Below the pieces are notes generated by a model, which saw only the letters and a list, made by a program, of their open reading frames with translations, was not told the origin of the DNA and made no database searches. A DNA stretch of 62,245 bases, filler included. It is 4 parts of 4 records of this genome, joined end to end, with 100 filler letters (N's around TTAATTAATTAA, not from the genome) between each part and the next. Parts side by side here need not be neighbours in the genome. Positions count along the whole stretch, not along the records: positions 52,673 to 62,245 come from SRR31156797_474; 3 more parts are not named here. One strand, given 5' to 3'. Positions 1 through 62,245 of the stretch are shown here, piece by piece (positions within the stretch are counted from its first letter, which is position 1; every line of letters begins with the position of its first letter). Both the position numbers and the translations under genes were made by a program.

Positions 1-360
1 GTGGGTCAAGAAGCGAAGCAATTCACCAAAAATGCGGCCAAAGAACTGGTCTGGCAATGGCTCTTTCCGGGGAAGTCATTAACCTTTTTGCCCGATGAAA
101 AGGTCCTCAGACGGTATCATCTTCACGAAACGAATCTTCAAAAGGCGATAAAAATGTCGGTCAACAAGTCAAGAATCCCTAAACGTGCTTCCGCCTATAC
201 CTTCCGCCACAGTTTTGCCGGTCATTTGCTACAGGCCAATTATGATATTCGGACCATTCAGGAGCTGTTGGGTCACAGCGATGTAAGGACCACCATGATT
301 TACACCCACACCATCAAAAGCCAGACAATCAAAGAGGCGAAAAGCCCTCTTGATTTGTAG
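1..360 (+). CDS. intI: Integron-type tyrosine recombinase (IntI-like), C-terminal part; 5' end outside window
   Basis: Contains WQWLFP...[15 protein letters not shown], resembling the IntI-specific insert. Box II reads [12 protein letters not shown]...[23 protein letters not shown] with the catalytic Tyr present. Confidence 0.85.
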
Positions 361-970
361 GAGGTTAAAATATGGACAACCGGCGGGGAACATTCAACCA
401 GGCCAAGGCATGAAGTCAATTCTCCTGTTGTTGGAAGGGCTGCATCCCTTTGATGCGCTTGAGTTCCCATTTCAGCCATGCACCGCAAAAAGCCATTTCC
501 AGAAAGGCCGATGGATGCCGGCACCAGGGTGCCGTAAGCCCCCACCACCAGATAGGTGATGAGCATGTTGACGGACAGAAGGAGATAGGTAAAGCCGGAG
601 GGCAGACCGATGGCACCTGCATGTCGACCTCCGTTACTGTTCTCCAGTGGTTTATCACTGTTGGTCGAGGGCCGCTGTCGTTTCATTGGCAAATGTGCGT
701 TCGCCGCTTATAATACTTAGTGTGAAATTTTACTGAATGAAAGTTGTATTTGCAAACCAACTTTTTTCAAATATCCTTCTTGTGCTTTTCTTTCAGCAGT
801 TGTAATTACTAAAGATGGTTGAGAATGAGATTCGTTTTTTCGGAAAGCGGGAATTTGGATGCCTTTCTCAAAGTAACTTCTCCCAGAGCGCAGGGGGGAG
901 TTATCAGGGGGCAGGATGAAAGCTGGTTTTTCTGCACCCTGACAACTGCACCCTCGAAAGACAGAGCATC

Positions 971-3900
971 ATGGATAATAAAATTCAATCGGAAGCGCTG
1001 GAAGTCAATTTGGAAGAAACGCGAAAAATCAAGGTTCATGTCCCCGAACCGTATCGTGAATTCATCCATCTCTCCTCATCCCATTTTGGTATCCATGAAC
1101 GGGCCCTCAGGTGCATGACCGAATACCACCACCCCTATGCCAACCATGGTTTTGTGGTGGCGGAGCTCAGGAAAATTGTCCTGAATGATTTCTGGTTTTA
1201 CGGGGATCTTGAAAAATCGGATGAAGCCTTCCATATCATGGTTGAGAGCCTGGGCGGTCTTCTATCATCCGATATTGACGAGAAACTCAAGGAAACCATT
1301 GTCAGGACCCTGGTGGAATTCATAGATCGCCTGGCGGATTCTCCGGCAAAACATAAAAAGGTTGTCGAAGCTTGTATGGATTTACTGGAAGAAACCCTGG
1401 TGGAAAACCGCCATATTTTTATCTGCTGTTCCGCTTTTTTTAAGAAGCATCTCGGTAAGAGTGCACATCTCGATGTTTTCAAAGAGGACATATTTCATTT
1501 AACCAGGGAGGTTCTTAAAGTAAATATTAATTTTTGGCAGGGAACCACAAAAATTGAACGGTGGTACCGTGAAAATGAAAGCATCTTCCACCGGGATTAC
1601 ACTACCGTCATTGCGCAGCTCGGAAATGAATATTTTACGGATCTTCAACATAAACTAAAAATTTCGGATACCTTTGATACCTTGATTCAAAATGTTCCTT
1701 CTTATGGAGATATCGCCAATAATTTCAGACAACTGAGCGATAGCTTCGACAAATTTATTGAAAAATTCTATTATACTTTCTATCTCCTCTATCTTCCGGG
1801 AATGTCCGGCCTGAAAGATCGCCTGATCCGTGATATCAATTTCCTGCTGGCAAGGGTGGTGGGGGAGATCGATCTGAGTGAGATATTCGAATTTCTGGAC
1901 AAAATATTCGATATGTTCAGGGTGTTTCGACGGCACCATACCTCTCCCATCCTAAACTGCATCGCCACCCTCGGCAAGAAGATCATTGATATTGACCATT
2001 CGGAGGACAAATTCCGGGTCAATTATTTTGAAAAAAAACTGATTGATTTCGGATTCGAGTTTCCCGGTATCGTTTATGTGGATGAAGACTGGAAAACCCA
2101 TGTTAATAGAAACCATCTGAAAAATATCAGGGTCTGGCTTGAAATATTAAAATACGGGTCCTCCATTCCGGAAAAACTGCTGTCTGCTTTAATCGTCAAT
2201 TTACGTCTTGGGGGGGTCTATATCTCCGACACGGATCTTTTTCAGCGGGATATCACCAATCTCCTGAATTCCAATATCTTGCCGTTTTATAAGAAGGTAA
2301 AGCAACTCTCCTTCATCTTTCCGGTTTATTTTAATGAAATCGGCGCTGAGGGTGAAATCCGCCATGTGACCACGTCCATGGATGAATTATCCCACCGAAA
2401 TGACCGGTTGATCCATTTCTTGAGGAAACAGGTCCACATTGAGGGGAACAACACCCTCATCGAGATGACCCGCAAAATATTTTATTTCTGGCACGATGGG
2501 GATTTGGAAGCGCTGAAAAAAGGATTTCCCAGGGACGTATACGATGCCATAGATTTGAAGGGGAGATGGTTCGCGCCCATGCATGCTCTCCTCAAGGCTC
2601 TTTGTGACAAACAGGGTTGCGACCCCGGAAAATTTCTGAACATGGAGCAGACGGATCTGGAGCGGGTGCTGTTATCGGTTCCGGAAAAAAATGAGATTGA
2701 TGGGAAAAGATTTCTGTATATCTGCCGTCTTCATGCCCTGCTCCGGGAGAAATATTCTTTCGATACGGTCAACATGGTTTCCATTCTGGAGCGATACAGA
2801 TTCTTGAACAAAGAGGATATCTCCGGTTTTAAGCGTTGTCTGGAAGAGAATGACCATTCCGGGGCTCTGAGGAAGGTTTTTTTGTTTATGGGAAGCCTCA
2901 AGGGGAGAATCCTGGATCCCGAAACCAGCGAAGCGTGGGAAAACATCTATTATAAGCGCCACGTGGCCTTTGGAATTCCTTCCATGTACGGTGTTTACCG
3001 CGAAACAAAGTTTGAGGCCATGGGGCTCATTTTCAGGCTGGAGCGGGTGGCCGCCAATTTAATGGATCGCATTATCGGCCGTATCAATCTGAACTATATA
3101 TCCGCCACCACCCTGGATCGCATCTACAAGGTGCTTGTATTTTTTAAAGAGGGTATGGAACTGGACGGTATCAGCAATGAGGGGTTTAACAGCAACCTTC
3201 AGATGTTTCGATACAGCCTCACTTCTTCCACTTTCAGTCTGGGGCAGTATACCAATATTTTTGAATTCATGTCGGAACGGATTCGAGAAATCATCAATGA
3301 ATATTTCATCCGATCCTATGAGTATCCCCTGAATGTGATTGTGCCGCAGCTTTTCATGAAAGATCCGGACCTTTCAAGTGAGGAGAAAAATAGAATCCTT
3401 TTGCAGAAGACGGAAGAATTCAATCGGGAAATGATATCCAACTGTTTTCTCCTGCAGAAATTCGACGGTTTTATTGCCGGTATTTTAAAAACACTTCACA
3501 ACATGGTGGACAATTTCACCCCGGATATTATCAACAGTATCATGCGGTACAATCCCGATCTGATTTTAAGCCCTTTCAATGAAAAATCGCCCAAAATGGA
3601 CAACAAGGTCTTTGTGGGTGAAAAGGGGTATTTTTTAAAAAAACTTTTCGAGGCCGGTATTCCCGTGCCGCCGGCCTTTGTTTTGACCACCGAGGTGTTT
3701 CGTGAACGCCATGCCATCTACCAGCACCCGAAGTTGAAGGCTGAACTGGACAAAAAAATCGGGCTTCAAATCAAAAAACTGGAAAAACTGTGCGGCAAGG
3801 AATTCGGAAATCCCCAAAACCCGCTTTTGTTGTCCGTGAGGTCCGGCGCTGCCGTTTCCATGCCCGGTGCCATGGTGACTTTTATCAATGTGGGGATGAA

Positions 3901-5125
3901 CGACGAGATTGCCGCACAATTGAGCCTGGAACCCGGGTTCGGGTGGGCCGCATGGGATTCCTACCGCCGCCTGCTGCAAAACTGGGGAATGGCCCATGAT
4001 ATTCAGAGGGATGTTTTTGACAAGGTCATTTCCGACCACAAAAATAAATACCGGGTGAAATACAAAACAGGCCTGAGTGTTGAGCACATGAAAGAGCTGG
4101 CTTTCGCTTACAAAGATGTGCTTCGGAAGCACCACAAAGAGTTTGAGCAGAATCCCTTGCGGCAATTGGAAAAAGCCATTTCCATTGTCTTTGATTCCTG
4201 GTCATATGAGCAGGCGAAAGTTTATCGTGAGTACCTCAGGGTGTCGGAGGACTGGGGAACTTCGGTGATTGTTCAGCAGATGGTTTTCGGCAATCGCAAC
4301 GAAATGTCGGGCTCGGGGGTTGTTTTTACCCATAACCCCACCCGCGGCAGGCCCGGTGTTCATCTTTACGGTGATTTCAATTTAAGCAGCCAGGGGGAAG
4401 ATATCGTATCCGGCTTGGTTCATTCATTGCCCGTGGGGAAGACCCAGCGGAAGCAGCTGAAATTGGAGGGTACGTCCCTGCAGGAATCCTTCCCCGACAT
4501 TTATAAAAGAATACATGCCCTTGCCAGGGATTTGCTTGAGAATCTCGGATTCGCTCATCAGGAAATTGAATTCACCTTTGAATCGGAAAAGCCTGAAGAC
4601 CTCTATATCCTTCAGGTTCGCAACCAGAATATCAGATGCGACACCCATCTGAAAGTGTTTGAAAGCAATCAGGAAGATATGGCCCTTGTGGGCAGGGGTA
4701 TCGGCATCGGAGGGGGTGCCCTGAGCGGAATTCTGGCATTCGGAGATGATGACCTGGCGCTTTTTGCCGAAAAATATCCGGAGAAAAAAACCATCCTTGT
4801 GAGGCCCGATACGGTGCCGGATGATATCGGCATGATTTTCAAGTGCGACGGTCTTTTGACGGCCAGGGGGGGCATTACGAGCCATGCGGCGGTGACGGCA
4901 ACCAAAATCGGAAAAATCTGTATCGTCAATTGTGCGGATCTATTTGTAAACGAAACCAAAAAGGAATGTACCATCGGCGGGAACCTTTTCAAAGTGGGCG
5001 ATGACATTTCCATCGACGGTCATCGCGGAAATATCTATCGGGGTAGTTACCCCATCAAGACGACCAAAATTGTTTTTGACACACGGGATAAATATTCAAC
5101 GGATGTATGTGAAGGAGGTGTCTAA
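971..5125 (+). CDS. Pyruvate phosphate dikinase-like protein: ~870-aa N-terminal region + ATP-grasp + phospho-His domain, no C-terminal pyruvate-binding barrel
   Basis: PPDK motifs GEKG, LLLSVRSGAAVSMPG, VQQMVFGN, SGSGVVFT, QGEDIVSG, LYILQVR and GLLTARGGITSHAAV. The ORF ends ~80 aa after the His motif. Confidence 0.85.
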   Translation: MDNKIQSEALEVNLEETRKIKVHVPEPYREFIHLSSSHFGIHERALRCMTEYHHPYANHGFVVAELRKIVLNDFWFYGDLEKSDEAFHIMVESLGGLLSSDIDEKLKETIVRTLVEFIDRLADSPAKHKKVVEACMDLLEETLVENRHIFICCSAFFKKHLGKSAHLDVFKEDIFHLTREVLKVNINFWQGTTKIERWYRENESIFHRDYTTVIAQLGNEYFTDLQHKLKISDTFDTLIQNVPSYGDIANNFRQLSDSFDKFIEKFYYTFYLLYLPGMSGLKDRLIRDINFLLARVVGEIDLSEIFEFLDKIFDMFRVFRRHHTSPILNCIATLGKKIIDIDHSEDKFRVNYFEKKLIDFGFEFPGIVYVDEDWKTHVNRNHLKNIRVWLEILKYGSSIPEKLLSALIVNLRLGGVYISDTDLFQRDITNLLNSNILPFYKKVKQLSFIFPVYFNEIGAEGEIRHVTTSMDELSHRNDRLIHFLRKQVHIEGNNTLIEMTRKIFYFWHDGDLEALKKGFPRDVYDAIDLKGRWFAPMHALLKALCDKQGCDPGKFLNMEQTDLERVLLSVPEKNEIDGKRFLYICRLHALLREKYSFDTVNMVSILERYRFLNKEDISGFKRCLEENDHSGALRKVFLFMGSLKGRILDPETSEAWENIYYKRHVAFGIPSMYGVYRETKFEAMGLIFRLERVAANLMDRIIGRINLNYISATTLDRIYKVLVFFKEGMELDGISNEGFNSNLQMFRYSLTSSTFSLGQYTNIFEFMSERIREIINEYFIRSYEYPLNVIVPQLFMKDPDLSSEEKNRILLQKTEEFNREMISNCFLLQKFDGFIAGILKTLHNMVDNFTPDIINSIMRYNPDLILSPFNEKSPKMDNKVFVGEKGYFLKKLFEAGIPVPPAFVLTTEVFRERHAIYQHPKLKAELDKKIGLQIKKLEKLCGKEFGNPQNPLLLSVRSGAAVSMPGAMVTFINVGMNDEIAAQLSLEPGFGWAAWDSYRRLLQNWGMAHDIQRDVFDKVISDHKNKYRVKYKTGLSVEHMKELAFAYKDVLRKHHKEFEQNPLRQLEKAISIVFDSWSYEQAKVYREYLRVSEDWGTSVIVQQMVFGNRNEMSGSGVVFTHNPTRGRPGVHLYGDFNLSSQGEDIVSGLVHSLPVGKTQRKQLKLEGTSLQESFPDIYKRIHALARDLLENLGFAHQEIEFTFESEKPEDLYILQVRNQNIRCDTHLKVFESNQEDMALVGRGIGIGGGALSGILAFGDDDLALFAEKYPEKKTILVRPDTVPDDIGMIFKCDGLLTARGGITSHAAVTATKIGKICIVNCADLFVNETKKECTIGGNLFKVGDDISIDGHRGNIYRGSYPIKTTKIVFDTRDKYSTDVCEGGV

Positions 5126-6366
5126 TGTTTGATAATCAGAATCTTCTGGGCATTAACGGTCTGGGCCGGATTGCGAAGTTGACCTTGTGGGAACAGATCC
5201 GGTTAAGACACTTTGATGGATTCGTTATAAATATCGGGCGGGAAGTGGGAACCGGGCTTGATGCGGTGGTCCACACCATTGAAAGGGATTCCACCTACGG
5301 TACCCTTAAACGGTTTTTGTATGGGTACTCGGAAAATACCTTTCATATCAAAATTCCGGACCGGGAAAAAGGGCTCATTGAAATTGACGGGATGCCGGTA
5401 ACCATTCTAAGGTCCGCCCGGAACCCCCAGGATATCAGCTGGCGTCAATACGGGGTGCGGCTGGTGGTAGACTGCACGGGGGTCCACAAGGATCCCACCC
5501 TGCCTTCGGGGGGCGGGAAACCGAGCGTTCGGGGACACCTGGCTGCCGGGGCTGAGAAGGTGATTATCAGTGCTCCCACCAAAATTGCCGATAAGGCCGC
5601 GAAAATGCCCGATGATTGCGGCATGTTTATTTACGGCATCAACCACCTTGATTTTGACCCCCAAAGGCACCATGTGATTTCCGCTGCCAGCTGTACCACC
5701 ACCGGTTTGAGCCACATGATGAAACCTTTGCTGGAAAACAGCGAAACCAACAAGATCCTGACGGCATCCATGTCCACCATCCATGCGGCTACGGGCACCC
5801 AGAGCATCCTGGATTCGTCCCCCAAGAAAGGGGCCGGGGATCTCCGGAAGAACCGTTCTATTTTCAACAATATCATCCTGACATCCACGGGAGCGGCCAA
5901 GGCCCTGGAGAAGGTTTTGCCTGAAATCCAGCGGTTCGGCTTCATGGCGGATTCGGTTCGCATCCCCACCAACACAGCGTCCCTGATCGTCTTGAACGTC
6001 ACCTTTTCGTCACCCATGAATGATTCCGGCGGACCGGTGGTGAATCGCGCGTTCCTGAACAATATTTATGAAGAGGCCGCTGCCGGTTCCCAGAAAGGGT
6101 TGCTCGTTTTCAGCGAAAAACAGAATGTTTCAGCGGACATTATCGGTTTTCAGGCGTCCGTGGTCCTGGAAGGCCACGATACGCACACCCGTACCGGGTT
6201 CCTGAACATTCCATCGGAGATGTTGACCCAGTGCGGTGTGAAAGAGGCCTATGATGTGAGGCTGCCGGTGACCCACGCGAAAATTTTCGGATGGTACGAC
6301 AACGAATACGGCAGCTATGTGTACAGCTTGGGCAAGCTCACGGTCTATATTGACAAGCACATGTAG
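5125..6366 (+). CDS. gap: Glyceraldehyde-3-phosphate dehydrogenase family protein (long, divergent form)
   Basis: Motifs GINGLGRI, DSTYG, VVDCTG, ISAASCTTT (catalytic Cys) and WYDNEYG. RBS GAAGGAGG; TAATG overlap with the upstream stop. Confidence 0.88.
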   Translation: MFDNQNLLGINGLGRIAKLTLWEQIRLRHFDGFVINIGREVGTGLDAVVHTIERDSTYGTLKRFLYGYSENTFHIKIPDREKGLIEIDGMPVTILRSARNPQDISWRQYGVRLVVDCTGVHKDPTLPSGGGKPSVRGHLAAGAEKVIISAPTKIADKAAKMPDDCGMFIYGINHLDFDPQRHHVISAASCTTTGLSHMMKPLLENSETNKILTASMSTIHAATGTQSILDSSPKKGAGDLRKNRSIFNNIILTSTGAAKALEKVLPEIQRFGFMADSVRIPTNTASLIVLNVTFSSPMNDSGGPVVNRAFLNNIYEEAAAGSQKGLLVFSEKQNVSADIIGFQASVVLEGHDTHTRTGFLNIPSEMLTQCGVKEAYDVRLPVTHAKIFGWYDNEYGSYVYSLGKLTVYIDKHM

Positions 6367-6392
6367 CAAAGCCGGAAGGGAAAAATTACAGT

Positions 6393-7904
6393 ATGCCTGA
6401 ATCCAATCCCATCTATAACCGCATCAATAACCTGGAACAACATTTGGAAGAAGAAAACCCCGTACTGGTGGATGTGGTCAGGAGTTTCAGAGAACTTGAT
6501 CTGGTGAGCCGGCAAATGGGTTTTTTTAGTAAAGAGCAATCCCATGCCTTCAGTGTGCCCTGGTGGCCTCTCATATCGGTATTAGGGGTCTATTCCTCGG
6601 GAAAATCGACTTTTATCAACCGCTATCTGGACTACAGCTTGCAGGATACGGGCAACCAGGCGGTTGATAACAAATTCACGGTGATCTGTTTCAGCGATGA
6701 AGACAGGATCCGGCAGCTCCCCGGGCTGGCCCTGGATGCGGACCCACGGTTTCCCCTGTACAAAATCACCGAAGCCATTGATGAGGCCACCCCCGGAGAG
6801 GGGCGGCGGGTGGACGCTTACCTGCAGCTGAAGACATGTCCCAGTGAAAAACTTCGGGGTAAGATCATTATCGATTCTCCCGGATTTGATGCCGATGCAC
6901 AGCGGACGGCGACGCTCAGGATTACCAACCACATCTTGGATTTATCGGATCTTGTGCTGGTTTTTTTTGATGCCCGTCATCCGGAGTCGGGCTCCATGAG
7001 GGATACCCTTGAAACCCTCGTTAAGGGGACCATCCGCAGAAATGATTCCGATAAATTCCTCTATATCCTCAACCAGATCGATATGACGGCCCGTGAAGAC
7101 AACCCTGAGCAGGTGTTTGCCGCCTGGCAACGGGCCCTGGCCCAGAAAGGGATGACGGCCGGGCGGTGCTACACCATTTATGATACGGAAGCCGGCATGC
7201 CCATTGAGGACGAGGGGTTGCGGGAGCGGTTTTTGCGCAAACGGGATGAGGATGTTGCCAGAATTCAGGATCGGATTGAGGAAGTCCGCGTGGCAAGGGC
7301 ATACCGTATTGTGGGTATGCTGGGTGAGCGGGCCGGCGTGCTGGAAAGGGAAGCCTTGCCCCGCATTCAGGCATTCCTTGAAAACTGGCGCCGCCGGGTG
7401 TGTTGGATGAACACTGCTTTTTTCGGATTTTTTCTGGTTAGCTTTCTGACGGTTACCCTCTGGGCGGGCTACTGGAACGGGTTTTCTTTGAAACTGCCCC
7501 ATATGAACGCCGTGATGGCCAACCCCTGGGGGAAATGGACGCTTGCGGCGTTTTTGGGGGTCCTGGTGGTTTATATCCATATGCGGGTCCGCCGATGGGC
7601 CGGTAAGCAGGCGGCCCGAAAAATACTGGCGGGAATGGATGAAAAGGAGAGTTACGAAAACTATATTCGCGCTTTTACAAAAAACACCCGCTGGTGGCGC
7701 ACTATTTTCAGGCGGAAGCCCGCCGGCTGGGGCCGCCGGAATATGGCCCGTCTGGCGAAGTTGGCATCGGATGCCAATGGTTATGTGCAGAAACTCAATG
7801 ATGTCTATGCCAACCCTGCCGGAAAAACGATAAAAGATGCCGAACCCGCTGAAATGACGGATGTGGGTTCGGAGGTGTGTTCCGAACCAGCTGTCCACAT
7901 ATAA
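6393..7904 (+). CDS. Dynamin-family (EHD-like) P-loop NTPase with two C-terminal transmembrane helices
   Basis: G1 GVYSSGKST, G3 IDSPG, LVFFD, G4-like LNQID. Hydrophobic segments FFGFFLVSFLTVTLWAGYW and WTLAAFLGVLVVYIHM. Confidence 0.8.
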   Translation: MPESNPIYNRINNLEQHLEEENPVLVDVVRSFRELDLVSRQMGFFSKEQSHAFSVPWWPLISVLGVYSSGKSTFINRYLDYSLQDTGNQAVDNKFTVICFSDEDRIRQLPGLALDADPRFPLYKITEAIDEATPGEGRRVDAYLQLKTCPSEKLRGKIIIDSPGFDADAQRTATLRITNHILDLSDLVLVFFDARHPESGSMRDTLETLVKGTIRRNDSDKFLYILNQIDMTAREDNPEQVFAAWQRALAQKGMTAGRCYTIYDTEAGMPIEDEGLRERFLRKRDEDVARIQDRIEEVRVARAYRIVGMLGERAGVLEREALPRIQAFLENWRRRVCWMNTAFFGFFLVSFLTVTLWAGYWNGFSLKLPHMNAVMANPWGKWTLAAFLGVLVVYIHMRVRRWAGKQAARKILAGMDEKESYENYIRAFTKNTRWWRTIFRRKPAGWGRRNMARLAKLASDANGYVQKLNDVYANPAGKTIKDAEPAEMTDVGSEVCSEPAVHI

Positions 7905-8047
7905 TCCCTGGTGTTTAAGGTGATGAATATGATTGTGGCGCACAACGCCGTGACAACTGGTTTCCTTACCCTTTTGCCGAGGCCCAAATATCACAATTCA
8001 TCATGTGTTTTTAATGAAGATCTTGTTATGGGAGTTGACGCATTCAA

Positions 8048-8233
8048 TCAGGCGGGACATGGCTTTGCTGTTTGATGAGGGTGTGCGGAATGTACGGTCG
8101 GTAAGGCCGGGTCAGGGTTAGTAGGGCGGAACTGCTCTTTTTCTTTCTTTAAATCAACAATAAGCCTTTCCAATTGTCGCTCATCTTCCCGAATACTTGC
8201 CAGAATTTCACTTATATCCAATATCTTTTCCAT
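8048..8233 (-). CDS. Small coiled-coil hypothetical protein (61 aa)
   Basis: ATG at 8233 preceded by a GAGAGG RBS; amphipathic helix MEKILDISEILASIREDERQLERLIVDLKKEKE. Confidence 0.45.
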   Translation of the reverse strand: MEKILDISEILASIREDERQLERLIVDLKKEKEQFRPTNPDPALPTVHSAHPHQTAKPCPA

Positions 8234-8487
8234 TACAGTGCCTCTCTTCATATGGGATACATTATTAATAACATGCAAGAATCGTGCGGGAAATTGAAAA
8301 GATTTCGATGGGTTTAAAAATTGACAAATATATCAATCAATTATTCGATATTCATGGGCGGGGGAGTACCCTATGAAACAAAATAATCAGTTTTTTATGT
8401 AGGTAAATTTTGACACATGTGTCGTTTTAGTGCATCATCCGTTTCTGATGTTAACCCTTTACGGTTTAAAGTGTAATTGAATATAAT

Positions 8488-11175
8488 ATGAAAATGGAAA
8501 AAGAGAGAGAAATAATCTATCTGCTGGATGGGAGCTCATATATTCACCGGGCTTATCACGCCATCAGGAATCTGCAAAATGCGAAGGGGTTTCCCACCAA
8601 TGCGATTTTCGGGTTCACAAAGATGATCCTCAAGCTCCTTTCGGACAGAAAACCGGGTCGTCTGGCCATTGTTTTTGATGCCAAAGGCCCCACCTTCAGG
8701 CATAAAATCTACGAGGCGTATAAAGCCAACCGACCCTCCATGCCACAGGACATGGTGGTGCAGCTCCCCTTCATCAGGAGCGTGGTGAAAAATCTCGGAA
8801 TCGCCATGCTGCAAGAGTCGGGTTACGAAGCGGACGATATCATCGGAACGCTGGCGCGGGTGGGTGAGGCGGAAGGGTTTAATGTGGTGGTGATCTCCGG
8901 TGACAAGGATTTCAGACAATTGATTCGACCGCGCGTTTCCATGTGGGACACCATGAAGGACAAAATTACCGACTACGATTCCCTGAGGGCGGCCTATGGG
9001 TTTGAACCGGAAAAATTTATCGATGTCATGGGACTTTCAGGCGATAGCTCGGACAATATTCCCGGCGTTCGTGGTGTGGGGGAAAAGACGGCGGTGGCGC
9101 TGGTGCGGGAATTCGGATCCCTTGAAGGGGTCTTTGCGCGACTGGATGAGATCAAGAAAAAGAAGTTGAAGGAAACCTTAGGCGTTTCACGGGATGCGGC
9201 GCTTTTGAGCCGGAAGTTGGTCACTATTGATCGCTTCGTCCCCGTCTCCACGGATCTCGAAAAACTGAAAGTGGGGGAACCGTCCGGGGAGGCGTTGGCC
9301 GATATTTTCAAGGAGTTGGAATTCAGGGATTTATGGGACCGTTTTGCACCCCGGGAGGAAGCGGTACCAACCGAATATGAATTGTGCCTGAATATTGGGG
9401 ATGTGAAAATCCTTGCCGAAGATATCAGGTCGGCGGGGATGCTCGCCATCGATACGGAAACCACCGGCACGGATCCCATGCGGGCCGGTTTGGTGGGCAT
9501 CTCTTTTTGTTTGAAGGAAGGAAAAGGGGTTTATCTTCCACTGGCGCATCATTATCTGGGGGTTCCGGAACAGGTCCCCTGGAATGATGCACGGGATGTT
9601 TTAAGGGAAGTTCTGGAAGATGAAGCCATTTTAAAGGTGGGACAGAACATCAAATACGATGCCTGCGTGTTGAAGCGGCATGGTGTGGCCCTTAAAGGCA
9701 TTTCATTTGACACCATGATTGCCTCTTATGTGATTAATCCCGGTTTGCGGCAGCACAACCTGGATGCCCTGTCGCAGCGCTACCTGAACCATAAGATGAT
9801 CTCTTACCAGGATGTGGTGGGAAAAGGGAAGAATGCCCGTGGTTTTGCCGTGGTATCGCTGGAAAAAGCTTGCGAATATTCCTGTGAAGACGCGGACATG
9901 ACCCTGCGATTGAAAAAAATTCTGGCTGAAAAAATAAGGTCTGAAAAAAACGAAGCGCTTTTTAAAGATCTGGAAATGAAACTCCTCCCCGTGCTCCTGG
10001 ACATGGAGATGACGGGCATTAAAATCGATACGGCGCTTTTTATGGCCATGTCCGCCGATTTTGCCGTGGAGATGAAACAGGTGGAACAAATGATCCAGGT
10101 AGACGCCGGCATGGAATTCAACCTAAACTCTCCGCAGCAGTTGGGAAAGGTGTTGTTTGAAGTTCTGAAGCTTCCGGGCGGGAAGAAAACCGCCAAAACC
10201 AAACGGTATTCCACGGATGTCAAGGTCCTTAAAAAACTCTCCGAATCCCATGAAATTGCAAGGAAAGTGCTCCGTTTCAGGTCCCTGGCCAAACTGAAAT
10301 CCACCTACCTGGATGCTTTGGTTAAAATGGTGAATCCGCAAACGGGGAGGGTGCATACATCCTTTAACCAGACCGTTGCCGCCACGGGCCGGTTGAGCAG
10401 CAGCAATCCCAACCTGCAGAACATTCCCATCCGGGGTGAAGCGGGAAGAAGAATCCGAAAAGGGTTTGTGGCAGGCAGCGGGAAGGTTCTGGTGGCGGCG
10501 GACTACAGTCAGATTGAATTGCGGGTGTTTGCCCATTATTCCCAAGACCCTGCATTTATGGCGGCGTTTGAAGAGGGGCAGGATATCCATACCCGGACCG
10601 CCCGTGAAGTATTGGGGAATGAAACGGGCGGGGTAACGCCTGAAATGCGGCGCATTGCCAAGGCCATCAACTTCGGTATCATATATGGCATGGGCCCTCA
10701 AAAACTCTCTGAAGAGCTGGGGATTTCAACTAAGGTGGCCAGAGACTACATTGATGCCTACTATGATCGATACCGGGGTGTAAAACGATTTAAGGAGAAG
10801 GCCATTGAAACCGCCGTGGAAAAGGGTTATGTTACCACCCTTTTTAACCGCAGGCGGTACCTGCCGGATATTTCTCACAACAACAACAGGATCCGATCGG
10901 AAGCGGAGCGGATGGCGGTTAACACCCCCATTCAGGGAACGGCGGCGGATTTAATTAAAAAGGCCATGATTCAGATTCACAACCGCCTGGCGGATGAAGG
11001 TTTCCATTCGAAAATGCTTTTGCAGGTGCATGATGAACTGGTCCTGGAGGCGCCGGAAGAAGAGGTGGAACGTCTCATTTCCATGATCAGGGAGGAGATG
11101 GAAGGGGTCTACCCGTTGCGGGTTCCCTTGAAAGTGGACGTTAACAAAGGCCTCAACTGGGATGAGGCGCACTGA
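8488..11175 (+). CDS. polA: DNA polymerase I
   Basis: 5'-3' exonuclease (LLDGSSYIHRAYHA, EADDIIGT, GDSSDNIPGV), 3'-5' exonuclease (AIDTET), polymerase motifs (DYSQIELR, AKAINFGIIYG, LQVHDEL). Confidence 0.98.
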   Translation: MKMEKEREIIYLLDGSSYIHRAYHAIRNLQNAKGFPTNAIFGFTKMILKLLSDRKPGRLAIVFDAKGPTFRHKIYEAYKANRPSMPQDMVVQLPFIRSVVKNLGIAMLQESGYEADDIIGTLARVGEAEGFNVVVISGDKDFRQLIRPRVSMWDTMKDKITDYDSLRAAYGFEPEKFIDVMGLSGDSSDNIPGVRGVGEKTAVALVREFGSLEGVFARLDEIKKKKLKETLGVSRDAALLSRKLVTIDRFVPVSTDLEKLKVGEPSGEALADIFKELEFRDLWDRFAPREEAVPTEYELCLNIGDVKILAEDIRSAGMLAIDTETTGTDPMRAGLVGISFCLKEGKGVYLPLAHHYLGVPEQVPWNDARDVLREVLEDEAILKVGQNIKYDACVLKRHGVALKGISFDTMIASYVINPGLRQHNLDALSQRYLNHKMISYQDVVGKGKNARGFAVVSLEKACEYSCEDADMTLRLKKILAEKIRSEKNEALFKDLEMKLLPVLLDMEMTGIKIDTALFMAMSADFAVEMKQVEQMIQVDAGMEFNLNSPQQLGKVLFEVLKLPGGKKTAKTKRYSTDVKVLKKLSESHEIARKVLRFRSLAKLKSTYLDALVKMVNPQTGRVHTSFNQTVAATGRLSSSNPNLQNIPIRGEAGRRIRKGFVAGSGKVLVAADYSQIELRVFAHYSQDPAFMAAFEEGQDIHTRTAREVLGNETGGVTPEMRRIAKAINFGIIYGMGPQKLSEELGISTKVARDYIDAYYDRYRGVKRFKEKAIETAVEKGYVTTLFNRRRYLPDISHNNNRIRSEAERMAVNTPIQGTAADLIKKAMIQIHNRLADEGFHSKMLLQVHDELVLEAPEEEVERLISMIREEMEGVYPLRVPLKVDVNKGLNWDEAH

Positions 11176-11190
11176 CTTGAGGATTTGACC

Positions 11191-12117
11191 ATGTCGTATA
11201 TTTTCGGACCGGTTCCTTCCCGGCGGCTGGGTTTGTCGTTGGGGGTGGATCTGATCCCTCACAAGACCTGTACATTCGACTGCCTTTATTGCGAGGTGGG
11301 CAGAACGACGAACAGGACCATCATCGGGAGCCCATTGGCGCCCGTGGATGAAATACTGAATCAACTTGAAAAAAGGCTTAGGGAATGTACTCCTGATGTG
11401 ATTACGCTGGCGGGATCAGGTGAACCGACCCTTCATTCTGAAATCCACCATATCATTTCAGGCATCAGGGAATTGACCGATACCCGCATCGTGATTTTGA
11501 CCAACGGGTCTCTTTTCTGGGATGAAGCCGTACGGAAGCGCGTTCTGGGGGCGGATCTGATCATGCCCACCCTGTCCAGCGCGGTTTCGCGCACATTCCA
11601 GACCATTCATCGGCCCCATGGTGATCTGACATTTCGTCGAATGGTGGACGGCTTGAAGCGGTTCAGGATGGAATTTGACGGCTTGATTTACCTGGAGGTC
11701 ATTCTCCTGGCAGGGATCAACGATACGGATGAAGAGGTGAGGGCATTGAAGCCGTTGATTCAGGAGATTCAACCGGAAAAAATTCAACTGAACACCGTGG
11801 TACGTCCGCCGGCGGATACGTGCGCCAAAGCCCTTGACAGAAAGAGACTGGAAAAGATAAAGCTTTTTTTAGGAGAACGCGCGGAAATTGTGGTGGATAT
11901 CGGGGCTGCAAAAAGGTTTATGGACCACCATACAAAAGGGAAGGGTCTGCTGGAAATGGCCAGAAGAAGGCCCCTTCGCATAAAGGATATGGCCAATTCC
12001 CTGGGGTTATCCACTGATGAAGTGGAAAGCATGGTTAAAGGGCTGCTGATCAAAGGGTATCTTCGCCGTCAGGACCATTCGGGCGAGATTTTTTATATGA
12101 GCAACGGAATGGATTGA
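11191..12117 (+). CDS. Radical SAM protein
   Basis: IFGPVPSRRLGLSLGVD N-terminus, CTFDCLYC (CxxxCxxC), GSGEPTL; GAGGA RBS before ATG 11191. Confidence 0.9.
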   Translation: MSYIFGPVPSRRLGLSLGVDLIPHKTCTFDCLYCEVGRTTNRTIIGSPLAPVDEILNQLEKRLRECTPDVITLAGSGEPTLHSEIHHIISGIRELTDTRIVILTNGSLFWDEAVRKRVLGADLIMPTLSSAVSRTFQTIHRPHGDLTFRRMVDGLKRFRMEFDGLIYLEVILLAGINDTDEEVRALKPLIQEIQPEKIQLNTVVRPPADTCAKALDRKRLEKIKLFLGERAEIVVDIGAAKRFMDHHTKGKGLLEMARRRPLRIKDMANSLGLSTDEVESMVKGLLIKGYLRRQDHSGEIFYMSNGMD

Positions 12118-12135
12118 GGCTGAAAAAGAGGAAAC

Positions 12136-15100
12136 GTGGACAGAGAGATATTTTTTGCGGGGATTGATGTCGGATCCATCAGTTTAAATGGTGTTGTGAT
12201 CAACCGGGACCGTGAAATCGTCTTCGAAGCGCCCTACGAGCGCCACCTGGGCAAAGTAAATGAACGGGTTCTGGCGCTCATTGAGGAATTGTACCGTCGG
12301 TTTGGCGAGGATGGTATCATCTCCATTTCATTTACCGGAAATCACGGCAAGAAGTTGAGCGAGAGGCTGAATACCCCATACGAATTTGAGACCATCAGCC
12401 AGGTGCTGGGTACCCTGTTTGTCAATCCTCATGTCAAAACCGTTATCAGCATGGGCGGCCAGGAGACGGCTCTTTTCCAAATCAACCATCCGGACCGGGC
12501 CGGTGAAACCAGCTCCGGAGATTGGGAGCTGGCCTATTTCAACACAAACGGCCCCTGTGCTTCCGGCACCGGTTCATTCATTGACCAGCAGGCCCAGCGG
12601 CTGGCCACCTCCATCTATTCCCGGGAGGTCAACACAAGCCAGGATCAGCTGGACCGGATATTGAATGACTTTATCGCATTGGGGAAAAAGAGTGTTAAAC
12701 CTGCCAACGTGGCCTGTCGCTGCACCGTGTTTACAAAATCGGACATGATCCATCTGCAGAACCGCGGTGAAAAGCTGGAAGATATCATTTACGGCCTTCA
12801 TGTGGGTAACGCCCGGAATTATATGAGCACAATTGTTTCCAACCGCTCACTGGAAGCGCCGGTCGTCTTTGTGGGAGGACTTTCATTAAATGAACTGCAG
12901 GTCAAAGCCCTGAAATCATATGTTCCGGATCTGGTTGTGCCGCCGTACAATACATCCATGGGGGCTCTGGGTGTGGCCCTTGCGGCACTGGAGAGAAAGA
13001 TCCAAAAGGGTTTGGATGATGGGGATACCCCTCTTGATTTGTCGTTGCTCAAACGATTGGCATCGGATCGGGGAGAGAAGGTTCCGGCGGCGCCCAGATT
13101 GGCCCTTGAGAAAACGGTTTTTCCCGAGAGCAACGCGGTGGGAGCGGATCATTATTCGCCTCTACTGAGCAAAACGCCTTTGAGAGTATTTTTGGGCATT
13201 GATATCGGCAGCACGACCACGAAATATGCACTGATCAATGAGGCCCATGAGATTGTGGGTAAAAACTATGTTCCCACCAAGGGGAAACCCATTGAAGTAA
13301 CCCAGGAACTTCTAAAGGGGTTGCTGGATAAAACAGGGGATGAAATTGAGATCGTCGGTACGGCCACCACGGGTTCCGGCCGTAATGTGGTGGGTGATTT
13401 CCTGAATGTGGACCTGATCATTGATGAAATTACCGCTCATGCCCGGGGGGCGGTGGAAATCGATCCGGAGGTTGACACCCTCTTTGAGATCGGGGGGCAG
13501 GATTCCAAATATGTTTCCATTGCCAACACCTATCCCCTGGATTTCGATATGAACAAGGTGTGTGCAGCGGGCACCGGGAGCTTTCTCCATGAATTGGCCA
13601 ATAAGTACGGTATCAGTATTGTTGAGGAATTTCAAAATATCGCCCTTTCATCGGAAGCGCCTGTAAAACTGGCCGAAAGGTGCACGGTGTTCATGGAATC
13701 GGACCTGGAGAGCTACCACCAGAAAGGTGTCGGCACGAGGGATCTGATTGCCGGGTTATGCTATGCCATTGTTTACAACTATTTGAACCGGGTGGTTGAA
13801 AAAAGGAAAGTCGGAGAACGGGTCATGTTTCTGGGTGGACCATCACTGAACAAAGGGGTGGTGGCCGCCTTTGAAAACGTGTTGGGCCGCGCCCTCGTGG
13901 TGCCTCCCCATCGTGAGGTGCTGGGAGCCTATGGTGCAGCCATCAGTGTTCACGAGCGGATGCGTCTCCTGAATGAGGAAACAACCGGTTTCAGGGGACT
14001 CGGAAGTGCCATATCGGATCGCATGGCGTACACCGAAAAAATTTGTAGGGCCGATTCTCTGTGTCACAATCAATGTAAACTGAAAATTTATGATTTTGAT
14101 GGACGTAAGAGTATTTGGGGAGGAGAGTGCGGTCGGTATGAGTTGACGCGGAACCGTGGTGCCAAGGAGACAAACTTTTTTGACCTGCGGCAGGAGATAT
14201 GGGAGACCCATATGGCGGGGGTTTATGAAACCCTGCGGGATAAACCGCTACTGCGGGTGGATGACCGGCCCACGGTGGGGTTGCAGCGGGCCCTGTACGG
14301 TTACCAGGACGCTGTTTTGTGGGCGCATTTTTTTGACCGCTTGGGATATCGGATTGTTTTAACGCCACCCACCAACGCACACCTTTCCCGGATCGGTATT
14401 GAGGCCATGACGGCGGAGACCTGCTACCCGGTAAAAGTCTCCCATGGCCACGTGAAGGAGCTGGAGGGTAAGACGGCGTTTCTTTTTCTCCCCAGTGTGG
14501 TGAACATGGGGAAAAGCCGGGACAAGGAGAAGGGCTTTTACTGCCCCATGGTGCAGAGCAATTCCTATATGGTTCGTATGGCCCTTGATCTTGACATGGC
14601 AAACGTTTTAAACCCCGTGGTCCATCTCAAGTATGACACGGAAACCCTTGCCTTGGAACTGACGAAGCAATTGCGGCCAAAACTGTCGCTCTCCGTGCAT
14701 CGGGTGCGGGATGCTCTCTATTACGCCCTGGGAAGGGAGCAACAGTTCCAGAATGCCATTTGCGGGAAAGGGTTGGAGATCCTGAAATCACACCCCGCCG
14801 GTGAACCTCTGGTGGTCGTGACCGGCAGGCCTTACAATCTCTATGATGAGCGGTTGAATCTGAGTCTGGGGCATCATCTGGCGAAAATCGGCGTTAAAGC
14901 CGTGCCCATGGATTTCATGGATGTCTCTTCGGTGGATCTGTCTGATTTCCCGTCCATGTATTGGGGACTGGGTGCGAAAATTCTGAGGACGGCTAAGATT
15001 GTGGCGTCAAACCCGGACTTTTTCGGTCTCCATTTGACCAACTTCGGGTGTGGTGCGGATTCATTCCTGGAACATTTTTTTCGGCATATTATGGGGGGTA

Positions 15101-15243
15101 AGGCCTATATGATTCTGGAGCTGGATGAGCACAGTGCCGTTGCCGGGGTTATGACCCGGCTGGAGGCGTATAAAAACGTTATTGACAATAGTATTCAAAA
15201 AGCCAAATTGGAGGCTGGAGAACCGCGAAAACTGGCCAATTGA
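12136..15243 (+). CDS. Acyl-CoA dehydratase activase (two BadF/BadG/BcrA/BcrD ASKHA ATPase domains + DUF2229-like)
   Basis: GIDVGS and GIDIGSTTTK, GGQET/GGQDSK, CASGTGSF/CAAGTGSF, CRCTVF/ERCTVF, ETCYPVKVSHGH, FGCGADS. Confidence 0.9.
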   Translation: MDREIFFAGIDVGSISLNGVVINRDREIVFEAPYERHLGKVNERVLALIEELYRRFGEDGIISISFTGNHGKKLSERLNTPYEFETISQVLGTLFVNPHVKTVISMGGQETALFQINHPDRAGETSSGDWELAYFNTNGPCASGTGSFIDQQAQRLATSIYSREVNTSQDQLDRILNDFIALGKKSVKPANVACRCTVFTKSDMIHLQNRGEKLEDIIYGLHVGNARNYMSTIVSNRSLEAPVVFVGGLSLNELQVKALKSYVPDLVVPPYNTSMGALGVALAALERKIQKGLDDGDTPLDLSLLKRLASDRGEKVPAAPRLALEKTVFPESNAVGADHYSPLLSKTPLRVFLGIDIGSTTTKYALINEAHEIVGKNYVPTKGKPIEVTQELLKGLLDKTGDEIEIVGTATTGSGRNVVGDFLNVDLIIDEITAHARGAVEIDPEVDTLFEIGGQDSKYVSIANTYPLDFDMNKVCAAGTGSFLHELANKYGISIVEEFQNIALSSEAPVKLAERCTVFMESDLESYHQKGVGTRDLIAGLCYAIVYNYLNRVVEKRKVGERVMFLGGPSLNKGVVAAFENVLGRALVVPPHREVLGAYGAAISVHERMRLLNEETTGFRGLGSAISDRMAYTEKICRADSLCHNQCKLKIYDFDGRKSIWGGECGRYELTRNRGAKETNFFDLRQEIWETHMAGVYETLRDKPLLRVDDRPTVGLQRALYGYQDAVLWAHFFDRLGYRIVLTPPTNAHLSRIGIEAMTAETCYPVKVSHGHVKELEGKTAFLFLPSVVNMGKSRDKEKGFYCPMVQSNSYMVRMALDLDMANVLNPVVHLKYDTETLALELTKQLRPKLSLSVHRVRDALYYALGREQQFQNAICGKGLEILKSHPAGEPLVVVTGRPYNLYDERLNLSLGHHLAKIGVKAVPMDFMDVSSVDLSDFPSMYWGLGAKILRTAKIVASNPDFFGLHLTNFGCGADSFLEHFFRHIMGGKAYMILELDEHSAVAGVMTRLEAYKNVIDNSIQKAKLEAGEPRKLAN

Positions 15244-15245
15244 CC

Positions 15246-16601
15246 ATGGAAAGCAACGTCATCAATTTTGAGTCTTTCAGCAATAAGGTGGGACGGTTCA
15301 GTCTCAGGGAACGAATCTGTCTGATTCCGGAAATGAATCGGCTGGGGACCCATCTCCTGGCGGCTAACTTCAGGGGATTCGGCATCCGGGCAAGAGTGCT
15401 TGAGACCTTTGTGGGGATGGATCTGGGAATGGAGCATACCTCGGGAAAGGAATGCTTTCCCTGCCAGATTACCATGGGGGATATCCTCCATTTCATGAAA
15501 CGGGAACGGGAACGTCTGGGAGAAAAATTCGATCCCGATGCCTATGTCTATTTCATGCCGGAATCTGATGGTCCGTGCCGTTTCGGCATGTATAACAAAT
15601 ACCAGCGGATTGTCCTGGATTCCTTTCCCGAATTGAGCGGACTCAGAATCGGGGCATTGACCACCGAGGACGGATATTCCCTGTCCGGAATTATTGAGGA
15701 CGACCGGGTAACCGATCTCAGGAAGACTTCCTATATGGCCCTGGTTGTGGGGGATGTTCTGGACCGATTGCTGTGGCGGGTCAGACCCTATGAAAAGGAG
15801 GCCGGGCTGGCGGATCTGGTGATTGGAAAATGCCTTGACTTTATGGCCGATGCCTTCGAACGCTTCGGGCAAAGGCTGAAATTCAACCGGATCATTACGC
15901 GTCTGGAAGCGGTCATAGAAGAGGCTAAGGCGGTCATCGATCCGGATATTCCTCCCAAACCGCTAATCGGCATGGTGGGGGAAATCTATTTGCGAACCCA
16001 TGTGAAAGCCAACCAGGACGTGATCCGCATGCTGGAAAGACATGGGGCCGAAGTGGTCAATGCATCCATAGCGGAGTGGGTCAACTACACCAGCTACGAC
16101 CGGTACAGGTCGGCCAAGACCGGTTTACGTTTCAGCCTGAAACAGTTAAAGTTGAACCGGATGAAAGGGTATTTGAAAGATCTTTTCAGGTATGGCGGGG
16201 ATCTTTTTTATCAAGAACAGAGACAAAGACAGATCTATAAAAGGGTTTCGGCCCTGATCGATCTGGCAAAGGACCACAAGATCAGCCACCTGGAAGATGT
16301 GCTCAGGGAGCAGGATTTGTATAGTTTTGATATGGGCACGGAAGCGTGCTTGAGCATTGCGGGTATGATGGAATATGTTCGTGAGGGATATAACGGTCTG
16401 GTGAATGTTTACCCGTTTACCTGTATGCCGAGCATTACCACAAGTTCCATCGTGCGGCCCCTCATGAACAAACTCAGGGTACCCTATCTGGATACCCCAT
16501 ACGATTCCAGTACCCAGCCGGGTCGGGAATCCGCTGTTCGAACTTTCATGTACCAGGCCGATCAGCATTTCAAACGTTATGGAAGGCATGTCACTAAATG
16601 A
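15246..16601 (+). CDS. 2-hydroxyacyl-CoA dehydratase/CoA-activase partner subunit
   Basis: SGKECFPC, GPCRFGMY, VGEIYLR, PFTCMP motifs. Confidence 0.82.
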   Translation: MESNVINFESFSNKVGRFSLRERICLIPEMNRLGTHLLAANFRGFGIRARVLETFVGMDLGMEHTSGKECFPCQITMGDILHFMKRERERLGEKFDPDAYVYFMPESDGPCRFGMYNKYQRIVLDSFPELSGLRIGALTTEDGYSLSGIIEDDRVTDLRKTSYMALVVGDVLDRLLWRVRPYEKEAGLADLVIGKCLDFMADAFERFGQRLKFNRIITRLEAVIEEAKAVIDPDIPPKPLIGMVGEIYLRTHVKANQDVIRMLERHGAEVVNASIAEWVNYTSYDRYRSAKTGLRFSLKQLKLNRMKGYLKDLFRYGGDLFYQEQRQRQIYKRVSALIDLAKDHKISHLEDVLREQDLYSFDMGTEACLSIAGMMEYVREGYNGLVNVYPFTCMPSITTSSIVRPLMNKLRVPYLDTPYDSSTQPGRESAVRTFMYQADQHFKRYGRHVTK

Positions 16602-18229
16602 GATTTGGATTTCGGAAGTCAAATGACGCAATGACAAAATCAAAAAAAGCGGTGCCCCAAAAAACCGACGCTCAAAGGGTTGGCGCCGCGCTGGTCAAAA
16701 CAGGCACAGGGAAAACCAAAGCAAGGAGAAAATCGTTGGGACACGCGTCAAAGATGCTGATCAATGCCGTCGAATCGGAGGAATTCCGGATCGCCGTGAT
16801 CAAAGAGGGGCGGCTGGATGGGTTTTACATCGAAACCGCTGCCACGGAACAGAAGACCGGCAATATCTACAAAGGGGTTGTGGAGAGAATCGAGCCGAGC
16901 CTGCAGGCGTGCTTTGTTAATTTTGGAAGCGAAAAGAACGGTTTTTTATCCGTTACGGATATTCATCCGGAATATTATGCCACGGACCCCGATGTCAAAA
17001 AAGAGACATCCGTGCCCCGGATCGAAAAAATCCTGAAAAAGGGGCAGGAACTTCTGGTCCAGGTCACCAAGGAGATGCAGGGGCATAAAGGTGCGCAGTT
17101 GACCACCTATCTTTCTCTGGCCAGCCGTCATCTGGTGTTGATGCCCGGGAGCAAGGGCGGCATTTCAAAGAAAATCGAGGAGGAAGAAGAACGTCAGCGC
17201 TTAAAGTCCATCATGAGCCAGTTCAAGTTTCCCGAAGGTGTGGGGTATATTGTGAGGACCGCGGCCCTGAAACAGAGTAAACGTGACCTATCAAGGGATC
17301 TCAACCGGCTGCTCCGGATGTGGAAAAACATCAAGAAAAACGTTCGGGAGGCATCGTCTTTGACCCTGGTCCATAAGGAGCAGGATGTTTGTCTGCGAAC
17401 GTTGAGAGATTATTTCACCAGCGAAATCGCCGAGGTTCTCGTTGACGACAAAGAGACCCTGGAGAAGGTGAAAGATTACATGAAGATCATCTCTCCCAGG
17501 CATCAGGGGAGGGTTAAACTTTTTAAAGAGAAACGTCCCATCTTCGCGCAATACGAAATCGAAAAACAGATTGAGACCATCTATCGCAATCGGGTGCCGT
17601 TAAAATCGGGCGGTTCTATCGTAATTGATCCCACTGAAGCGCTGGTGGCCATAGACGTAAACTCGGGTCGGTGGCGAACGGGCAAGCAAGTGGAGAACAC
17701 GGCTTTCAAAACCAATATCGAAGCCGCTGAAGAGATTGCCCGACAACTTCGCCTGCGGGATATGGGCGGATTGGTGGTGATTGATTTTATCGACATGCGG
17801 GAGAAAAAGCATATTCGGGAAGTGGAAAAAGTGGTGCGGGATATGGCCAAAGAAGATCGGGCCAAGATCAGCGTTTCCCATATTTCCAAATTCGGTCTTC
17901 TGGAACTGTCGCGTCAGCGCCTTCGCCCTTCCATCGAATCGGTGAGTTATCAAACCTGTGAGTATTGCAATGGACGGGGGATTGTGCCGTCCGTTGAAAC
18001 GGCCGCCATTTCATTTTTGCGCCGCATCCGCATGGGATTGAGCAAGAAGGGGATTTTACAGGTAAAGGGGGTGCTTTCCGAGGAGGTGGTTGATTATCTG
18101 CAAAACCGCAAAAGAAAAGACCTGGCCCATATGGAATCACGCCATGGTCTGGAGATTATCTTGCGGGGGGACCCGTCCCTTTCACCCGACGGGGGCATTC
18201 TGGAATTCATCAAAGAGGACCGCAGCTGA
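16598..18229 (+). CDS. Ribonuclease E/G family (Rne/Rng)
   Basis: GNIYKGVVERIEPSLQACFV (S1), IDVNSG, QLRLRDMGGLVVIDFIDM, Zn-link CEYCNGRG. True start may be 16631. Confidence 0.93.
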   Translation: MRFGFRKSNDAMTKSKKAVPQKTDAQRVGAALVKTGTGKTKARRKSLGHASKMLINAVESEEFRIAVIKEGRLDGFYIETAATEQKTGNIYKGVVERIEPSLQACFVNFGSEKNGFLSVTDIHPEYYATDPDVKKETSVPRIEKILKKGQELLVQVTKEMQGHKGAQLTTYLSLASRHLVLMPGSKGGISKKIEEEEERQRLKSIMSQFKFPEGVGYIVRTAALKQSKRDLSRDLNRLLRMWKNIKKNVREASSLTLVHKEQDVCLRTLRDYFTSEIAEVLVDDKETLEKVKDYMKIISPRHQGRVKLFKEKRPIFAQYEIEKQIETIYRNRVPLKSGGSIVIDPTEALVAIDVNSGRWRTGKQVENTAFKTNIEAAEEIARQLRLRDMGGLVVIDFIDMREKKHIREVEKVVRDMAKEDRAKISVSHISKFGLLELSRQRLRPSIESVSYQTCEYCNGRGIVPSVETAAISFLRRIRMGLSKKGILQVKGVLSEEVVDYLQNRKRKDLAHMESRHGLEIILRGDPSLSPDGGILEFIKEDRS

Positions 18230-18243
18230 ATGTGGGGTAAGTA

Positions 18244-20064
18244 TTGTTCAATAATATCATTTATTTCATCGTTGTTCTGCTGATTTTTAACGTCAGTTAT
18301 TCCGATACCTCCCCCGATGATTCGCTGCTTTATTCCATTGCCGGACTTCTGCTTTGCTGGATGGCTTTTGCCGGTTACTGCCGTCGGCGCTTTTATTATC
18401 TCCACCGACTGCTTGCCTCCGGTGGGCCTGACCAAGGCGCACTGGCGGAACGATACGAGCGGCTCAATTTACAGCTTTCCATCCTGGCCATATTGCTGTT
18501 TGCCGTGGCCATCTATTTTTTCAGCCTCAAACAGTGGCTTCTGGCGGTTCCCGGTCTTGCGGCGTTCTCCGTGTTGCAGGGTCTCTTCGCCATCGCGTTG
18601 TTTCTCTTCTATCTGGGTACCATCTGGTATTTTGCCTACCCCGCCTACCGGGTGCTGTTTCGCGTGCATGTTACAAGACGCAGTTTTGTGCTGAGCAACC
18701 TTCGGTTCAATCTTCCCGTCCTGTTTCCATGGTTCGCTCTGACGCTCGTCTATGACCTGCTTTCGCTCACTCCGTGGGTATCCTCCGGCGTTTTTTTGAA
18801 CAGTATTTACGGCCAGATACTCTTTTTTGCCGTCTTTCTCTCCCTTCTGGTGGTGGTCATGCCGAAATTCATACAATACTGGTGGGGGTGTAAACCCCTG
18901 GAGTCATCGGAAAAGGGGAGAAATCTGGCGAATTTCCTGAGAGAAAAGGGTTTCCGCTACCGCCGCCTGCTCAACTGGCCTATTTTTGAGGGGCGAATGA
19001 TGACGGCGGGCATTATGGGGATTGTTCCCCGGTATCGTTATATTCTGGTGACCGATGCGCTCATGTCCGCGCTTACAATGGAAGAGCTGGAATCCGTTCT
19101 GGCCCATGAGATGGGCCATGCCAGGTATTTCCATTTGCTCTTTTACGTCCTTTTCTTTGTGGGATTCATGGTGATTTCATTCGGATTGTCGGACGTTTAT
19201 ATCTATCTGGCGTACGTATGGTCTCCCCTGGCGGCGCTTATTTCGGAAGACGATGCCCGGTCCATGACGCTCTTCTATCTGTCGGTGGCCATTCCCATGC
19301 TGTTGACCCTCTTAATTTATTTTCGATATATCATGGGTTTTTTCATGCGCCATTTTGAGCGTCAGGCCGATCTTTACGCCGCAACGGTCATGGGAACACC
19401 CCTATTCATCGTCAATGCCCTGGAGAAAATTGCCTACTTGAGCGGGAAATCCCGCAATGTGCCCAATTGGCATCATTTCAGTATCGGACAACGGGTCGCC
19501 TGCCTGATGAAAACCCTGGAAGTGCCCCGATTGGCCGGGAAACAGAATCGTTTTGTCTTAATATCCTTCCTGGTTTATCTGGTGGGTATGGGGATTTCAG
19601 GTTACTATTTGAATTTCGGCGACATGAAGAGCCGCATGGCGTACGATCTGGTGAGCAGGGAACTCACCCGCAAACTGGAGGAACATCCCCGGAATGTGAG
19701 TCTGGCCATGAACCTGGCCATGGTTTACCAGCGCATGGGAAAAGAGGCGGAAACCATGGCCCTTTATGACCAGATCATCCAGTGGAACCCTCACCAGACC
19801 GTGGCGCTGAACAACCTGGCCTGGATGATGCTGACGGCGAAAAATCCGCTTTTAAGGAATAATGCGCGAGCCCTGGCACTGGCCCGAAAGGCGGTGGCCC
19901 TTCAGCCTGTCCCCCAATTTCTGGACACCCTTGCCGAGGCCTGCTATCAAAACGGGTTGACGGATGAAGCCGTTGACGTCATTCGGGAGGCCATCAAGGG
20001 GGCTGATGAAAACAGGGGCTATTATGAAAGCCAGTTGCGAAAATACCGTTTTCAAAGGAGGTAG
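18244..20064 (+). CDS. M48 family membrane zinc metalloprotease with C-terminal TPR
   Basis: Multiple TM helices, LAHEMGH, FERQAD, NWHH...R, and TPR-like ALNNLAW/FLDTLAEA. Confidence 0.88.
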   Translation: MFNNIIYFIVVLLIFNVSYSDTSPDDSLLYSIAGLLLCWMAFAGYCRRRFYYLHRLLASGGPDQGALAERYERLNLQLSILAILLFAVAIYFFSLKQWLLAVPGLAAFSVLQGLFAIALFLFYLGTIWYFAYPAYRVLFRVHVTRRSFVLSNLRFNLPVLFPWFALTLVYDLLSLTPWVSSGVFLNSIYGQILFFAVFLSLLVVVMPKFIQYWWGCKPLESSEKGRNLANFLREKGFRYRRLLNWPIFEGRMMTAGIMGIVPRYRYILVTDALMSALTMEELESVLAHEMGHARYFHLLFYVLFFVGFMVISFGLSDVYIYLAYVWSPLAALISEDDARSMTLFYLSVAIPMLLTLLIYFRYIMGFFMRHFERQADLYAATVMGTPLFIVNALEKIAYLSGKSRNVPNWHHFSIGQRVACLMKTLEVPRLAGKQNRFVLISFLVYLVGMGISGYYLNFGDMKSRMAYDLVSRELTRKLEEHPRNVSLAMNLAMVYQRMGKEAETMALYDQIIQWNPHQTVALNNLAWMMLTAKNPLLRNNARALALARKAVALQPVPQFLDTLAEACYQNGLTDEAVDVIREAIKGADENRGYYESQLRKYRFQRR

Positions 20065-20069
20065 TTGAA

Positions 20070-20987
20070 ATGACGGCAGAGATTTCCTTGGAAGGGTGTT
20101 TTCCGCCCATCCCCACGCCCTTTGACCCATACGGTAGGGTGGACCATGAGCATCTGGCGGCCAACCTTGAAAAATGGCAGAAAACCCCGCTGAAAGGATT
20201 TGCCGTACTGGGATCCAACGGTGAAGCGGTTCTGCTCAAAACGGAAGAAAAGGTGGAAACCTGGCGGACTGCGGGAAAGGCCATTCTTTCCGACCATCTG
20301 TTTATTGCGGGAACCGGCTGCGAATCCACCACGGAGACCCTGGAATTGACCGAAAAGGCGGCAGCCGCAGGCGCCCATGCGGCAATGATCGTAACGCCCC
20401 ACTATTATAAACCGAAGATGGACCACACGGCCCTGTGCGCCCATTACACCTATCTGGCGGAACGATCTTCCATCCCAATTATTTTATACAATGTACCCGG
20501 ATTTACCGGCGTCGATCTGGAAGCCCGAACCATCATGGAACTGGCGGATCACTCCAATATTATCGGACTCAAGGAGAGTTCGGGCAATGTGGTGAAAATG
20601 GGGCAGGTGGTGGATCACGCGGCGGACCATTTCCAGGTCCTGGCGGGTTCGGGGAGCTTTCTGCTTCCGGCCCTGTCGGTGGGCGCCGTGGGCGGTGTCA
20701 TGGCCCTGGCCGCCGTGGCGCCTTACGACCTGCAGGAAATCGTGGACGGCTTTGCCAAAGGTGAGATGGAAAAAGCGCGGGAAATCCAGCTCAGGCTTAT
20801 CCCCGCCAATGCGGCCGTCACCACCGATTTCGGCATCGCCGGTCTCAAGGAGGCCCTGGATTTGATGGGCATGTATGGTGGTCCGGTACGGTCTCCGTTA
20901 AGGCCTCTGGATGAAGGTCAGAGATCAGAACTGGAAAGGGTTCTCAGGGAGGCTCGTATCTTAACGGGGGAATCAAAAGGTCTTTGA
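20070..20987 (+). CDS. Dihydrodipicolinate synthase family aldolase (4-hydroxy-2-oxoglutarate aldolase-like)
   Basis: PPIPTPF, GSNGE (not the DapA GTTGE), LYNVP, IIGLKES Schiff-base Lys. Confidence 0.85.
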   Translation: MTAEISLEGCFPPIPTPFDPYGRVDHEHLAANLEKWQKTPLKGFAVLGSNGEAVLLKTEEKVETWRTAGKAILSDHLFIAGTGCESTTETLELTEKAAAAGAHAAMIVTPHYYKPKMDHTALCAHYTYLAERSSIPIILYNVPGFTGVDLEARTIMELADHSNIIGLKESSGNVVKMGQVVDHAADHFQVLAGSGSFLLPALSVGAVGGVMALAAVAPYDLQEIVDGFAKGEMEKAREIQLRLIPANAAVTTDFGIAGLKEALDLMGMYGGPVRSPLRPLDEGQRSELERVLREARILTGESKGL

Positions 20988-21085
20988 CAATAATGCTCTT
21001 TCTGGAATATTTGAAGAAGGTATGAAATGTAACCTGCGATAACGGCGTATCCTAAATGGGTTCCCCAACTGTTGAGAGGCTGAAA

Positions 21086-21274
21086 ATGATTGAAAAGACG
21101 GTGAAACGCCTCAGGTTGACAAAAGATGCATCTATCAGGGAAGATCTGGTGTACTGGCTTGGCAAGACCCCCCGGGAACGAATCGCAGCCATTGAATTTT
21201 TAAGAAGGCAGCACCATGGAGGTTCAGCAAGACTTCAGAGATCTGCTCGCGTTATTCAACAAAAGCAAGGTTGA
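21086..21274 (+). CDS. Small hypothetical protein paired with a nucleotidyltransferase (possible antitoxin-like partner)
   Basis: GAGAGG RBS; DLVYWLGKTPRERIAAIEFLRRQ motif; overlaps the downstream NTase gene. Confidence 0.6.
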   Translation: MIEKTVKRLRLTKDASIREDLVYWLGKTPRERIAAIEFLRRQHHGGSARLQRSARVIQQKQG

Positions 21275-21580
21275 CTATATTATCGTGGGGGCCTATGCGC
21301 TGGGGTTCCACGGTGCGCCCCGGTTTACCGGCGATCTGGACATATATGTAAAGCCGGACCCCGAAAATGCACAAAACATTCTGAAGGCCCTCCATGCTTT
21401 CGGTTTTGGATCGCTGGGACTCAAAGCCGGGGATTTCGAGGAAGAAGGCAGGATTGTTCAACTCGGTTTTCCGCCCGTCAGAATAGATATCATCACTTCG
21501 ATTACAGGGGTTGGTTACATGGGAGCAGGCCCGAGCGGACAGGGCGAAAGGACCCTATGGAGATTTGATGGTTCACTATA
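21216..21580 (+). CDS. Minimal nucleotidyltransferase-fold protein; frameshifted near 21509-21516 and cut by the contig end
   Basis: YIIVGAYA...HGAPRFTGDLDIYV (G...DxD). A GGTT duplication shifts the frame; removing it gives TGVTWEQARADRAKGPYGDLMVHY. Confidence 0.75.
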
Positions 21581-21680
21581 NNNNNNNNNNNNNNNNNNNN
21601 NNNNNNNNNNNNNNNNNNNNNNNNTTAATTAATTAANNNNNNNNNNNNNNNNNNNNNNNNNNNNNNNNNNNNNNNNNNNN
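21581..21680. other. Artificial contig spacer
   Basis: 44 N + TTAATTAATTAA (stops in all six frames) + 44 N; base composition changes abruptly across it. Confidence 0.98.
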
Positions 21681-21681
21681 T

Positions 21682-22719
21682 ACTTGGTATGCTGGTGAGA
21701 TGAAAAAAGGGATCTTTTCTATGATGAACTACTGGTTACCATTAGAAAACAAACTTCCAATGCACTGTTCTGCAAATGTAGGGAAAGATGGGGATGTTGC
21801 CCTATTCTTTGGACTTAGTGGAACAGGAAAAACTACACTTTCAACAGATCCAGAGAGAGCTTTAATCGGTGATGATGAGCATGGTTGGGATAATGATGGA
21901 GTATTCAACTTCGAAGGTGGATGCTACGCAAAAGTTATCAACCTTGATCCATCAGCTGAACCTGAGATCTATGGTGCAATTAAAAGAGGTGCTATTTTAG
22001 AAAACGTAGGATATGATGAAGATGATGGTGATGCTTTATGTGTTGAAGTTGATTATTCATGTAATAAAAAAACTGAAAATACAAGAGTTTCTTATCCAAT
22101 TAATCATATTGAAAATATCAAAGAAGATATGCAAGCTGGACACCCTAAAAATATCATCTTTTTAAGTGCTGATGCTTTTGGTGTATTGCCTCCTGTATCA
22201 AAACTTACAAAAGAGCAAGCGATGTATTATTTCCTCAGTGGATATACTGCAAAAGTTGCAGGAACTGAGAGAGGAGTAACTGAGCCTCAAGCTACATTTA
22301 GTGCTTGTTTTGGGGAAGCTTTCTTACCACTTCATCCAACAGAGTATGCAAAACTTCTTGGAGAAAAAATTGATAAGCACGGAGCAAATGTATATCTAGT
22401 AAACACTGGATGGACAGGTGGTGCTTATGGTACTGGGAAAAGAATGAGCATTAAAAACACAAGAGCGTGTATCAATGGTATTTTAGATGGAAAAATCGAA
22501 GCAAGTGAATTTGAAACTCTTCCATTATTTAACTTATCTATTCCAAAAACACTAGAAGGTGTTGATACTGAAGTATTAAACCCTAGAAACACATGGGCTG
22601 ATAAAGATGCTTATGATGCTGGAGCAAAAGAGTTAGCTTCTATGTATATAGAGAACTTTAAAAAATATTTAACTGATGATAGTGATTTTGACTTCACTGC
22701 AGCAGGTCCACAAATATAA
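21682..22719 (+). CDS. pckA: Phosphoenolpyruvate carboxykinase (ATP), 5'-truncated
   Basis: [54 protein letters not shown]. Confidence 0.97.
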
Positions 22720-22751
22720 TAATTAAATATCTTTAATTATCTTCTTTTATT

Positions 22752-22777
22752 AAGGAAGCCTTTGGCTTCCTTTTTTT
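22752..22777 (+). terminator. Intrinsic terminator after pckA
   Basis: AAGGAAGCC-TTT-GGCTTCCTT followed by a T tract. Confidence 0.85.
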
Positions 22778-22847
22778 ATGATTACAAACTTACAAATTAT
22801 CACTACAAAACGTATCTATTTACGTTAGAATAAGAAAAAGGATATAG

Positions 22848-23339
22848 ATGACAAAACTAGAATTTTTAGAGCAAATACAAAACAACTGTAGTGAGATTCT
22901 TTATATCAGTATGAAACATATGTATGATAAGCTTTATCAAGATGATGAAGTTTTAGATAAAGATAAAAACAAAGAGTTTTTAGCAAATTATAAAAACTAT
23001 CACCTTTATCTGAATGATTTTGCAGGGACTATTTATAGTAGATATGCATCTAGTGTTGATTCACTCTATATTGAGATGTGTGAATTTTTGCAAATCGAAA
23101 TAGATAATAAATATACCTTAGAACATACTATTATGAAACTAGAAAAACAAACTCCATCACTTCTTCTTGGACTTACAGATCAAGATATCCAACATCAAAC
23201 AATAGAACATTTTGATGAAAGATTAGAGGCGATCGAAGGCTCAACTCATTATAATAGTAATTTAGAAGAATTTCAACCAAGAGTTGAGAAACTCAAACAA
23301 AATATTGCATTAGTAAAAAATGCTTTACAAATGCACTAA
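22848..23339 (+). CDS. Hypothetical helical protein
   Basis: 163-aa ORF with an AAAGGA RBS in AT-rich DNA; no recognised motif. Confidence 0.75.
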   Translation: MTKLEFLEQIQNNCSEILYISMKHMYDKLYQDDEVLDKDKNKEFLANYKNYHLYLNDFAGTIYSRYASSVDSLYIEMCEFLQIEIDNKYTLEHTIMKLEKQTPSLLLGLTDQDIQHQTIEHFDERLEAIEGSTHYNSNLEEFQPRVEKLKQNIALVKNALQMH

Positions 23340-23400
23340 CCAAAATAATTTTAACGTACAATTGGCTATAATTATCAATAAAAATATAAAGATATGACAA

Positions 23401-24240
23401 ATGAATGAAATAATAGAAGCAATCAAAAAATCAACGATAGAGATCAAAAATATCATTATAAAAGGTGATACAGATAAAAGTGAACAACAAAATTCAACAG
23501 GTGATACACAACTTAAACTAGATATTGCTAGTGATGTAGTAATTGAGAGAAACTTCAAACAGATTAGTAGTGTAAAACAGATCGTCAGTGAAGAGCAAGA
23601 TCACATTGTAGATATCAATGAAGATGGAAAATACTATATAGCATATGATCCACTTGATGGAAGCTCATTAGTAGATGTGAACCTCTCCGTTGGATCTATT
23701 TATGGAATTTATGAAAATGGTTTTAGTGGAGCAAATATCATTGCTTCAGTTTATGTGGTATTTGGACCGCGAGTTGAGATGATCATTTGTGATGGAGAGT
23801 CTGTAAAGCTTTATAGAATGAATGGACAAAAAGAGTTTAACTACATTCAAGATCTCAATATGAGCGACAAAGGGTCGATAAACTCTCCAGGATCAACGCA
23901 ACAATGCTGGTATGATAATCATAAAACTATGATTAATGAAATGTTTAAAGATGGATATGATCTTACATATAGTGGTGGAATGGTACCTGATCTTCATCAT
24001 ATCCTTTTACGAGGTGGTGGATTATTTTCATACCCTGGAGCTAGTGACAAACCCAATGGAAAGCTTAGACAGCTTTTTGAAGTTTTCCCTTTTGCTCATA
24101 TGTTTGAAACTGCAGGTGGGGCTGCAATTGATGGAAGTAAAAGAGCCTTAGATATCACAACTGAACATATCCATGATACAAGCCCATGTTTTTTTGGTAG
24201 TAAAACAGAAATTGAGCGTGTAAGAGCTGCTTATAACTAA
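23401..24240 (+). CDS. fbp: Fructose-1,6-bisphosphatase class 1
   Basis: [37 protein letters not shown]. Confidence 0.95.
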
Positions 24241-24441
24241 ATGGGTGATACAGAGCAAAAAGATCAATGGCAAATAGCTCTTGAAGAGGAGCTACAAAAA
24301 TTACAAATGTGTCAACAATCAAAAAACTTAGACACATGCTCTAAATGTGAACTTATTTTAACTTGTGAAATAAGAAAAAACTATATACTTGCTGTATATG
24401 AAAGTATGAATAAAGGAAGTGGTGGTGGATTCGAATTTTAA
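24241..24441 (+). CDS. Small four-Cys protein
   Basis: CQQSKNLDTCSKCELILTC and C-terminal YESMNKGSGGGFEF; directly abuts fbp and overlaps nspC. Confidence 0.75.
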   Translation: MGDTEQKDQWQIALEEELQKLQMCQQSKNLDTCSKCELILTCEIRKNYILAVYESMNKGSGGGFEF

Positions 24442-25558
24442 TGGGATTCTTCCTAGTCCATGTTATGTATGTGAAGAGGCGCTTTTAGAAAAAAATCTAA
24501 AACTTTTAAAATATGTCCAAGATGAAGCAGATGTAAATATTCTTTTAGCATTAAAAGGATTTGCTTTATATAGTAGTTTTGATCTCTGTAAACAATATCT
24601 TAAAGGGTGTTGTGCGAGTGGATTAAATGAAGCAATATTGGCCTATGAGGAGTTTAGAGAAGAAGTACATACTTACTCCCCTGCTTTTAAACCAAATGAG
24701 TTCCCAGAAATCTCTCGTATCTCTAATCATATAGTGTTTAACTCCTTCCAACAATTAGAACTCTATAAAGATCAAATTCAATCAAAAAATAGTATTGGTA
24801 TACGGGTCAATCCAGAGGTATCTACTGTGGAAGTTGATCTATATAACCCTTGTGCTCCTTATAGTCGTCTTGGAAGCACTTTAAAAAAATTTCCTGATAC
24901 TTTACCTCCAATTATTGAAGGGCTTCATTTCCATGCTCTTTGTGAGCAAAATGTAGATGCTCTTGCACAAGTCCTAGAAAAGTTTGAAGCAAATTTTTCT
25001 AAATATTTCTCACAATTAAAATGGATTAACTTTGGAGGAGGACATCATATTACTAGAGTAGATTATGATGTGGAAGGACTTATAAAGCTTCTTAAAACCT
25101 TTAAAAAGAAGTATCCACACTTAAAAGTATATCTAGAGCCAGGTGAAGCTGTGGGATGGCAAACAGGATATTTAGAAGCTACAGTGCTTGATATCGTAGA
25201 TAATGGGATGAAAATAGCTATTCTTGATACCAGTGCAGAATGCCATATGCCCGATACTTTAGCTATGCCATATCGAGCTGAAATTCGAGGAGCAGCAGAG
25301 GCAAATAAGAAACCATATACCTATAGACTAGGTGGCAACACTTGTCTTGCTGGTGATATTATTGGAGATTATTCATTTGATAAAGAGCTTCAAATTGGAG
25401 ATAAGATCATTTTAGAAGATATGATCCATTATACTATGGTCAAAACAACCACATTTAATGGGATAAATCTTCCATCAATCGCTATAAAAAGAAAAAATGG
25501 AGACTTTGATCTCATCCGAAATTATGGATATGAAAGCTATAAAGATAGACTTTCTTAA
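24419..25558 (+). CDS. nspC: Carboxynorspermidine decarboxylase
   Basis: PSPCYV, LALKGF (PLP Lys), LYNPCAPYSRLG, GLHFHALCEQ, NFGGGHHIT, LEPGEA, CLAGD, HYTMVKTTTFNG. Confidence 0.95.
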   Translation: MVVDSNFNGILPSPCYVCEEALLEKNLKLLKYVQDEADVNILLALKGFALYSSFDLCKQYLKGCCASGLNEAILAYEEFREEVHTYSPAFKPNEFPEISRISNHIVFNSFQQLELYKDQIQSKNSIGIRVNPEVSTVEVDLYNPCAPYSRLGSTLKKFPDTLPPIIEGLHFHALCEQNVDALAQVLEKFEANFSKYFSQLKWINFGGGHHITRVDYDVEGLIKLLKTFKKKYPHLKVYLEPGEAVGWQTGYLEATVLDIVDNGMKIAILDTSAECHMPDTLAMPYRAEIRGAAEANKKPYTYRLGGNTCLAGDIIGDYSFDKELQIGDKIILEDMIHYTMVKTTTFNGINLPSIAIKRKNGDFDLIRNYGYESYKDRLS

Positions 25559-26407
25559 TTAGAGTAAGTCGATATATAAAGTATATTCACTTACTAACAT
25601 ATCTGAATCATAACTAGGCGATAAGGTCACATCAGCAGGAACCTTTGTTTTATTATCACTTTTAACTAAAGAGTATGTGGATGTAACTGTTTTTTTACTA
25701 TGGATCGCTTTTAACATCAACTTTTGGATACTCTCTTCTGTACAATCATCGCATCGTATTAAGTTAATATTTTGACCAATAACATCTTGTTTTGAAAATT
25801 CAAAAAAACGTAAGAATTTATCTGAAACCTCAATGATCTTTGCTGTTTTATCTATTTTTACTTTTATAACAAGATTATCAACAATTGCATTTAAATAATT
25901 ATTCTCAATCTGTAATCTTTCTACTTTTTCATTGAGTGTTGAGTGTAAAGTATCATGATGGGTCTTTTTTTCCATAAGTGTACGAGCTAAAATTTCGATA
26001 TTATTAAGTCGTCTATATTTTTGTACTATATTTACAATATTAATTGTAAGATCTTTTATTTGCAAAGGTTTTGGCATATATTTATCTACATTGATATCCA
26101 TAGCATTCATTACAAACTTTGAGTCTGTATGGGCTGTAGTTACAATCGTTGGGATTTGAGTATTAAGTTCATTGATCTTTGCTATCATATCTAGACCATT
26201 CATATTTGGCATATTGATATCAGAAACAACTATATCTATTTCACTTTTATGCTCTTGAAACAGTTTTAACCCCTCTCTCCCATCAGCAGCAATAAAAACT
26301 TTTTTGAAAAGTTTATTCATAACCACACCCGTTTGATCTCTTACGATTTGATCATCTTCAACATAGAGTAGAGTAATTGTTTTTAATTCTTTTGTATCAA
26401 GTTTCAT
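25559..26407 (-). CDS. Response regulator (REC + coiled coil + PAS-like domain)
   Basis: [27 protein letters not shown]-terminal PAS-like region. Confidence 0.85.
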
Positions 26408-27443
26408 CTTTATCCTTTATATCAAAAAGAGACACCTGCTCATCTATCTGATTTGGAGGAGTGAGCCTAAATAACTCATAGCTTTTTACTGTTGCTATTC
26501 TTCCTCTAGCAGTTCTTTGGATGTATCCATTTGCTAAGAGATATGGCTCAATTGCCTCTTCTATCGTCCCCTCATCTTCACTTAAAGCTGCAGCCATTGT
26601 TCCAAGTCCTATAGGTCTTCCTTTATTAGATAAAAGGAGTTCAAGCAGTTTGATATCCATTTCATCAAACCCTTTATCATTGATCCCTAGTTCATCTAGA
26701 GCATATTTACAACGCGCTAAATTGATCATATCCTCATCTTCAACCTCTGCAAAGTCTCTTACTCTTTTTAAAAGCCTTAGAGCAACTCTAGGAGTTCCCC
26801 TACTTCGTCTTGCTATCTCTAAACTGGCATCAAGTTCACTTTGTTTATTGAGTTTTTTAGCTGCAGTTGAGATTATTTGAGACAACTCATTATCACTATA
26901 AAAATTAAGTCTAAAATGCATTCCAAATCTATCTCTAAGAGGGTTACTTAACATCCCTGCTCTAGTGGTTGCTCCAATAAGTGTAAACTTTGGAAGATCT
27001 ATCTGCACAGTTTGAGCAGCTGGTCCACTTCCTATAATAATATCAAGCCTAAAATCCTCCATTGCAGGATATAATATCTCTTCAATAGCAGGAGTTAATC
27101 TATGGATCTCATCAATAAAAAGGATATCACCCTCTTCTAGGTTTGTAAGGATAGCTGCAAGATCCCCACCTTTTTCTATAGTAGGTGCTGCAGTTACTTT
27201 GATATTTGCTTCCATCTGATTTGCAATGATATGGCTTAAAGTAGTTTTTCCAAGCCCTGGAGGTCCAAAGAATAAAATATGATCTAAGACCTCTTCTCTT
27301 TTTTTACACGCTTGAATAAATACTTGTAAGTTTTTTTTAATCTTCTCTTGACCTACATACTCATCCCAAATACTTGGACGAAGAGTTATATCTTCATTAG
27401 TACTTTCAAAAGAGATCTTTTCTAACTCTACTAATCTTTCCAA
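26397..27443 (-). CDS. ruvB: Holliday junction branch migration helicase RuvB
   Basis: [45 protein letters not shown]. Confidence 0.98.
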
Positions 27444-27452
27444 AAAACTCTA

Positions 27453-29261
27453 TTACTCCATTCCATCTTTAAATCGAACTACTTGGTTTCTACCATTTTG
27501 TTTCGCATGATATAATGCAATATCACTTTGTTTAACATATTTCCAAAAAGAGTGTGAATCATTTGGAAATAAAGAGGTTCCAATACTAATTGTCTTACTA
27601 AATGTTTCCGTTCCTGCTTGAATTTTTTGTTGGGAGAAAGCAATTCTTATCTTTTCTGCAGTTTTTTGAAGTATCTCTTCATTGGCATTATTAAGTACAA
27701 CAATAAACTCTTCACCACCAAATCGAATAATAATACCATTTTCATCTACCACATCTTTTAATGTATTTGCAATAGTTTTAATCGCAATATCACCAATATC
27801 ATGTCCATAATTATCATTGATCTGTTTAAAGAAATCGATATCTACCATCATCAATCCACAAGGGATTTTCTTTTGTTTCCCATTATAAATTACATTATCA
27901 AGATATTTTTCTAAGAATTTTCTATTATAAAGACCTGTTAAAGGATCTGTTTGTGCATTACGCTCTAATATTTGCATAAGTTTTTTACTTACAATCTCAG
28001 GTTTTGCAGCGTCTACATAATCTTTGATAAATGGTAATAATGATCTAATTCTATCATGTTCAACTTGCGTATCACATACAAAAGAGATAATAAAGTCAAG
28101 ATCATTTGAAATAGAATAAGGGATACAAAGATAATACTTCTCATCATTTGTAAACATATCACACACTGTTTTAAATTGGCATGAATCAACAGTTGTATTA
28201 GTTCTATCTGCACGACACCCTTTTGTAAGGGGATCACATAGTATTTTATCATGTACATATACAATTTCAGTACTTTTATTCGTAGTATCAGCTTCTAAAA
28301 AGTTAAAGTCTTTTATATCAAACTTATCTGTTAAAATAGTAGATACTCTTTTATATACTTCATCTATAGTTTCATCATGTTCAATTGTTTTTCTAAATCT
28401 ATAAATATCAGCTAATCTATTTACTGTATTTTGAACATCTACAATTGGATCTTCTGCTTTATGTACCTTGTGAGCTGTTAAGAAAATATCTATTTTTTCT
28501 CCAATTGAGAGTAGATTATCTTGCAGTTTTCCCATATGTTCATTGATCCAATATGCAACATTTTTTGCTTCACCACTCTCAATACCTTCTATTCTTCCAG
28601 TATAATCACCATCATGAGCTTTTTTCATAACATCTTTTATTTTTTGGAAAATCGATAAATAAGGAGTAATTACATGACGTACAAAAAATAAAATCACCAA
28701 ACAAAGTACTAATGATATTACTGATACGTACCCAATAATATTTAAACTAGTTGCTTTAAGATCATCCATGGTCATAACCATAGAGATCGCTCCAAGCGTA
28801 TCTCCCTCTTTTGCGTCATGACATGTCATACAGTTGATATTTTGTGAGATCTCAGCTTTGTAAGGGATAGTTATTCTATAAGTACTATGTCCAAAAAACT
28901 TCTCTTCGATCACTTCTACACTCTCTCCTGAGGATAAAACCTCTCTATCAATATCATCTTGAATAAGCTCTTTTCCTGGACCATATTGTTTATTGACTGT
29001 TTCTGAACGTATGATCCAAATATCATCAATATTTTCTAAGTTTTTTGTTTGTTCAAGATAAAAATCACGATTTGCCATGATCCCATTTACCATATGGGCA
29101 GTTAAACCATTTTTAACACTCTCTGCAACTAGATGAGCTTTTGTTTTAGCGCTCTCCATTCCAAAATCTCTTAGATTTAATGTTATATTAATGATCATTG
29201 CAATAAGCATCACTAACATAATTAAAGCTATCGTAGCGATCACATTTTTCTTCGTATTCAC
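27453..29261 (-). CDS. Membrane diguanylate cyclase with periplasmic CxxCH domain, HAMP-like and GAF-like regions
   Basis: Two TM helices flanking CMTCH; TDPLTGLYNR, DIDFFK, RFGGEEF. Confidence 0.9.
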   Translation of the reverse strand: MNTKKNVIATIALIMLVMLIAMIINITLNLRDFGMESAKTKAHLVAESVKNGLTAHMVNGIMANRDFYLEQTKNLENIDDIWIIRSETVNKQYGPGKELIQDDIDREVLSSGESVEVIEEKFFGHSTYRITIPYKAEISQNINCMTCHDAKEGDTLGAISMVMTMDDLKATSLNIIGYVSVISLVLCLVILFFVRHVITPYLSIFQKIKDVMKKAHDGDYTGRIEGIESGEAKNVAYWINEHMGKLQDNLLSIGEKIDIFLTAHKVHKAEDPIVDVQNTVNRLADIYRFRKTIEHDETIDEVYKRVSTILTDKFDIKDFNFLEADTTNKSTEIVYVHDKILCDPLTKGCRADRTNTTVDSCQFKTVCDMFTNDEKYYLCIPYSISNDLDFIISFVCDTQVEHDRIRSLLPFIKDYVDAAKPEIVSKKLMQILERNAQTDPLTGLYNRKFLEKYLDNVIYNGKQKKIPCGLMMVDIDFFKQINDNYGHDIGDIAIKTIANTLKDVVDENGIIIRFGGEEFIVVLNNANEEILQKTAEKIRIAFSQQKIQAGTETFSKTISIGTSLFPNDSHSFWKYVKQSDIALYHAKQNGRNQVVRFKDGME

Positions 29262-29282
29262 TCTATCCCTTTCTTTATAGAT

Positions 29283-30074
29283 TTAATAAGTTTCTTTTTC
29301 AGTTGGAAACTGTAAAGTTTTTACATCTTTTGCATAATTTTGTACTGCATCTTTTACCAATGAGGTACCATCAAGATATTTTTTTACAAACTTTGGATAA
29401 TTTCCTTGTAAAAATCCTAACATATCTGACCATACTAAAACTTGCCCATCTGTATCACCACCAGCACCTATTCCAATAGTTGGAATATCGATAGCTTCTG
29501 AGATCAATTTACCTGCTTCAGGTTTCACACCCTCAACTACTATCATACAAGCACCTGCTTTTTCTATAGCTTGTGCATCTTCAATGAGTAATTGAATATT
29601 AGATTCATCTTTCCCTTTGACCTTATACCCACCTTCACTTCTTACATTTTGAGGCATAAGTCCGATGTGTCCTACTACAGCAATGGAGTTTTTTGTCAAA
29701 TACTCTATAATAGAAGCTTTGCTTTTTCCACCTTCGATTTTTACAGCATCTGCATTGGTTTTTTGAAAAACTTCTATAGAACTTTCAAGAGCTTTTATTT
29801 CATTATAGTATGTTCCAAAAGGGAGATCACAGATAATAAAAGTATTTTTTGCACCATTACAAACAGCTTTTGTGTGATATATCATCTGTTCAAGAGTGCT
29901 GCTTAAAGTATCGCTTTCCCCTGCGAAGCTCATATTTAAACTATCTCCTACCAAGATACAATCAACTTCACCATCAAAAATAGCAGCAAAAAGTGCATCA
30001 TATGCAGTGATTACCGTTATCTTTTCATTTTTTTGCTTTTTACTTAACAGAGTTTGGATAGTCTGTTTTTTCAT
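29283..30074 (-). CDS. panB: 3-methyl-2-oxobutanoate hydroxymethyltransferase
   Basis: TAYDA, LVGDSL, DLPFG, AVKIEGG, GHIGLMPQ, IGIGAG, DGQVLV; start moved to ATG 30074 after an AAAGGA RBS. Confidence 0.97.
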   Translation of the reverse strand: MKKQTIQTLLSKKQKNEKITVITAYDALFAAIFDGEVDCILVGDSLNMSFAGESDTLSSTLEQMIYHTKAVCNGAKNTFIICDLPFGTYYNEIKALESSIEVFQKTNADAVKIEGGKSKASIIEYLTKNSIAVVGHIGLMPQNVRSEGGYKVKGKDESNIQLLIEDAQAIEKAGACMIVVEGVKPEAGKLISEAIDIPTIGIGAGGDTDGQVLVWSDMLGFLQGNYPKFVKKYLDGTSLVKDAVQNYAKDVKTLQFPTEKETY

Positions 30075-30188
30075 AGAGTAATGATCCTTTGTTACCATTA
30101 TATGTTTGTTATGAATAATGTGGTAATATTGTACCCAAATAAAATTAATCATATTATTAATTATAAATAATTATACATTAGGAAAAAA

Positions 30189-30929
30189 ATGAAAAAACTA
30201 GTAGGTTATATAACAGCATCTATCCCAGATAATAATTTTACTATTGATCTCGCTTTAAGTATGAAAGAAGCAGGTATCGATACCCTAGAACTTGGTATCC
30301 CTTTTTCAGACCCTGTTGCTGATGGACCAGTTATAGAAAAAGCAAGTCTTATGGCACTTCAAAATGGCTTTCATTTAAATGATCTTTTTGAAATATCTTC
30401 ACAAGTTGCTCCAAAAGTTGATACTTTATGGATGGGATATATGAATCCTTATTTTCATTATGGAATTGAAAAATTTCTAGCAAAAGGGAAAGAGTATAAT
30501 ATACAAGGATCAATCATCCCAGATCTTCCATTTGAAGAGTCAAGTGCTTTCAAAGAACTTTTTTCAAAATATGATCAAACTATCATAGACTTTGTAGCAC
30601 CAACTGATTCTCTTGAGAGAATCCAAAAGATCATTACAAGTAGTCAAAAATTTATCTACCTTGTAGCCTATGCAGGGATTACAGGAAGTGATGCAAAAGA
30701 AGACTTAAGCGAAGTGATTAATAATATTCGAAGTACTACACAAACTCCTCTTTATATTGGATTTGGAGTCAATGAACAAACTGCAAAAGAAAAAGCAAAA
30801 GATGTTGATGGAGTGATCGTAGGAACAAGCTTCGTAAAACACTTAATCGATGAGAGTTTGAGTAACAAAGAAAAAATGGATAAAATCCTTAGTGCCACTA
30901 AAATTATCAAAGAGGAGATAAATAGTTAA
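30189..30929 (+). CDS. trpA: Tryptophan synthase alpha chain
   Basis: LELGIPFSDPVADGPVI, MGYMNP, IIPDLP, GITG, IGFGV, DGVIVG. Confidence 0.96.
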   Translation: MKKLVGYITASIPDNNFTIDLALSMKEAGIDTLELGIPFSDPVADGPVIEKASLMALQNGFHLNDLFEISSQVAPKVDTLWMGYMNPYFHYGIEKFLAKGKEYNIQGSIIPDLPFEESSAFKELFSKYDQTIIDFVAPTDSLERIQKIITSSQKFIYLVAYAGITGSDAKEDLSEVINNIRSTTQTPLYIGFGVNEQTAKEKAKDVDGVIVGTSFVKHLIDESLSNKEKMDKILSATKIIKEEINS

Positions 30930-30952
30930 GATAGTATAAATACTACTTATAC

Positions 30953-30958
30953 TATAAT
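30953..30958 (+). promoter_or_regulatory. Sigma70 -10 box upstream of the tRNA
   Basis: TATAAT 14 nt before the tRNA 5' end, overlapping an ATAGTATAA/TTATACTAT inverted repeat. Confidence 0.5.
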
Positions 30959-30972
30959 TCCACTTTTTAATT

Positions 30973-31049
30973 GACCCCGTCGTCTAGCTGGCCAAGGACG
31001 TTTGGATTTCCTCCAAAAAACGTAAGTTCAAATCTTACTGGGGTCGCCA
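30973..31049 (+). tRNA. tRNA-Glu(TTC) with an atypical anticodon loop
   Basis: Acceptor GACCCCG/TGGGGTC + G73 + CCA; D-arm GTC..TGGCCAAG..GAC; anticodon stem TTTGG/CCAAA, loop ATTTCCT; 4-nt variable loop; T-arm GTAAG-TTCAAAT-CTTAC. Confidence 0.88.
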
Positions 31050-31195
31050 AATACTTTCATTGTTCTCTTTTTAATTTTACTTTATATAAACGATCTTTAT
31101 CACTCTTATAATTTTTAGAATAATAACTTTTATTTATAGTTAAACTTTAATGGTTATAATAAAAAAGCACTACCTAAGGGAAGGAGAGTGATCAA

Positions 31196-32671
31196 ATGAA
31201 TTCAAAAAAATTAATTTTTAAATATCTACTTTTTATCTCATTGATGCTTTTGATCTTTTTAAGTGGTAGAATATACTATGATAAAATACATCAACAAAAT
31301 ATGATGCAAGAAAGATTGTTAAGTTTATCGACTAATATTGATAATGCTTTAGATATCTCAAAAAGTGATCTAGTAAAAAACTATACCATGCTCACAACTC
31401 ATTTTATGAACTCAGAAAAACTTTATCAATACTTTAAAAATAAACAAAGAGAAGCATTATACACTTTCTTGAAAAAAGACTATGAAGACTTCAAAACTAT
31501 TGATCCAAACCTTTTTGTAATGCATTTTTTTGATAAAAATAATATAACTATATTAAGAATGCATAAACCAAACTCTTATAATGATGATCTTAGTCAAAAA
31601 AGACCAATTGTAGCATTTGTTAATAAATCTTTAAAAGCTCAAAATGCTTTTGAGGTTGGGAAAAATGGAATTGTTTATAGAATAACTAGTCCCTATATTT
31701 ACAACAATGAACATATTGGTGCTTTAGAGTTTGGGATCAGATTTACTTATTTTACTGATCTTTTAAAAAACAAATTTCATGTATCAAATGCTCAACTTGT
31801 TAAAACAGACCACTTAGATATATTGATTGCAAAGAAACAATACCCTACACTTAAAAACTACTCTGTTGTGGCTCATGATCCTATTTTTAACACTGTTATG
31901 GATAAAATAGATATTTCAAAAGATAAACAGATCATAGAACATAATAATAAAACCTATTTAGTATGTTCTAATAACCTTACAGATTATAATGATCAGATTG
32001 TCTCAAAAATAATATCACTCAAAGATATCTCTTCGATTGTAGAGAAAAAGAACTTATGGCTTCAGATGGTCAATACTTCATCTATTATTGTATACTTGCT
32101 TATTATATTGATCATTTATATGATATTGAATAAATTTTCTAATGAGATACAAAACCACACAAAAACGATCACAAAACTCAATAGAAAATCAAAATATTTA
32201 CAAAATAAAGCCAATACAGATGAACTTACAAAGATTTATAATAAACGATATTTTAATAACTATTTAGACAAATTTATAGACTCAAGTGAAAAAGGATGTT
32301 TACTGTTTTTTGATATTGATCACTTCAAAAACATCAATGATCTCCATGGACATTTAGTAGGTGATGAGATTCTAAAACAATTAGCAAAACTAGTACGCTC
32401 TCATCTAAGACAAGATGACCTATTTGCTAGATGGGGAGGGGAAGAGTTTATTATTATTTTAAATGATCTTCCCTTTGAGCTTGCATATAAGAAAGCTGAC
32501 ATATTAAGAAAAACTATTGAAAAGACTCCATTGTATCAAGATATTACAATCACTATCTCTATTGGATTATCAACTATTGATCATAATGAGTCAACAAAAG
32601 AGTTGATCCATAGAGTTGATACACTTCTCTACCAAGCAAAAGAGAATGGTAGAAATTGTGTGATCTTCTAG
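31196..32671 (+). CDS. Membrane diguanylate cyclase with Cache-like periplasmic domain
   Basis: Two TM helices, ILRMHKP...DDLS.KRP periplasmic motif, TDELTKIYN, DIDHFK, RWGGEEF. Confidence 0.9.
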   Translation: MNSKKLIFKYLLFISLMLLIFLSGRIYYDKIHQQNMMQERLLSLSTNIDNALDISKSDLVKNYTMLTTHFMNSEKLYQYFKNKQREALYTFLKKDYEDFKTIDPNLFVMHFFDKNNITILRMHKPNSYNDDLSQKRPIVAFVNKSLKAQNAFEVGKNGIVYRITSPYIYNNEHIGALEFGIRFTYFTDLLKNKFHVSNAQLVKTDHLDILIAKKQYPTLKNYSVVAHDPIFNTVMDKIDISKDKQIIEHNNKTYLVCSNNLTDYNDQIVSKIISLKDISSIVEKKNLWLQMVNTSSIIVYLLIILIIYMILNKFSNEIQNHTKTITKLNRKSKYLQNKANTDELTKIYNKRYFNNYLDKFIDSSEKGCLLFFDIDHFKNINDLHGHLVGDEILKQLAKLVRSHLRQDDLFARWGGEEFIIILNDLPFELAYKKADILRKTIEKTPLYQDITITISIGLSTIDHNESTKELIHRVDTLLYQAKENGRNCVIF

Positions 32672-33796
32672 CTATTTTAAACTTTGAATTGTTTTTAATT
32701 GTGCTTTGATCTTTTTAGTATATGTTAATGCAGTATTATTTGAAGAATCTAAGTTCAATACCTCTTGAAATTTCTTTAATGCTTTATTGTAGTTTTGATT
32801 ATTATAATACTGTGTTGCTTTTTTAATCATTTTCGGTATCTGCCGTTTTAATTCAGAATTGGCTTTTTTGATTATACTCAAAGCTTGTGAGTTATTATCA
32901 TTAAAAGAAAGAATATCATTAGCAATATTCATTGCCTTTTTATAATCATTACTTTGTAGTGCAGAGATTGCTTCATTTTCCATATTTTTCAACTCATCAT
33001 ACCTATCTATTTTGGAAAGATAACTAGAAGAGATTCTATCTTTTTTATAAAGCTTTTCAATAAACTCAAACTTTTGTTTTGCTAGATCAAACTGTTTTTG
33101 TTCAAATAGCTCAACACCAATATCTCTTAATAAATATCTTTTTTGAGCAAGTATCTCTTTTGCTTTAAGAACTAATGGATCAAGATCATCATATGAAGCT
33201 AATTTATCAATCATATCATTTAACTGTAAAAGATATTTTTCTTCATTGGAGGTTTTATTGAGTAACAAAACAGCCAACCTTTGTTTATCTTTTTGCAATA
33301 ATTCAACAACTTCTTTATTTTGACGTAATATATTATAAAGAGCTTTTCCATTTTTATATGTTGGATCATTTCTCATTAATTCATTCAAATAAAAAAGTTT
33401 TTTTAATATATCATTATGAGTATTAAGTGCCTTGTCATAATAGTATGTTCCATTTGCCTCTATTCTTGTTTTCAATTTATTCAGTCTTTTTTTCGAGATC
33501 AACTCTTTATCGTGATAGAAATTGATCAATTCATAAGTTTGATAAGCTTTTAAAAAATAGGTTTTTTCATAATAGGTATCTGCATCATCGATCAAATGGT
33601 TTATATCATTTTTTATATTTTTATATAAAAGTCTTTTTTCATCTTTAGAAAGCTGAGACTTTATTTCATCAATCGAACATGCACATTTTACAACTTTTTG
33701 AACTTTTTTAGACTGCTCTTTAGGCGGTTTTGGATCATTTACACATCCTGTAAAAAGAACCATAAATAAAATAGATAGAATAAAAAACATTTTCAT
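32672..33796 (-). CDS. TPR-repeat lipoprotein
   Basis: Lipobox LFTGC; helical TPR-like repeats (YNKALKKFQEVLNLDSSN). Confidence 0.8.
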   Translation of the reverse strand: MKMFFILSILFMVLFTGCVNDPKPPKEQSKKVQKVVKCACSIDEIKSQLSKDEKRLLYKNIKNDINHLIDDADTYYEKTYFLKAYQTYELINFYHDKELISKKRLNKLKTRIEANGTYYYDKALNTHNDILKKLFYLNELMRNDPTYKNGKALYNILRQNKEVVELLQKDKQRLAVLLLNKTSNEEKYLLQLNDMIDKLASYDDLDPLVLKAKEILAQKRYLLRDIGVELFEQKQFDLAKQKFEFIEKLYKKDRISSSYLSKIDRYDELKNMENEAISALQSNDYKKAMNIANDILSFNDNNSQALSIIKKANSELKRQIPKMIKKATQYYNNQNYNKALKKFQEVLNLDSSNNTALTYTKKIKAQLKTIQSLK

Positions 33797-33808
33797 ATCA
33801 AAATCCCT

Positions 33809-35233
33809 TTAAAAATATATAGCTTGTACTGTAACATCTTTTGATATCCCTTTTACTTTGATCGGTTCTAAATCTTGGTATTGAAAAATCTTTTTTGTAA
33901 GTTTCATAGTATTAGTAGAGACCAATATCTCTTCAGCCCTTGCAGTTGAACATAATCTTGATGCAAGATTTACAGTACTTCCAATAGAAGTATAATCCAT
34001 CCTCTCTTTAGAACCAATATTTCCAACAATCACCTCTCCATGATTTATCCCAATCCCAACTAAACATTTACTCAAACCATTTTGTTCTCTTTTTACATTA
34101 TGTTCTTGTAAACTTTTTTGGATCTCAATGGCCGCTTCTATAGCTCTGTCAACTGAGTTTTCTCCATAAAATGATGCCATCACTTCATCTCCAATAAATT
34201 TATCTATATCTCCCCCATATGCTTTTATGATATTTGATTGGATATTAAGATAAAAATTGATTATTGAAACCACTTCATCAGGCTTTTTTGTCTCACTCAT
34301 AGCAGTAAATCCACGCACATCAGAGAATAAAAATGTCATCTCTTTATACTCTCCACCCAATTGTAAATGCTTCTGTGTATCATTATTGTGTATCATATCT
34401 AAAGTAAGTCCTGATACAAACTTCTGCATCTTCGAGTGTTCTCTTAGATCCTTAATCATATTATTAAACTTATCACAAAGAACTTCTATCTCATCATTTG
34501 TAGATATCTCTAGTTTAATATCTAGATCCCCTTTTGAAACCTTTGTAGCTGCATCTGCAACTGATAAAATAGGCTTTGTAAGATGAAGACCTACAAAATA
34601 TAAAAAGATAATAGTAAAAGCAAGAATAAAAAAAGTAATTGATAAAGCTACCAAGATCACTTGCTTAATGATCCCATTAATAGAGCTTTTATCATAATGT
34701 AAGGTACTCACTCCAAGATATATTTTTTCACCTTGAAACATATAACTAATAGGTAAAACAAATTGATAAGTTTGTATCTTTTTATTTTCTATTTCAATAC
34801 TAGAATTATAATAAAAAACCTCACCTAAAATAGGTTTTTCAAGCTTTTGTAATAAGACTTTGTCTTGTAATAGTTCACCTTTTTTATATCTATTAAATCC
34901 TGCTAGATATTCAAAATTAAAGTTTGATTCTGATTTTACTCTTGCAAAAATAGAAACATCAACAAGACCCTCGACTTTTGATTTGTGCACCTCATTGATA
35001 TTTTCTGTTAAATTAAGCTCATTTTCATATGTTCGCTCTAGTAAAGCATGTACAGAAGTTTCACTAATCCTTTCAATCAGTGTTGTGGCAACCTCAAAAG
35101 CTTTACTCTCAATAGAACTTTTCATTAGTGTAATAATAGAAGAGCTTACAATGGTCACCGTTAAAAGAATCGTTAAAACCATAAAGCCGATGAACTTTAA
35201 CTTTAATCCACCTTTTCGAAGTAACTTTTTCAT
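33809..35233 (-). CDS. Class III adenylate/guanylate cyclase with HAMP domain
   Basis: Two TM helices, HAMP (PILSVADAA...DEIEVL), FLFSDVRGFT, DKFIGDEVMA, DYTSIGSTVNLASRL. Confidence 0.92.
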   Translation of the reverse strand: MKKLLRKGGLKLKFIGFMVLTILLTVTIVSSSIITLMKSSIESKAFEVATTLIERISETSVHALLERTYENELNLTENINEVHKSKVEGLVDVSIFARVKSESNFNFEYLAGFNRYKKGELLQDKVLLQKLEKPILGEVFYYNSSIEIENKKIQTYQFVLPISYMFQGEKIYLGVSTLHYDKSSINGIIKQVILVALSITFFILAFTIIFLYFVGLHLTKPILSVADAATKVSKGDLDIKLEISTNDEIEVLCDKFNNMIKDLREHSKMQKFVSGLTLDMIHNNDTQKHLQLGGEYKEMTFLFSDVRGFTAMSETKKPDEVVSIINFYLNIQSNIIKAYGGDIDKFIGDEVMASFYGENSVDRAIEAAIEIQKSLQEHNVKREQNGLSKCLVGIGINHGEVIVGNIGSKERMDYTSIGSTVNLASRLCSTARAEEILVSTNTMKLTKKIFQYQDLEPIKVKGISKDVTVQAIYF

Positions 35234-35408
35234 ACCATACCATTTATATTTTTCTTACGATAGTATCATTTTACTACTTAAATATAATTAATCAATAAGA
35301 TTCTAAATTTAGGCAATGATTTTATCATAATAGTAATAAATATTATATGTATTGACTTTCCTTATAAAATCAATTATAATCTATATACTATATACCTAAG
35401 GGGAAATT

Positions 35409-35600
35409 TTGAAATTCTTAAAGCTTTATTGTGAAAAAGAACAAGAAGAGATCATTATCAATCCTGTTCAAATCGTTTCAATCAAAGAATCAAAAATGTA
35501 TGAAGATACAGGAACACTATCACTTTCAAACGGCAAAGAGGTAAAACTTAGTGGGGATGATTGGAAAAAACTTAAAAAAGCATTGGAGAACTCTTTATAG
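35409..35600 (+). CDS. Small hypothetical protein, weakly FlbD-like
   Basis: AAGGGGA RBS before TTG; IIINPVQIVSIKE...TLSLSNGKEV pattern. Confidence 0.55.
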   Translation: MKFLKLYCEKEQEEIIINPVQIVSIKESKMYEDTGTLSLSNGKEVKLSGDDWKKLKKALENSL

Positions 35601-35821
35601 TGAAAAAGTTTTGCTTTTTAGTATTTATTCTTTTTCAAACAGTATATGCTTACACAGCTCCCAATCTAGTTCCAGATAAGCTAAAAAAACTACAGCTTAA
35701 TAAAACTAAAAATACTCAAACCAACCAATATACCTTAGAACAAAAACTTCAAGCGCAACAACAGATAAAAGAAAAAAAACTAAGCTATGAAAAAAAACTT
35801 ACTCAAAAATTAAAAAAATAA
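35600..35821 (+). CDS. Small exported basic protein
   Basis: Signal peptide-like MKKFCFLVFILFQTVYA; start overlaps the upstream stop. Confidence 0.5.
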   Translation: MKKFCFLVFILFQTVYAYTAPNLVPDKLKKLQLNKTKNTQTNQYTLEQKLQAQQQIKEKKLSYEKKLTQKLKK

Positions 35822-35923
35822 ATATCCAATACAAATGAAACCATAACTTTATATCAAATTATGCTATAATTTATAAAGTTATGTTTTTAGTCAAAAACCT
35901 TTAAATCAACACAAAATAAAAGT

Positions 35924-37129
35924 ATGCCCATGGAAGATCTATACACTATAAATAAATGTAAAAAAGAACTTTTTCAATATGAAACTATGATGGAAAAACT
36001 TTTAGTTCCTGTATTGATAACTTCAAAAAAATCAAGAAAAATCATTTATGCAAATGAATATGCTTCAGAACAATATGAAACCACTCTAGATCAACTTATT
36101 GGCTCCCCTATAGATGTGGTATACACAGATAAAAATCAAAGAGAATATATACTCAAACACTGTAATGAAAAAGGGATCGTTGAAAGTTTAGAGATGGAGT
36201 TTAAAACCTTTAAAGGAAATATTTTTACTGGTCTTCTTTCTTTAATAGATATTACATACCATGATGAGGATTGTTTTTTTGGATTAGTTAAAGATATAAG
36301 CTTACAAAAAGAACAACAAGAAAAACTCAAAAAACTCAATAATGAGTTAGATGAATATAAGAACAGTTTAGAAAAACTAGTTGAAATTGAAGTTGAAAAA
36401 CGAGAAGAGAGTGAAAGAATCATTATGAGACAAGCAAAACATGCAGCTATGGGAGAAATGATCGATGCAGTCGCACATCAGTGGAAACAACCCATATCCA
36501 TAATGTCACTTCTTGTAGATAATCTTATATTTCAATATGACTATACTGAACTCAATAGAGAAACACTGGAAAAATTCAAAATAAAATTTAATATTCAAAG
36601 GGAACTTATGATCGAGACCCTTAATGAATTTAGGGATTTCTTACGACCAAATAAAGATATAGAAAACTTTAGTATTCAAGAGTGTGTCAAAAGTGTATGC
36701 TTATTATTACAAGATGAATTGATCGCAAATCACATCCAAGTAAAACAAGAAATTAAAGATGACTTTGAGATAAGCAGTGTAGAAAATGAGTTTAAACATA
36801 CTTTGATTAATATTCTTAATAATGCAAAAGATGCTTTTAAAATATCAAACAAAAAATATGAAAGATTTGTCACAATTTATACTATTTTTGATAATAATCA
36901 AAAAAAACTAATCATTGAGGATAATGCGGGAGGGATACCTGAAGATATTATAAATGATATATTTAAAGCAAATGTTACCTCTAAAGAAGAAAATGGTGGA
37001 ACAGGGATTGGTCTTTATATGACAACACAAATACTTGATAAATTTAATATATTTATTACCTGTGAAAATATTGAAAATGGAGCACGATTTATTTTTGATT
37101 TTGAAAAAAACAATCTTATTTTACATTAA
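35924..37129 (+). CDS. PAS-domain sensor histidine kinase
   Basis: IIYANEYA (PAS), MGEMIDAVAHQWKQP (H box), NILNNAKDA, EDNAGGI, GTGIGLY. Confidence 0.92.
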   Translation: MPMEDLYTINKCKKELFQYETMMEKLLVPVLITSKKSRKIIYANEYASEQYETTLDQLIGSPIDVVYTDKNQREYILKHCNEKGIVESLEMEFKTFKGNIFTGLLSLIDITYHDEDCFFGLVKDISLQKEQQEKLKKLNNELDEYKNSLEKLVEIEVEKREESERIIMRQAKHAAMGEMIDAVAHQWKQPISIMSLLVDNLIFQYDYTELNRETLEKFKIKFNIQRELMIETLNEFRDFLRPNKDIENFSIQECVKSVCLLLQDELIANHIQVKQEIKDDFEISSVENEFKHTLINILNNAKDAFKISNKKYERFVTIYTIFDNNQKKLIIEDNAGGIPEDIINDIFKANVTSKEENGGTGIGLYMTTQILDKFNIFITCENIENGARFIFDFEKNNLILH

Positions 37130-37140
37130 TTTTTAATTAA

Positions 37141-37163
37141 AGAGACTACCTAAAGTAGTCTCT
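37141..37163. terminator. Hairpin between convergent genes (likely terminator)
   Basis: AGAGACTAC-CTAAA-GTAGTCTCT. Confidence 0.65.
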
Positions 37164-37172
37164 ATTTAACTT

Positions 37173-37338
37173 TTATATATCTAATTCAATAACCTTCCAA
37201 GGAAGTCCCTGAGTCATCAATTCATCCATATAAGCTTGCGAAGCAAACTCTTCTACGTTTCTAGCACCTTTGAGATCCCAAGTACCATTATAAACCAGTT
37301 TTGTTCCGATCATTGCAGGAACTCCTGTAGTATAACTT
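37173..37338 (-). CDS. Saccharopine dehydrogenase family / carboxynorspermidine dehydrogenase, C-terminal fragment
   Basis: Manual translation SYTTGVPAMIGTKLVYNGTWDLKGARNVEEF...MDELMTQGLPWKVIELDI*; not in the ORF track. Confidence 0.85.
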
Positions 37339-37438
37339 NNNNNNNNNNNNNNNNNNNNNNNNNNNNNNNNNNNNNNNNNNNNTTAATTAATTAANNNNNN
37401 NNNNNNNNNNNNNNNNNNNNNNNNNNNNNNNNNNNNNN
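37339..37438. other. Artificial contig spacer
   Basis: 44 N + TTAATTAATTAA + 44 N. Confidence 0.98.
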
Positions 37439-37562
37439 GACCCAGACCCAATTTTATCTGCTGATCCGAGTTATGTGCTAATGAATACGGGGCGACTACG
37501 GTCAAACCGATTTCATATAAATGTAGTATTGAGTTTCTTAAAAAGCTGAGAACTGAATTTGT

Positions 37563-40500
37563 TTATGATTCTATATTTTCTTTAGGAGCTGCTTGGTTTG
37601 GAGATGGAATTGTTTTAGTTTCTTGCAGTGAAATAGAGAATGTAAAAGTAGATCCTTCTCCTGATTTTGAATGCACACTTAATTTGCCCCCTAAAAGAAC
37701 GGATAGGCTTTTGCATATAGCCAAACCTAAACCAATACCAGGTTTTCCACTATTTTGATCACGACTCAGTTTTACAAACTGACTGAAAATAATCTGCTGT
37801 TGTTTGTTGTTGATTCCAATGCCACTGTCTTTTACGTAGAATTCCAGACGGTTATTTTGTATGTGTGCACCAATTACAATACTGCCTTTTTTAGTAAATT
37901 TTAGCGCATTACTCATCAGGTTTACCAGTATTTGTCTAATTCGGTACTCATCTGAATATAATTTTAAGTCTTTGTCCGGTATTTGATTTGATTTTAGTAT
38001 CTCAAGGTTTTCGTTTGTATTTCTTAAAGAAAATGAAGAGTGAATATCATTTAGCAAATGGCTGATTGAAAAGTGACTTTTCTTAATTTTTAATTGGTTT
38101 GCTTCAATTTGTGAAAAGTCAAGAATATCTTCAATTAGCATTAATAAGGCGTTAGAATTACTAATGATTAAATTAATAAACTGATCTTTTTCTTCGTTGG
38201 TAAGATCTACATCTTTAAGCAATGAAGAAAAACCAACAATAGCATTCATAGGAGTACGAATCTCGTGGCTCATGTTAGCCAGAAAATAAGATTTTAATCG
38301 ATCTGATTTTTCTGCTTTTTCCTTAGCTATAATCAATTGGCTTGTTCGTTGTTCAACCATTGATTCTAAGTGGTCTTTGTGCTCCTGCAGTTCTTCCTTT
38401 TGTTGAATCAGTAATTCGTTTTGCTTTTGAATTGTATGGGTTCTATTGGTTACTTTTTTCTGTAAAATGATTTTCGCCTGCCTTAATGTTTTTTCTCTTA
38501 GGTGAATGATAAAGTAAACAAATGTTAGAACAAGTGCCCCTATGATAAAGTAGAACCAGGCTTTATTCCAGTATGGTTTTTCGATTATAATGGTAACCTG
38601 GTCGCCTATTGGATTCCAGAGGCCATCACTATTGGAAGAAGTAACTTGGAATTGATAAGTGCCGGGTTTCAAATAATTATATACGGCTCTATTGATAAAT
38701 CCATATTGATATTTCCCACCATCTGCATTTGTAAGAATATATTTATATTGAGTTTTATTTTTAAAGGTAAAATTATTGGCCTGAAAAGTTAATTCGATTC
38801 TGTTTTGATGCCAATCAAGATGCACAGTGTCGCTTTCGGATACGTTTATGTATTTTTCACCAATATTTGCTTTTTTAGAATAAGCAAATATACCGAGTAG
38901 ATTAACTTTGGGTGTGTATTCGTTTCTCTTAATTAGCTCCGGAAAAAAACAGTCAATACCATTTGTTCCTCCAAAATAAAGTTTTCCACTTTTGGTTTTC
39001 AAAGAAGATTGGTTGAAGTACTGATTTCCCTGCAGTTCATCTGAACTGTTATAAATATAGACGATATGGTCATCGGTTAAAACCTGATTTAATCCTTTAT
39101 TGGTTGAAACCCATACTTCATTCTCATTAACACAGTTTAAGGAGCTGATGAAATTGCTAGACAGTCCATTGTCTTCATTATATCTAGCAATTAGCTTTTG
39201 ATTACGATTATACATAAATACCCCATTTTCACCGGAGCCAACTAAATAATTCAGTTTTTCATCAATATCAATACAAACAATATCTTCCAAGGTAATTTTA
39301 CTTTCTATAAAATCGAAGATCAACTCATCCCAAAACATGAGTCCTTTTTGAGGTCCGACCAGCATGATTTTTTCGTTTCTGTTCGAGGTAAACACCTTAT
39401 TCACCCCAAGTTGATTTCCAGGTGTAAACTGGCGGTGATATTTTTGGATACCCTTATGATCGTACATAACAACATCGCCTTTGTGTGTAGCCAGCCATAA
39501 ACGATCTAAACTATCCAAAGAGGCATCCCATATAATTCCACGATTATGATTTAAAACATAATCACCATGTAATGTTAATGGTTTAATATTTGATGTTCGG
39601 GGATTGTATACATCTAAAAGATTTGGCCAGGAACAAATAATAATATTTCCATTGCTGTCTTCTGATAAGGATCGAATAGTATTGGCCCGAAGGTTGGAGT
39701 TTGCTGTAGTAAGAGTGTTAAAGTAATCTGTTTCTGGATTTAAAATATTTATTCCACCTCCATCGGTTCCAACCCAAATGCTACCTTGTTTATCTTCAAG
39801 TAGGCAGCCAATTACGCTATTCGTAAGGTGTTTGTTGTGATTAGTAAAAGGGTTAATGTCTCCCTTTCTGTATACTTTGAAACGCGCCTCTTTGGGGTTA
39901 TAATAATTTACACCACCTCTGGATGTTCCCAACCATAGAATACCTTCCTGGTCTATAGAAAGCGTTAATATTCCATCTGAAGTTAAATTTCCAGCATTGC
40001 TTTGAAAAGAGTTGATATAGTTAAAACGCTTAGTTTTTTTATTGAATACATTAATACCTCCTTGGTTTGTACCAATAAGTATATTTTCGTTGTCAAATTC
40101 AACCAGCTGATTTAATAAATAAGTATTAATACCTTCTCCATTTCGGTTTAATCTGAAATGGGTAAATAAACCGCTTTTCTTGTTAAAGGAAGCAAAACTA
40201 TATCCGCTTATGGTAAGCCAAATTTCGTTTTCGTTATCAATCAAAATTTGTTTGTGACAGCTTCTTCTTGCTAAGTTGTTGATCTCATAATTGCTATTTT
40301 TTTTTGTTGAGGGATTATATTGGGTAAGGTATTGAGCAATGTAAGCAATCCATAAATTACCTTCTTTATCCTCATTAATAGAACTAATTTTCTTTTTAAA
40401 AGATTCGTTTAATGAGTGGTGAATCAAAGTGTCTTTTATATGAATATATTCATATAAGCCATTGCTTGTTCCAAGCCATAATCTTTTATTAGAATCTTCG

Positions 40501-41006
40501 AATATTTCATTTACCGAAACATCCTCGCTGTTTTCTGTATTTAAATTGTATCTTATAAAAGTGTGATTCTGTTTATTCATTTTATTGAGGCCGCTCTTAG
40601 TAATTACCCAGAGGTTATTGTAGGAATCCTTTAATATTTTTAGAATGTAGTTATCAGAAATGCTCAAAGAGTCTTGAGGGTCGTGTTTAAAATAAGTCAA
40701 GGACTCTGAATTGTATTTTATTAATCCATTATCTTCCGAACCAATCCAAAGAAAATCATCTTTATCGCGATAAATACTTCTTACAGGTCCAACACCTTCT
40801 TTTGTGTTTAAGTATTTAAATGGTATGTATTTGATTTCATTAGCTTTAGTGCCGGAATAGGCAAGGCAAAAAAGTAATATAATTATAGTCTCCTTCACAA
40901 ATCTCCTTTTAATTTCTTGGTTGTAATGGTATGGAACAAATTCATGTACAGCGCAATTCTCCACGTTGGATATAAATGGAAATAAAAATTTCTTTAGTGT
41001 GAACAT
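37563..41006 (-). CDS. Beta-propeller (Reg_prop/Y_Y_Y) sensor histidine kinase, no receiver domain
   Basis: Repeated [19 protein letters not shown] blades, [54 protein letters not shown]. Start uncertain. Confidence 0.92.
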
Positions 41007-41217
41007 GTTTGTTTAGACCTCTTTTGATTCAATATTAATAAAGCTATACGGTAAGAAGGTTGACTTAGTTATACAAAAATAAAGAAATATTAACAGAAAA
41101 TTAAAATCATAAAGAGTGTTGATAAGGATTGCTACTCTTATGGAAGAAGCATGTTAATGAAGGTAAATAGTCGTTTTTTTAGAGGGGAGGTTGGTATAGG
41201 TTTTAGGAAGTTGTATT

Positions 41218-41261
41218 AAAAAAAGCCTGAAGAAAAGTACTTGCACGATTTCTTCAGGCTT
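41218..41261 (-). terminator. Intrinsic terminator after alkaline phosphatase
   Basis: AAGCCTGAAGAAA/TTTCTTCAGGCTT stem with a T tract on the minus strand. Confidence 0.75.
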
Positions 41262-41283
41262 AAGGTTATTATTTATCTTATTA

Positions 41284-42444
41284 TTAGTTGAAGTTGTATA
41301 GCTTAAGCATCTTATCAAAAATGGCGGTGTTTTCATAAATACCCATAAATTCTCCAGCTCCCGGGCCTACGGCAAAAACAGGAACCATTACACCGGTATG
41401 GCTATCAGAAATAAAATCTCCGTTAACAAACCCTTTTGCCATATTGCTTTCATTTAATCCAAAACCTCCGGTTTCATGATCAGCTGTAACAATTACTAAA
41501 GTTTCCTGATCTTTAATCGCAAATTCTAATACCTCTCCAATCATCTTATCAAAATCAAGCATTTCACCAACAATATATGCTGTGTTGTTTTGATGTCCGC
41601 CCCAATCAATCTGCGAACCTTCTACCATTAAAAAGAATCCGTTTTCATCTTTCGACAAAATTTCTAACGCTTTATGTGTTGCGTTTTTGAGCATTTCGCC
41701 ACGCTTCGAAAATTTATCATTATGTTTTTGAGCGGTTAAAATACCTAGTTTACTGCTTGTTAAGTTTTGTGCTTTTTCAAGACTATCCAAAATGGTATAA
41801 CCCTTTTCTTCGAATTCTTTAACCAGGTTACGCTTATCTTCACGTTCTGTAAAATACTGCATACCACCACCTATAAATACATCAATTTCGGTATTCAGAA
41901 AATCAGCAGCAATTTCTTCGTACATATCTCTGTCGGGTTGATGAGCAATAAAAGAGGCTGGTGTAGCATGAACAATAGAAGAGGTAGATACTAAACCGGT
42001 TGCAATATTATGCTCTTCTGCAATTTCAAGTATCGATGTTACAGAATTCTTGTTAGGATCAACACCAATTGCTCCGTTATAGGTTTTTTTTCCACAGGCA
42101 AGAGCAGTTCCTCCGGCTGCAGAGTCTGTTATGTAATCTGAAGAACTTTGCGTTTTTGAAAAACCAATCGTTTTAAGATTTAATAAATTGAGTTTTCCTT
42201 TGTTGGCTGTTAATCCGGCAAATACCTGAGAAACCCCCATTCCATCACCAATTAAAAGAATAATGTTTTTAGGATGCGTATTTTCGAATTGTAATAAACT
42301 GTCATCGTAAATTTTGACTTCGTAAAAATCCTGATTTTGATACTCAAGCTCTTTGTCGTCATACATGTAATCACTCGATGAACATTGATTAAAAACAAGG
42401 CCTACTAGTATACTTAATGAAAATAATGAGAATAATGATTTCAT
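41284..42444 (-). CDS. Alkaline phosphatase (PhoA family, probable lipoprotein)
   Basis: NIILLIGDGMG, TDSAAGGTA (catalytic Ser), HATPA, MVEGSQIDWGGH, TADHETGG; start placed at ATG 42444. Confidence 0.95.
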   Translation of the reverse strand: MKSLFSLFSLSILVGLVFNQCSSSDYMYDDKELEYQNQDFYEVKIYDDSLLQFENTHPKNIILLIGDGMGVSQVFAGLTANKGKLNLLNLKTIGFSKTQSSSDYITDSAAGGTALACGKKTYNGAIGVDPNKNSVTSILEIAEEHNIATGLVSTSSIVHATPASFIAHQPDRDMYEEIAADFLNTEIDVFIGGGMQYFTEREDKRNLVKEFEEKGYTILDSLEKAQNLTSSKLGILTAQKHNDKFSKRGEMLKNATHKALEILSKDENGFFLMVEGSQIDWGGHQNNTAYIVGEMLDFDKMIGEVLEFAIKDQETLVIVTADHETGGFGLNESNMAKGFVNGDFISDSHTGVMVPVFAVGPGAGEFMGIYENTAIFDKMLKLYNFN

Positions 42445-42736
42445 TTTGTTGAAATGTTTTTGATTTTTTAATAACGATCGGCAAGATAGAAAAACTTGCA
42501 ATGGATAAACTTAAGTTTTGAATTTTGGTTCAATATTTAACATTAAAAAAGGGTTAATTTAATATGATAAAAAATTAAAAGAATGTATTGTGAATTTAGG
42601 GGGTATTTAGATTAATGAGCTAGTATTGAATTGAAAGCGGCTTTTAAATCAGGGGTCAAGTTGGATGAATGGTTTGTTTTAACCAATATTAACAAAAATA
42701 ATCGACCTAATTCGATTTTAATTCTACATATTTGCA

Positions 42737-42813
42737 GTAGGGATTTTTCATAAAACTTGGATTTAGTTAGCTGAATTAAGGGATAAGGACGGATATTATA
42801 TCTGTCCTTTTTT
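42737..42813 (+). ncRNA. Candidate Bacteroidota small RNA
   Basis: Near-consensus -7 box CATATTTG just upstream. Body TAGGGATTTTTCATAAAACTTGGATTTAGTTAG. Terminator AAGGACGGATA-TTA-TATCTGTCCTT has its T tract on the + strand, where no + gene lies upstream. Confidence 0.5.
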
Positions 42814-43602
42814 TTATGCTTTATTTGTTATCATCAACTTATCAACCAGCCCGCTCAGAATAAGTATATTTCCAATTATACCTCCCCAAATAGCTCCTAA
42901 AGTTACATCGTAAGCAGAGTGTACACCGAGCAATACGCGAGAGTATGCAATTGCAGTTGCCCATATAAAAAACAATGTCGTGGCTATTTTATGCTTATTG
43001 TACCTAATATTAAATAGATAAGGGATTAATACTGCTAGTAAAAAAGCAGTAACTGAATGTCCGGAAGGGAATGAATAACCACTTTCTTTGATCCATACTT
43101 GTAATGCCTCAGATGATATATGTTTATCTTGTATTGTAATTTTTCTTTGATCCACTTTAGATATAATACCTTGCAGATAAGCACTTCTTTCTGTTTTAGT
43201 TGGATAGCTGTAGTAATCATTCGGTTTAAAACCAAGAGATTTACTTAAAGATTTGATGCTAGGCCTTTCTACTTTAATTCTTTCCTTAATAAGATGTTCG
43301 TTTAAAAACGCCACAGCTCCTAAAATTATACCTATACTTAATAAAATAATTGCGAATTTTTTAAATGTTAGTTTGATTGCTTTTGAGGTATAGGATAAAA
43401 TGAATGAGATGAGAATCAGAAATACACCAACTCCTACAGTACTTCCAGTATTGGTTATGATTATCCATATATGAGCCAGAGTAGAGTCAAAAATGACACG
43501 ATTTTCCAAAGGAAGAATTAGTAATAAAGAAACGGCAATAACAGATATTACCATTATGCTCAATTGAAAGCCTGATATTTTTTGCAAAAAAAACTTCATC
43601 AT
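42814..43602 (-). CDS. PAP2 family phosphatase (PgpB-like)
   Basis: KxxxxxxRP (KERIKVERP), SFPSGH, SRVLLGVH, TM helices. A -7 box TATTTTTG at 43618-43625 supports a start near 43602. Confidence 0.9.
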   Translation of the reverse strand: MMKFFLQKISGFQLSIMVISVIAVSLLLILPLENRVIFDSTLAHIWIIITNTGSTVGVGVFLILISFILSYTSKAIKLTFKKFAIILLSIGIILGAVAFLNEHLIKERIKVERPSIKSLSKSLGFKPNDYYSYPTKTERSAYLQGIISKVDQRKITIQDKHISSEALQVWIKESGYSFPSGHSVTAFLLAVLIPYLFNIRYNKHKIATTLFFIWATAIAYSRVLLGVHSAYDVTLGAIWGGIIGNILILSGLVDKLMITNKA

Positions 43603-43800
43603 TAAAATAATTTGAGGCAAAAATAGTTTTAAAAGCTAATTATGTATGGCCATAGTGTAATATCTTCCTCAAATTGGAATATTTAAAACGATTATTCTAT
43701 TGCTTGTGTATTTATGTTAAAGTTTATTAAAATGGGTGTTTATAAATACCATTAATTATATTATATTGCCAACCAGTACATAAATGAAAAGCTATTAGCA

Positions 43801-44190
43801 ATGTCAGAAGAAAAAGAAAAAATAGAACTTGAATTCATTATTAAAACTTCTCCCTCTATTTTATATAATCGATTATCAAGTCCAAGCGGTTTATCTGAAT
43901 GGTTTGCTGATGATGTAAATGTTAAAGGAAAAGTGTACACCTTTATGTGGGAAGGAGCAGAGCAGGAAGCAGAACTGGTTTCAAAAAAGGAATCTAAATT
44001 TGTTCGCTTTCATTGGCTGGATGATGAAGATGAGGATGCGTACTTTGAGTTTAGCATTGATGTAGATGAACTAACCGGAGATACAGCATTGGTAATTACC
44101 GATTTTGTGGAAGAAGACGACAAAGATGATTCAATTGAGTTGTGGAATCAGCAGGTTGATCAACTAAAACATGGTTTAGGATCTAATTAA
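43801..44190 (+). CDS. START-like (SRPBCC) domain protein typical of Bacteroidota
   Basis: SPSGLSEWFADDV...FMWEG...DELTGDTALVITDF. Confidence 0.85.
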   Translation: MSEEKEKIELEFIIKTSPSILYNRLSSPSGLSEWFADDVNVKGKVYTFMWEGAEQEAELVSKKESKFVRFHWLDDEDEDAYFEFSIDVDELTGDTALVITDFVEEDDKDDSIELWNQQVDQLKHGLGSN

Positions 44191-44217
44191 ATTAGATTAA
44201 ACATTAAAATATTAATT

Positions 44218-44225
44218 TAACTTTG
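44218..44225 (+). promoter_or_regulatory. Bacteroidota sigma70 -7 element (TAnnTTTG)
   Basis: TAACTTTG upstream of the lptF-like gene, overlapping the hairpin TGCATTC..GAATGCA + T8 at 44224-44265. Confidence 0.55.
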
Positions 44226-44311
44226 CATTCTTAGAATTACAAAATTCTTTGAATGCATTTTTTTTGGCATTATTCGTGTATAATAATTCCATCTACAAGT
44301 AATAAACAAGC

Positions 44312-45841
44312 ATGAAGCGACTGCATATTTTTATTCTAAAAAGCTATTTGAGTCCATTAATAATGACCTTTTTTATTTCGCTTTTTATATTGGTAATGCA
44401 ATTTTTATGGCGATATGTCGATGATTTAGTTGGAAAGGGTTTAGAAGTTAGTGTATTGGCGGAGTTGATGTTCTATGCTTCGTTGCAGGTGGTGCCAATG
44501 GCTTTGCCTCTGGCTATTCTTTTAGCTTCTTTAATGTCATTCGGAAACCTGGGCGAGAATTATGAACTGACCGCTTTAAAGTCAGCCGGAATTTCACTTC
44601 CCAGAATTATGTCTCCGCTCATTATTTTTACGGTAGTGGTGTGTATTGGAGCCTTTAAGTTTTCAAATAATGTAATGCCTGTTGCTAATTTAAAGCTGTA
44701 TAGTTTGTTGTGGTCGGTTCGTCAGGCTAGTCCAGAGTTTGATATCAAAGAAAAGATATTTTATAATGGCTTAACTGATTTTAGCATTAAGATCGATCAC
44801 AAGTCCAAAACCGATGATATGCTTTATGATATAATGATTTACGATCATCGGAATAAATTAGCAAAAAACAGTAATGTTACTCTGGCAGACTCTGGCAGAT
44901 TACAGTTTTCGGACGATAAAAAACATTTGAAGCTTACTTTATATGATGGAGTCACATATGATGAGAAGGTGGAAGGTGAAAAGAAACGTGTTAGAAAACA
45001 AGATAAGCAGCAGTTTAGGGTAGATCATTTTAAAAAGCAGGTGGCCTTAATTCCTATGCAAGGGATGGATTTTAACCGATATGATGAAGGTTTATTTAAA
45101 AACCATAACCGAATGAAAAATCTGGAGCAATTGGCTCACGATTCAGACTCCTTGCAGCAAGAAAAAGACAAGAATATTGCGGTTTTAAAACCAAGGGTTA
45201 AGGGGAATTATTTTACGGTTAATAATAACTCTAGAAGTAAGACAAGTAGTAGTATTAAATCTATTAGAACCAGTCAGGATACCTTAAGATCGAAAAGAGT
45301 AGAGGTGGAACCCAAAATCAAAAGTATCGATGATTATGCAGTCGCTAATCTCGATAGTATATTTGATACTTTTAAAACCCAAACAAAGCTGTCTGTAATG
45401 AGTAGTGCCTTAAGACGTGCCAGAGATACCAAAAGTCATATCGATCAGCAAATGATTGATATTGATAAAGTAGATTACCAATTGGTGCGTCATAAGATAG
45501 AGTGGCACAGAAAGTTTACACTATCCTTTGCCTGTTTTATTTTCTTTTTCATTGGTGCACCGCTGGGTGCTATTATCCGAAAAGGAGGCTTAGGGATGCC
45601 GGTAGTGGTTTCTATTGTGTTCTTTATTGTTTATTATATTATCGATACATTCGGTTTAAAAGTAAGTAAAGAGGAAGTATGGCCTCCTTATTTAGGAATG
45701 TGGTTATCCACTATAGTTCTGTTTCCTATCGGTGTGTTTTTAACTTATAAGGCTGCTACCGATTCTGCTATCTTAAACTCTGATGCCTATGTTATTTTCT
45801 TTCAGAAGTTGTTTGCGCGTTTTAAAAAGAAGAAAGAATAG
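44312..45841 (+). CDS. LptF/LptG family permease
   Basis: QFLWRYVDDLVGKG, LPLAILLASLMSFGNLGENYELTALKSAGIS, FFFIGAPLGAIIRKGG. Confidence 0.93.
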   Translation: MKRLHIFILKSYLSPLIMTFFISLFILVMQFLWRYVDDLVGKGLEVSVLAELMFYASLQVVPMALPLAILLASLMSFGNLGENYELTALKSAGISLPRIMSPLIIFTVVVCIGAFKFSNNVMPVANLKLYSLLWSVRQASPEFDIKEKIFYNGLTDFSIKIDHKSKTDDMLYDIMIYDHRNKLAKNSNVTLADSGRLQFSDDKKHLKLTLYDGVTYDEKVEGEKKRVRKQDKQQFRVDHFKKQVALIPMQGMDFNRYDEGLFKNHNRMKNLEQLAHDSDSLQQEKDKNIAVLKPRVKGNYFTVNNNSRSKTSSSIKSIRTSQDTLRSKRVEVEPKIKSIDDYAVANLDSIFDTFKTQTKLSVMSSALRRARDTKSHIDQQMIDIDKVDYQLVRHKIEWHRKFTLSFACFIFFFIGAPLGAIIRKGGLGMPVVVSIVFFIVYYIIDTFGLKVSKEEVWPPYLGMWLSTIVLFPIGVFLTYKAATDSAILNSDAYVIFFQKLFARFKKKKE

Positions 45842-45973
45842 GCTTAGGAAAATACTTCATAACATTGGCAGTCATGTGTTTTTAGGTATGGTTTTATAAC
45901 TTTAGAGAATCCTAATTATTGGGGATATAAAACCTATGTGAATAATTACATTGCTGAGCCTAAAATATTTGAT

Positions 45974-45981
45974 TAACTTTG
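45974..45981 (+). promoter_or_regulatory. Bacteroidota sigma70 -7 element upstream of ribBA
   Basis: TAACTTTG about 40 nt before the ATG. Confidence 0.65.
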
Positions 45982-46023
45982 CGAGCCTAAAAACAACGAC
46001 CATAATTTTATTATAATATTGCC

Positions 46024-47259
46024 ATGAGCGATACATCTTACCAGTTAAATACAATAGAAGAAGCCGTAGAGGCTATCAGAAAAGGAGAGTTAATCATTGT
46101 AATAGATGATGAGGACAGAGAGAATGAGGGTGATTTTATAGCAGCGGGAGAACTGATAACTCCGGAAAAGGTGAACTTTATGGCAACGCATGGGAGAGGA
46201 CTGATTTGTACACCCATTACCGAAAAAAGATGCGAAGAGCTGGATTTGGAATTAATGGTTGGTAAAAATACAGCTTTACATGCTACACCTTTCACCGTGT
46301 CGGTTGATTTGATAGGACAAGGTTGTACAACCGGAATTTCTACTTCTGACAGAGCAAAAACCATATTAGCACTTTGTAATAAGGATACAAAACCTGAGGA
46401 CCTAGGACGTCCGGGACATATCTTTCCTTTAAAGTCAAAAGATAAAGGTGTACTAAGAAGATCGGGACATACGGAAGCAGCCGTTGATTTGGCTCGTATG
46501 GCAGGTTTATCACCAGTAGGAGTTTTGGTTGAAATTATGAACGAAGATGGTACGATGGCTCGTCTTCCTGAATTAATTGAAATTGCGAAGAAGTTTGATT
46601 TAAAATTGATTACCATTAAAGATTTAATTGCTTATCGCTTAAAAGAAGAAAGCCTGGTGATTAAAGGAGTACAAGTTAATTTACCGACAGAGCACGGTGA
46701 TTTTCAGTTTGTACCATTTAAGCAAAAATCGAATGGTTTAGAGCATATGGCTTTGATTAAAGGAACATGGGAAAAAGATGAACCTATTTTAGTCAGAGTA
46801 CACTCTTCTTGCGCAACCGGTGATATTTTCCATTCTAAAAGATGTGAATGTGGAGAGCAGTTGCATAAGGCAATGGAAGCGATTGAAAAAGAAGGAAAAG
46901 GTGTAATCGTTTATATGAACCAAGAGGGTAGAGGTATTGGCTTGATGAATAAAATGAAAGCTTATAAACTACAGGAAGAAGGTTTAGATACGGTTGATGC
47001 AAATGTAGAGTTGGGATTTGACGCGGATGAAAGAGATTATGGTGTTGGTGCTCAAATATTGAGAGAATTGGGTGTTTGTAAAATGCGTTTAATGTCTAAT
47101 AATCCGGTGAAGAGAATTGGTTTGGAAGGTTATGGATTGGAGATTGTGGAGAATGTTTCAATTGAAGTGGAGCCTAATAAACACAACGAGTTTTATATGA
47201 AAACCAAAAAAGAACGAATGGGTCACAACCTGGAGTTCTTTAAATACAAAAAAGACTAA
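46024..47259 (+). CDS. ribBA: Bifunctional DHBP synthase / GTP cyclohydrolase II
   Basis: [34 protein letters not shown]...[23 protein letters not shown]. Confidence 0.97.
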
Positions 47260-47280
47260 TACATCAACGATATATTGATA

Positions 47281-47309
47281 AAGAGTGGCTCATCAGTCAC
47301 TCTTTTTTT
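47281..47309 (+). terminator. Terminator between convergent ribBA and anmK
   Basis: AAGAGTGGCT-CATC-AGTCACTCTT followed by a T tract. Confidence 0.75.
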
Positions 47310-48372
47310 ATGCCATAAAAACTGATCCGCCACAGTTATCTTTTTTTGCTCCGGTTACAGATTTTAAACAATTAACTTCTTCCTGATCTCTCAGCACGCC
47401 CAAAAAAGCAAAGATCAATGCTTCCTTATAATTGATTAATTTAGAATCCGGAATGCAAATATCTGCAGAGCACTTGCTTTTAATTAATTCCATAAAAAAG
47501 TAATTAAAAGTTCCTCCTCCGGTAAAAAGGACCATGTTTAATTTTTGCTGATTAATAATGTGCGCAATTTGTTCGGCAAAATGATGATAGCAAGTTGTAA
47601 GCACATCAACTGTATTTTCAGATTGATATGGCTTTATAATTGGATTGAATTGATTTTCCACCCATTCTCTGGCGAGAGATTTTGGTGCATCCAGTTTGTA
47701 AAAAGCAATATTATTAAGCTGATTCAGTAGTTCGGGGATGACTTTTCCTTGTCTTCCAAGTTCTCCTTCTTTATCATAGGACTGATGAAAATACAGTTCG
47801 CAAAGTTCATTGAGTACAATATTTACCGGGCAAATATCATAAGCTATACGAAACTGGTTTTGTTTGTAGGAAATATTTGCAAAACCGCCCAGATTGATAC
47901 AGGCGTCGTATGAGTGAAATAATAGTTCATCGCCAATAGGAACTAATGGTGCACCATGTCCGCCTAATGCAATATCCAATGTCCTGAAATCAGAAATTGT
48001 TTTGATACCAGAATGAGCGGCAATCTGCGCTCCACATCCAATCTGGAAAGTAATTTGTTTTTCCGGTTCATGAAATACAGTATGACCATGAGAAGCGATA
48101 AAATCAATTTTATTTATGCCATCCGAGAATGCTTTCACTTGTTCCCCAATAAATCGTCCATAACTTCTGTGTAAGGCAACAAAGTCTTGGGCACTCAAAT
48201 CTTGACAGGTTCCTAGTTTCTGTTTTAAATCATGATCGTAAGGAATAGTGTTTGCTTTTAATATATTATAAAACCAATTACCATCTTTTCGATTAAAATG
48301 GCAAAGCGCCAAGTCCAAACCGTCCAGAGAAGTGCCACTCATAACGCCAATTACCAGGTAGTCATTTTTCAT
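47308..48372 (-). CDS. anmK: Anhydro-N-acetylmuramic acid kinase
   Basis: GVMSGTSLDGLD, SHGHTVFH, DFR..D.ALGGHGAPLVP, NLGGFAN, TGGG, KEALIFA. Confidence 0.95.
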   Translation of the reverse strand: MKNDYLVIGVMSGTSLDGLDLALCHFNRKDGNWFYNILKANTIPYDHDLKQKLGTCQDLSAQDFVALHRSYGRFIGEQVKAFSDGINKIDFIASHGHTVFHEPEKQITFQIGCGAQIAAHSGIKTISDFRTLDIALGGHGAPLVPIGDELLFHSYDACINLGGFANISYKQNQFRIAYDICPVNIVLNELCELYFHQSYDKEGELGRQGKVIPELLNQLNNIAFYKLDAPKSLAREWVENQFNPIIKPYQSENTVDVLTTCYHHFAEQIAHIINQQKLNMVLFTGGGTFNYFFMELIKSKCSADICIPDSKLINYKEALIFAFLGVLRDQEEVNCLKSVTGAKKDNCGGSVFMA

Positions 48373-48485
48373 TTTAACTTTATTTAATCAGGAACAATAC
48401 TTAAATTGATGTTTCAAATGATAGGCATCTTTAAAATATTGTTTAAATTACCGTTTGTTAAATTTAAATATTCAAATATACTACT

Positions 48486-49472
48486 ATGCCAGAATTATCC
48501 ACCTCTTATCTGGGGCTTAGCTTAAAAAGTCCTATTATAGCAGCAGCTTCAGGTTTAACCAGTTCAATACAGGATATTGTTGAGTTAGAAAAGCATGGAG
48601 CCGGAGCCGTGGTTTTAAAATCCTTATTCGAGGAAGAAATCGTTACAGAGATGGAGCATGAACTTAATAAAATGCATTCAGAGAATCATCTGTACCCGGA
48701 AACCATGGAGTTTTATGAAGCTGACAATGTAGGAGACACTTTAACTAATTATCTTACTTTAATTTCAGATTGTAAAAAGCAAACCAAAATTCCGGTTATT
48801 GCCAGTATCAACTGTGTAAGTTCTCATAATTGGCCTTATTTTGCAAAGTCACTGGAAGATGCAGGAGCAGATGCATTGGAGCTAAATATATCGATCTTAC
48901 CTTCTGATCCGGATTTAACAAGTACTGAAAATGAAAAGGAATATTTTGAAATTATAAAAGCTGTAAAAAGAGAAGTCAATATTCCTATTTCTATTAAAAT
49001 AAGTAGCTACTTTTCAAATTTATCCGGGATGATTACACGTTTTTCCAATGCAGGCGTTGATGGAATTGTATTATTCAATCGTTTTTATTCTCCGGATATT
49101 GATATCGATACATTTGACGTAGTTCCGGCACCTATTTTTAGTACGCCAGATGATTATATAATGCCCTTGCGATGGGTGGCTATTATGAGTGACAGGGTAA
49201 ATTGCGATATAGCCGCTTCTACCGGAATTCATGATGGACAAACCATGATAAAATTATTGCTGGCAGGAGCTCCTGTAGTTCAGGTTGCTTCTACCTTGTA
49301 TAAAAATGGCTATGCGCAAATTAAGCTAATGCTGAAGGATTTACAGACATGGATGTCGAGTAAGGACTTTGAAAAAATAGAGCAATTTAAAGGTATGTTA
49401 AGCCATTCAAGATCATCTAACTCGGCCGCTTTCTTACGTATTCAGTTTATGAAACATTTTGCAGAGAAATAA
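48486..49472 (+). CDS. Dihydroorotate dehydrogenase-like flavoprotein
   Basis: YLGLSLKSPII, GAVVLKSLFEE, PVIASIN, ALELNI, LFNRFY, AASTGIH. Confidence 0.85.
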   Translation: MPELSTSYLGLSLKSPIIAAASGLTSSIQDIVELEKHGAGAVVLKSLFEEEIVTEMEHELNKMHSENHLYPETMEFYEADNVGDTLTNYLTLISDCKKQTKIPVIASINCVSSHNWPYFAKSLEDAGADALELNISILPSDPDLTSTENEKEYFEIIKAVKREVNIPISIKISSYFSNLSGMITRFSNAGVDGIVLFNRFYSPDIDIDTFDVVPAPIFSTPDDYIMPLRWVAIMSDRVNCDIAASTGIHDGQTMIKLLLAGAPVVQVASTLYKNGYAQIKLMLKDLQTWMSSKDFEKIEQFKGMLSHSRSSNSAAFLRIQFMKHFAEK

Positions 49473-49495
49473 CAACATTGCTTATTATAGATAGG

Positions 49496-49525
49496 AGGCC
49501 TGATATACAGAATCAGGTCTTTTTT
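49496..49525 (+). terminator. Intrinsic terminator
   Basis: AGGCCTGAT-N7-ATCAGGTCT followed by a T tract. Confidence 0.7.
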
Positions 49526-49572
49526 ATGCTTAAATATTATTGTATTAAACTATATCTTTGCAAAAAAAAGAA

Positions 49573-49761
49573 ATGGATTACATAGACGATTATTATCCGC
49601 AGAAACCGCTGAAAGAAGGAGAGGATTTTATTATGGATCCCCGGGGATTTAGGATAATGACACGCAATTATTTAACAGAAAGAGGATATTGCTGCGGAAA
49701 TGGCTGTAAGAACTGTCCTTACTTTCCCAAACATCAAAAAGGGAATACCAATCTGGAATAG
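49573..49761 (+). CDS. Small Cys-rich protein (DUF5522-like)
   Basis: RGYCCGNGCKNCPY motif; -7 box TATCTTTG at 49553-49560. Confidence 0.8.
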   Translation: MDYIDDYYPQKPLKEGEDFIMDPRGFRIMTRNYLTERGYCCGNGCKNCPYFPKHQKGNTNLE

Positions 49762-49783
49762 ATAACAAAAGAAATTGCTAACA

Positions 49784-50764
49784 ATGACTATAAAAAAGGA
49801 AGATTTAAGAATTGTATTTATGGGTACACCAGAGTTTGCGGTGGAAAGCCTGAAAATATTAGTGGAAAATAATTATAATGTGGTTGGAGTTATTACCGTA
49901 CCGGATAAACCTGCTGGAAGAGGACAAAAAATTAAAACTTCACCCGTGAAAGATTATGCGGTTTCACAAGAAATTAAAGTGTTGCAACCCGAAAAACTAA
50001 AAGCGGAATCTTTTTTAGAGGAATTAAAAGCATTGAATGCCGATTTGCAAGTCATTGTAGCTTTTAGAATGTTACCTGAGGTAGTGTGGAACATGCCGCG
50101 TCTGGGTACTTTTAATTTGCATGGATCATTATTGCCACAATACAGAGGTGCTGCTCCTATTAACTGGGCTGTGATTAATGGAGATAAAGAAACAGGTGTA
50201 ACGACTTTCTTTTTACAGCATGAAATCGATACAGGTAATATTATCGATCAAAAAAGAATGCCTATTGAACCCAATGATACGGCCGGAACTGTGCATGATA
50301 AAATGATGGTATTGGGTGCTTCGTTGGTATTGGAAACAGTAGATGGAATTTGTGCAGACTCCGTTAAAACGAAATCTCAGGAGGAATTTATAGATGAGAA
50401 TACGGTTTTAAATCCGGCACCGAAAATTTTTAAAGAAGATTGTAAAGTGGATTGGAATCAACCCATTGAGTTGATTCATAATAAAATAAGAGGATTGAGC
50501 CCTTACCCGGCAGCATGGACAGAGATAATGGATGCAACAGGTAAAAAGATGAGTTTAAAACTGTTTGAAACAGAGTTGGTAGAAGGAGATGTGTCTGATC
50601 ATGGAACAATAGAAACTGATGGTAAAAATACGATTGTTTTTTCTGCAAAAAACGGAAAATTAAAGGTTCATATGCTTCAGTTGGCTGGAAAAAAAAGAAT
50701 GACAGCCAAAGAGTTTTTAAATGGTTTTAAAAGTCTGGATGAATGCAAATTAGTGCTTGATTAA
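49784..50764 (+). CDS. fmt: Methionyl-tRNA formyltransferase
   Basis: RIVFMGTPEFA, PDKPAGRG, NLHGSLLPQYRGAAPINWA, IRGLSPYP. Confidence 0.97.
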   Translation: MTIKKEDLRIVFMGTPEFAVESLKILVENNYNVVGVITVPDKPAGRGQKIKTSPVKDYAVSQEIKVLQPEKLKAESFLEELKALNADLQVIVAFRMLPEVVWNMPRLGTFNLHGSLLPQYRGAAPINWAVINGDKETGVTTFFLQHEIDTGNIIDQKRMPIEPNDTAGTVHDKMMVLGASLVLETVDGICADSVKTKSQEEFIDENTVLNPAPKIFKEDCKVDWNQPIELIHNKIRGLSPYPAAWTEIMDATGKKMSLKLFETELVEGDVSDHGTIETDGKNTIVFSAKNGKLKVHMLQLAGKKRMTAKEFLNGFKSLDECKLVLD

Positions 50765-50781
50765 ATTTATAACAGAAAAAT

Positions 50782-50817
50782 AAAAAAAACTGTTCAATAT
50801 AGTTGAGCAGTTTTTTT
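50782..50817 (+). terminator. Intrinsic terminator after fmt
   Basis: AAAAAAAACTGTTCAA-TATAG-TTGAGCAGTTTTTTT. Confidence 0.75.
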
Positions 50818-50925
50818 ATGTCCCTAATTCCAGCTGTTGGTCAAATTTCCCAACAATTGATAAACTCTTTATTTTAAAATAGGTTAACCTGTAAACTGAT
50901 TAAACTAAACGTAAAAATATCAAAA

Positions 50926-51510
50926 ATGAAAAAACTATTTATTTTATTAACCTTTGTTACACTATCAACGGGTGTATTTGCGCAAGATCCTTTCATTGGT
51001 GAAATCAGAATGTTTGCAGGTAATTTTGCGCCTAGAGGATGGGCATTTTGCGATGGGCAATTATTATCAATTGCTCAATATTCAGCACTTTTTTCATTGT
51101 TAGGCACTACTTATGGTGGTGATGGAAGAACCACTTTTGCTTTGCCCGATTTAAGAGGAAGAGTGCCAATGCATGCGGGTAGCGGACCTGGTTTAACAAA
51201 CCGTCCACAAGGCCAATCAGGAGGTTCTGAAACCAATACCTTAACTATTAACCAAATGCCTTCGCATACGCACACAGCAACTGCTAATAATCCAGTTTAT
51301 GATGACGAAGCCAATTCTGATGATCCAACAGGTAAATATCCTGCAGTTTCCGGAGAGAATATGTATTCTGATCAGACATCTGGTGATGGTGCTATTCCTG
51401 AGGTAACAATTGAAAACAGTGGTGGGGGACAAGCTGTAAATAATATGCAGCCTTATGTTACAGTTCGTTTTATTATTGCACTGGAAGGTATTTTTCCATC
51501 ACGAAATTAA
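50926..51510 (+). CDS. Phage tail-collar domain protein (MdpB-like) with Sec signal peptide
   Basis: Signal MKKLFILLTFVTLSTGVFA|Q, then DPFIGEIRMFAGNFAPRGWAFCDGQLL, YGGDGRTTFALPDLRGR, NNMQPY, IALEGIFPSRN. Confidence 0.9.
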   Translation: MKKLFILLTFVTLSTGVFAQDPFIGEIRMFAGNFAPRGWAFCDGQLLSIAQYSALFSLLGTTYGGDGRTTFALPDLRGRVPMHAGSGPGLTNRPQGQSGGSETNTLTINQMPSHTHTATANNPVYDDEANSDDPTGKYPAVSGENMYSDQTSGDGAIPEVTIENSGGGQAVNNMQPYVTVRFIIALEGIFPSRN

Positions 51511-51517
51511 TTAGCTT

Positions 51518-52489
51518 ATGTTAAAATTTAAGATACTTATATTGGTCGTGATGCTTGTCTCGTTTGTTAGAGCGCAAACCAGTTTAGATTCAGGAGATAT
51601 TGCTTTTATTGCTATCAATAGCGATGGTAGTACGGATGACTTTTCTTTTGTATTGTTAAAAAGTATTGAAAGTGGCACGGTTATTTATTTTACAGATAAT
51701 GGTTGGACTGCCTCAGGTGAATTTAATGCCATTTATACAGAAAGTCATTTTTCCTGGACTGCTGATACTCAAATGGAACCGGGCACAATTGTACATATAG
51801 AAACCTATAATGGAACGGCTTTACCACAAGCATCTGAAGGTACCATAAGTGGTGAAGAAATGACTATATCTGTAGCAGGAGATCAGATTCTTGCTTATCA
51901 GGGAGATAAAATGAATCCTGTTTTTATTGCAGCTATTAGTTTTAATCAAAACTCAACAAATGAACCGGGAACAGCGTTTGATGAGGATTCATTTTCTAAT
52001 TCAACAACGGCTTTACCAGTGGATTTAACCATGGGTCTTAATGCTCTTCATATTTATGCTGAATCGAATTACCTGGAGCAGGATAATGCAATTTATAATT
52101 GTACAGTGACTTCAGGTACAAAGCCGGAATTGCTAGCTGCTATTAATGATAAAAGCAATTGGCTTATGGATAATGACAATCCATTTGAGCAATATCCGTT
52201 TGCATGTGATTTTCAGGTAGGAATTACAACTGAAGATATTTCGTTAGATGAAACTTCAGTGCAAGTGATACCAAACCCGTTAACAGATTATTTGCAATTA
52301 CAGATCGATGTTTCCAATTCAACAGAGGTGCATGTATTTAGCGCTACAGGAGAAATCATAGATGAGTTTATTTACGACTCTTTGGGAGGTTTTCAGCAGT
52401 ACGACATGAGTCATTTGGCAAGCGGTATTTATTATTTTAAAATAATGGATAACTCGCAAGAAAAAGCAATCAAAGTAATTAAAAAATAA
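51518..52489 (+). CDS. Secreted protein with C-terminal T9SS type A sorting domain
   Basis: Signal peptide; GDIAFIAINSD...FSFV...YFTDNGW...GDQILAYQG domain; CTD VIPNPLTDYL...LASGIYYFKI...KVIKK. Confidence 0.85.
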   Translation: MLKFKILILVVMLVSFVRAQTSLDSGDIAFIAINSDGSTDDFSFVLLKSIESGTVIYFTDNGWTASGEFNAIYTESHFSWTADTQMEPGTIVHIETYNGTALPQASEGTISGEEMTISVAGDQILAYQGDKMNPVFIAAISFNQNSTNEPGTAFDEDSFSNSTTALPVDLTMGLNALHIYAESNYLEQDNAIYNCTVTSGTKPELLAAINDKSNWLMDNDNPFEQYPFACDFQVGITTEDISLDETSVQVIPNPLTDYLQLQIDVSNSTEVHVFSATGEIIDEFIYDSLGGFQQYDMSHLASGIYYFKIMDNSQEKAIKVIKK

Positions 52490-52492
52490 AAT

Positions 52493-52527
52493 GAGCTATA
52501 CCTTAATTTTGGGGTATAGCTTCTTTT
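52493..52527 (+). terminator. Intrinsic terminator
   Basis: AGCTATACCTT-AATTTT-GGGGTATAGCT followed by TCTTTT. Confidence 0.65.
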
Positions 52528-52572
52528 ACTTCTCCTACCTTAATTTTCACTAGCCTCCGGAAGTCGTAATTT

Positions 52573-52672
52573 NNNNNNNNNNNNNNNNNNNNNNNNNNNN
52601 NNNNNNNNNNNNNNNNTTAATTAATTAANNNNNNNNNNNNNNNNNNNNNNNNNNNNNNNNNNNNNNNNNNNN
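52573..52672. other. Artificial contig spacer
   Basis: 44 N + TTAATTAATTAA + 44 N. Confidence 0.98.
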
Positions 52673-53978
52673 CCACATCCCTGCCAAAGCGATATTGCGC
52701 TGCAATGTCAAAAACAACTCTTCCTTTGGCAAACCCCGTGCCCAGACTGAATCCGTAATAATCATCCGGGTTGTCATCTGCAGGAGAGGGATCATAAAAA
52801 AGCCCCAGTCTTAAGGGGATTACATAATGTTTATTTTTGTTGATCAAAAGATATTCAGCTCCCAGCCTCACCTGGCAGGTGGGATCAACATCAGATTGCT
52901 CTTCGGATTTGGCTGTCACCGCTGAAATTTTTGTGCCGTCTTCCTGTTTTAAAAGAAATTTTTCCCAGTGGGTTCTGTAAACATCTGCTGAGATTGTGAA
53001 TCTGTCGGAAAACCGATAGGCTGCGCCGATACCATAGGACATGGGCATTTCCAGTTTTTCTTCCATGACTATGTGCGTAGCCTCATGGCCTGTATCTTGA
53101 CCGTTGAATTCATGTTTCAGATCGGCAATAAACGGCGATTTATATACGGCACCAAGGGAAAATTTTCTATTCCTGCTATGCCATAACAGTCCTAAATTGT
53201 AGCTTAGTCCTTTAAAAACAAAATTATGGCGCGTCGCATAGTGAAATTCTTCTCGACCAGAATAGGGTCCCACAGAATAGGATCCAACAGATGAACCTGT
53301 ATAGGATTGTTCCCAGTTATTGTCACAGAGATCGTCATTCCAGATATTGACTGTAATGCCCATCGAAAGATGCCGTGGAATGATTTCAAATCCGTAGGCA
53401 ATGCCTACCGCTGAAAGACTGCCTGATTGATGATAAATACCTTCAATGTCATAATCCATACTACCAATGGTTGTCAAAGCTACCGAATCAATGATAGGGG
53501 ATTGAAATTGGTATCGATAACTTACCTCTCGGGTAAAATCATAAAGCCGCTGGTAATTGATTGATACGACCATGTTGCGGTCCCAGAGTGTGAAAGGATA
53601 AGTAAAACTAAGATAATTAAGGTCTGTTAAAGACTTCGACTGTGAACCATTTGCTTCAGAAAGGGTATAATTTGTGTTTTGGGAGCTATAGTTTCCCACG
53701 ATAGAGATCTCTGGTGTTTTCAGCTGGACAAGCCCCCCGGGGTTCCATGAGGCGGCCGTGGCATCATCCGCCACTGCGATAAACGCCCCAAATCCCAATG
53801 CTCTTGCTCCTGACCCCACAGGGTTGGGTGAAAATGCAAAATTGACATTGCTCCCAGACGGTATGATATTTGAGGAGTCAGCAAAAACCGGTGTAAAAAC
53901 CGTCAACCCCCAAACCAGGGAGAGCAAAAGAACAACCTGTGTTTTATAAATCATCCGGCTCCTAGGGCAAACTCTCAT
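52673..53978 (-). CDS. FadL/OmpP1/TodX-like outer-membrane beta-barrel, 3'-truncated
   Basis: Signal peptide; GSGARALGFGAFIAVADDATAASWNPGGL hatch motif; alternating beta-strands (SYGIGAAYRF, VRLGAEY, LRLGLFYDP). Confidence 0.85.
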
Positions 53979-54262
53979 CTTTTATCTGCAATTCGCCGTC
54001 AAATATGAATTTGAAAGCAAAAAAATTATAAAATCAATGGTTTACGTATGTGGTAAGCAGTGTATTATTGCAGGACTATAAAATGCCGGAAATAATATTT
54101 CAAGATATTTTTAATTGAGATCAAACATAAAGAAACTGGCGGGTAATTGGTAGGGTGAAATAATTATAAAATGGAATCCATATTTTTATATGAACGGTTC
54201 CATCCTTACAAAGATTCGGGCTATATCAGCACTCTGTTTTACCAGGCAAACAAAAGAAAGGA

Positions 54263-56200
54263 TCAGGGGTATATCCTGCGGACACGCCAGTTATCTATTA
54301 ATGCGGTTTTGTCCGCCTGTTCCTGCCGGGCAAAGCTTGTCCGGGCGTTGATATCATCGTCTGTTTCTATTGTCAGCATGCTTCCATTTTCAACCACTTC
54401 AAAGCGCTGACCCGGACGGACCCCATGATCATAGCCGATGTTCAAAACGATATCCCTGCCGTCCAATTTTACAATCCGCCCTTTCAGGGGATACTCTTTT
54501 TCAAGGGTCTTTACAACGGTTTCACAAAGGCGCTCTTTTTGTTCCGTGAAAAGGGTGTTGTAAAGGAGCGCGTTGAAATTGTGTTTGATACTGCCTGTTC
54601 GGGTCTCTGCCAGGCGCATGAGAAGTGTCGGCGGGTCTGATGCATTGTTGACATCAATGATTAGAAAAAGTGCGGCAGTTAAAAGTTCGGGTGTAATTTT
54701 ATTGCGCCGGGGAACCAGTTGTGACGACATGATCTCATATTCCTGTTTGAGCAACTGCCAGTCGGTTCGCTCCAAAAGCTGTATATGAGGGCATTTTTCA
54801 TGCAATCGGCTCTCCAGAACATGGGCTGCAAATTTAGCCGTTTCATCAGAAGGTTCCATGACGGACACGGACATCGTCACAGGCATGCTCCAATGGTCCA
54901 GGGGGGCTTTTTGAAGATAACCCCGGCCCGTTGTTACAAGTCCGGCCGTAATGATGCATACCAGTGCAATAAGCGCCATAACGCGTTTTCTGTTATTTGC
55001 TGTGGGGTTATCATCGGTTGCAGGCAAAGAAGGCGCTTCATCGTCAGACCGGTTTCTTATTTTTTCTTTTTTGCCGGGCGCAGGGCTGCTTTTTTCAATG
55101 GTTGGACGGGGTGAAAAAGCGGTTTGGGGAAAATAGGTCTCCTGGGGATCACCATAGAGCACATAGCTTGCCCAGGAAAAATCATTCTTGGTTTCAGCCG
55201 ACTTTTTCCGGGCAAGATTAACGGCTTCTCCCACGCTGTAGCCGTTGAAAAAATAGTCATAAAAAGTCGAGGCAAAATTGCTGCTGTGGATATCTGAAAT
55301 TTTCCATAACGTACCGATATAATGCTGTACCCCGGATCGAATCAACGCATCTGTCAGACCGAATGAGGCGTCCTTGTTCCGGGGGGCGGTATTCTCGTTG
55401 TACGCCGACTGGCAGGCGTTGAGGAAAACCAGGGAGGGCATGGCGGCTCCGCCCTCCAGTTTCGCAAATTCTTCAGCCTTAAAAACACTGTCTTTGAGTT
55501 TGATTGCGCTGGCGGATGGATGATCATGATCATAGTGTACATGGCCTGCAAAATGAATGATGTCGAAATCCGTCATTTTTAAAAACAGGTCGTCCCGGCT
55601 GGTTTCAGAGGATAAGGGCGCGGTTTTGACACAATTTTTCAGACAGGAACATTTTCGAAAAATCGTCAGGCCCTCTTTTCCGGCACTGGGCAGATCTCCA
55701 CCAGGATTGGCGATGATCCACAGTTTACAATTATCCGTGGGGATCTGCCTTGCAATCCTGTGCAGGTCCCACTGGGTTTTCACCCAGCGGCCCATACTGA
55801 ATTTCAGGCAGAGGAACTGGTTGTCCAGACAGATCAGTTCCCAGGGTATATGAACCAGATTTTCATCAAGGGTCAGGACCAACGTCTTTTTCTCGGTGTC
55901 CCGCAACCGTTTTTTTATGGCAGGGGGAAGCAACTCGTTGCACATTAGGACGCCCAGGTCCTTTAAAAGACCGTCTTCGGTTCCGTTGAGTTTTCCTGTG
56001 GGAAGCGTCTGATTAATGGCCCCGGACGCTTTTGCGCAAAAGCGGTCAATGCAGTCAAGGGATACGGTTGCCTCCTCGTGAATGGATTTCCAGACAGGGG
56101 GCTCCCGCAAGCTTACCTGCAGCTTTATGAGGTTGTCCTCTAATGGTTCACTGCTTTTTGTTATTTCAAGATGAATCGCCCGGCGGTTCATAAATGCCAT
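54263..56200 (-). CDS. CHAT (caspase/separase-like clan CD) protease with a single TM helix and periplasmic CsgG/FlgT-like module
   Basis: IPWEL, IIHFAGH (55541-55555), LVFLNACQS (55406-55420), YIGTLW, WASYVLYGDP; TM VMALIALVCIITAGLV; QLLERTDW...RLAETRTGSI; YPLKGRIV...LNIGYDHGVRPGQRF. Confidence 0.9.
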   Translation of the reverse strand: MAFMNRRAIHLEITKSSEPLEDNLIKLQVSLREPPVWKSIHEEATVSLDCIDRFCAKASGAINQTLPTGKLNGTEDGLLKDLGVLMCNELLPPAIKKRLRDTEKKTLVLTLDENLVHIPWELICLDNQFLCLKFSMGRWVKTQWDLHRIARQIPTDNCKLWIIANPGGDLPSAGKEGLTIFRKCSCLKNCVKTAPLSSETSRDDLFLKMTDFDIIHFAGHVHYDHDHPSASAIKLKDSVFKAEEFAKLEGGAAMPSLVFLNACQSAYNENTAPRNKDASFGLTDALIRSGVQHYIGTLWKISDIHSSNFASTFYDYFFNGYSVGEAVNLARKKSAETKNDFSWASYVLYGDPQETYFPQTAFSPRPTIEKSSPAPGKKEKIRNRSDDEAPSLPATDDNPTANNRKRVMALIALVCIITAGLVTTGRGYLQKAPLDHWSMPVTMSVSVMEPSDETAKFAAHVLESRLHEKCPHIQLLERTDWQLLKQEYEIMSSQLVPRRNKITPELLTAALFLIIDVNNASDPPTLLMRLAETRTGSIKHNFNALLYNTLFTEQKERLCETVVKTLEKEYPLKGRIVKLDGRDIVLNIGYDHGVRPGQRFEVVENGSMLTIETDDDINARTSFARQEQADKTALIDNWRVRRIYP

Positions 56201-56804
56201 CCTGGGTTATTTTAAAGAAAAATCGTCCACAGTCTATCTCATTTTGTTCCAAAACAAGATTATAGCTGTCAAAGGAAAGATTGGCGAATTCAGCCCTTGT
56301 GCCTTCCAGAATCCGTGCATCGAATTTGTCTTTCTCTCTTTCAAGGATCAGGCAGAATCGTGCATTGTCCTCAAAGGTGCCAACGAGTTTAAATTGCAGA
56401 TCAAAAGAATTTTGTTTTGTTTTTTTAAAGGTTATCTCTCCTGACAACCCGTCAAAATTTTTGACGATCTTTAAATAGTTGGATGGGGGATTTCCTTCAA
56501 ATGTGTTTTTAGCGGCGCTGTCCCTTAGGGCAAAGGCAGGCTGTGCCGACGGTTCAACCGTCCATTCCAGAAACCGTTTTGCTCCGGCAAGCAATGCGTT
56601 GATGATCGGTACGCCAGTCTCTTGAATTCGAACGCCGTTTTCCATCAGATCCCTGTCTTCCAGCAGGGCTTGGACCGTGACAAACTGCTCAAGGCACAGA
56701 TCACAGTCTGCCAGGTGTGCCTCCACACCGCAGGCTTTTTGTTTCGAAAGCCGACCGGTTATATAGTCATACAGTTTTACGGTTTCAATACATCCTGGTT
56801 TCAT
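56166..56804 (-). CDS. Zinc-finger (zf-HC2/ZAS) anti-sigma-like protein, no TM segment
   Basis: N-terminal C..LYDYITGRLS....VEAHLADCDLC (HxxxCxxC) and a beta-rich C-terminal domain; directly downstream of the sigma gene. Confidence 0.82.
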   Translation of the reverse strand: MKPGCIETVKLYDYITGRLSKQKACGVEAHLADCDLCLEQFVTVQALLEDRDLMENGVRIQETGVPIINALLAGAKRFLEWTVEPSAQPAFALRDSAAKNTFEGNPPSNYLKIVKNFDGLSGEITFKKTKQNSFDLQFKLVGTFEDNARFCLILEREKDKFDARILEGTRAEFANLSFDSYNLVLEQNEIDCGRFFFKITQDGIYEPPGDSS

Positions 56805-56890
56805 AGACTATTTCCTGATAAAAACTTTTATCGATAGTATAATATATGAAAAAATTAAGCATATCTTACACTCGATGATCGAGTTTCAGT

Positions 56891-57496
56891 TTATTTATAC
56901 GGCGCGCTCTTTTTTTTCACATTATTTTTTAACTGGTCTAAAGCCCTTGATTTTGCGGTGTAAACAGCACCTTTTTTCATCTTCAAATACCTGGCTATGG
57001 TGTCAAAAGGAAGTCCGTGGACGTAATACATCTTCAAGATGAGACGGCTTTTTGCCGGCAGTTCATCCATGGCGGAGCGCAGCAGGTGCTTTTGCTCCTC
57101 CAGGTCATAGGGGTGATTCTCCGATGATGATAGACCAAAAGCTTCATCCAGGGGGATCAGTTTAGAGCGGTTTGCCGTATTCAGAACGCCTTTGCTTCTA
57201 AATTCCGCCAGCACGGTCTGGTTGGCAATCATGATGATCCATCCGGCAAGACTGCTGCCCCGGCCGTTTTTGTATTGCCAGAGTTTTCTACAATTTTTTT
57301 CCAGCAGCTGTAAAAAGATTTCGTTGCGCATATCTTCGATACCCTCTTGGGTATAGGGGGTTCCCTTCAAACGAAACACTTTGACAACAGTGCATTCCAC
57401 AAGTCGCCAGTAATGCGTGATAAACGCTTGTCTTTGACAACAAAAAAGGCAGTCATACAACAGTATTCGCTCTTGATCCTTACTTAATCGTTTCAT
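56891..57496 (-). CDS. ECF-type sigma-70 factor
   Basis: Region 2 (IEDMRNEIFLQL...SLAGWIIMIANQ) and region 4 (AMDELPAKSRLILKMYYVHGLPFDTIARYL...VYTAKSRALDQLK). Confidence 0.9.
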   Translation of the reverse strand: MKRLSKDQERILLYDCLFCCQRQAFITHYWRLVECTVVKVFRLKGTPYTQEGIEDMRNEIFLQLLEKNCRKLWQYKNGRGSSLAGWIIMIANQTVLAEFRSKGVLNTANRSKLIPLDEAFGLSSSENHPYDLEEQKHLLRSAMDELPAKSRLILKMYYVHGLPFDTIARYLKMKKGAVYTAKSRALDQLKNNVKKKSAPYK

Positions 57497-59421
57497 TGGG
57501 CGATTACTTTATCTCCAATGCCGGGTTTCTCGCCTTTTATTAAAAGTTGGCCGCATTTTCCTTTAATACAGTTTGCGGCAATGACTTTTGTAGGACCGCC
57601 GGGCTTTCCCCGATAGACAAGAAGGGGCCAGTCCGATTTTATCCTCGTCTCCGGATTTTCTTGGGACGCGGTTTTATCCATAGAGGTCTTGAATGCGCCT
57701 GAGCCGAAAAAACCGCCTGTGGCTGTAATGGTTCCTGTTGCCAGGGGAAATTTGCGATGAAATTTTTCAGATAGCCTGTTGCCGATATAGGTCATGTCGG
57801 ATACACAACTGAAGGCATCCTGGACCGTAATGATTTTGGATGTTTTTTTATCAATAAGGCGGGTGACAACTTCAGTGCCATTGCCGGATCTATAAATGCT
57901 TCCGAATAGAGCCGAAGGGCATGATGCGCCGGATGACCCGGCCATGGCCGTGTTTAAATCTTGCGATAGTAACCGGAAACGTCTGTTGGCTGCAAAATCG
58001 TTTTCAAAACTGCGTAGAAAACTTTTCCAGTTATCGGCCTTTTCATTGTTATCAAAGGTATGTATGCCGATGCCGTAGCGGTAGGATAACTTAAGATGCT
58101 CAGGCGTTTTTCTGTTTAATATAATTGTTTTTTCAACGGTCTCACCCGTTTGGGTAACCGCTGTTATGGTGAACCGGTTTACGCCTTGTTCCAGGGGAAT
58201 AAAAGTGCTGCAGGTAATCCACACCCCCGGTTTTTTGAGCAGGGATTTGCCATTGAGGTCTAAAGCAAGAATGGTGCTTTCAGAGGCAATGGTAAATTCC
58301 AGGGGGGTGGCGTTTGTGAAAATTTCATTTGAATGGGGTTTTGACAGCCTGATTTCGGGTTGGTGGCCGTTTTTAAAAGAGAGGATGGCGCTGTTGTCGG
58401 TTATGCCCGAAAGGTTCAATGCCGCCAGCTCGATTTTTCGGCTGGGTCTGTTCATCTGTTTCTGGGTTTTGTTGCCAAGGGTGTCTTCTGCCAGAAGGGT
58501 TATGCGCTGCTCCCCGGGGGAAAGCCCTGCATGAAAACTGCCGTCATGGTTTGAAACGGCGATGTCCCTTCCGTTCAGGGTGAAACGGGCAATGCCGGAT
58601 GCGTCATGAAGATACCCAAAGATATCTTTTCCTGGCCTTATCCGGGAGATGCTTATAAAAGGCCCGGATTTGTCCATCAAAAGCTTTATTTTTTTTCGGG
58701 AGGTTCCTCCCATGAGATTGCCGGCTGCGATCTCAATGGTGTGGGCACCTTCGTCAAGGTAAAGCGCTTGCCTGAATATCATTTTTTTCCGGGAGCCTTC
58801 CATGAAGACGGTTTTATCATCAATGGTGATCCAGGAGACATACCGGCCGTCACTCACGGCTCCTGTTATCCGAAGCGGGAATGCGCAGCTTTTGTGGAAA
58901 CCGTTTTCGGCGTTAAATCCTGATGGAGATGTTATGGATATACAGGGGCTGGAAGCGGTGGCGTGTTTTTTTTCCATCAGCGCTTTTCTGACTTCGTCCA
59001 GGTAATAATAGGCTTTTGCCGATGGTTCCTGTTCCAGGGACATCAAAAGTTTTTTTTCAGCAACCTTGTAATGACCCATGAAAAAATGAATGACGCCGGT
59101 TTCCCGGTTTGGGAAATAATCATCTATGAAATGCATACCGTAGGTTCGGGCCATTCGTTGATCCGCAGGCCTTTGCTTAACGGCCTGATCGAGGCAGTCC
59201 ACGGCTTTTAAATAAAATTCGCCGTCAATATAGGAAAGGGCGCAGGTGTAATAATCATCCCAGTCACCCATAAAGTTGCCCCCCTGCCAGCCGTAGGAAC
59301 CATCTTTTTTTTTAAGGGTTGGGCAGGGGGAGGGGCCTGTGCAGCCCCACAGTAAAGACACAAGAAATGCCATGATTGTAACATTCCGGATGACAAGGAG
59401 ACCTGCTTTTTTAGTCTTCAT
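57493..59421 (-). CDS. Lipoprotein: TPR + Ig/cadherin-like repeats + C-terminal CsgG/FlgT-like region
   Basis: Lipobox LLWGC; TPR with DQRMARTYGMHFIDDYFPNRE; Ig-like repeats (LDEGAHTIEIAAGN, LSPGEQRITLLAED, LEQGVNRFTITA); TRLIDKKTSKII, KFPLATGTI. ATGA overlap with the sigma gene. Confidence 0.8.
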   Translation of the reverse strand: MKTKKAGLLVIRNVTIMAFLVSLLWGCTGPSPCPTLKKKDGSYGWQGGNFMGDWDDYYTCALSYIDGEFYLKAVDCLDQAVKQRPADQRMARTYGMHFIDDYFPNRETGVIHFFMGHYKVAEKKLLMSLEQEPSAKAYYYLDEVRKALMEKKHATASSPCISITSPSGFNAENGFHKSCAFPLRITGAVSDGRYVSWITIDDKTVFMEGSRKKMIFRQALYLDEGAHTIEIAAGNLMGGTSRKKIKLLMDKSGPFISISRIRPGKDIFGYLHDASGIARFTLNGRDIAVSNHDGSFHAGLSPGEQRITLLAEDTLGNKTQKQMNRPSRKIELAALNLSGITDNSAILSFKNGHQPEIRLSKPHSNEIFTNATPLEFTIASESTILALDLNGKSLLKKPGVWITCSTFIPLEQGVNRFTITAVTQTGETVEKTIILNRKTPEHLKLSYRYGIGIHTFDNNEKADNWKSFLRSFENDFAANRRFRLLSQDLNTAMAGSSGASCPSALFGSIYRSGNGTEVVTRLIDKKTSKIITVQDAFSCVSDMTYIGNRLSEKFHRKFPLATGTITATGGFFGSGAFKTSMDKTASQENPETRIKSDWPLLVYRGKPGGPTKVIAANCIKGKCGQLLIKGEKPGIGDKVIAQ

Positions 59422-59491
59422 TTTACATGAATAAAATAGGCATTTGTTCTTTGTCAAGTTAATCTGCAAAAATAGATAGAAATTTTCCTAA

Positions 59492-59623
59492 ATGCCCGGG
59501 AAATTATTGTCGGCAGCAGGCTGTCCGGTGTTCTGGCGCAAAAAGCGGTTTGATATCAATGAGACCGACGAGGTCGGTGTGCTGGCATCCGCACTGAACG
59601 ACATGGCTGAAGATTTACGGTAA
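59492..59623 (+). pseudogene. Remnant of a HAMP-domain (chemoreceptor/sensor) gene
   Basis: Manual translation ...KRFDINETDEVGVLASALNDMAEDLR* matches a HAMP connector plus second helix; no other domains present. Confidence 0.55.
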
Positions 59624-59659
59624 TGGATGTTGATACCAGGTCAGCTTAATGGCCGTTAA

Positions 59660-61837
59660 TCAGGGCTTTTTTACCTTCTTTTTGGGCTTGTGAAACCGTT
59701 TTTGCCGGGTTTTTAACAATTCCGGGCGCAGGGCCGATCCCCGGCCGGACAGGCTGGGGTTGGTCATGAAAAAGTTATGGGCATTGAAGATTTCCTTGTC
59801 CGGGACGGTGCGGGTGTAGGTGCCGTCATTATTCAGTGTCCAGCTTTGTTCATTATCCCTTAAATTGGCCACCATAATTTGATCCAGGATCTGGCGGTGG
59901 ACCGTGGGGGTGAGGATGGGTACCAGGGTTTCAATACGCCGGTCAAGGTTTCTGGGCATCCAGTCTGCCGAGGATATATACACCTTGGCATGGGGGGACG
60001 GCAGTTCATGACCGTTGCCAAAGCAGGCAATTCTGGAGTGTTCCAGAAACCGGCCTACAATGGATTTTACCCGTATGTTTTCGCTGAGTCCGGGGATGCC
60101 GGGTCGCAGGCAGCAGATGCCCCGGATTACAAGGTCTACACTGACTCCTGCCTGGGATGCCTGGTAGAGTGTGTCAATGATCACAGGATCCACAAGGGAA
60201 TTCATTTTTACCCAGATATGGGCAGGCTGCCCCTGTTGGGCAAATTCGATTTCCTTTTGTATATTTTCAATGATGCGTTTGCGCAGGGTCAGGGGCGCAA
60301 TATCTAAAATTTTAAGGTTCGCCGGTTTTGCATATCCGGTCATATAGTTGAAAATCTGCATCACTTCCGCGCAGATTTGCGGATCATGGGTAAAAAAGGA
60401 GAGATCCGTGTAAATTTTGGCTGTGATGGGATGATAGTTGCCTGTGCCAAGGTGGGCATAGGATGTGAACTTGCCGTCTTCCCTGCGCACAACCAGGGAG
60501 AGCTTGGCGTGGGTTTTCAGGTCAATGATGCCGTAGACCACCTGGGCCCCTGCAAGTTCCAGTTTCCTAGCCAGTTCAATGTTGGCCTCTTCATCAAACC
60601 GCGCCTTGAGTTCAACCATGGCGGTCACATTAATTCCCGCCTCTGCCGCTTCCACCAGGGCCTGGACAATGGGAGAATCCTTGCTGGTGCGGTAAAGCGT
60701 CTGCTTGATGGAAATCACTGAGCTGTCCTGGCTGGCCTGACGGATGAACTGGACCACCACATCAAAGCTTTCATAGGGGTGGTGAACGATAATATCCTTT
60801 TTTAAGATGGCTTCAAAACAGTTCCCGCCAAAATCCCGGATACGTTCCGGGAACCTGGCATGGTATTTTTTAAACATCAGATCCGGGCGGTCATCACAGA
60901 TCAGTTCCTTGATGGCAGACAGTTCCACATGATCTGATTTGAACACATCTTCAGTGTTCATCTCAAATTGATTTGTGATAAAGGTGGTTAAATTGTCCGG
61001 CATGCCGGTATCCACCAGCAGGCGGATTACATTGCCCCGGCGGCGACGGTTCAAGGCCGATTGGAACGTGCGTACAAGGTCTTCAGCAGCCTCATCAATT
61101 TCAAGTTCTGAATCGCGGATTGCCTGAAAAACCCCTGATCCCGCCAACCGGTATCCAGGGAACAGGTGATCATAGAACATGCTGATGACCGACACCAGGC
61201 GGATGAAGCGGATGGACTTGCCGGGTATCCTTATGTACCGTTTGATCTGGGAAGGAAGGATTACAAGGGCAAACATGACATCCCCGCTCTCTTCATCTAA
61301 AAGATCCATGATCATGCCATGGCCCAGGTTGGGAATAAAGGGGAAGGGATGGGCAGGGTCCACAGCAAGGGGGCTGAGCACGGGGAACAGTTTTGTCTGA
61401 AACTCTATGAGCAGGTTTTTCCGGTCCTCCATGGTAAGCTGCTCGGGTTTGACAATAAAAACATTGGCCGCCTCAAGGTCACTGGTCAGCCCCCTGATGC
61501 ATTCCCGGGTGATGTCGTTGAGCTTGATGACGGCTTCTTCTATAGCCTTAAGTTGTTCCGACGGAGTCATATTGTCCGGGCTGGCACTTCTTGCGCCTTT
61601 GTTTACCTGGGCCTTGAGACCCGCCACCCGGACCATGAAAAATTCGTCCAGATTGGATGCGGAAATGGACAGAAAACGCACACGTTCCATCAGGGGATGG
61701 TTGGGGTTCAGGGCTTCTTCAAGGACCCTGCGATTGAACTGGAGCCAGGAAAGTTCCCTATTAATATAGCGATTGGCTGTGGGCAAATCAGCGGATTCTT
61801 CTATATTGATTTCCTTCACATTTGTTTCTGTTTGCAT
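59660..61837 (-). CDS. ppk1: Polyphosphate kinase 1
   Basis: [78 protein letters not shown]. Confidence 0.97.
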
Positions 61838-62042
61838 TTATGTTCCGGCGCTCCTTTAGCAATCATATGTCATTTCCGTTCTATTTTGAGCCAAAATAGT
61901 GTTGTATGTATATCAGTAAATTACTAAAATTGTGTTAGCGCCGAGCCAAAATTAATATTTATGATATCAGGTCTAACTATATTGATAACACCTTTAAAAA
62001 ACAGTCAATAGTTTTAGCTAAGGCATTTTAAAAGAAGATTTT

Positions 62043-62221
62043 ATGACAGATATAGTGGGCGGGGAGTCGGACGATTTTCACCGTGCGCGGCCCATTTTTA
62101 AGACCATGGGCATGAAAACCCCGGGCCTGGATTGGCCTACACCCTTTATGAACGGATGACGGATGGAGGACCAGGGGGCGGATTAAAGGGCACCCAGGCG
62201 CTGTTTCATCTGTTTGAATAA
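62043..62221 (+). pseudogene. Degenerate remnant of a beta-hydroxyacid dehydrogenase (GarR/MmsB family) gene
   Basis: IVGGESDDFHRARPIFKTMG joined to MKTPGLD, then a frameshift into AYTLYERM...GTQALFHLFE*. Confidence 0.55.
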
Positions 62222-62245
62222 CGGCCATGGGCCGACCTGACATAT

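Follow-up and report, generated by a model that had tools for sequence, protein, structure and literature searches.

Candidate envelope-spanning proteolytic relay from a barrel and lipoprotein through a membrane CHAT protease to an ECF sigma factor

Five genes of a Desulfobacter-type, sulfate-reducing bacterium probably encode an envelope-spanning regulated-proteolysis system, in which a signal would pass from an outer-membrane barrel and a lipoprotein to a membrane CHAT protease, from there to a soluble anti-sigma factor and finally to an ECF sigma factor. They lie in a window of 62,245 nt (the whole stretch of DNA analysed), made up of four contigs joined via N44-TTAATTAATTAA-N44 linkers. 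As the first-pass annotation had described, the minus strand of contig SRR31156797_474 carries five co-oriented ORFs, in the order lipoprotein, sigma, anti-sigma, CHAT and barrel, with the following features.

57493..59421, minus strand: lipoprotein, 642 aa (Cys27), with a TPR-like part, Ig-like repeats (Glucodextran_B) and a C-terminal CsgG/FlgT-like module
56891..57496, minus strand: ECF sigma, 201 aa, TIGR02937 67.8 bits against a cut-off of 42.9
56843..56870, minus strand: candidate promoter for the cognate ECF sigma (TGTAAGA-N15-CATAT), predicted from conservation alone and lying 66 nt ahead of the start of the anti-sigma
56166..56804, minus strand: soluble anti-sigma candidate, 212 aa, with a ZAS (C5, H30, C34, C37), a low-confidence linker (76-101) and an Ig/FnIII-like beta-sandwich (~109-208)
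56523..56525, minus strand: codon of R94 (AFAL-R-DS), the predicted P1 residue of a putative cleavage site
54263..56200, minus strand: membrane CHAT protease, 645 aa, with a separase/Csx29-like region (1-360), a disordered linker (361-403), a TM helix and an outer module
55541-55543, 55412-55414 and 55292-55294, minus strand: codons of H220, C263 and the invariant D303 in the CHAT gene
54926-54982, minus strand: CHAT TM helix, residues 407-425
C-terminal part of the CHAT gene, minus strand: outer module, residues ~434-645, CsgG-like and FlgT_C-like
54075..54103, minus strand: TTGAAA-17-TATAGT ahead of the barrel gene, a match to the sigma70-type promoter consensus only
52673..53978, minus strand: BamG/PorV-like outer-membrane barrel of the FadL/OmpP1 superfamily, probably starting at 53954 and truncated at its 3' end where the contig stops

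The genes, motifs, folds, linkage and co-distribution that we observe, together with a conserved Arg and a conserved DNA motif, point to a predicted topology and to a course of contacts, clustering, cleavage, sigma release and promoter use that would run as follows. The barrel and lipoprotein would form the outer input; the lipoprotein would engage a single-pass receptor at its periplasmic module, which is CsgG/FlgT-like and homologous to that of the lipoprotein, and would probably cluster the receptor; clustering would switch on the cytoplasmic CHAT domain, a putative Arg-specific, separase-like protease. The protease would then cut the ZAS anti-sigma after a linker Arg (R94), parting the sigma-binding ZAS from the beta-sandwich, which would destabilise the inhibitor and free the sigma. 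The freed sigma would read TGTAAGA-N15-(CATAT/YGTCT) before the anti-sigma/CHAT pair, giving feedback, and before genes for exported proteins and peptidases. Our guess for the signal is the state or the cargo of the barrel/lipoprotein complex, which is encoded beside large exported Ig and beta-propeller proteins. We know of no substrate or trigger for most bacterial CHAT proteases; for this CHAT family a substrate, a scissile residue, a promoter and upstream partners can all be predicted.

The order and orientation of the five genes are kept in three Desulfobacter-type genomes, and the set recurs when divergent loci are compared, so the arrangement is not due to chance. Conserved synteny was thus borne out by the neighbourhood check, although all five genes stand side by side in only 12 of 25 wide loci. 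The cluster is kept in Desulfobacterota and metagenomes, and the full set of five is present in a cultured strain, Desulfobacter curvatus DSM 3379 (locus L003). The core is linked more often: the anti-sigma gene lies at most 1.5 kb from CHAT in 69 of 88 CHAT loci, and both anti-sigma and sigma are near CHAT in 53 of 72. A full-length anti-sigma occurs in 15 of 401 genomes, all 15 of which have the CHAT family, itself present in only 23 of the 401; where the pair is unlinked, as it sometimes is, the Arg motif is still kept and CHAT is still in the genome. In the window the lipoprotein and sigma genes are joined by the ATGA overlap noted earlier. The upstream ppk1 was ruled out as part of the module, this neighbour varying between loci, and an Rfam search of the contig gave no match.

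The protease appears intact. The His/Cys dyad reported from the first reading is there, in HFAGH (H220) and NACQS (C263); both residues are invariant in the family alignment and, among the matches listed, both motifs occur in 120/120 CHAT homologues, with a TM helix after the CHAT domain in 119/120. The PF12770 score is 112 bits, and the structural model (pLDDT 86) has Csx29 and separase as its best structural matches, the dyad and the separase/caspase fold together placing the protein in clan CD. A single hydrophobic helix (407-425), preceded by a basic patch, separates the CHAT domain from the outer module, in agreement with the predicted topology of the first-pass annotation. The 35-nt overlap between the anti-sigma and CHAT genes given there exists if CHAT starts at its first ATG, but the lengths of database homologues (640-642 aa) and the AGGA spacing suggest a start at the fourth codon, which leaves 26 nt. 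D303 is invariant in 75/75 CHAT sequences at position Cys+40, and human separase D2070 (Cys+41) contacts the P1 Arg (PMC12609080); the equivalence of the two comes from spacing and a weak profile match (E about 1), not from superposition. Read together with the substrate motif, D303 would make CHAT an Arg-specific protease.

The candidate substrate has the HxxxCxxC zinc site (H30/C34/C37) and lacks a TM helix, both as first described, and a TM helix is found in 0/81 and 0/129 homologues. Its N-terminal Cys...HxxxCxxC arrangement, in the gene at +1 of an ECF sigma, is that of a ZAS. Pfam detects zf-HC2 in 52 of 59 members and no other common family; the window protein itself scores 16.7, below the 22.2 cut-off. 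The beta-sandwich resembles only generic Ig/FnIII folds (Foldseek best E 4e-3; VIA best Z 9.8, rmsd 2.1, 89 aligned), an Atlas search with it returned unnamed clusters only, and its likeness to a carboxypeptidase-regulatory-like domain amounts to weak matches (PF13620 in 1/59, EMC7 beta-sandwich in 5/59, Atlas 0.76). Csx30 is absent among the matches listed for the anti-sigma profile, a list that does not by itself exclude homology.

Between the two domains, the disordered linker carries a near-invariant [VIL]-R-[GS], found in 71 of 79 training sequences (shuffles 21.8 ± 3.7). With the pattern fixed beforehand, it recurs in 126 of 129 independent homologues, defined by less than 60% identity to the training set, against 41 ± 4.8 in shuffles (maximum 55). 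Window residue 99, a Lys, had been a candidate for the family position and was ruled out by further alignments and four Desulfobacter-type sequences, which place the family Arg at R94; P1' is Asp in the window, versus the Gly/Ser of the family. R94 is thereby a candidate scissile residue, as judged from conservation of the motif, but the linker Arg could instead be a binding residue.

The sigma factor has sigma2 and sigma4 only, as expected of an ECF sigma, and the best PDB matches of its family profile include AlgU-type, SigW and SigE ECF sigmas. The motif TGTAAGA-N15-CATAT/YGTCT is found before the anti-sigma gene and genes of nearby exported proteins, and would be used by the cognate sigma. 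Its strict form has 33 matches against 0.8 expected, 32 of them outside long ORFs, though it precedes only 20 of 72 anti-sigma genes and was derived from the same loci. A looser form showed no genome-wide enrichment in three Desulfobacter-type genomes, and a very strict pattern was uninformative, matching in 6 of 401 genomes (2 with the system) while the reversed control matched in 24. Motif searches in front of the genes for barrel, lipoprotein and sigma gave no ECF motif common to them. For the sigma70-type match before the barrel gene, the -35 box is identical in four Desulfobacter-type loci and the -10 box in three of the four.

The outer parts follow the outer module rather than the protease. 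The lipoprotein ORF is readable from TTG 59469; when it is started at ATG 59421, the protein has a normal signal peptide and lipobox (LLWG/C). HHalign (98.9%, E 2.9e-17) shows that its C-terminal module and the CHAT outer module are homologous. Of the 29 CHATs that have the CsgG/FlgT module, 28 have a lipoprotein nearby, versus 2 of the 9 that lack it. The barrel occurs in 22 of 381 genomes, 21 of which are all 21 lipoprotein genomes; the lipoprotein count follows the removal of 14 of 35 genomes (best E weaker than 1e-118), the alignment having included three unrelated AhpC-TPR-CsgG proteins. At three loci without CHAT, the barrel and lipoprotein are next to receptors that share this outer module but bear a cyclase or TIR, and sigma and anti-sigma are missing. 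The earlier proposal of trans-envelope protease signalling, relayed through barrel and lipoprotein to the CHAT periplasmic module, is supported by comparison for the five-gene linkage, the protease with its predicted cytoplasmic CHAT and TM helix, the soluble ZAS anti-sigma and the tie between outer parts and module, but not in making barrel and lipoprotein specific to the protease: they also accompany the cyclase and TIR receptors. This sharing leads us to propose, tentatively, a TonB-independent surface chassis with swappable outputs, in which barrel and lipoprotein would cluster a single-pass receptor whose output is a protease, a class III cyclase, a TIR or a Ser/Thr kinase. The protease form would parallel proximity-activated receptor caspases, one cut after Arg freeing the sigma.

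The same observations allow a different, rather unlikely, role for the outer parts, in which the protease-sigma core is unchanged but barrel and lipoprotein form an export or surface-anchoring machine (PorV/BamG-like) that the receptor monitors from the periplasm, with no outside ligand. The barrel belongs to the FadL/OmpP1 superfamily; the window copy, severed at the contig end (52673), scores 67.9 with NCBIfam BamG (cut-off 250) and 46.1 with PorV (cut-off 90), and among the matches listed all 28 barrels match BamG and 27 PorV/PorQ, below cut-off. Large exported proteins of Ig, PKD, cadherin and beta-propeller type are common among the neighbours, and the ECF motif before exported proteins suits such a machine. 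However, the barrel's predicted promoter is of sigma70 type, with an ECF motif in 1 of 30 at loose settings, which fits either role.

A less probable explanation makes the anti-sigma an RsrA/ChrR-like sensor of redox state or zinc that frees the sigma without proteolysis, and makes CHAT an induced output cutting itself or other proteins. RsrA and ChrR are among the profile matches of the anti-sigma, its Cys/His zinc site is complete, and induction from the predicted promoter would raise CHAT along with the anti-sigma. The juxtamembrane CHAT-TM linker is also enriched in a similar Arg motif (24 of 55 versus 5.8 ± 2.2), so self-cleavage could be the main event. Moreover, the full-length anti-sigma is missing in 8 of 23 CHAT-family genomes (five of them, re-searched at low stringency, gave ZAS-only matches or a broken remnant only), and the protease may therefore act on other substrates. 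A redox sensor nevertheless leaves unexplained the near-invariant linker Arg, the retention of the protease in 15/15 anti-sigma genomes, even when unlinked and with the motif kept, and the absence of sigma and anti-sigma at the three CHAT-less receptor loci. A role in phage defence or cell death is improbable; the receptor would then detect an attack on the envelope, and its caspase-like, cyclase or TIR output would kill the cell or arrest it. The output domains are of types used in defence, with weak PADLOC matches (CHAT to BovA, the cyclase to PycC, and one to a TIR model), and in the accessible text DdvA/DdvS and Craspase control defence genes, but PADLOC has no match for sigma, anti-sigma, lipoprotein or barrel, Pfam found no Cas family in 56 of 91 neighbour representatives (though a single fragment of a reverse transcriptase turned up), and most of the predicted targets are exported proteins or peptidases.

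The regulated-proteolysis reading that we prefer has a close precedent. In Anabaena sp. PCC 7120, according to the accessible text (PMC9457339, PMC8406250, PMC13342950), HetF (CHAT-TM-TPR) cuts PatU3 after R117 (R117/S118), and PatU3 inhibits the ECF sigma HetZ. A CRISPR-independent membrane CHAT that cuts a soluble sigma inhibitor is thus already known, and the novelty first suggested for a CRISPR-independent caspase-sigma pathway falls with it. The window protease shares with HetF an N-terminal CHAT, one TM helix and, by prediction, a periplasmic C-terminal domain and cleavage of a sigma inhibitor after Arg; the inhibitor would, like PatU3, be co-transcribed with and transcribed by its own ECF sigma, with no CRISPR link. 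HetF differs in its periplasmic TPRs, in being a divisome component and in its gene setting: the window CHAT has a CsgG/FlgT-like module and no TPR (some relatives carry TPRs), scores 15.9 bits with the HetF-family model NF045509 (cut-off 1200), and shares one locus with sigma, anti-sigma, lipoprotein and barrel. HetZ has three insertions, whereas the window sigma is a plain 201-aa ECF and its inhibitor a ZAS with a beta-sandwich.

Other systems share parts of the design, as far as their accessible descriptions go. Csx29/Csx30/CASP-sigma (PMC10028731) combines a cytoplasmic separase-like CHAT, a soluble two-domain anti-sigma and an ECF sigma whose own locus contains sites for it, and Csx29 is the top structural match of our CHAT model. 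Csx29, however, is switched on by Cas7-11 and target RNA, carries TPRs at its N-terminus and cuts after Met or Leu, unlike the Arg predicted here; the window CHAT has no N-terminal TPR, and the 9.6-kb contig has no Cas gene. DdvA/DdvS of Myxococcus xanthus (PMC11506125) likewise unites ZAS, CHAT and ECF sigma in one envelope unit, but the arrangement is inverted: there the anti-sigma, DdvA, is itself a TM protein, has its TPR-CHAT in the periplasm and needs RseP, whereas here CHAT is predicted to be cytoplasmic and the anti-sigma is separate and soluble, as in its homologues. ECF54 sigmas (PMC7826278, PMC8999054) have CHAT and subtilase genes as neighbours and, at +1, a gene for a carboxypeptidase-regulatory-like beta-sandwich, and regulation by proteolysis has been proposed; they are confined to Actinobacteria and have GTATCAG / CTCC as predicted promoter, unlike the Desulfobacter-type host and motif here, and in the accessible text no anti-sigma is recognised and no membrane receptor, lipoprotein or barrel described. 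Searches of mostly open full-text literature gave no description of the five-part cluster, and the conserved relay is apparently undescribed; these sigmas may still fall within an ECF group that is already defined. Against these systems, the near-invariant linker Arg motif, the barrel/lipoprotein chassis tied to the outer module and the ECF-type promoter appear to be new. If the reading is right, the logic of HetF extends beyond cyanobacteria, the protease-sigma arm of Craspase has a non-CRISPR setting, and signals have a new route across both membranes, with interchangeable outputs.

Re-reading the window sequence bears out everything that the first-pass annotation claimed of its five co-oriented genes, namely a lipoprotein, an ECF sigma factor, a soluble anti-sigma, a membrane-bound CHAT protease and an outer-membrane barrel:

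57493-59421, minus strand: lipoprotein
56891-57496, minus strand: ECF sigma factor
56166-56804, minus strand: soluble ZAS anti-sigma
54263-56200, minus strand: membrane CHAT protease
52673-53978, minus strand: barrel, truncated at the contig end

The window joins four contigs through artificial N-linkers (21581-21680, 37339-37438 and 52573-52672), and the cluster sits on the last of them (52673-62245, GC 0.47). Because the GC of the segments differs (about 0.50, 0.31, 0.35 and 0.47 in order) and the third encodes a T9SS-sorted protein and a tail-collar protein (50926-52489), the window mixes organisms. The cluster itself is real and conserved: its proteins are 70-88% identical to relatives in three Desulfobacter-type genomes, D. 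curvatus DSM 3379 among them, and the gene order is the same in all three. The flanks of the Desulfobacter copies are variable, whereas in one other lineage (loci L123 and L125-L129) the full module occupies a fixed site behind a recJ-like gene, which suggests vertical inheritance. Locus L124 (G292:C45) is a decaying copy with an anti-sigma remnant containing stops, a split lipoprotein, a split barrel and an intact cyclase-CHAT gene.

To quantify linkage we annotated 117 loci chosen by their CHAT gene: besides the window, these were 3 genome loci, 33 genome regions and the 80 top-ranking of 490 metagenome matches. CHATs more than 90% identical were then removed, and only loci with enough flank were kept. 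The anti-sigma lies near CHAT in 69/88 loci, anti-sigma and sigma together in 53/72, the lipoprotein in 26/35 (possibly slightly high, since its cluster held a few fragments) and the barrel in 16/25; all five genes occur together in 12/25. In the reverse direction, an anti-sigma profile matched 16 of 401 genomes of the phylum, one of them by ZAS only, and the other 15 all fall within the 23 genomes with a CHAT-family match at E 1e-50 or better. The profile found no full anti-sigma in 8 of these 23, all incomplete genomes, and this absence counts against linkage.

The anti-sigma begins with a ZAS domain (profile matches to RsiW, ChrR, DdvA-N and RsrA), followed by a linker modelled with low confidence (76-101) and an Ig/FnIII-like sandwich. 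The family is highly divergent (mean identity 21-25%), but a single Arg in the linker hardly varies. The linker motif is present in 71/79 locus-derived anti-sigmas (shuffles 21.8 +/- 3.7). The pattern was then carried over unchanged to an independent set: 373 clusters reach E 1e-30, and among 149 new representatives 146 fit in length and 129 are less than 60% identical to any training row. Here 126/129 carry the motif (shuffles 41 +/- 4.8, maximum 55), with V, I or L at P2 and G or S at P1' in 120 of the 126; HxxxCxxC is likewise kept in 126/129, and none of the 129 has a TM helix. The motif is also retained in three cases, pairs of sigma and anti-sigma or anti-sigma genes, that are not linked to CHAT. 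The window counterpart of this Arg is R94; Asp comes next, and the other three Desulfobacter-type copies show the same residue there. Because the Arg is fixed in a variable, disordered linker and the adjoining gene encodes a protease with a separase-like pocket, it is best read as the predicted cleavage site.

Several unusual architectures were also seen. P0279 (411 aa) fuses an anti-sigma with the VRG motif to a C-terminal sigma, so that a cut there would separate ZAS from sigma, although this single case may be an artefact. Other ZAS and TPR-CHAT pairs occur at L172:2354-9226, where the ZAS protein includes a hydrophobic segment, motifs TVRG/TTRG and, by eye, a region resembling trypsin, and at L229:2983-8140, where sigma, ZAS-TM and TPR-CHAT adjoin the same lipoprotein and barrel. 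At L112:2238-12115 and L117, sigma and anti-sigma precede a tandem pair of CHAT-TPR genes encoding about 1908 and 872 aa.

Pfam assigns residues 88-351 of the protease to CHAT and, weakly, residues 582-609 to FlgT_C. The AlphaFold model (pLDDT 86) is folded at 1-360 and again in the outer module, with a disordered linker and the TM helix between them; Csx29 and separase are the model's top Foldseek matches, with FlgT also among the matches. Among the 120 homologues listed of 773, both dyad motifs are kept in all 120 and a hydrophobic helix follows CHAT in 119. The CHAT domain is likely cytoplasmic, since there is no N-terminal signal and basic residues precede the TM helix. D303, at C263 + 40, is invariant in 75/75 paired sequences; by spacing and a weak profile match to separase over that stretch, it would correspond to human separase D2070 (catalytic Cys + 41), reported to hydrogen-bond the P1 Arg of the substrate (PMC12609080). 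The linker between CHAT and the TM helix is itself enriched for a second Arg motif (24/55 dereplicated proteins vs 5.8 expected; Lys control 5); the protease may release itself from the membrane, either as a step in activation or in a different role.

An unbiased word-pair count found TGTAAG...GTCTA upstream of anti-sigma genes. The refined motif, TGTAAGA-N15-(CATAY/CATCT/YGTCT), has 33 matches in the 117 loci vs 0.8 in shuffles, 32 of them outside long ORFs that make up 80% of the DNA (both in-sample), and lies upstream of 20/72 anti-sigma genes. Genome G300, out of sample, contains 7 sites vs 1 control, one preceding an unlinked anti-sigma and most others preceding proteins with signal-peptide-like starts; G174 and G365 have no site at the locus, and a looser pattern gave no genome-wide enrichment in Desulfobacter. 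The D. curvatus locus has three sites, before the anti-sigma, a divergent subtilase and C25 peptidase pair, and a small lipoprotein. The barrel gene is preceded by a sigma70-type site in place of the ECF motif, and the barrel therefore looks constitutive rather than induced. Between CHAT and barrel (about 54188-54210, minus strand), and also in locus L002, lies a probably decayed motif copy, its spacer shortened by about 4 nt. A small family without a Pfam match (158-238 aa) directly follows the barrel at L001:13608-15008 and L003:13535-14146, the latter (D. curvatus) copy with the motif upstream.

The C-terminal module of the lipoprotein and the outer module of the protease are homologous. 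A lipoprotein-cluster gene lies near 28/29 CHATs with a CsgG/FlgT-like module vs 2/9 without (Fisher p 2e-5, kinship ignored). Among 381 genomes, some of which contributed to training the profiles, 21 have the lipoprotein family and 22 the barrel family, with 21 common to both; the lipoprotein is present in 8/9 genomes whose barrels lay outside training. Of three lipoprotein loci without CHAT, two have a cyclase-TM-TPR-CsgG receptor and one a TIR-TM-CsgG receptor; none has a sigma or anti-sigma gene within 20 kb, and the barrel adjoins in 2/3. CHAT receptors also occur with added cyclase, kinase and cyclase, or TIR domains, and with C-termini including TPR, DUF4384 or AAA. From these pairings and this variation we distinguish two combinable modules, barrel/lipoprotein/CsgG-type receptor outside and CHAT/anti-sigma/sigma inside, both carried by the window. 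Among 46 CHAT homologues with long N-termini, class III cyclase motifs are mostly kept (first Asp 44, NxxAR 44); only 8 have Lys-x-x-Gly-Asp, so cyclase activity and nucleotide choice may vary.

On balance we lean towards a protease that the outer module controls and that frees the sigma with a cut after R94. The bolder reading, a general signalling chassis, is tentative. With a predicted substrate site, a predicted promoter and a swappable receptor, the system can be tested directly.

The literature searched contained no description of the five-gene cluster; its logic does have precedent. The soluble CHAT domain of HetF is reported to cleave PatU3 after R117 (PMC9457339), and HetZ to be an ECF sigma that transcribes PatU3 and is inhibited by it (PMC13342950). 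The window system would share this working logic, but its protease is excluded from the HetF family by score and by its outer domain. DdvA (PMC11506125) is the inverse of the window system, ECF54 has a similar gene context, and Craspase (PMC10028731) has the same protease fold and circuit, which the window system has without CRISPR.
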